From assembly GCF_020171945.1 (NCBI RefSeq), contig NZ_JAIVAP010000003.1, positions 119,412-143,411 of the forward strand: a stretch of 24,000 bases of DNA. The letters are read 5' to 3'. The DNA is from Bacillus infantis (GTDB lineage Bacteria; Bacillota; Bacilli; Bacillales; Cytobacillaceae). The notes under the pieces are model-generated. The model had not been told where the DNA came from. It ran no database searches and was given only the letters and a program-made list of their open reading frames with translations. A program made the translations under genes and the position numbers. This document shows, one piece after another, positions 1 through 24,000 of the stretch (the first letter of the stretch is position 1; every line of letters begins with the position of its first letter).

Positions 1-741
1 CTTGCAGAAGACTTCAACCATATGGCCGCAAAGCTCAGGTCCTCCAATGAAGAAATTGAAAGGCTTGAAAACCGGCGGAGAACATTCATTGCAGATGTTT
101 CCCACGAAATGCGGACGCCGCTTACGACAATCAGCGGCGTGGCAGAAGGCATGAAGAATAATTTAATACCTGATCAGGAAAAGCAAAAGGGCATGGATCT
201 GATTGACCGGGAAGCGAGAAGGCTTATCAGGCTGGTTAATGAAAATCTCGACTATGAGAAAATCCGCTCAAACCAGATCAAGCTGGACATTGGCAATATC
301 CAGGTCCTGGATCTGTTTGAAGTAGTAAAGGAGCAGCTTGAGTTCCAGGCCGAAGAAAAAGGGATAGAAATCGTGCTTGAGGCCGATGAAGAGCTATTTG
401 TAAAAGCAGATTATGACCGCATCATCCAAATCATCATCAACATTGTTAAGAACAGCATCCAATTTACCGATGGGGGAACTGTGTGGCTGAGAGGGCGGAA
501 AGGTAATGAAGAAACAGTCATTGAGATCCAAGACACTGGGATCGGCATCGACCCGGGAGAAATTGAATCGATCTGGCACCGCTTCTATAAAGCAGATCTG
601 TCAAGGACCAGCAGCACGTTCGGTGAATTCGGGATCGGCCTTTCCATCGTCAAACAGCTCGTACAGCTTCATAATGGGGAAATTGAGGTAGAAAGTGAAA
701 GAAACCAAGGGACGCTCTTTAGGATCAGATTTCCGGGATGA
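1..741 (+). CDS. Two-component sensor histidine kinase, C-terminal part (5' end outside window)
   Basis: The frame is open from base 1 (LAEDFNHMAAKL, end of a HAMP-like linker). H-box FIADVSHEMRTPLT; HATPase N/G boxes (NIVKNSIQFT, DTGIGID, GIGLSIVKQL). Stop at 739-741. Confidence 0.9.
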   Translation, partial: LAEDFNHMAAKLRSSNEEIERLENRRRTFIADVSHEMRTPLTTISGVAEGMKNNLIPDQEKQKGMDLIDREARRLIRLVNENLDYEKIRSNQIKLDIGNIQVLDLFEVVKEQLEFQAEEKGIEIVLEADEELFVKADYDRIIQIIINIVKNSIQFTDGGTVWLRGRKGNEETVIEIQDTGIGIDPGEIESIWHRFYKADLSRTSSTFGEFGIGLSIVKQLVQLHNGEIEVESERNQGTLFRIRFPG

Positions 742-802
742 AGGGTGTAACGCCGTTTCCGCGAAGGATGATAGGGGGCAAGACTTCTGATTCTGCTGCT
801 GG

Positions 803-1319
803 GTCATGCAACCGGGAGTGCCGCTGGGGTACAGGAACAGCCGAAGGGAGGCTAAGTCATGCATGCGAGAGTCAGTCTGGGATACATGGGCAGGCGAGAT
901 TAGGCACAGTCATGTATGGGAGAGCCTGTCCGGGATACATGGCCAGTTGAATAAAAGCCAAGTCATGTATACGGGAGCCCTTCTGGGATACATGACCAGT
1001 TGAAAAAAAAGGCCAGTCATGTATGTGAGAGCCCGGTTGGGATACATGACCAGAAGAAAAAAGCCCAAGTCATGTATGTGAGAGCCCTTCTGGGATACAT
1101 GACCAGTTGAAAAAAAGGCCAGTCATGTATGTGAGAGCCCGGTTGGGATACATGACCAGACGAAAAAAAGCCCAGTCATGTATGCGAAAGCCCGTCTGGG
1201 ATACATGACCAGATGAAAAAAAGTCCAGTCATGTATGCGAGAGCCCGTCTGGGATACATCGCCAGATGAAAAAAAGCCAAGTCATGCATCCAAGAAACCA
1301 GATGTGCTCACGTGACCAG
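803..1319. repeat. Tandem array of about 10 units of a 53-bp repeat, each unit a 9-bp-stem inverted repeat plus an A-tract
   Basis: GTCATG anchors at 803, 856, 909, 962, 1016, 1069, 1122, 1175, 1228 and 1281. Central units are near identical (GTCATGTATGYGAGAGCCCNNYTGGGATACATGACCAGNNGAAAAAAAGSCCA); edge units are degenerate. The period is not a multiple of 3. Confidence 0.9.
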
Positions 1320-1361
1320 CCTTTTCGCAGTAGTGACATAATACCCCAATAATCTCCAAAC

Positions 1362-1396
1362 AAAAAACCTTTCCCGCACTGGGAAAGGTTTTTCTC
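1362..1396. terminator. Bidirectional intrinsic terminator between the kinase/repeat region and the convergent CNNM gene
   Basis: AAAACCTTTCCC-gcact-GGGAAAGGTTTT, with an A-run on the 5' side and a T-run on the 3' side, immediately after the stop of the minus-strand gene at 1398. Confidence 0.8.
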
Positions 1397-1397
1397 T

Positions 1398-2762
1398 CTA
1401 AGAAAGGACCTCCGACTTAGCCAGCATAATCTGCTGCTCATTCTGCTGTTCGACCGGGACTGCCTTTTCCTGGAGTTTCTTTACTTCAATATACTTGATA
1501 TGATGATCCTCCATTTCTAGGATGGTAAAGTCATAGGAATCAAAATGAATCGTATCGCCCTGCTTCGCTTCATAGTTCTCTGTCAGGATCCATCCGCCCA
1601 TTGTATCCACATCTTCATCATTGATCTCAAGGCCGAGGAGGTCATTCACTTCACTCACAAGAACTTTGGAATCAAATATGAAATGCCCTTCATCCATTTT
1701 CCGGACCATTGGGACCTCATCATTGTCAAATTCGTCGCGGATATCACCGACGATTTCTTCTATTATGTCTTCGACTGTCACAAGGCCTGAAGTCCCCCCG
1801 TATTCATCCATCAGTATGGCCATATGGATCCGGTCTTTTTGCATTTTCACCAGCAGGTCATGGATCGGAATCGTATCAATGACCCGGATGATCGGCCGGG
1901 TATACGCTTCAAGCGTCTTGGAGGTTATCTCCCGGTCCTTGATGAAGTCAGTAATGATTTCCTTTATGTTGACCATTCCGATAATATGGTCTTTATCTCC
2001 ATCGATAATCGGATACCTTGTGAACTTTTCGTCATGGACGAGCTGCAGGAAGGTTTCGAGCGTATCATCCTTGGCAAGCGAAACGATTTCTGTACGCGGG
2101 ACCATGATTTCCTTGGCAATCCTGTTATCAAACTCGAATATCTTGTTTACATACTTAAACTCAGACTGGTTGATTTCACCACTTTTATAGCTTTCGGATA
2201 AAATGATGCGAAGCTCCTCTTCGGAATGTGCCAGGTCATGCTCGGAAGCCGGCTTTAACCCAAAGAAGCCAGTGATTAAGCGTGCAGAGCCATTCAGCGC
2301 CCAGATGAAAGGGTACATGATTTTATAGAAACCGATCAGCGGACGGGAAAATGCAAGCGTAATCCATTCAGCTTTTTGAATAGCGAGAGTCTTTGGCGCA
2401 AGTTCTCCGATCACAACGTGGAGGAACGTGATAAGGCCAAAAGCGATAGAAAAAGAAAGTATATGTGATACAGATTCCGGGATGCTGAGGTTTGTCAGCA
2501 CCGGCCTTAAAATATGCTCGACTGTTGGTTCTCCGAGCCACCCTATTCCCAGCGCGGTCACGGTAATGCCAAGCTGGCAGGCGGACAGGTAGCCATCCAG
2601 GTTCGTAATCACTTTCTTTGCAGCAAGTGCAGAGCTGCTGCCTTCTTCTATAAGCTGGTCAATCCTTGAGCTTCTCACCCTGATGATTGCAAATTCCGAA
2701 GCGACAAAAAATGCCGTAAAAGCAATTAAAATGGCTATAATAACCAAGTTTAATATGTCCAA
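1398..2762 (-). CDS. CNNM/HlyC-CorC family membrane protein (DUF21 TM region, CBS pair, CorC_HlyC C-terminal domain), putative divalent-cation (Mg2+) efflux protein
   Basis: 454-aa ORF with TTG start. Hydrophobic N-terminus (LVIIAILIAFTAFFVASEFA, LSACQLGITVTALGIGWLGEP), a central CBS-like region and a C-terminal CorC-like region. From memory it resembles the B. subtilis YhdP(MpfA)/YhdT/YugS paralog group. Confidence 0.9.
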   Translation of the reverse strand: MDILNLVIIAILIAFTAFFVASEFAIIRVRSSRIDQLIEEGSSSALAAKKVITNLDGYLSACQLGITVTALGIGWLGEPTVEHILRPVLTNLSIPESVSHILSFSIAFGLITFLHVVIGELAPKTLAIQKAEWITLAFSRPLIGFYKIMYPFIWALNGSARLITGFFGLKPASEHDLAHSEEELRIILSESYKSGEINQSEFKYVNKIFEFDNRIAKEIMVPRTEIVSLAKDDTLETFLQLVHDEKFTRYPIIDGDKDHIIGMVNIKEIITDFIKDREITSKTLEAYTRPIIRVIDTIPIHDLLVKMQKDRIHMAILMDEYGGTSGLVTVEDIIEEIVGDIRDEFDNDEVPMVRKMDEGHFIFDSKVLVSEVNDLLGLEINDEDVDTMGGWILTENYEAKQGDTIHFDSYDFTILEMEDHHIKYIEVKKLQEKAVPVEQQNEQQIMLAKSEVLS

Positions 2763-2822
2763 TAAGTTTCCTTATCCCGCGTGAGCGAGTAAGGAGTCAC
2801 CTCCTGATAATACAAAAATATT

Positions 2823-3241
2823 TTAGCTTGTTAAGGTTTTAAGAGACTGGATCAAAGCCAACCCTTCTGTACTCAGCTTTTTGGAGATGTTGTTTTTTTC
2901 TTCCCCGTCCAGCTTTTGAATAAGCGGAAGGAGGGATGAAATCTCTGTATGAAGGTGCCTTATCTGCTGTGTAACATCAAGAATTTGCTTTTCGACGATC
3001 CCTGATGCCGCATTCCCATCTTTCTTCAATTCCAGCTTTCTCTTAATCTCTTCAAGCGGTATGTGCAGCTTTTTGCATTCTTCGATGAATGTAAGGTCGA
3101 GCAGCACATCTTCAGCATAAAGCCTGTAATTCGATTTTGATCTTTCAGCCTGTATAAGGCCCAATGCAGTATAATAGTCAATCGTTCTCTTTGATACATT
3201 TGCAATCGCTGCTAGTTCACCAATGCGATAGAATGCCCCAT
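2823..3241 (-). CDS. MerR-family transcriptional regulator, start region frame-disrupted (possible pseudogene or homopolymer sequencing error)
   Basis: The HTH FYRIGELAAIANVSKRTIDYYTALGLI is encoded at 3233-3153, in frame with the track ORF 2823..3164 and followed by a coiled-coil-like C-terminus. The only SD+ATG (GAGGTGAtaagATG, ATG at 3241-3239) is one nucleotide out of frame. Confidence 0.75.
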
Positions 3242-3330
3242 CTTATCACCTCGGTATCAGATTTTAATTCGTAATTATTGTTTGGTTGGCTCAAAAAAGC
3301 AAGATGCATATTTTCATAAAATTAACCATA

Positions 3331-3360
3331 ATTATACGGTAAATCAAACCGTACAGTCAA
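3331..3360 (-). promoter_or_regulatory. Candidate MerR-type promoter/operator for the MerR-CNNM gene pair
   Basis: The minus strand reads TTGACT (3360-3355), an 18-nt spacer, then TATAAT (3336-3331). The dyad TACGGT-N7-ACCGTA (3335-3353) is centred in the spacer, about 85 nt upstream of the ATG at 3241. Confidence 0.4.
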
Positions 3361-3635
3361 ACGTTGCGGTTGGAATGGAGTGAGTACTCTTATTTTATGA
3401 GAATATATGCAGCTTATGAACAATTATGAATCAATTTATCGGAAAATACAAAAAATTACACCGGGAATTCCGGGGATTTTTTTGTGTTCAGGGGATCATT
3501 AGTGTTCCGTGCTGATTTTGGGCTCATCCAGCGCGGTTCCTAAAAAGGATGAAAGACCGCCCGGGTAGCCGCCTCTTTTCATGGAAATACCAATTACAGC
3601 GATAAAACCAGCTGGGGAAGCTTGTATTTATCATT

Positions 3636-3676
3636 GAAAAAACAGGCTGCGGAAACTTCCGGCAGCCTGTTTTCCA
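3636..3676 (-). terminator. Intrinsic terminator of the small minus-strand ORF
   Basis: 9-bp stem ACAGGCTGC/GCAGCCTGT (3642-3650 / 3662-3670), followed on the minus strand by TTTTTT, 5 nt after the TAA at 3683-3681. Confidence 0.8.
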
Positions 3677-3680
3677 CTAT

Positions 3681-3848
3681 TTATTTTTGCTGTCGCTGAA
3701 TGACTGGCTGCAGCTGGATCCTCAAATCTGCCAGCAGGTCGTTCAATGTCAGTTCAGCCTCGCTTTGGCCTTTATCAAAGGCGTGCTTAAGCACATCGGC
3801 AAAGCCGGGTAATTCTTCCTGTACGATCCCGGGATTTTTATCATTCAT
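3681..3848 (-). CDS. Small hypothetical protein (55 aa from ATG 3848; 58 aa if ATG 3857 is used)
   Basis: My own translation is M(NIM)NDKNPGIVQEELPGFADVLKHAFDKGQSEAELTLNDLLADLRIQLQPVIQRQQK*. There is an SD-like AGAAAAGGTG upstream and a strong terminator directly downstream. The ORF is below the 60-aa cutoff of the track. The antisense track ORF 3700..3933 looks like noise. Confidence 0.5.
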   Translation of the reverse strand: MNDKNPGIVQEELPGFADVLKHAFDKGQSEAELTLNDLLADLRIQLQPVIQRQQK

Positions 3849-4047
3849 TATATTCATGCACCTTTTCTATGGATTTCTCTTTTATTTCCCGCCTGCAGCA
3901 AAGGTTAAACTGCTGGTTCCTGCAGGAAATTAGACATCGTCCCATAGAAAGTATAAATTTATAGTATAGGAAGTGGCAGAAACCAGGATAGTAAGGAGCA
4001 GACTCTGACTATACTGGACAAGTTGTAAAATATAAAGGGGTAGACCA

Positions 4048-5085
4048 ATGAAATTAAATGAACTGCCGGACAGCAAACCTTCTATTAATGTGCATGGCCT
4101 TGATTTCCAGTGGGATTTCAATAATGGCCAGTTCATCTATGAAGGGGAAGATGCCGTATTATTTTGGATTAATTCAGCGATGAAGACATTCTTTGACACC
4201 ATTGAAGAAATTTCCGGTGAAGAAGCAGCCAGCGTAGTGCTCGAGACTACGGGATACCGGATGGGGCAGGTGGTCGGAGAGTATTTCGAAAAACTGAAAA
4301 CTGTTTCTGCTGAAGATGCAACAAAGCTTATCCCTAACACATACGCATCTGCTGGTTGGGGAAAAACCGTTGTAACAGAGCTTAATGAAGAGGCAAAAAC
4401 AGTTACGGTGCAAATGCAGGATACATGGGAGCATAAAATCAATCTTGCACAAAATAAAAAAACAGGCGGAACCTTCCTGCCTGCACATTATGCCGGAATT
4501 TTTACAGGGCTGTTTGGAGAAAATATCTGGTATGAAGTGGCAGCCAGCCAGATAGAAGGTCATGAGTATACAGAAGTCAGATATTTTCCTTCCAGTGTGA
4601 CGATTTCACATAATATCCATGAGCTATCAAGAAGGAAAGAGTCCGAGCAAATCCGGAGCCTTGAGGCTCTGGTGGAAGAACAGACCATGGAGCTGCACGA
4701 CCTGGTCAGGCAGCTTTCTTCTCCAATCATTCCTGTTTTGGAAGGCATCGTCGTTGTGCCGCTGATAGGAAAATATGATGAGAGCCGTTCAGAAGATCTG
4801 CTGACCAAGACCTTGAACAATCTTCCTAAGCATCAGGCTAAATATCTTGTCCTCGATCTAACCGGACTTGATAAAGATATCGGCAATTTCACGGGTGACT
4901 TCATCCATAAGCTTGGTTCTGCTGCATCACTCATCGGCATAGACACCATCCTTGTCGGCATATCCGCTGAACTGGGAGTGGCCATCACTCAGTCCGGCAT
5001 CAAGCTTTCAAAATATGATTGCTTCCAGACCCTTCAGCACGGCATCTATTTTGCGCTGTCCCAGATTGGGCGGAGGATTATTTAA
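4048..5085 (+). CDS. STAS-domain sensor protein (RsbR-like C-terminus with a different, unassigned N-terminal domain)
   Basis: The C-terminal 120 aa (SSPIIPVLEGIVVVPLIGKYDESRSEDLLTKTLNNLPKHQAKYLVLDLTGL...ILVGISAELGVAITQSG) match the STAS pattern of RsbR-type proteins. They are preceded by a coiled-coil linker. SD AAAGGGG lies 7 nt before the ATG. Confidence 0.8.
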   Translation: MKLNELPDSKPSINVHGLDFQWDFNNGQFIYEGEDAVLFWINSAMKTFFDTIEEISGEEAASVVLETTGYRMGQVVGEYFEKLKTVSAEDATKLIPNTYASAGWGKTVVTELNEEAKTVTVQMQDTWEHKINLAQNKKTGGTFLPAHYAGIFTGLFGENIWYEVAASQIEGHEYTEVRYFPSSVTISHNIHELSRRKESEQIRSLEALVEEQTMELHDLVRQLSSPIIPVLEGIVVVPLIGKYDESRSEDLLTKTLNNLPKHQAKYLVLDLTGLDKDIGNFTGDFIHKLGSAASLIGIDTILVGISAELGVAITQSGIKLSKYDCFQTLQHGIYFALSQIGRRII

Positions 5086-5120
5086 AAACAAAAAGCCAGC
5101 GCTGCTGGCTTTTTGTTTTT
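5086..5120. terminator. Bidirectional intrinsic terminator between convergent genes
   Basis: AAAAAGCCAGC-gct-GCTGGCTTTTT, flanked by A-rich and T-rich runs, between the stops at 5085 and 5129. Confidence 0.85.
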
Positions 5121-5128
5121 GGGCCGAT

Positions 5129-5671
5129 TCAATATTTCCATTCCTCCGCAAGCAGCCCGTAGACCACCAGATCATGGTAATGGTCATTAAGAAACTCACC
5201 CTGCCTGATGATTCCCTCCTGTGTGAACCCCAGCCGCTCAGGGACAGCCCTGCTCTTATGGTTCATGATCCCGCACCTGATTTCAATCCGGTTCAAACGC
5301 AGGTCGTTAAAGCCGTAATTGACCATTGCCTGAACTGTCCTCGTCATGATTCCTTTTCCCTGAAAGCCTTCGGCCAGATAATAGCCTATGCTCATTTGCC
5401 TGCTTGCCCAGTCGATATGGTGTATGCCGGCGGCCCCTGCCAGTGTCCCCTTATACCTTATGCCGGTGTTGAATCCATTGTTTTCGGCAAATTGCTTCAG
5501 CCACATAGGGATGATGCTGTGATATTGCAAGGGGGAGGTCATGCTGTCAACCCAGGGAAGCCATTCCCTTAGATGCTTCCTGTTTCCGTCCACCAATGCA
5601 TAAAGCTCGTCGGCATGATGCAGCTGAAACAGCTGAAGCCGGATTTCATTATCTACTTTTAGTGTAAACAA
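5129..5671 (-). CDS. GNAT family N-acetyltransferase, RimJ/RimL-like
   Basis: 180 aa. Motif A region QGKGIMTRTVQAMVNYGF, and NRIEIRCGIMNHKSRAVPERLGFTQEGIIRQ typical of ribosomal-protein-acetyltransferase-like GNATs. TTG start with SD AGGGGG. Confidence 0.9.
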   Translation of the reverse strand: MFTLKVDNEIRLQLFQLHHADELYALVDGNRKHLREWLPWVDSMTSPLQYHSIIPMWLKQFAENNGFNTGIRYKGTLAGAAGIHHIDWASRQMSIGYYLAEGFQGKGIMTRTVQAMVNYGFNDLRLNRIEIRCGIMNHKSRAVPERLGFTQEGIIRQGEFLNDHYHDLVVYGLLAEEWKY

Positions 5672-5783
5672 ATCTTCGCCCCCTATTTCTATAGATTTGA
5701 ATTATCTGGAGGTATCTAACAATCCAATCATACACAGGGAAGCGGAGCAGCGTAAATATTAACGATCAGCAGCCATTCTTTAT

Positions 5784-6932
5784 TTATTCGCAGCTGGATC
5801 CTGCTTTTTCGCCGGTATGCAGGGGCAGAGTTATGCTGAAAATGGTTTTATCATAATCTGATTCACAGGAAAGGAAGCCTTTATGCTTTTCGATGATTTC
5901 ACGGCAGACAAACAGTCCCAGTCCGGTTCCCAGTTTTTTGGTGGTAACAAAAGGTTCAAAGATGGAACTTAGCAGATGCTCAGGTATTTGCGGCCCATTA
6001 TTTCTGATTTCGAGCCGTACAAAAGAGTCTGAAGTCATGAATGAGATTATTTCAATGATCGGATCCTCCCTATAGGGGTTCAAAACATCGATGGCATTAA
6101 AAATGATATTGATAAGCACCTGGCGGATTTCATCTTCATAGCCGCAAAGATGGGTGCTTTCATCGACTTCCTTCATAATGCGGACTTTGGCATCCAATAT
6201 GCTTGGATACAGGAAAATCAGCACCTCTTCAACCAGACTGTTCAGGTTAAAAGTAGTTTTTTCCTTTCCGATAAGCTCCTTCTTGGATAATAACAGGAAT
6301 TGCGAAATGCGGAAATTGAGCTGTTCGAGCTCATTGGAAATGATATCTAAATAATTCATGGGAGGGTTTTCAGCTTTAAGCAATTGAACAAAACCCTGGA
6401 TGGAAGTCAGCGGATTTCTGAATTCATGTATAAAGCTGGATGTCATTTGTCCCAGAAGGGTAAGGCGGTCTTTATGGGTTGAATTAATGAATTCCGTTTT
6501 TTCATCAATAATCTTATTCTTGGCATCTGTATAATGGCTGACAGCATAATAAAGAAATTTGTCAAAACACACATTGATCCTGTCGATCCAGTTCTGCAGA
6601 TCATCCCAGTGGACATCAACCCGGTTGAGATTTTTATAGATGATGGACCGGCCCATATTTACATTGTAGACAAATTCTCCGATGTTGATATTGGCTTTCA
6701 CCCGCTGAGAGGCAATTTTGATGGCGAGCTGCTGAAGATAGACATCCAGATCCTGTTCTGACTTGGACAAACTGGTCAAGATCAGGCTGAACATAGCCTC
6801 TCCGTTTTCTCTTATATAATCTTTGAAAGGATCTGTCTCTGTTAAGACAATCTCTTTATTCCATTGCTCCAGAAGTATATGCTTCTCTCTTTCAAGAAAA
6901 TCAAGCAGCTTTTGATTTGATAGTGATAACAT
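5784..6932 (-). CDS. Soluble orphan sensor histidine kinase with an RsbR-N-like (non-haem globin-like) sensor domain
   Basis: 382 aa with no TM segments. The N-terminus LLDFLEREKHILLEQWNKEI resembles RsbR N-terminal domains. H-box SSFIHEFRNPLTSIQGF (KinA-E-like), N box INIIFNAIDV, G boxes NNGPQIP and GTGLGLFVCREII. No response regulator is adjacent. Confidence 0.85.
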   Translation of the reverse strand: MLSLSNQKLLDFLEREKHILLEQWNKEIVLTETDPFKDYIRENGEAMFSLILTSLSKSEQDLDVYLQQLAIKIASQRVKANINIGEFVYNVNMGRSIIYKNLNRVDVHWDDLQNWIDRINVCFDKFLYYAVSHYTDAKNKIIDEKTEFINSTHKDRLTLLGQMTSSFIHEFRNPLTSIQGFVQLLKAENPPMNYLDIISNELEQLNFRISQFLLLSKKELIGKEKTTFNLNSLVEEVLIFLYPSILDAKVRIMKEVDESTHLCGYEDEIRQVLINIIFNAIDVLNPYREDPIIEIISFMTSDSFVRLEIRNNGPQIPEHLLSSIFEPFVTTKKLGTGLGLFVCREIIEKHKGFLSCESDYDKTIFSITLPLHTGEKAGSSCE

Positions 6933-7219
6933 TTTACCCTCCGCCTATCTTTTTGACTATTAACCTTGCTGTATAACATTCGCCTACAATAAGATAAATC
7001 CTCCGGAATTTTCTTGGGAATTTACAGAAATTTATCGAAAGATCGGGGATCGGGTCCTAAAGTGTAAAATTATGATCATTTATGTAAAATACTGGGTGTC
7101 AGGTGTCCTATAAAAAAGCTTCAGTTTAATTTGAATGGTAAAGGGCATAAAAAAGTACAGGCAATTATCAAATACATAAACATAAAAGTTATACCGGCTT
7201 TTATAATGTGTTAGAATTG

Positions 7220-7233
7220 GTGTAATATTACAC
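7220..7233. promoter_or_regulatory. Perfect 14-bp palindrome, candidate operator in front of the XRE regulator gene
   Basis: GTGTAATATTACAC lies 22 bp upstream of the likely start codon, next to TATAAT (7202-7207). Confidence 0.35.
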
Positions 7234-7254
7234 TGGAAAAGGGTGGCGCGAATA

Positions 7255-7722
7255 TTGACACGAGAAGAAATTATAATGAAGGTTTCAGAAAAGCTCCGCC
7301 TCATTCGTACAGAGGCAGGCTACACCCAGGATAAGATGGCGGATATCATCGGAATCTCAAAAAAAACACTGGTTCAGATTGAAAAGGGCAGAGCTTATGC
7401 AGGCTGGTCTACAGTAGTGGCTGTCTGTGCCCTGTTCCGTGAAACTGAAACCGTGCAATTCCTGTTTGGGAACGAACCGCTTGAAGTGCTCGAAACCATC
7501 GCAAGGGAAGGTATTGATTATCGTAAAGAAAAGACCCTTGGAGGGAAAATATGGTGGAGAGAGGTCGAGAGAAAAGGAAGATATGTTCTACAGCAGAATA
7601 TCATCAGCCAGCATTTCCGGATAATAGATGAAGACCTGTACAGGATTTACAGCAGCTTTGATGAAGAGATATCAAAAGAACGTTTTTTCGAAATTGCGAG
7701 AGGGGCAGATGCGGACAAGTAA
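7255..7722 (+). CDS. XRE-family helix-turn-helix transcriptional regulator with an uncharacterised C-terminal domain
   Basis: HTH LRLIRTEAGYTQDKMADIIGISKKTLVQIEKG. The start is ambiguous. TTG 7255 has the best SD (GAAAAGGGTGG, 8-nt spacer). GTG 7243 (track) and ATG 7276 are alternatives. Confidence 0.8.
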   Translation: MTREEIIMKVSEKLRLIRTEAGYTQDKMADIIGISKKTLVQIEKGRAYAGWSTVVAVCALFRETETVQFLFGNEPLEVLETIAREGIDYRKEKTLGGKIWWREVERKGRYVLQQNIISQHFRIIDEDLYRIYSSFDEEISKERFFEIARGADADK

Positions 7723-7763
7723 GCTCGTGACCCGGGAGAGGATCTGTGCATGGAGAGAGAAAG

Positions 7764-7799
7764 AAAAACGCTAAGATACTGGGTATCTTAGCGTTTTTG
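7764..7799. terminator. Bidirectional intrinsic terminator between convergent genes
   Basis: AAAAACGCTAAGATAC-tgg-GTATCTTAGCGTTTTT, between the stops at 7722 and 7816. Confidence 0.85.
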
Positions 7800-7815
7800 T
7801 ATGAGCGTGGATTTA

Positions 7816-8340
7816 TTACTTTGCGATCAGCACAGGGCATGGCGCCTGTTTGGCGATATTGCTGCTGACGCTTCCCAGGAACATCTGCTTCAGCCCGCCT
7901 TTACCGGAGTTTCCGACAATGATCAGATCGGCTCCTTCTGCCGAGGCGTAATCACAGATGCTTTCTGCCGGGCTGCCGTCAAGTGAATCATATTTTACCT
8001 GGATATTATGGGGTTCAAGCTCCTGTTTGGCTTTATAGAATGCGTCATCCACACTGTTTGAGATAATGGCGTGTGTTGGAGGATTGGGGTCATCATGCCT
8101 GATTGACATAGGCGGAATCTGGATCCCTTCCAGCATATATCCGTTTGTTCTTACCGGCTCCACCATTTTTTCATTATCAGTCATGACGTTTTCTACCTTT
8201 TCATCATAGACATTTGCTACCAGTACATGTGCTTCCGGATTCCCTTTTGCCATCTGAACGGCGAGCTGGAGTGCCCTATTGCTGCCTTCTGTATCATCAT
8301 ATCCGACTACAATCCGATTGAACTGATTCATTGTCATCAT
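7816..8340 (-). CDS. Universal stress protein (UspA family)
   Basis: IVVGYDDTEGSNRALQLAV near the N-terminus and ADLIIVGNSGKGGLKQMFLGSVSSNIAKQAPCPVLI at the C-terminus. The start may be an internal ATG (8331), given SD spacing. Confidence 0.9.
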   Translation of the reverse strand: MMTMNQFNRIVVGYDDTEGSNRALQLAVQMAKGNPEAHVLVANVYDEKVENVMTDNEKMVEPVRTNGYMLEGIQIPPMSIRHDDPNPPTHAIISNSVDDAFYKAKQELEPHNIQVKYDSLDGSPAESICDYASAEGADLIIVGNSGKGGLKQMFLGSVSSNIAKQAPCPVLIAK

Positions 8341-8597
8341 CCTTTCTTAATAGGAGATTTGTGATTATTTTCTATTTACCCATATTTCCGATAAAAGAAT
8401 CCTGCCTGTTTTAGCTGCATCAAAATTTTGTACCCCTATAAAAGGGAGAAAACTTTCGGATTATATAAAAGTACCCAAACTGCAATTAAGGATAATTATG
8501 GTTTATATCCCATCATTTTAGAGTAAAAGTCTTTAAGAAAATTGTTTACAGTATGATAAGAAGTCACCAAGACAGTTTCAATAAAGGTTGTGATTAA

Positions 8598-10694
8598 ATG
8601 AGCAATACAAGAGAAGGCAGAAGTAAACAAAATCGTATTTATAGACTAAAACGTATTTTACAGATCGTCCTTTTATTTTTTTCTACATCGATCCTCGGCT
8701 TCCTTAGTTTCTTTTATTTTCAGGGCAAGGACGCGGATATCAGCAATCTGGAGGATGGGATGTCGCTGCCAACAGTCATCTACGATTACAGCGGGGAAGA
8801 GGCAAGCAAAATATCAGCAAGCAAAAATGAAGGCCTCCGTGCCGACCAGATGCCTGACAGCCTGAAAAATGCCGTAGTCGCAATCGAAGATAAAAGATTT
8901 TATGAGCACAGCGGCATCGACTACAAAGGGATTATGAGAGCGCTGTTCACTAATATCAAGGCTGGCGGTGTAGTCGAAGGCGGGAGCACCATTACACAGC
9001 AGCTGACGAAGAATGCACTGCTCACCCATGAAAAAACATACAAGCGGAAAATGGAAGAGTTTTTCCTGGCAAGGGAAATTGATAAGAAATATTCAAAGGA
9101 AGAAATCCTTCAGATGTATTTGAATCAGATTTATTTTGGAGAAGGGGCATGGGGCGTCAAAAATGCAGCCCTTAAATACTTTGGCAAAGATGCCGAAGAT
9201 CTGACCATAAGCGAGTCGGCCATTCTGGCGGGAATCATCAAGGCCCCTTCGGCCCTGAATCCAATCGGCCATCCCGAAGAGGCGGTAGAACGGAGGGATA
9301 CTGTCCTGCTGCAAATGAAGGAGCAGAATTATATTACTGCCAGTGAATATGAACAAGCCAAGGCAGAGCCGCTTGCTCTCAACGACAAGGGAGGCGATCC
9401 ATTGAAAGGGAAGTTTCCTTATTATGTCGATCATGTCCTGGATGAAGCAATCGAATTATATGGGCTGACACAGGACGAATTATTGACAGAGGGATACAGG
9501 ATCTATACTGAGCTTGATCCTGATATGCAGGCAGCAGCAGAAGAAATCTACCAAAGGGACGATCTTTTCCCGCAAGGAAAAGAGGACCAGATCGTTCAGA
9601 GCGGTGCTGTACTGGTGGATCCTGAATCAGGCGGTGTCCGGGCTTTGGTCGGCGGACGCGGCGAGCATGTCTTCAGGGGCTTTAACCGGGCCACCCAGCT
9701 GAAGCGCCAGCCAGGCTCAGCAATGAAGCCTTTGGCTGCCTATGCACCTGCCCTGGAAGAGGGCTGGAAGGCAACAGATGAGGTAAAAGATGAGAAAATG
9801 AGCTTTGGCGGCTATGAACCAGGCAACTACAATGGCCAGTACCGCGGGCAGGTGCCAATGTATGAGGCCGTCAAAGATTCGCTTAATCTTCCAGCGGTTT
9901 GGCTACTTAATGAAATCGGGATTGAAGCGGGTATTGAAGCATCCAAGCGGTTTGGAATTCCTCTGGAGGAGAGCGACAGAGACCTGGGGATTGCTCTTGG
10001 AGGATTGTCATCAGGTGTGTCACCGCTGGAAATGGCCGGCGCTTATGCGGCATTTGCCAATGATGGTGTAAGGGAAGAGGCCCATGCAATCATAAAGATT
10101 GAAGACGCTCAAGGAAATGTAGTGGCTGAACGGAAAGATAAGGCGGTGCAGGCAGTCTCTAAAGAATCTGCAGAACAGATGACAACCATGCTATTAGGGG
10201 TTGTCGAGCAGGGAACCGGGAAGGCCGCAGGCATACCTGGAAGAGAAACTGCAGGGAAGACTGGTTCGACTCAGGTGCCGATTGAAGGAATAGACGGCGT
10301 AAAGGATCAATGGTTCACCGGCTATACGCCTCAGCTTGCCGGTGCTGTATGGGTCGGTTATGACCATACAGATGAAAACCACTATTTAACAACAACAAGC
10401 AGTGAAGGCGCCGCCCCAATCTTCCGTGAGCTGATGGAGGCTGCCCTTGAAGGGAAAGATGCTGAATCATTCAATGTTCCGCATATATCTTATTATATTG
10501 AACAAAAAGAGAAAGAAGAAAGATGGAAGAGGGCCAGAGAATGGGAGGAGAACTTAAGGAAGGAAGCCGAGAAGTGGCAGGAAAAGCTGCGCGAAGAAAA
10601 AGGGAAATGGGAAGACCGCTTAAAGGGCAGGGATAAGGAAAAAGAGAAAGAGAAAGAGAAAGAAAAAAAGAAAGACAAAAAGCATGAAGAATAA
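8598..10694 (+). CDS. Class A penicillin-binding protein (glycosyltransferase GT51 + transpeptidase) with a K/E/W-rich C-terminal tail
   Basis: N-terminal TM anchor. GT51 motifs AIEDKRFYEHSGID, GGSTITQQL and RKMEE. Transpeptidase motifs SAMKP (SxxK) and KTGST. Low-complexity tail EKEKEKEKEKKKDKKHEE. Confidence 0.95.
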   Translation: MSNTREGRSKQNRIYRLKRILQIVLLFFSTSILGFLSFFYFQGKDADISNLEDGMSLPTVIYDYSGEEASKISASKNEGLRADQMPDSLKNAVVAIEDKRFYEHSGIDYKGIMRALFTNIKAGGVVEGGSTITQQLTKNALLTHEKTYKRKMEEFFLAREIDKKYSKEEILQMYLNQIYFGEGAWGVKNAALKYFGKDAEDLTISESAILAGIIKAPSALNPIGHPEEAVERRDTVLLQMKEQNYITASEYEQAKAEPLALNDKGGDPLKGKFPYYVDHVLDEAIELYGLTQDELLTEGYRIYTELDPDMQAAAEEIYQRDDLFPQGKEDQIVQSGAVLVDPESGGVRALVGGRGEHVFRGFNRATQLKRQPGSAMKPLAAYAPALEEGWKATDEVKDEKMSFGGYEPGNYNGQYRGQVPMYEAVKDSLNLPAVWLLNEIGIEAGIEASKRFGIPLEESDRDLGIALGGLSSGVSPLEMAGAYAAFANDGVREEAHAIIKIEDAQGNVVAERKDKAVQAVSKESAEQMTTMLLGVVEQGTGKAAGIPGRETAGKTGSTQVPIEGIDGVKDQWFTGYTPQLAGAVWVGYDHTDENHYLTTTSSEGAAPIFRELMEAALEGKDAESFNVPHISYYIEQKEKEERWKRAREWEENLRKEAEKWQEKLREEKGKWEDRLKGRDKEKEKEKEKEKKKDKKHEE

Positions 10695-10722
10695 AAAAAG
10701 AGCCGGAGGGCTCTTTTTTTTG
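10694..10722. terminator. Bidirectional intrinsic terminator
   Basis: AAAAAAAGAGCC-ggag-GGCTCTTTTTTTT, directly after the PBP stop and directly after the stop of the minus-strand mini-ORF. Confidence 0.8.
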
Positions 10723-10727
10723 CTGTC

Positions 10728-10799
10728 TTAGAACAGCCAGCTTACAAGTGCGCCAATTACAACGATGGCGCCGATTATCATAAGAATCGTCCGGATCAT
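10728..10799 (-). CDS. Candidate 23-aa hydrophobic membrane peptide
   Basis: My own translation is MIRTILMIIGAIVVIGALVSWLF*. An extended SD-like AGAAAGGCAGTGA lies 6 nt upstream. It sits 24 nt downstream of the HPr-like gene stop and directly before the terminator. It is not on the ORF track. Confidence 0.35.
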   Translation of the reverse strand: MIRTILMIIGAIVVIGALVSWLF

Positions 10800-10823
10800 T
10801 TGGGTTCACTGCCTTTCTGGGAA

Positions 10824-11135
10824 TTAAACGGTTTCTGTTAGTAACGGCTGTTCAGCTTTTTTGAGGGCTGATACACGATTTGCGCATGTTTCCTTGATTT
10901 TGGCGAGATGTTTCTTTGCCTGTACCCCTTCCACAATCACTTTAATGGATGTATTCGCTTTTTGGGTAAGCAGGAAGGAAACCAGCTTCGGCATATTGGA
11001 TGCATCCACAGACTTTTGATTGCAATAGATGATTGTGTTGCCTTTATATTGCTTAGCTGCCTGATAGATTTCAAGCATATCTTTCATTGTAAAATGGCTA
11101 TCGAGGTTAATGTTTGTTGAGATGATTTCTTTCAT
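10824..11135 (-). CDS. Divergent HPr-like domain protein (PTS phosphocarrier-like fold; function unknown)
   Basis: 103 aa. Aligned by eye to HPr: NLDSHFTMKD vs ADSGIHARPA, AAKQYKGNTIIYCNQKSVDASNM vs ASKYDADVNLEYNGKTVNLKSIM, then IKVIVEG vs ITISASG. His and Ser equivalents are present but the ARP motif is absent. Confidence 0.55.
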   Translation of the reverse strand: MKEIISTNINLDSHFTMKDMLEIYQAAKQYKGNTIIYCNQKSVDASNMPKLVSFLLTQKANTSIKVIVEGVQAKKHLAKIKETCANRVSALKKAEQPLLTETV

Positions 11136-11360
11136 GATGGTTCAGTTCTCCTTTATAGTATTATTTATAGTTTTTGTTTGTTTTCTTATCGTTTATTGTT
11201 ACTTGAGATTTACCCCGGACCCCGAAGTCTAAACATGTCAAAATGATGACAGAGCTTCTCTATTTTTCCAATAGAAGCTGCTGTATAAGGCATAAGGTTT
11301 GCCGGCTGGTAAAGATAGGATTAAGATAAATGCATAATCATTCTGAATAATGAGGCATTT

Positions 11361-12554
11361 ATGGCGGAGGGGGATAAGAGGTTGCTGACTCTGATTAGAA
11401 ACGGGAATGTATATGCACCTGATTATATAGGAAAGAAAGATATACTTCTTACAGGAAATAAAATTGGCTATATAAAGGATCATATCGATCTGCCTGAAGG
11501 CTTTGCAGAAATCAGGATAATAGAGGCAGAGGGGAAGCTGGTAGTACCCGGCTTCATTGATGCCCACGTCCATATCATTGGGGGAGGCGGCGAGGGCGGC
11601 TACCGGACAAGGACTCCTGAGCTGCAGCTGACCGATGCCACTCTGGCAGGCATTACCACCATTGTGGGCGTAATCGGAACAGATGCTACCACAAGGACGA
11701 TGCCCAGCCTGATTGCCAAGGCAAGGGCGCTGGAGGAAGAAGGAATCACCTGCTATGTGCAGACAGGCTCGTATCAGGTGCCGGTAAAGACACTCACAGG
11801 TAAAATTGAAGATGATATTATTCTGATTGATAAAATAATCGGGGCAGGGGAAATTGCCATCAGCGATCACCGTTCTTCCCAGCCTACCGTGGAGGAGCTC
11901 GCCAAAATAGCATCTGCAGCCCGGATAGGAGGAATGCTTTCTGGCAAAGCCGGGATCGTTAACATCCATGTCGGGGACAGCTATGACCACTTGAAGCTGA
12001 TCGAAGAAGTGGTGGAAAAGACTGATATTCCGCTCCGCCAGTTTTACCCGACTCATATCAACCGCAATCCCCATCTCTTTGAGGAGGGCCTCCGATATGC
12101 CAAAAGGGGAGGCTATGTTGATTTTACAACCAGCTCCATTCCAAAGTTCCAGGAGGAAGGGGAGGTTAAATGCAGCACAGGATTGAAAAGGATGCTTGAC
12201 GCAGGGGTCGGAATATCACAGATCACATTTACTTCTGACGCCCAGGGCAGCCTGCCGGATTTCAATGAGGCAGGAGAGCTGATTGGAATGAAGGTTGGTA
12301 AGGTATCCTCTTTATATAGTGAAGTCCGTGACAGCATCCTTCTCGAAGATATTCCGCTAGACCAGGCAATCAGGGTCATAACCAAAAACCCTGCTGATAT
12401 TTTAAAGCTGCCTCATAAAGGGGCGATTGAAGCAGGAAGGGATGCAGACCTGGTTATACTGGATCCGGACAATTATCAGATTGATATCGTCATAGCGATG
12501 GGCCGGACCATGGTGGAAGGCGGAAAAGCCATTGTGAAAGGGACTTTCGAATAA
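11361..12554 (+). CDS. iadA: Isoaspartyl dipeptidase (beta-aspartyl peptidase, amidohydrolase superfamily)
   Basis: PGFIDAHVHIIGGGGEGGYRTRTPE, GVIGTDATTRTMPSLIAKARALEEEGI and ISDHRSSQP closely follow the IadA signature as I recall it from E. coli. Confidence 0.9.
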   Translation: MAEGDKRLLTLIRNGNVYAPDYIGKKDILLTGNKIGYIKDHIDLPEGFAEIRIIEAEGKLVVPGFIDAHVHIIGGGGEGGYRTRTPELQLTDATLAGITTIVGVIGTDATTRTMPSLIAKARALEEEGITCYVQTGSYQVPVKTLTGKIEDDIILIDKIIGAGEIAISDHRSSQPTVEELAKIASAARIGGMLSGKAGIVNIHVGDSYDHLKLIEEVVEKTDIPLRQFYPTHINRNPHLFEEGLRYAKRGGYVDFTTSSIPKFQEEGEVKCSTGLKRMLDAGVGISQITFTSDAQGSLPDFNEAGELIGMKVGKVSSLYSEVRDSILLEDIPLDQAIRVITKNPADILKLPHKGAIEAGRDADLVILDPDNYQIDIVIAMGRTMVEGGKAIVKGTFE

Positions 12555-12559
12555 AAATA

Positions 12560-12600
12560 TGAGAGCAGACTGAGGATTTTCATTCAGTCTGCTCTTTCTG
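12560..12600 (+). terminator. Intrinsic terminator after iadA
   Basis: 12-bp stem AGAGCAGACTGA/TCAGTCTGCTCT (12562-12573 / 12584-12595), followed by a short T-rich tail. Confidence 0.7.
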
Positions 12601-12645
12601 CTGCAGGGTGTAAGAATAACTGGCCTTTTTTGAGAAACAATAGGT

Positions 12646-12667
12646 TTGTCACAATAGTTTGCGACAA
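12646..12667 (+). promoter_or_regulatory. Candidate MtlR operator upstream of the mtlA promoter
   Basis: Imperfect inverted repeat TTGTCACA-N6-TGCGACAA, 18 bp upstream of a possible -35 TTGAAC (12686-12691). It resembles the TTGNCACA/TGTGNCAA half-sites reported for B. subtilis PmtlA. That is recalled from the literature and the spacer length is uncertain. Confidence 0.4.
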
Positions 12668-12752
12668 AGTTAGTTTTCTTCTTTATTGAACCCTGCCCCC
12701 CTGTCATTTACCATAGATAAGTAAATACTACAGATAGAAGGGAAGAGTGCAA

Positions 12753-14693
12753 ATGGCTCAGCCTAATATAAAAATAGCTGTACAAAAATTCGGTAACTTC
12801 CTGAGCTCCATGGTTATGCCGAATATCGGTGCGTTTATCGCCTGGGGACTGATAACTGCACTATTCATACCATCAGGGTTCTGGCCAAATGAAAGCCTTG
12901 CCAAAATGGTCGACCCAATGATTACTTATCTTCTTCCGCTGCTGATTGGTTATACGGGCGGAAAACTGATCCATGACCAGCGCGGAGCTGTAGTCGGTGC
13001 CATTGCCACTATGGGTGTCATCGTCGGCTCTGATATTCCAATGTTCCTCGGTGCCATGATCGTCGGCCCGATCGCCGGTTATGCAATCAAGCTTTTTGAC
13101 AGAGCCATCGAAGGCAAAATCAAGGCCGGCTTTGAAATGCTTGTCAATAACTTCTCTGCCGGAATCATTGGCGGAGTGCTCGCGATTCTGGCATTTGCGG
13201 GTGTCGGGCCTGCAGTCGATGTATTCACAGGCTGGCTGGTCAGCGGGGTGGAGTGGCTTGTAGAAACAAATCTGCTGCCTTTAACAAGCATCCTGATTGA
13301 ACCTGCCAAAATTCTATTCCTTAACAATGCAATCAACCACGGAGTTCTCACTCCGATTGGAACGGAACAGATCAAGCAGACAGGCCAGTCTATCCTGCTT
13401 CTGCTGGAAGCCAATCCTGGACCTGGTATCGGTGTGCTTCTTGCCTACATCTTCTTTGGAAGAGGAAACGCAAAGCAATCTGCACCTGGAGCTGCACTTA
13501 TCCATTTCTTTGGGGGAATACATGAAATTTACTTCCCTTACATCCTGATGCGTCCGCTTTTATTCATCGCGGTCATCCTTGGCGGAATGAGCGGCGTGTT
13601 CACACTTGTCCTGCTTGGCGGCGGATTGTTCGCGCCAGCTTCACCGGGAAGCATCCTGGCAATCACGGCAGTGACGCCTCACCATGCGAGTGCCTATATT
13701 GCCAACTTTGCAGCTGTCCTTGTAGCCGGCGCTGTATCATTCATCGCTTCTGCCTTTATTTTAAAAACAGGCAAGCAGTCAGATGAAAATATAGAAGCTG
13801 CTGCACAAAAGATGCAGGAAATGAAAGGCAAGAAAAGCTCAGTTGCTTCTTCATTCACAGCAACAGAAGGCAAGCTTCCGGAACATGTGAGCAAAATTGT
13901 TTTCGCCTGTGATGCCGGAATGGGCTCAAGCGCCATGGGGGCTTCGCTTCTCCGTAAAAAGGTGAAGGCCGCTGGTCTTAATGATGTGAGTGTAACCAAT
14001 ACGGCAATCAGCAATATTCCTGCTGATGCACAGGTAGTCATTACACAGGAAGAATTGACGCCAAGGGCAAAAAATAAAATCCCTGGCGCCTATCATGTGT
14101 CAGTGGACAATTTCCTTTCAAGCCCTGAATACGATAATCTGATCAGCAAGCTGAAAGGTTCTGCAGAAGAAGAATTAATTGAGGTCGCTGAAGATGCGGA
14201 AGCGGAAGCAATGGGTGAATCACCTGCAGAAGAACGAAAGGATGCGCCTGCAGCTGAATCAGTGGAAAACAATGATCTGCTGCTTGAAAAATACGTATTC
14301 CTTAACCAGAAATTTAATAATAAAGATGAAGCCATCCGCTTTGCCGGAAGAGCGCTTGTCGACGGCGGCTATGTTCGTGAAAATTATATTGAAGCCATGA
14401 TCGAGCGCGATGAAATGACTTCAACTTATATGGGCAATGATGTTGCCATCCCTCACGGCACAGAGGCTGCTAAACAGGAAGTCATCAAATCCGGATTTAC
14501 GGTCATCCAGGTTCCGGAAGGAGTCGACTTTAACGGCGAAAAGGTCCGTTTGATCTTCGGTATTGCCGGTAAAGATGGCACCCATCTTGAGATATTGTCT
14601 TCCATTGCCGTCACTTGCTCGGAGATGGAAAACATCGAAAAAATGGTCCAGGCAAAAACAGCTAAAGAGTTAATGGATATCCTCAACGGGTAA
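12753..14693 (+). CDS. mtlA: PTS mannitol-specific transporter, fused EIICBA
   Basis: EIIC (VQKFGNFLSSMVMPNIGAFIAWG), EIIB with the active Cys (IVFACDAGMGSSAMGAS), an acidic linker, and EIIA-Mtl with the His site (DVAIPHGT). ATG 12753 has better SD spacing than the track start GTG 12747. Confidence 0.95.
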   Translation: MAQPNIKIAVQKFGNFLSSMVMPNIGAFIAWGLITALFIPSGFWPNESLAKMVDPMITYLLPLLIGYTGGKLIHDQRGAVVGAIATMGVIVGSDIPMFLGAMIVGPIAGYAIKLFDRAIEGKIKAGFEMLVNNFSAGIIGGVLAILAFAGVGPAVDVFTGWLVSGVEWLVETNLLPLTSILIEPAKILFLNNAINHGVLTPIGTEQIKQTGQSILLLLEANPGPGIGVLLAYIFFGRGNAKQSAPGAALIHFFGGIHEIYFPYILMRPLLFIAVILGGMSGVFTLVLLGGGLFAPASPGSILAITAVTPHHASAYIANFAAVLVAGAVSFIASAFILKTGKQSDENIEAAAQKMQEMKGKKSSVASSFTATEGKLPEHVSKIVFACDAGMGSSAMGASLLRKKVKAAGLNDVSVTNTAISNIPADAQVVITQEELTPRAKNKIPGAYHVSVDNFLSSPEYDNLISKLKGSAEEELIEVAEDAEAEAMGESPAEERKDAPAAESVENNDLLLEKYVFLNQKFNNKDEAIRFAGRALVDGGYVRENYIEAMIERDEMTSTYMGNDVAIPHGTEAAKQEVIKSGFTVIQVPEGVDFNGEKVRLIFGIAGKDGTHLEILSSIAVTCSEMENIEKMVQAKTAKELMDILNG

Positions 14694-14711
14694 GGACCGG
14701 TAAAGTCATGC

Positions 14712-14740
14712 AGAAAGGCACAGCTTGTGCCTTTTTGCGC
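14712..14740 (+). terminator. Intra-operon hairpin plus T-run between mtlA and mtlR (partial terminator/attenuator)
   Basis: AAAGGCAC-agctt-GTGCCTTTTT, then GCGCTTTTGTTTTTT, 20 nt after the mtlA stop. Confidence 0.65.
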
Positions 14741-14789
14741 TTTTGTTTTTTGGCAGAAAAGAATCTGGTTCCAGATAGGGCTGATATAG

Positions 14790-16868
14790 ATGTTTATTAC
14801 CTCAAGGGAGAAAAGCATCATAGAACTGATCATAAAGACGGCCGGCAAGCATACGGCCCTGACACTTGCTTCCTACTTAAACGTTAGCGCCAGGACTGTC
14901 CACCGGGACCTTGCATCTGTTGCAAAGGTTCTTCGGCAGTTCGGGCTCGAGCTTGGGCGGACGCCTGATGAAGGGCTCGTGATTTCCGGGCGGAATGAGG
15001 ACGTTTTCCGGATTGTGCAGACAATGGCGGAAACCATTCCGACAGACCAGACTCCCCAGGAAAGGAAACTGCTGATTCTTTTGGAGCTCCTTAAAGGGGA
15101 ACCTTTTAAACTACAGCCGGCGGCAAAGGAAGTCGGCATCAGTGTAACAACCTATACCGCATACCTCGATGAACTGGCTGGCTGGCTCGAAAGCTACCGG
15201 CTCTCTGTCAGAAGGAAAAGAGGGGTAGGGGTTGAGCTGTCCGGCAAAGAATCGGATATAAGAAAGGCGCTGGCCGATTATTATTTGATCTATTTTAATG
15301 AAGAGCTGATAGAAAGCCTGTTTCTCCTTGATGCAGGAAGCTGGAACAAGCCCAGGGTGCTCTTTTATTTCCGGTCAAAGTTCCTTTATGCAGCCGACCG
15401 CCTTGCCGGCAGAAGAATCAATAAGGGGCAGTCAAGATTGGCTGACAGCGACTATATCGGCATCCTGGTTCATTTATGCATCTCTCTTCAAAGAACCGAA
15501 GGCGGCTTCTTTATTGAGGACGACCTCATCGAACCTCCGGAGATCCAGGAGGAAGCAAATCTGATTGCCAGCCTGGGCAATGAGCTCGCGGATGAATTTT
15601 CCGTCAGCCTTGCTGAACAGGATATCCGTTTTCTTGCTATCGTACTGAAAGGATCCAAATTGCGGGCACCTGATTCCGTCCACTATGACAGTGTGATGAT
15701 CGGACAGTCTGTCAAAAATATCATCCAGCATGTATCTGCCCAGCTGAATGCAGATTTAACAGGAGACTTCTCACTATTCCAGGGCCTGCTCGCCCATATG
15801 GAAACATCAATATTCAGGATCAGGCAGAATATGGGGATGCATAATCCATTGACAGAAGACATCAAGAAGAAGTATCCAGCCCTTTTTCTCGCCGTTAAAA
15901 ACAGCCTTCAACAGGAGTTCCGTGACATATCTTTTCCCGATGATGAGGCTGCATTTATTGCCCTTCACTTCGGATCTGTCCTGCTGCTCAGGGAAGAACA
16001 GCTTTCAGTCCACGCACTCATCATCTGCCCGACAGGAATCGGAACCTCCAAAATGCTGGCCAGCAGGATCAAAAAAGAATTGCCGGAAATCCAGTCTGTC
16101 GAAATTTCCTCTATCAAGGAAATACAGCAAACCGATCTGAACAGCTACGATATAATTTTTTCAACAGTAAGATTGCCTTACACAGATTTGGAGTACATCC
16201 TCGTCAATCCGCTCCTGGAAGAGGAGGATATACTGGCAGCAAAGGGCTTTCTGCAAAAACACATAGGGGAGCTGGCAGCCAGCCGCACCTTTTCGCCCGA
16301 AAGCAGTTATCCAAAGCAAAAAAAACGGGGCATCGGTCTAGGGCAAATGCTGTCTGACCTTGGTGATGTTCAAAACAGTATCAAAGAAATCCTCCGCAAT
16401 TTCAGGTTTTACTTTTTTCCTGAAGCGGCTGACCATGAGGAAGTGGTTTCCCGAATGGTACATAGTGCAAAAGAACAGGGAAGCCTTTCCGAAAGCGGTA
16501 AGGTCATCACCCGTTTAAGGGAACGGGAGAAATTGGGCGGGCTGGGCATACCGAAAACTGGGCTGGCTCTTTTCCATTGCCGCCAAGAATCAGTAAAAGA
16601 GCTGATTTTCCAAGTGTCACGGCTCGGCCGCCCAGTCCAGCTGAAAGGGATGGATGGCAGGATGATGGAGGCGGATAATCTGCTCCTTATGCTTGCGCCT
16701 GAAAGCTTAAGCCCAAGGCAGCAGGAAATCGTCAGCCTGATCAGCACCAGCCTGATTGAAAATGATGAAGCGATGCTGATATTTTCTTCAGGCAGTGAGG
16801 AAGCTATAAAGAAGAGACTGGAAGAAATTTTTCTCGACTATATCCAAAACCAATTGATAAAGGGATGA
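14790..16868 (+). CDS. mtlR: Mannitol operon transcriptional activator MtlR (HTH, PRD1, PRD2, EIIB-Gat-like and EIIA-Mtl-like domains)
   Basis: 692 aa. N-terminal HTH (LASYLNVSARTVHRDL), PRD-type regions with conserved His (LAHMETSIFRI, ALHFGSVL) and an EIIB-like Cys motif (LIICPTGIGTSKMLASRIK). It lies between mtlA and mtlD. Confidence 0.9.
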   Translation: MFITSREKSIIELIIKTAGKHTALTLASYLNVSARTVHRDLASVAKVLRQFGLELGRTPDEGLVISGRNEDVFRIVQTMAETIPTDQTPQERKLLILLELLKGEPFKLQPAAKEVGISVTTYTAYLDELAGWLESYRLSVRRKRGVGVELSGKESDIRKALADYYLIYFNEELIESLFLLDAGSWNKPRVLFYFRSKFLYAADRLAGRRINKGQSRLADSDYIGILVHLCISLQRTEGGFFIEDDLIEPPEIQEEANLIASLGNELADEFSVSLAEQDIRFLAIVLKGSKLRAPDSVHYDSVMIGQSVKNIIQHVSAQLNADLTGDFSLFQGLLAHMETSIFRIRQNMGMHNPLTEDIKKKYPALFLAVKNSLQQEFRDISFPDDEAAFIALHFGSVLLLREEQLSVHALIICPTGIGTSKMLASRIKKELPEIQSVEISSIKEIQQTDLNSYDIIFSTVRLPYTDLEYILVNPLLEEEDILAAKGFLQKHIGELAASRTFSPESSYPKQKKRGIGLGQMLSDLGDVQNSIKEILRNFRFYFFPEAADHEEVVSRMVHSAKEQGSLSESGKVITRLREREKLGGLGIPKTGLALFHCRQESVKELIFQVSRLGRPVQLKGMDGRMMEADNLLLMLAPESLSPRQQEIVSLISTSLIENDEAMLIFSSGSEEAIKKRLEEIFLDYIQNQLIKG

Positions 16869-16873
16869 TAACT

Positions 16874-18016
16874 ATGAAAAAAGCAGTACATTTTGGTGCA
16901 GGGAATATCGGCCGCGGCTTTATAGGCGCCCTGTTCTCTAAATCAGGATATCAAGTAACTTTTGTTGATATTGCAGAAGAAATCATCAATCTATTGAATG
17001 AACAAGGCGAATATAAAGTCAACCTGGCAGCAGAAAATGGTTCATCAGAGAAGGTCAGCTCTGTGTCCGGACTCAATAATATGACACAGGAAAGCCAGGT
17101 CATTGAAGCCATCGGTGAGGCTGAGTATCTTACAACAGCGATTGGCCCGAATATCCTGCCCCGCATTGCCCCTCTCATTGCCAAGGGCATTACTGAAAGA
17201 GTTAAAAAGACTGATGAAAAGCTGTATATCATTGCCTGCGAAAACCAGATTTCAGCTACCGACCTGCTGAAAGGCTATATCCTTGAAAATCTGGATGAGG
17301 AAACGGCAGGAAAGCTGGAAGGCCGTGTATTCTTCTTTAATTCAGCTGTAGACCGGATTGTTCCGATCCAGAATAACCAAGGGTCCCTTGATGTGCTGGT
17401 TGAGCCTTACTATGAGTGGGTTGTCGAAGCACCAACAGATATCCCCGCTGTAGAAGGAATGAAAATCGTTCCGGACCTTGCTCCTTTTATTGAAAGAAAA
17501 CTATTTACCGTCAATACGGGCCATGCCGTCATCGCCTACCTTGGCTACCTTGCAGGCAAGGAAACTATTGATGAAGCCCTGAAGGATGAAGCTGTGTACA
17601 AACAGGCTGAAGCGACGCTGAAGGAAACTGGCGCATATCTTGTAAAGGAATATGGGCTTGATGCAGAAGAGCATGCGCAGTATATCAAGAAAATCATCGG
17701 CCGTTTCCAGAACGGTTTCCTGAACGACGGTGTAACAAGGGTAGGGCGTTCACCGATAAGGAAGCTCGGGCCAAATGACAGGCTTGTCCGTCCTGCAGAA
17801 CAGGCAATGAAGGCAGGTTTGCCGTTCGAAAATCTTGCCAAGGCCATTGCTGCGGCCCTGCATTTCGACTTCCGGGGAGATGAGGAAGCCGTTAAAATCC
17901 AGGAGATGCTGAAAGAGCACGGGCCATTATATGTGCTCAAGGAAGTCAGCGGGCTGGAGGAAGACAATCTTATTGCAAAAGAAGCTGCCCGCCAGTATGA
18001 GCAGATGAAAAAATAA
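16874..18016 (+). CDS. mtlD: Mannitol-1-phosphate 5-dehydrogenase
   Basis: MKKAVHFGAGNIGRGFIG (Rossmann), IACENQI, AVDRIVP and KLFTVNTGHA. ATG 16874 has SD AAAGGGA with an 8-nt spacer. The track start 16865 overlaps the mtlR stop and lacks SD spacing. Confidence 0.95.
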   Translation: MKKAVHFGAGNIGRGFIGALFSKSGYQVTFVDIAEEIINLLNEQGEYKVNLAAENGSSEKVSSVSGLNNMTQESQVIEAIGEAEYLTTAIGPNILPRIAPLIAKGITERVKKTDEKLYIIACENQISATDLLKGYILENLDEETAGKLEGRVFFFNSAVDRIVPIQNNQGSLDVLVEPYYEWVVEAPTDIPAVEGMKIVPDLAPFIERKLFTVNTGHAVIAYLGYLAGKETIDEALKDEAVYKQAEATLKETGAYLVKEYGLDAEEHAQYIKKIIGRFQNGFLNDGVTRVGRSPIRKLGPNDRLVRPAEQAMKAGLPFENLAKAIAAALHFDFRGDEEAVKIQEMLKEHGPLYVLKEVSGLEEDNLIAKEAARQYEQMKK

Positions 18017-18033
18017 TAGTGCTAGAACACTCA

Positions 18034-18064
18034 TGCGCCGTTCCTGTGAACGGCGTTTTTATTT
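18034..18064 (+). terminator. Intrinsic terminator of the mtl operon
   Basis: CGCCGTTC-ctgt-GAACGGCG followed by TTTTTATTT. Confidence 0.85.
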
Positions 18065-18176
18065 GGCTTAGGGTTCCTCCGTCTTGAGGAGGAGCAAGAA
18101 ACCATCAGAAGGCGCTTATCTCTTTCCGGAAAACGCATTATGATTAAAGCAATTAATCGGAATCGAGGGAGCTTAA

Positions 18177-19454
18177 ATGAAAAAATTCAAAGAAATCTTC
18201 CAGAATAAGAATTATGCCAGATTATTTTTTGCCAACTTCACCTCACAGATGGGAAGCACCATAGGCTTGACTGCCTTCATGTTCTACTTGCTGGACCGTT
18301 TTTCAGATCAGCCTGTATATGCCTCAATTACAGAGCTTATGTACAGCCTTCCTACGCTCGCGGTATTTTTCCTTGTCGGGGTTTTTGCAGACAGGATGGA
18401 CCGGCAGAAGATTGCCTATTATTGTGACTGGATCACTGCCGCACTGTCAGTGGCATTGATCGGGACAATCCTGATAGGCTGGATGCCTTTAATTTTCTTT
18501 GTATTGTTCCTGAGGAGCGCTGTGCAGAAGTTCTTTTTCCCGGCCGAGCATGCGATGGTCCAGGGGATATTGAAAGAAGATGACTATACGGCTGCAGCCG
18601 GCTTGAACCAGCTGATCATGAGTCTTTTCATGCTGTTTGGGAATGGCCTTGGCATTTTGGCCTACTGGACAGTGGGCGTTTACGGGGCCATCCTGGTAGA
18701 TGCTGTCACATTCGGGCTCAGTGCCCTTTTGATCAGATCATGCCGCATTGCAGAAGAGGTCCGCCTTCCTAATGGAAAGCACACATTGAAGGACCTCAAT
18801 CTTAATCTTGTATTTAAGGATTTCAAAGTGGGGATGAAGTGTATATTGAACAATAAGCTGCTGTCAGCACTGCTTGTTGGTTTCTTCGTTTTCGGTGTTG
18901 TGAACGGCGGCTTCAGCGTTATGCCGGTTTTTATGCTGAAATACAGGCTTGCGCCTGAAACATATGAAGAATTATCGGTTGTCATTGGAATGGTTTTCGG
19001 AGGGGGCATCCTGCTCGGCAGCTTCATCGCCACCTTGCTTTCCCAGAAAATGAAGCTTTATCAGATGATCATTGCCGGAATCACCATTACAGGGGCCTTT
19101 GTGATTGCCGCTTCTTTTGCAGAATCGATCATCCTGTTTATGGTATTGATTTTCCTGACATCCCTCGGCCTGCCTCTTGTTAATATCGCTATCGGCGGCT
19201 GGATGCCAAGCATTATTGATCCAAAAATGATGGGAAGGGTCCAAGGGTGGATCAGCCCGCTGATGATGCTGTCACAATCAATTACTCTCGGTTTCATCGC
19301 CTGCAGTTTCCCGGCGATCCTGAAGGTAGAAATGCTTTATTGGCTTGTAGGGGGATGCCTGATACTGGTCGGCCTGTTTTACACAGCTGTGCTGCCTAAA
19401 TACAGCCGGACAGAAGAAGGATTGGAAAAGGCGGCTGCTGAGACGGCGATTTAA
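18177..19454 (+). CDS. MFS transporter (12-TM, EntS/macrolide-efflux-like MFS_3 type)
   Basis: 425 aa, hydrophobic throughout. N-terminal FKEIFQNKNYARLFFANFTSQMGS and the loop motif GVFADRMDRQKI are typical of this MFS subgroup. Confidence 0.9.
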   Translation: MKKFKEIFQNKNYARLFFANFTSQMGSTIGLTAFMFYLLDRFSDQPVYASITELMYSLPTLAVFFLVGVFADRMDRQKIAYYCDWITAALSVALIGTILIGWMPLIFFVLFLRSAVQKFFFPAEHAMVQGILKEDDYTAAAGLNQLIMSLFMLFGNGLGILAYWTVGVYGAILVDAVTFGLSALLIRSCRIAEEVRLPNGKHTLKDLNLNLVFKDFKVGMKCILNNKLLSALLVGFFVFGVVNGGFSVMPVFMLKYRLAPETYEELSVVIGMVFGGGILLGSFIATLLSQKMKLYQMIIAGITITGAFVIAASFAESIILFMVLIFLTSLGLPLVNIAIGGWMPSIIDPKMMGRVQGWISPLMMLSQSITLGFIACSFPAILKVEMLYWLVGGCLILVGLFYTAVLPKYSRTEEGLEKAAAETAI

Positions 19455-19556
19455 TGGGGAGCTTTTCGTAAAGATTGCTGCTTATAATTATAACAACCTT
19501 TAATGATATTTGATAAAGAGAGGCTTAATTCTTATTTGAGTGACTAGCTAGCATTA

Positions 19557-19749
19557 AAATAAGGGGAGATTCTCCGTTTAGGCTCATGAAAATGGCACGG
19601 TTGGGTACAAATAAGCGGAGAATTTCCGGTTAAGCGGAGCGAAGTTGCCCATTTTCCTTTTTTTTTAGCCGATAGAAGGAATTTCTCCGTCTATTTGAGC
19701 TAATTATAGTGTTTTTTTGAAATTAGGGGGAATTCCTGCGCTTATTTTT
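19557..19749. repeat. Cluster of 4-5 copies of a quasi-palindromic ~24-bp motif in nested inverted arrangement
   Basis: Forward AAATAAGGGGAGATTCTCCGTTTA (19557-19580). Forward AAATAAGCGGAGAATTTCCGGTTA (19609-19632). Degenerate TAAGCGGAGCGAAGTTGCCC (19631-19650). Reverse-orientation copies at 19671-19696 and 19721-19749. Both pairs are symmetric about position ~19652. Confidence 0.75.
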
Positions 19750-19870
19750 CAGCCTGTCACTGCTTTCGTCATTCAGGTCCGGTTAGTTCCGCTTTTTATG
19801 GCTGGGCAGGAATTGCTCACAAATAAGGATAGCAAAATAGCAACAGTCAACGGGTAAAGAGCCTTTAATT

Positions 19871-19906
19871 AAGAAGCGGACACTGCCCAGAGTCCGCTTC
19901 TTTTAT
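19871..19906 (+). terminator. Strong plus-strand intrinsic terminator ending the noncoding repeat region
   Basis: 11-bp stem AAGAAGCGGAC/GTCCGCTTCTT with a 10-nt loop, then TTTTAT. It lies about 420 nt after the MFS stop codon. Confidence 0.8.
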
Positions 19907-20032
19907 GATTTTGCCGCCAATTAGCAAGGAGTTTGGAAGGATTATCAGCTCTTCATCTAGAAGCATAGGAAATGGGATTCTTTTGCATATGATCGATGCT
20001 GCAAAACGCAATTAAAAATAAGGGAGAGTACA

Positions 20033-20398
20033 ATGAAATATTCACCAATCAATTTTCAAGAGAAGTTTTCAAAGTTCGCTGACCATTGGTCACCTAAAGT
20101 CATTGCTGAAATGAATGATTATCAATTTAAGCTTGTTAAAGTAAAAGGGGACTTTGTATGGCATAAGCATGATGACACGGACGAAGTTTTTATCGTTCTG
20201 GTAGGCAGGCTGACCATTGAGTTCCGCGACGGAAAAGTGGAGCTGGGAGAAGGGGAGCTGTTTGTTATCCCAAAAAATGTTGAACATAAGCCTTATGCCG
20301 AGAATGAATGCAAAATCATGCTTGTGGAGCCGAGAGGGGTTGTAAATACCGGGCAGGAAAGAACTGATCAGACAGCAGAGAATGATGTTTGGATTTGA
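20033..20398 (+). CDS. Cupin domain protein
   Basis: 121 aa. Cupin motifs WHKHDDTDEVFIVLVG and GELFVIPKNVEHKP. SD AAGGGAGAG. Confidence 0.85.
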   Translation: MKYSPINFQEKFSKFADHWSPKVIAEMNDYQFKLVKVKGDFVWHKHDDTDEVFIVLVGRLTIEFRDGKVELGEGELFVIPKNVEHKPYAENECKIMLVEPRGVVNTGQERTDQTAENDVWI

Positions 20399-20465
20399 GT
20401 TGACAAAATCAGGCTGTATCCCGCCGTCTGCTGATATAGAAATTTCCTGGCTATGAAGGTAGATA

Positions 20466-21392
20466 ATGAAACCGGATCAATGGGGGCTTGGATGGATAAT
20501 GTATAAAACTGGTGTTATTGCCGGTATCATGACATTCCTTTTCTATATAGTATTTTTGCTTCTATACCTTTTTGAAATCATCAATGAATATGCCTTTGTC
20601 TTTATGCTGTTCCTCCTGCTGGTGATTCTGCTGAATTTATGGTTTGTTTTCCGCCAAAAAAGTAAAAACAGAATACAAATCACTGTTTCAGCCTTTCTCG
20701 TCTTCCTCTTGTTCTGCTATGAACTGCCGCTGCTGCTGGTGCCGCTGAGCTCTCCCCCTTCTCATGTCGCTTATGCCTATCAGGAACCGAATGAGGCTTT
20801 AAGGGGATCAGGCATTTTTTCGGTAGGGGTCGCTGAATTTAGGCTGAAAAACCAGAACAGCATACAGGATGCCAAACAGATTTTGGCAGCGCAGGGAGTT
20901 GACGTACTGTCCGTTGCAGCAGTGAATCATAAAATTAGGTATGACAGCAAAAACGAGCAGCTGTTAAAATGGCTTCATCTGAAGAAAGAACCTTTGCTGC
21001 AAATGGAAGAAAACGCAGCAGAATACCTGGGAAAAGAAGACGATTGGCTCAGGAGGTTTATACAGCAGCCAGACATTGCCGGTAATAGTGCCGGACTCAG
21101 CCTGGCACTTTCAGGGCTCATTAAAGAAGGCCGACTGGAAAACAGGCTGCCTGTCGCAGTAACAGGCGCGATTAATGAGCATGGAGAAGTATCTTACGTA
21201 GGATTGATAAAGGAAAAAGTCCAGATTGCCGAAGCTGCCGGCTTCTCAGCCTTGATCATTCCGAGTGAAAATGCGGAAGAAGCTGCAGCTATTCAAAAAG
21301 AAAACAGCAGGAAAATAAAAATTATTGATGTTTCACACATTGATGAAGCTGTTAAGGCTATTAGAAAATTGAATGTCGGAGAATTAGACTGA
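20466..21392 (+). CDS. Membrane-anchored protein with a C-terminal Lon-like (S16) serine peptidase domain
   Basis: Three predicted N-terminal TM helices. The C-terminus has IAGNSAGLSLAL (Lon-type Ser motif) and VGLIKEKVQIAEAAG (Lon-type Lys motif), then IIPSEN...IIDVSHIDEAV, resembling the YlbL/Lon_C arrangement. Confidence 0.75.
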   Translation: MKPDQWGLGWIMYKTGVIAGIMTFLFYIVFLLLYLFEIINEYAFVFMLFLLLVILLNLWFVFRQKSKNRIQITVSAFLVFLLFCYELPLLLVPLSSPPSHVAYAYQEPNEALRGSGIFSVGVAEFRLKNQNSIQDAKQILAAQGVDVLSVAAVNHKIRYDSKNEQLLKWLHLKKEPLLQMEENAAEYLGKEDDWLRRFIQQPDIAGNSAGLSLALSGLIKEGRLENRLPVAVTGAINEHGEVSYVGLIKEKVQIAEAAGFSALIIPSENAEEAAAIQKENSRKIKIIDVSHIDEAVKAIRKLNVGELD

Positions 21393-21451
21393 AATAGAGA
21401 TTAGAGTATACAGCATCAGGACTTTTCATAATGAAAGAGAGGACGAGATAA

Positions 21452-22072
21452 ATGGACAGCATTATTTTTGATTTAGATGGGACTATCTGGGACTCAATTG
21501 ATACAGTTCTGGTTGCCTGGAACAGTGTAATCAAACAAGATGACCGCAAGGAAGGCAAGTTGACACGGAAAGATTTTGAAGGAACAATGGGTTTACAGAT
21601 GGATGAAATAAGCCGCAGGCTGTTTCCGGATCTAACAGAAGAACAGAGGCAGCAGCTGGTGGAGGAATGCAGGAAGGCAGAAGCGCATTACTTAGGGATA
21701 CATGGAGGGGAACTTTATGAGAATGCAGAAAAAGTTCTGGAGAAACTTTCGCAAAAATATAAGCTTTTCATTGTCAGCAACTGCCAGGAAGGCTACATAG
21801 AGGTATTTTATAAATATCATAAGCTTGAAAAATATTTCCTTGATTTCGAAAACCCCGGCCGCACCAGTCTTTCGAAAGGAGAGAATATCAAATTGATCAT
21901 TGAAAGAAATCAGCTTTCCAGTCCCGTGTATGTAGGTGACACAGAAGGCGACAGAAAAGCCGCCAGATTCGCAGGCATTCCCTTCATCTATGCTCAATAC
22001 GGTTTCGGGGAAGTGAGTGAATATGATCAGAAGATTAACAAATTTGAAGACCTTTTGAAGGTTTTTGGGTGA
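21452..22072 (+). CDS. HAD-superfamily hydrolase (phosphoglycolate-phosphatase-like)
   Basis: Motif I IIFDLDGTIWDS, motif II IVSNC, motif IV YVGDTEGD. SD AGAGAGGA. Confidence 0.9.
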   Translation: MDSIIFDLDGTIWDSIDTVLVAWNSVIKQDDRKEGKLTRKDFEGTMGLQMDEISRRLFPDLTEEQRQQLVEECRKAEAHYLGIHGGELYENAEKVLEKLSQKYKLFIVSNCQEGYIEVFYKYHKLEKYFLDFENPGRTSLSKGENIKLIIERNQLSSPVYVGDTEGDRKAARFAGIPFIYAQYGFGEVSEYDQKINKFEDLLKVFG

Positions 22073-22193
22073 AACGAAGCAAGAAGGAATTGTCAGGCAT
22101 ATGATACGGAATGCCAAAGGGCTTTATAAGGATTGCGTTCTTTACGGTATCTTGAAGGAAGATTTTCTAAAAATGAATTTTTATAAGGATTGA
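22059..22193 (+). pseudogene. 3' remnant of a RimJ/RimL-type GNAT acetyltransferase gene
   Basis: The open frame RFLGETKQEGIVRHMIRNAKGLYKDCVLYGILKEDFLKMNFYKD* matches the C-terminal block of the intact GNAT in this window (ERLGFTQEGIIRQGEFLNDHYHDLVVYGLLAEEW). There is no N-terminal part, and it overlaps the HAD gene end by 14 nt. Confidence 0.45.
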
Positions 22194-22357
22194 TTGCTTT
22201 TTAAGACCTTCCCCTCCGATTATTGCTGAGACAAAACTTATTTCTGCTTGAAATACTAATACTTTAACCAAGAGGCTTGAACGATCAGAAGGAGGCATCG
22301 TCCATTGTAAATTTCCCTTTTTATCATTAAATTCTAAGATAAAGAGGGGCAGGTTAT

Positions 22358-23572
22358 ATGAAAAGCAGATCTTTCCGGTCTCTTTGGATTGGGCAGTCAC
22401 TTGCCAATTTAGGAGATGTGTTTTATATAGTAGGTTTGATATCCATTTTGTATTCTGTTACCGGGTCTCCGGTATACCTGGCACTGCTGCCGTTTTTGAA
22501 TATGGCAGGACGGGCGGTAAGCGGGGCTGTTTCGCCTTTATTGCTCAAAAGATACAGGCTGAAAACCATGCTTGTCGGCTCCCAGATGAGCAAGACGGCG
22601 GCATTGTTCATTCTTGCCGGCTGGCTTTTGGTGCAAAGCTCTCCGGGGATCATGTTTATATTAGTTTTGATTTTTATCAATGCCTTCTTTGATGGCTGGG
22701 CACTGCCTGCTTCAGATGCCATCCTTCCGAGGCTGGTTCAAAAAGAAGATTTGATGAAAGCCAACAGTTTCTTAGCCTTATTGAATGAGTCCATCCAATT
22801 GGGCGGCTGGGCGTTAGGGGGCATTTTGACGGCAGCGGCAGGCGGGCAGAAAGTTATCTGGCTAACACTTGCTTTCTATGCCTTTTCTACCTTTATGATG
22901 CAGTTGATTAGTGATAAGACACCTTTCGGGGCCAATCCTGAAAAGAAAAGTGGAGGGAAGGTCCTGATGGAAGGCTGGATCTCTATATGGACGCAGCCTG
23001 TTCTGCGCAGCCTTCATGTGGTGATTCTAATAGAAGCCATCGCTAACGTAGTCTGGATAGCTGCCATTCTTTATGTGTTTGTCGCTGAAGTTTTAAAGGC
23101 AGGGGAAGCATGGTGGGGTTATATTAATACGGTATTTTTCATGGGCTTGATATTGGGAGGAATTATATGCACAAAATTTTCTCATCTTTTTGAAAAAAAC
23201 ATGAAACTCACCTTAATATCGGCCTCTTTCGGAGTGGCGATTGTGACATTCCTTTTTGGCGCCAATTCACTGGCCTGGGCTGCATTACTATTAGTTTTTC
23301 TCAGCGGGCTTGTCCATCAGATTAAAGGCATCATCATGCACACCTATATACAAATAGAGGTTTCGGCAGAAGACCTGCCAAAGGTGTTCAGCGCCCAGCA
23401 TACACTGGTTTCCCTGGCATTCGGTTTATCAACATTATGGTTTGGTGCGATTGCAGAGAACATCAGTGTGAAGATAACTTTCGTGATTGCGGGAATATTG
23501 CTGGCGTTTGGCGGAATCTATCTGCTGGCGGTCAGAAAGAGATTCTCTCCGGATCTCATTTTAGAAAAATAA
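22358..23572 (+). CDS. MFS transporter (MFS_3 type)
   Basis: 404 aa and about 12 hydrophobic segments. The N-terminus FRSLWIGQSLANLGDVFYIV is typical of this subgroup. SD AGAGGGG with an 8-nt spacer. Confidence 0.9.
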   Translation: MKSRSFRSLWIGQSLANLGDVFYIVGLISILYSVTGSPVYLALLPFLNMAGRAVSGAVSPLLLKRYRLKTMLVGSQMSKTAALFILAGWLLVQSSPGIMFILVLIFINAFFDGWALPASDAILPRLVQKEDLMKANSFLALLNESIQLGGWALGGILTAAAGGQKVIWLTLAFYAFSTFMMQLISDKTPFGANPEKKSGGKVLMEGWISIWTQPVLRSLHVVILIEAIANVVWIAAILYVFVAEVLKAGEAWWGYINTVFFMGLILGGIICTKFSHLFEKNMKLTLISASFGVAIVTFLFGANSLAWAALLLVFLSGLVHQIKGIIMHTYIQIEVSAEDLPKVFSAQHTLVSLAFGLSTLWFGAIAENISVKITFVIAGILLAFGGIYLLAVRKRFSPDLILEK

Positions 23573-23577
23573 ACTGA

Positions 23578-23618
23578 CGAAGGCTGCATTTGGCTGACAA
23601 ATGCAGCCTTTATTTATG
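23578..23618 (+). terminator. Intrinsic terminator after the second MFS gene
   Basis: 12-bp stem AAGGCTGCATTT/AAATGCAGCCTT with a 7-nt loop, followed by TATTTAT. Confidence 0.8.
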
Positions 23619-23653
23619 TATATTGGACATATTAAAGATTTTTTATAAAAAAA

Positions 23654-23679
23654 TGAACGATTATGCTGGCCCCGCCGTC
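23654..23679 (+). promoter_or_regulatory. Candidate ECF-type (autoregulatory) promoter
   Basis: TGAAC (23654-23658), a 17-nt spacer, then CGTC (23676-23679), about 80 nt upstream of the sigma factor start. This fits the general GAAC...CGTC pattern of ECF promoters. Confidence 0.4.
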
Positions 23680-23760
23680 TTATGAATGAAAAGTAAATGA
23701 ACAGCAGCGGAACAGAGCAGGATAAGAGGAAAACTCATTAAAAGGCCATTGGAAGGACAG

Positions 23761-24000
23761 ATGTCAAAGATGGAAGAAAGAGAGCTCGTCAAGGCAGCCA
23801 ATAAAGGCGACAAAAGGGCACTGGCCATGCTTTTTAAACAAAATTATCCCTTTCTGGTCAAGTATTTGATCAAGGCGGCTATGGATAAGGATCTGGCAGA
23901 GGAGCTTGCCCAGGAAACAATGGCGAAATCCCTGGAAAAAATCCATTTGTATAATGGCCAATCGAAGTTCTCCTCCTGGCTCATTTCCATTGCGACCAAT
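23761..24000 (+). CDS. ECF-type RNA polymerase sigma factor, N-terminal part (3' end outside window)
   Basis: My own translation is MSKMEERELVKAANKGDKRALAMLFKQNYPFLVKYLIKAAMDKDLAEELAQETMAKSLEKIHLYNGQSKFSSWLISIATN. It shows sigma-70 region 2 motifs (DLAEELAQET, FSSWL.SIA.N). It is open to the window end and absent from the ORF track because it has no stop. The antisense track ORF 23764..23961 is rejected. Confidence 0.85.
   Translation, partial: MSKMEERELVKAANKGDKRALAMLFKQNYPFLVKYLIKAAMDKDLAEELAQETMAKSLEKIHLYNGQSKFSSWLISIATN

Follow-up and report, generated by a model that had tools for sequence, protein, structure and literature searches.

The published roles of REP and BIME elements are those of gene-end hairpins, terminators, mRNA stabilisers and sites for gyrase or IHF (PMC2817692; bioRxiv 10.64898/2026.03.23.713779). 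Within REP clusters the REPs alternate in orientation (PMC2817692), and the REP palindrome carries a GTAG or CGTC tag at one end (PMC3733652). REPs have been related to RAYT transposases, gyrase, IHF and RNA-decay enzymes (PMC2817692, PMC3733652). An E. coli REP cluster is a partial terminator and stabiliser of the upstream mRNA, and REPs located between convergent genes are associated with higher expression of both genes (bioRxiv 10.64898/2026.03.23.713779). The pneumococcal BOX element is organised as boxA-boxB(n)-boxC, in which the middle unit of ~45 bp is repeated in tandem in variable number (PMC3049150).

Tandem repetition of hairpins or short units is also found in RNAs such as the Csr/Rsm-type sponges and the type III antitoxin ToxI, which are like the arrays reported here in this respect. 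The mycobacterial MIRU-VNTR loci of Supply et al. are reportedly minisatellites of 46-101 bp that occur at multiple intergenic loci with strain-variable copy number; MIRUs are said to be oriented with the operon and to contain small overlapping ORFs, without a defining hairpin. The plasmid centromere sopC of F is composed of 12 x 43 bp, and centromeres of this type consist of tandem units of ~40-50 bp with an inverted repeat and a period near whole helical turns.

In this study, we analysed a stretch of 24,000 nucleotides from Bacillus infantis (contig NZ_JAIVAP010000003.1), called the window below, in which a tandem array lies between a histidine-kinase gene and a CNNM transporter gene. The array probably belongs to a family of interspersed intergenic hairpin minisatellites that is REP/BIME/BOX-like, is restricted to B. 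infantis and has the hairpin arms as its constrained part. The family is apparently undescribed. No description of these arrays was found in the B. infantis genome paper or in a literature search. Rfam at gathering threshold returned nothing on the arrays of the window and of eight array loci, which bears out the statement in the preliminary description that no named repeat family was recognised; in a permissive Rfam scan of positions 700-1450 the best sub-threshold match reached 22.1 bits against a threshold of 50.

The array between the kinase and CNNM genes

The features of the locus are collected in Table 1. In a unit of the array, the two arms of a 9-bp inverted repeat, GTCATGTAT and ATACATGAC, enclose a 17-nt loop and are followed by a linker of 18 nt that is A-rich. 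GTCATG anchors were found at 803, 856, 909, 962, 1016, 1069, 1122, 1175, 1228 and 1281, as previously given, and their spacings (53,53,53,54,53,53,53,53,53) were re-found exactly. No internal gap is needed to align the ten units, which have a mean column identity of 81%, and units 4-9 are nearly identical. The inverted repeat had been ascribed to every unit; it is present, but it is perfect in only five of the ten (copies of GTCATGTAT-N17-ATACATGAC at 962, 1016, 1069, 1122 and 1175). Likewise, the A6-A8 tract, also ascribed to every unit, is limited to units 4-9. When up to three mismatches are allowed, GTCATGTAT-N17-ATACATGAC has 8 matches in the window, compared with 0.01 expected from shuffles. 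The alignment shows u1, u2 and u10 to be clearly decayed and the central units near-identical, as had been noticed before. In the core units, five of six have perfect arms, and an alternation in pairs gives a 106-bp super-period. TRF reports the region 855-1286 with period 53 (8.1 copies, 82% matches, score 519) and also calls the 106-bp super-period, which fits slightly better (85% matches).

Table 1. Positions of the array, its parts and the flanking features in the window
Feature	Position	Strand	Description
Histidine-kinase gene, 3' part (HisKA + HATPase_c)	1..741	+	Pfam E=1.7e-17 and 4e-26; last base of the stop codon at 741
Intergenic spacer, unique, from kinase stop to array	742..801		~68% identical to the other B. 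infantis lineage vs ~92% for the coding flanks
Whole array	802..1332	no strand	Ten head-to-tail 53-bp units, one of them 54 bp; family type D
Edge units u1-u3	802..960		Increasing decay; arms with 1 to >3 mismatches; without clean A-tract
Core units u4-u9	961..1279		GTCATGTAT + 17-nt loop (g[c/t]gagagccc..ctggg) + ATACATGAC + cagNNg + A6-8 + gccca
Terminal unit u10	1280..1332		Decayed
Two-way intrinsic terminator	1362..1396		13-bp stem, 5-nt loop; A-run upstream, T-run downstream; adjoins CNNM stop codon
CNNM/CBS/CorC_HlyC ('hemolysin family') transporter gene	1398..2762	-	Pfam; convergent with kinase gene

Pfam, the ORF list and the RNA folds agree with the flanking genes and the bidirectional terminator that had been claimed for this locus. 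The terminator hairpin folds at -18.0 kcal/mol on the plus strand (z -6.3) and at -21.7 kcal/mol on the minus strand (z -4.8), and it is conserved in the other B. infantis lineage. The kinase orthologue of other strains has 466-472 aa with a HAMP-HisKA-HATPase organisation and an adjacent response regulator. The CNNM protein of the window matches the B. infantis protein P0001 at 100% identity and a second B. infantis cluster at 98%. Between the convergent kinase and CNNM genes, the sole canonical terminator is found beyond the array, and this layout is conserved in the other lineage. Because in both lineages the only canonical terminator lies past the array, the array is presumably co-transcribed with the kinase gene, and it is plausible that at this locus the kinase transcript runs through the array as a 3' untranslated region. 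The array itself is noncoding, as stated earlier: its period cannot be divided by 3, the ORFs that cross it are all short, and with a unit number that varies from strain to strain these ORFs cannot be conserved.

The same locus was compared in four other B. infantis assemblies that carry the 98%-identical CNNM protein. In each of them an array of this kind separates the same pair of gene ends. Three of the assemblies contain 14, 11 and 13 units, compared with 10 in the window, and in the fourth the contig ends inside the array; the intergenic lengths are 873, 715 and 821 bp vs 657 bp in the window, with differences of about one or two 53-bp units. The flanks are ~90% identical overall between the window and these four assemblies (coding sequence 92%, unique intergenic sequence 65-68%). 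An edge unit like u1 is recognisable in the other lineage (L126, L127), and a decayed edge homologous to u10 (ctgtgctcacgtgaccagcc) is present in L125-L128. The interior is reshuffled, with 2-unit blocks in the window and 3-unit blocks in the other lineage, and the decayed edges are common to both. The block super-periods of 106 bp and 158 bp, the shared decayed edges and the variation among 10, 11, 13 and 14 units all support the earlier proposal of in-situ amplification. A Cytobacillus is the nearest species in which the CNNM gene has an orthologue (81% identity of the protein); there, the other neighbour gene is different and there is no array.

Tandem repeats can expand neutrally, and two contigs (L128 and L211) break inside arrays, indicating that arrays are hard for short-read assemblers. 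The array might accordingly be taken for a strain-specific neutral expansion or an assembly artefact without wider significance. We regard this as extremely improbable, since four further, independent assemblies from a ~10%-diverged lineage have the same array at this site, and since seven loci have common arms and geometry with all else different. The strain-specific neutral expansion, named in the preliminary description as the case that would count against it, is contradicted by the four diverged assemblies and by the arms and geometry that the seven loci have in common. Because 10, 11, 13 and 14 units occur at one site across assemblies, the array is a true VNTR. The array between the kinase and CNNM genes is a genuine and old VNTR minisatellite, not an assembly artefact.

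A dispersed set of arrays with common arms

One genome per species was scanned with the arm pattern, with 15-19 nt allowed between the arms and the linker left unconstrained. At least 120 matches were listed, which were mostly unrelated palindromes, and the number of array loci per genome is a lower bound. Among the matches listed were six further array loci in two B. infantis strains, each with period 53 and 3.3-14 copies, and no related array outside B. infantis (one genome per species). At least seven array loci are known in B. infantis; the arrays have 3-21 units and are intergenic at all seven loci. No solitary unit was found in ~100 kb of non-redundant B. infantis DNA with a profile made from all units.

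The arms are GTCATGYAT and ATRCATGAC in all five sequence types described below, and in a longer form they read GTCATGYAT(CCC)...(GGG)ATRCATGAC. The loop has 17 nt in every array consensus and the linker 18 nt, with a few edge units off by 1-2 nt. Since any distance of 15-19 nt between the arms was accepted in the scan and no condition was set on the linker, this 17/18/53 geometry is an observation and not a matter of ascertainment. Between arrays, the consensus identity is 0.90 for the arms, compared with 0.38 for the loop and 0.36 for the linker; within arrays, every part agrees with the array consensus at 72-99%. There are five unrelated sequence types of loop and linker, A to E, of which E was found last and D is the type of the window. 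The linkers of all types are purine-rich on one strand (AGAGAGAAAAA, AAGAGAAGAGA, GGAGAAAAAAGGGAA, GAUGAAAAAAAG). In type B the polarity of the linker is flipped relative to the loop. Every array is strictly head-to-tail, that is, the polarity of loop and linker is constant among its units.

As a separate observation, the purine-rich strand of the array is the strand of positive GC skew in the flanks at six of seven loci (p ~0.06, with GC skew as a crude proxy), which may be taken as a lead.

The neighbours of the arrays are unrelated housekeeping genes, and no neighbour is common to the loci. They include the genes for MurQ and a NERD protein; for tRNA-Arg, a metallophosphoesterase and an aminotransferase; and, elsewhere, for DUF305 and MFS proteins, for MatE and a nucleotidyl transferase, for EamA and NAD kinase, and for a 2-hydroxyacid dehydrogenase and a homoserine dehydrogenase. 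In BLAST comparisons between loci, L016, L087 and L041 show no similarity past the borders of their arrays; L042 and L094 alone have ~170 bp in common on one side of the array. Other sources of sequence gave no sign of the elements. A three-arm pattern had 76 matches in metagenomes, all of them unrelated CATG-rich simple repeats. In viral contigs there were 4 chance matches with a loose pattern and 0 with a strict one. BLASTN found no match for types A, B, D and E in plasmids, nor for type D in phages.

Turnover of the array sequence was seen upstream of murQ. There, strain 142 and one other assembly carry type A arrays of 14 and ~10 units, and at the same site two further assemblies carry type E arrays of 15 and 21 units. 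The type E unit reads CTCATGTAT cccgcactccYcccggg ATACATGAC tgctccttttccatccca. The array segments (668 vs 959 bp) are non-alignable between types A and E, within flanks of 89-93% identity. A lineage that is ~10% diverged likewise carries the array of the tRNA-Arg locus (9.2 vs 5.7 copies). Every B. infantis lineage examined carries an array at the three tested loci; neither an empty site nor a target-site duplication was seen at these loci in B. infantis, and because the array is present in every lineage no insertion boundary can be defined. The corresponding murQ locus of Neobacillus has no array. Arrays gain and lose blocks of 1-5 units while their edge units are old and decayed, and they persist at the same sites across lineages that are ~10% apart in flanking DNA. 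Large arrays are retained in all lineages, a hint of some host function not explained by the reading favoured below.

Methylation in B. infantis has been reported at the motifs CACN5CTNG and GGAGT (PMC5001198). A link of the arrays to methylation was rejected, as these two motifs do not overlap the arms.

Pairing, curvature and transcription

In an alignment of 53 distinct units, 80% of the cells of a 12-pair stem are paired, compared with 23-41% when the partner is slid. Changes on both sides of a pair were found between types at 7-29 (U-A 32, C-G 11), 11-25 (C-G 25, G-C 15) and 12-24 (A-U 16, C-G 6). Judged from sequence comparison, these paired changes favour intrastrand pairing; they amount to only ~2-3 independent events, and template switching in DNA palindromes can yield compensatory changes without selection. 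The outer nine stem pairs are conserved in sequence, beyond mere covariation. When single units are folded as RNA, two registers are obtained, in which the arms pair either across the loop or across the equally long linker, so that the structure is not fixed. An excess of G.U over A.C mismatches was considered as a marker of the RNA strand and was rejected: mismatches of both kinds are few and mixed across loci, non-transition mismatches are equally common, and there is no clear bias on either strand. At the type D locus of the window, the stem variants on the plus strand are 4 G.U vs 2 A.C distinct variants.

The array had previously been read as intrinsically curved DNA with phased A-tracts. 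We estimated curvature with a wedge model, as the ratio of end-to-end to contour length compared with shuffles, using provisional dinucleotide parameters. In the window array the ratio was 0.73, with 0.86 +/- 0.08 in shuffles; the 14-unit allele gave 0.07 (shuffles 0.78 +/- 0.13), and a type A array, which is without A-tracts, gave 0.43 (shuffles 0.73 +/- 0.13). A type B array, which has A6 tracts, gave 0.89, the same value as its shuffles, and is predicted to be straight. In synthetic arrays of the consensus unit, the strongest curvature was predicted at period 53. Any unit repeated at about five helical turns sums its small bends. The part of the earlier reading that stands is a predicted bend at the window locus with its peak at period 53; as a family feature it fails on types A and E, from which the A-tract is absent, and on the predicted straightness of type B. 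Curvature is a plausible property of the window locus in this model, not a conserved feature of the family, and A-tracts do not define the family.

The same data bear on an architectural role at the DNA level, in which the arms would be double-stranded sites for a nucleoid-associated protein, a topoisomerase or another DNA-binding protein. The orientation of such sites would alternate every 26-27 bp and repeat every 53 bp, a distance of about five helical turns; in-phase curvature would aid binding, and where the sites lie between convergent genes they would serve to manage supercoiling, in the way proposed for BIME-2 and gyrase. This would account for the strict conservation of the period and both spacings with free sequence between the arms, for conservation of the arm sequence itself beyond complementarity, for the irrelevance of orientation relative to transcription, for the location of three of seven loci between convergent genes and for the persistence of arrays in all lineages. 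The wedge ratios of the window, 14-unit and type A arrays, which are below those of shuffles, and the peak at 53 are in line with it. On the other hand, arm centres 26 bp apart face opposite sides of the helix, an unusual arrangement for a dimeric site; covariation in place of conservation at the inner stem positions points to intrastrand pairing; no bend is predicted for the type B array, and the wedge parameters are provisional; and no candidate protein is known. Taken together, we consider an architectural role rather unlikely.

Because the array of the window is presumably co-transcribed with the kinase gene, with no plus-strand terminator before 1362-1396, its plus strand had been proposed to form a ~620-nt 3' untranslated region of hairpins and A-rich linkers that resembles a sponge RNA, which would titrate an RNA-binding protein. 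Candidates would be Hfq, which binds A/G-rich repeats in Bacillus, or CsrA through GGA. The purine-rich strand of the linkers in all types and the slight plus-strand surplus of G.U variants at the type D locus would fit. The other loci speak against it. The orientation of arrays relative to flanking genes is inconsistent, and the sense strand is purine-rich at two loci but pyrimidine-rich at two (L016 and L041). The arrays of L016 and L042 lie just beyond the predicted terminator of the upstream tRNA or gene, and that of L094 adjoins a candidate terminator (hairpin and T-run). No loop or linker motif is common to the five types, and GGA is absent from type A. Moreover, the G.U and A.C counts are small, mixed by locus and equalled by non-transition mismatches, the RNA folds are ambiguous between two hairpin registers, and Rfam gives no match. 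A sponge of this kind is very unlikely in our view, and the preliminary reading was not upheld in this point.

The minus strand offers another possibility, that the units are tandem back-up intrinsic terminators or insulators that shield the kinase gene from antisense read-through out of the CNNM gene. A minus-strand unit folds as CUGGUCAUGUAU...AUACAUGACUGG followed by GC and U7 at -17.4 kcal/mol, and variability within the unit is highest in the 6 nt that follow the T-run, as would be expected past a terminator. A terminator scan scored 1-2 type B units as terminator-like, and it called no type D unit. The stem of a minus-strand unit is predicted to have 12 bp rich in A/U and G.U pairs and a 17-nt loop, with U7 located 2 nt past the extended stem; counted from the 9-bp stem, the distance to the U-tract is 5 nt, and it falls to 2 nt when two G.U pairs extend the stem. 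A stem base rich in A/U and G.U pairs and a 17-nt loop are a poor geometry for a terminator. In addition, a strong canonical terminator already stands between the CNNM gene and the array, type A has no T-run and type E a weak one, and the orientation relative to genes varies. The window units are predicted to be at best weak minus-strand terminators, and it is quite improbable that termination explains the arrays.

Proposed origin and relation to known repeat classes

The favoured reading, that of a B. infantis family of hairpin minisatellites with constrained arms, may be put in the following way. The units would multiply by slipped-strand events or unequal recombination. The arms would be constrained most likely as a hairpin in single-stranded DNA or RNA, the base of which would be read sequence-specifically by a trans-acting factor. 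Eighteen invariant arm bases and a fixed 17/18-nt geometry, in a fast-changing remainder and across ~10% divergence, would imply such a reader of the arms. The putative factor might be a spreader of the elements, comparable to the RAYT transposases for REPs, or a host binding protein; it is solely the dispersed distribution that suggests mobility of the elements. At the window locus, where the array would be inside the 3' untranslated region of the kinase, the effect, if any, would most likely be REP-like: a stack of hairpins could delay degradation of the kinase mRNA in the 3'-to-5' direction, and a minus-strand unit, which is a hairpin followed by UGGGC and U7, could damp CNNM read-through into the kinase gene. 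The array is probably not a dedicated sponge RNA.

A bolder reading is that the arrays are cis sites of a dedicated, putative B. infantis protein that reads the GTCATGYAT hairpin or inverted repeat. Such a protein could belong to a first REP/RAYT-like system in Bacillaceae (HUH-type, acting on single-stranded DNA) that builds regular 53-bp arrays, or it could be a chromosome-organising or insulating protein that needs many helically phased sites. A dedicated protein would explain why arms, spacing and large copy numbers are kept at all loci and in all lineages while the sequence between the arms turns over, at one locus even to another sequence type. We put this forward as speculation that is more likely wrong than right by a wide margin.

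If the favoured reading is true, B. infantis has its own class of interspersed hairpin repeats, a multi-locus, species-wide family that is invisible from the window alone and goes beyond the view of a single locus. The loci may serve as VNTR typing markers for this emerging opportunist, with 10-14 units at the kinase-CNNM locus and 10-21 at the murQ locus, and the arrays are break points of short-read assemblies. The family would also provide a tractable Gram-positive system for the long-standing question of the function of REP-like elements.

Several other classes of tandem repeat were considered and rejected. CRISPR, in which unique spacers lie between identical repeats and a leader and cas genes are usual, was rejected because the 18-nt linkers are themselves repeated (72-94% identity within the array) and no cas domain was found in ten window ORFs scanned. 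A plasmid-type centromere, like sopC or parC, which would have partition genes beside it and be located on a plasmid or close to the origin, was rejected because the arrays are chromosomal and located at many loci, with no par genes beside any of them and no plasmid match. A type III toxin-antitoxin system of the ToxI kind, in which the repeats directly precede an endoribonuclease toxin gene in the same orientation, was rejected because there is no adjacent toxin gene and the neighbours are unrelated and in either orientation. A coding repeat was rejected on neighbours and anatomy.

Compared with mycobacterial MIRUs, the B. infantis arrays have variable orientation and no conserved ORF. Compared with Csr/Rsm sponges, they are without a conserved single-stranded protein-binding motif and without a dedicated promoter and terminator unit. 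The BOX element is like the arrays in that both are interspersed, intergenic, strongly structured and slow-moving elements of a Firmicute that are confined to one species and its closest relatives (PMC3049150). However, the arrays have no terminal modules like boxA or boxC, their edges being decayed units, and the two are not similar in sequence; a BOX unit does not change from locus to locus, but the arrays have only their arms in common.

The REP/BIME elements of E. coli, Pseudomonas, Xanthomonas and Stenotrophomonas are like the arrays in being extragenic, species-specific, imperfect palindromes of ~35 nt that form hairpins, in forming regularly spaced clusters at gene 3' ends or between convergent genes with strain-variable numbers, and in having sequence conservation concentrated at the base of the stem. 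The extragenic imperfect palindrome of 20-40 bp that characterises REPs has its counterpart in the 35-nt arm-loop-arm segment, which is intergenic at all seven loci. In contrast to REPs, neither GTAG nor CGTC is found in the arms of any of the five types, the stem is A/T-rich with a large loop of 9-17 nt, the host belongs to the Bacillaceae, and no RAYT gene, which for REPs would be an IS200/IS605-like gene with the repeats on its flanks, is known for the arrays. The units are head-to-tail, not alternating as in BIMEs. REPs reach copy numbers of >100 per genome including solitary copies; the arrays are known from at least seven loci, with no solitary copies in ~100 kb. Their loops and linkers differ completely between arrays. 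By analogy, the arrays of B. infantis appear to resemble REP/BIME and BOX elements more than a protein-sponge RNA, as a member of neither class.

Array alleles and flanks in B. infantis

The site upstream of murQ carries either a type A or a type E array of the 53-bp-period hairpin family, depending on the B. infantis strain (assembly locus L206 versus L207 and L208). The flanks are 89-93% identical among these assemblies, whereas the array-bearing segment between them cannot be aligned. In the NERD-domain gene upstream, the length of the 3' end varies with the array allele (300, 324 and 318 aa).

The type B arrays at L042 and L094, which belong to different strains, have about 170 bp of right-hand flank in common (85-90% identity). 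The left flanks are different, as are the more distant genes. The alternatives are an array at a rearrangement breakpoint and a joint move of array and flank. A stand-alone tRNA-Arg(TCT) gene with a promoter-like site and a terminator of its own has a type A array just 3' of it (L016 and L210). Genes for tRNA are among the classic integration sites, but only this one case was seen. The L016 locus also contains a T-box leader, which is an ordinary feature.

Positions of arrays, segments and neighbouring features
Feature	Location	Score	Remark
Type B arrays with common right flank	L042 1650-1825; L094 4060-4206		
murQ-upstream array-bearing segment	L206 3112-3779 versus L207 2824-3782 and L208		
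tRNA-Arg(TCT) site next to type A array	L016 5594-5670; L210 4190-4266		
T-box leader	L016 7714-7968	102 bits, above gathering score	3' of aminotransferase gene, which adjoins the array
AAAGAG/CTCTTT repeat	window 10638-10701; L212 2025-2108; L213 2050-2106		

Orientation, termination and assembly

The purine-rich array strand is the strand of positive GC skew at six of the seven B. infantis loci compared (the window, L016, L041, L042, L087, L094 and L095), with skew taken from 8-24 kb of flanking sequence as a crude proxy (p ~0.06). This match hints that array orientation is biased relative to replication.

In the window, folding gives the hairpin at 1362-1396, between the array and the CNNM gene, a stem of 13 bp, and each of the two strands has a T-run. 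This hairpin is absent from the list produced by the consensus terminator scan, so the lack of scan matches within the array is weak evidence. Two public contigs stop within arrays of the family, one at the window's array locus in another assembly (L128, end 5856) and a second one (L211, end 4609); short-read B. infantis assemblies are thus broken by these repeats.

Other repeats

The gene for a class A penicillin-binding protein (window 8598-10694) carries an AAAGAG/CTCTTT hexanucleotide repeat at its 3' end. Since the copy number of the repeat differs among three strains (6.5 in the window, 14 in L212 and 9.5 in L213), it is an in-frame coding VNTR, and the protein has a Lys/Glu-rich tail whose length varies.

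A separate family of nested palindromes, GTCATGTAT-GACATGC-NNN-GCATGTC-AATACATGAC, occurs in gut Lachnospiraceae MAGs. Among the matches listed from an arm-pattern genome scan, it has several copies per genome and was seen at L001, L003, L005, L008, L013 and many other Lachnospiraceae/Clostridia loci. These palindromes share their outer arms with the Bacillus arrays by chance and are otherwise unrelated to them.
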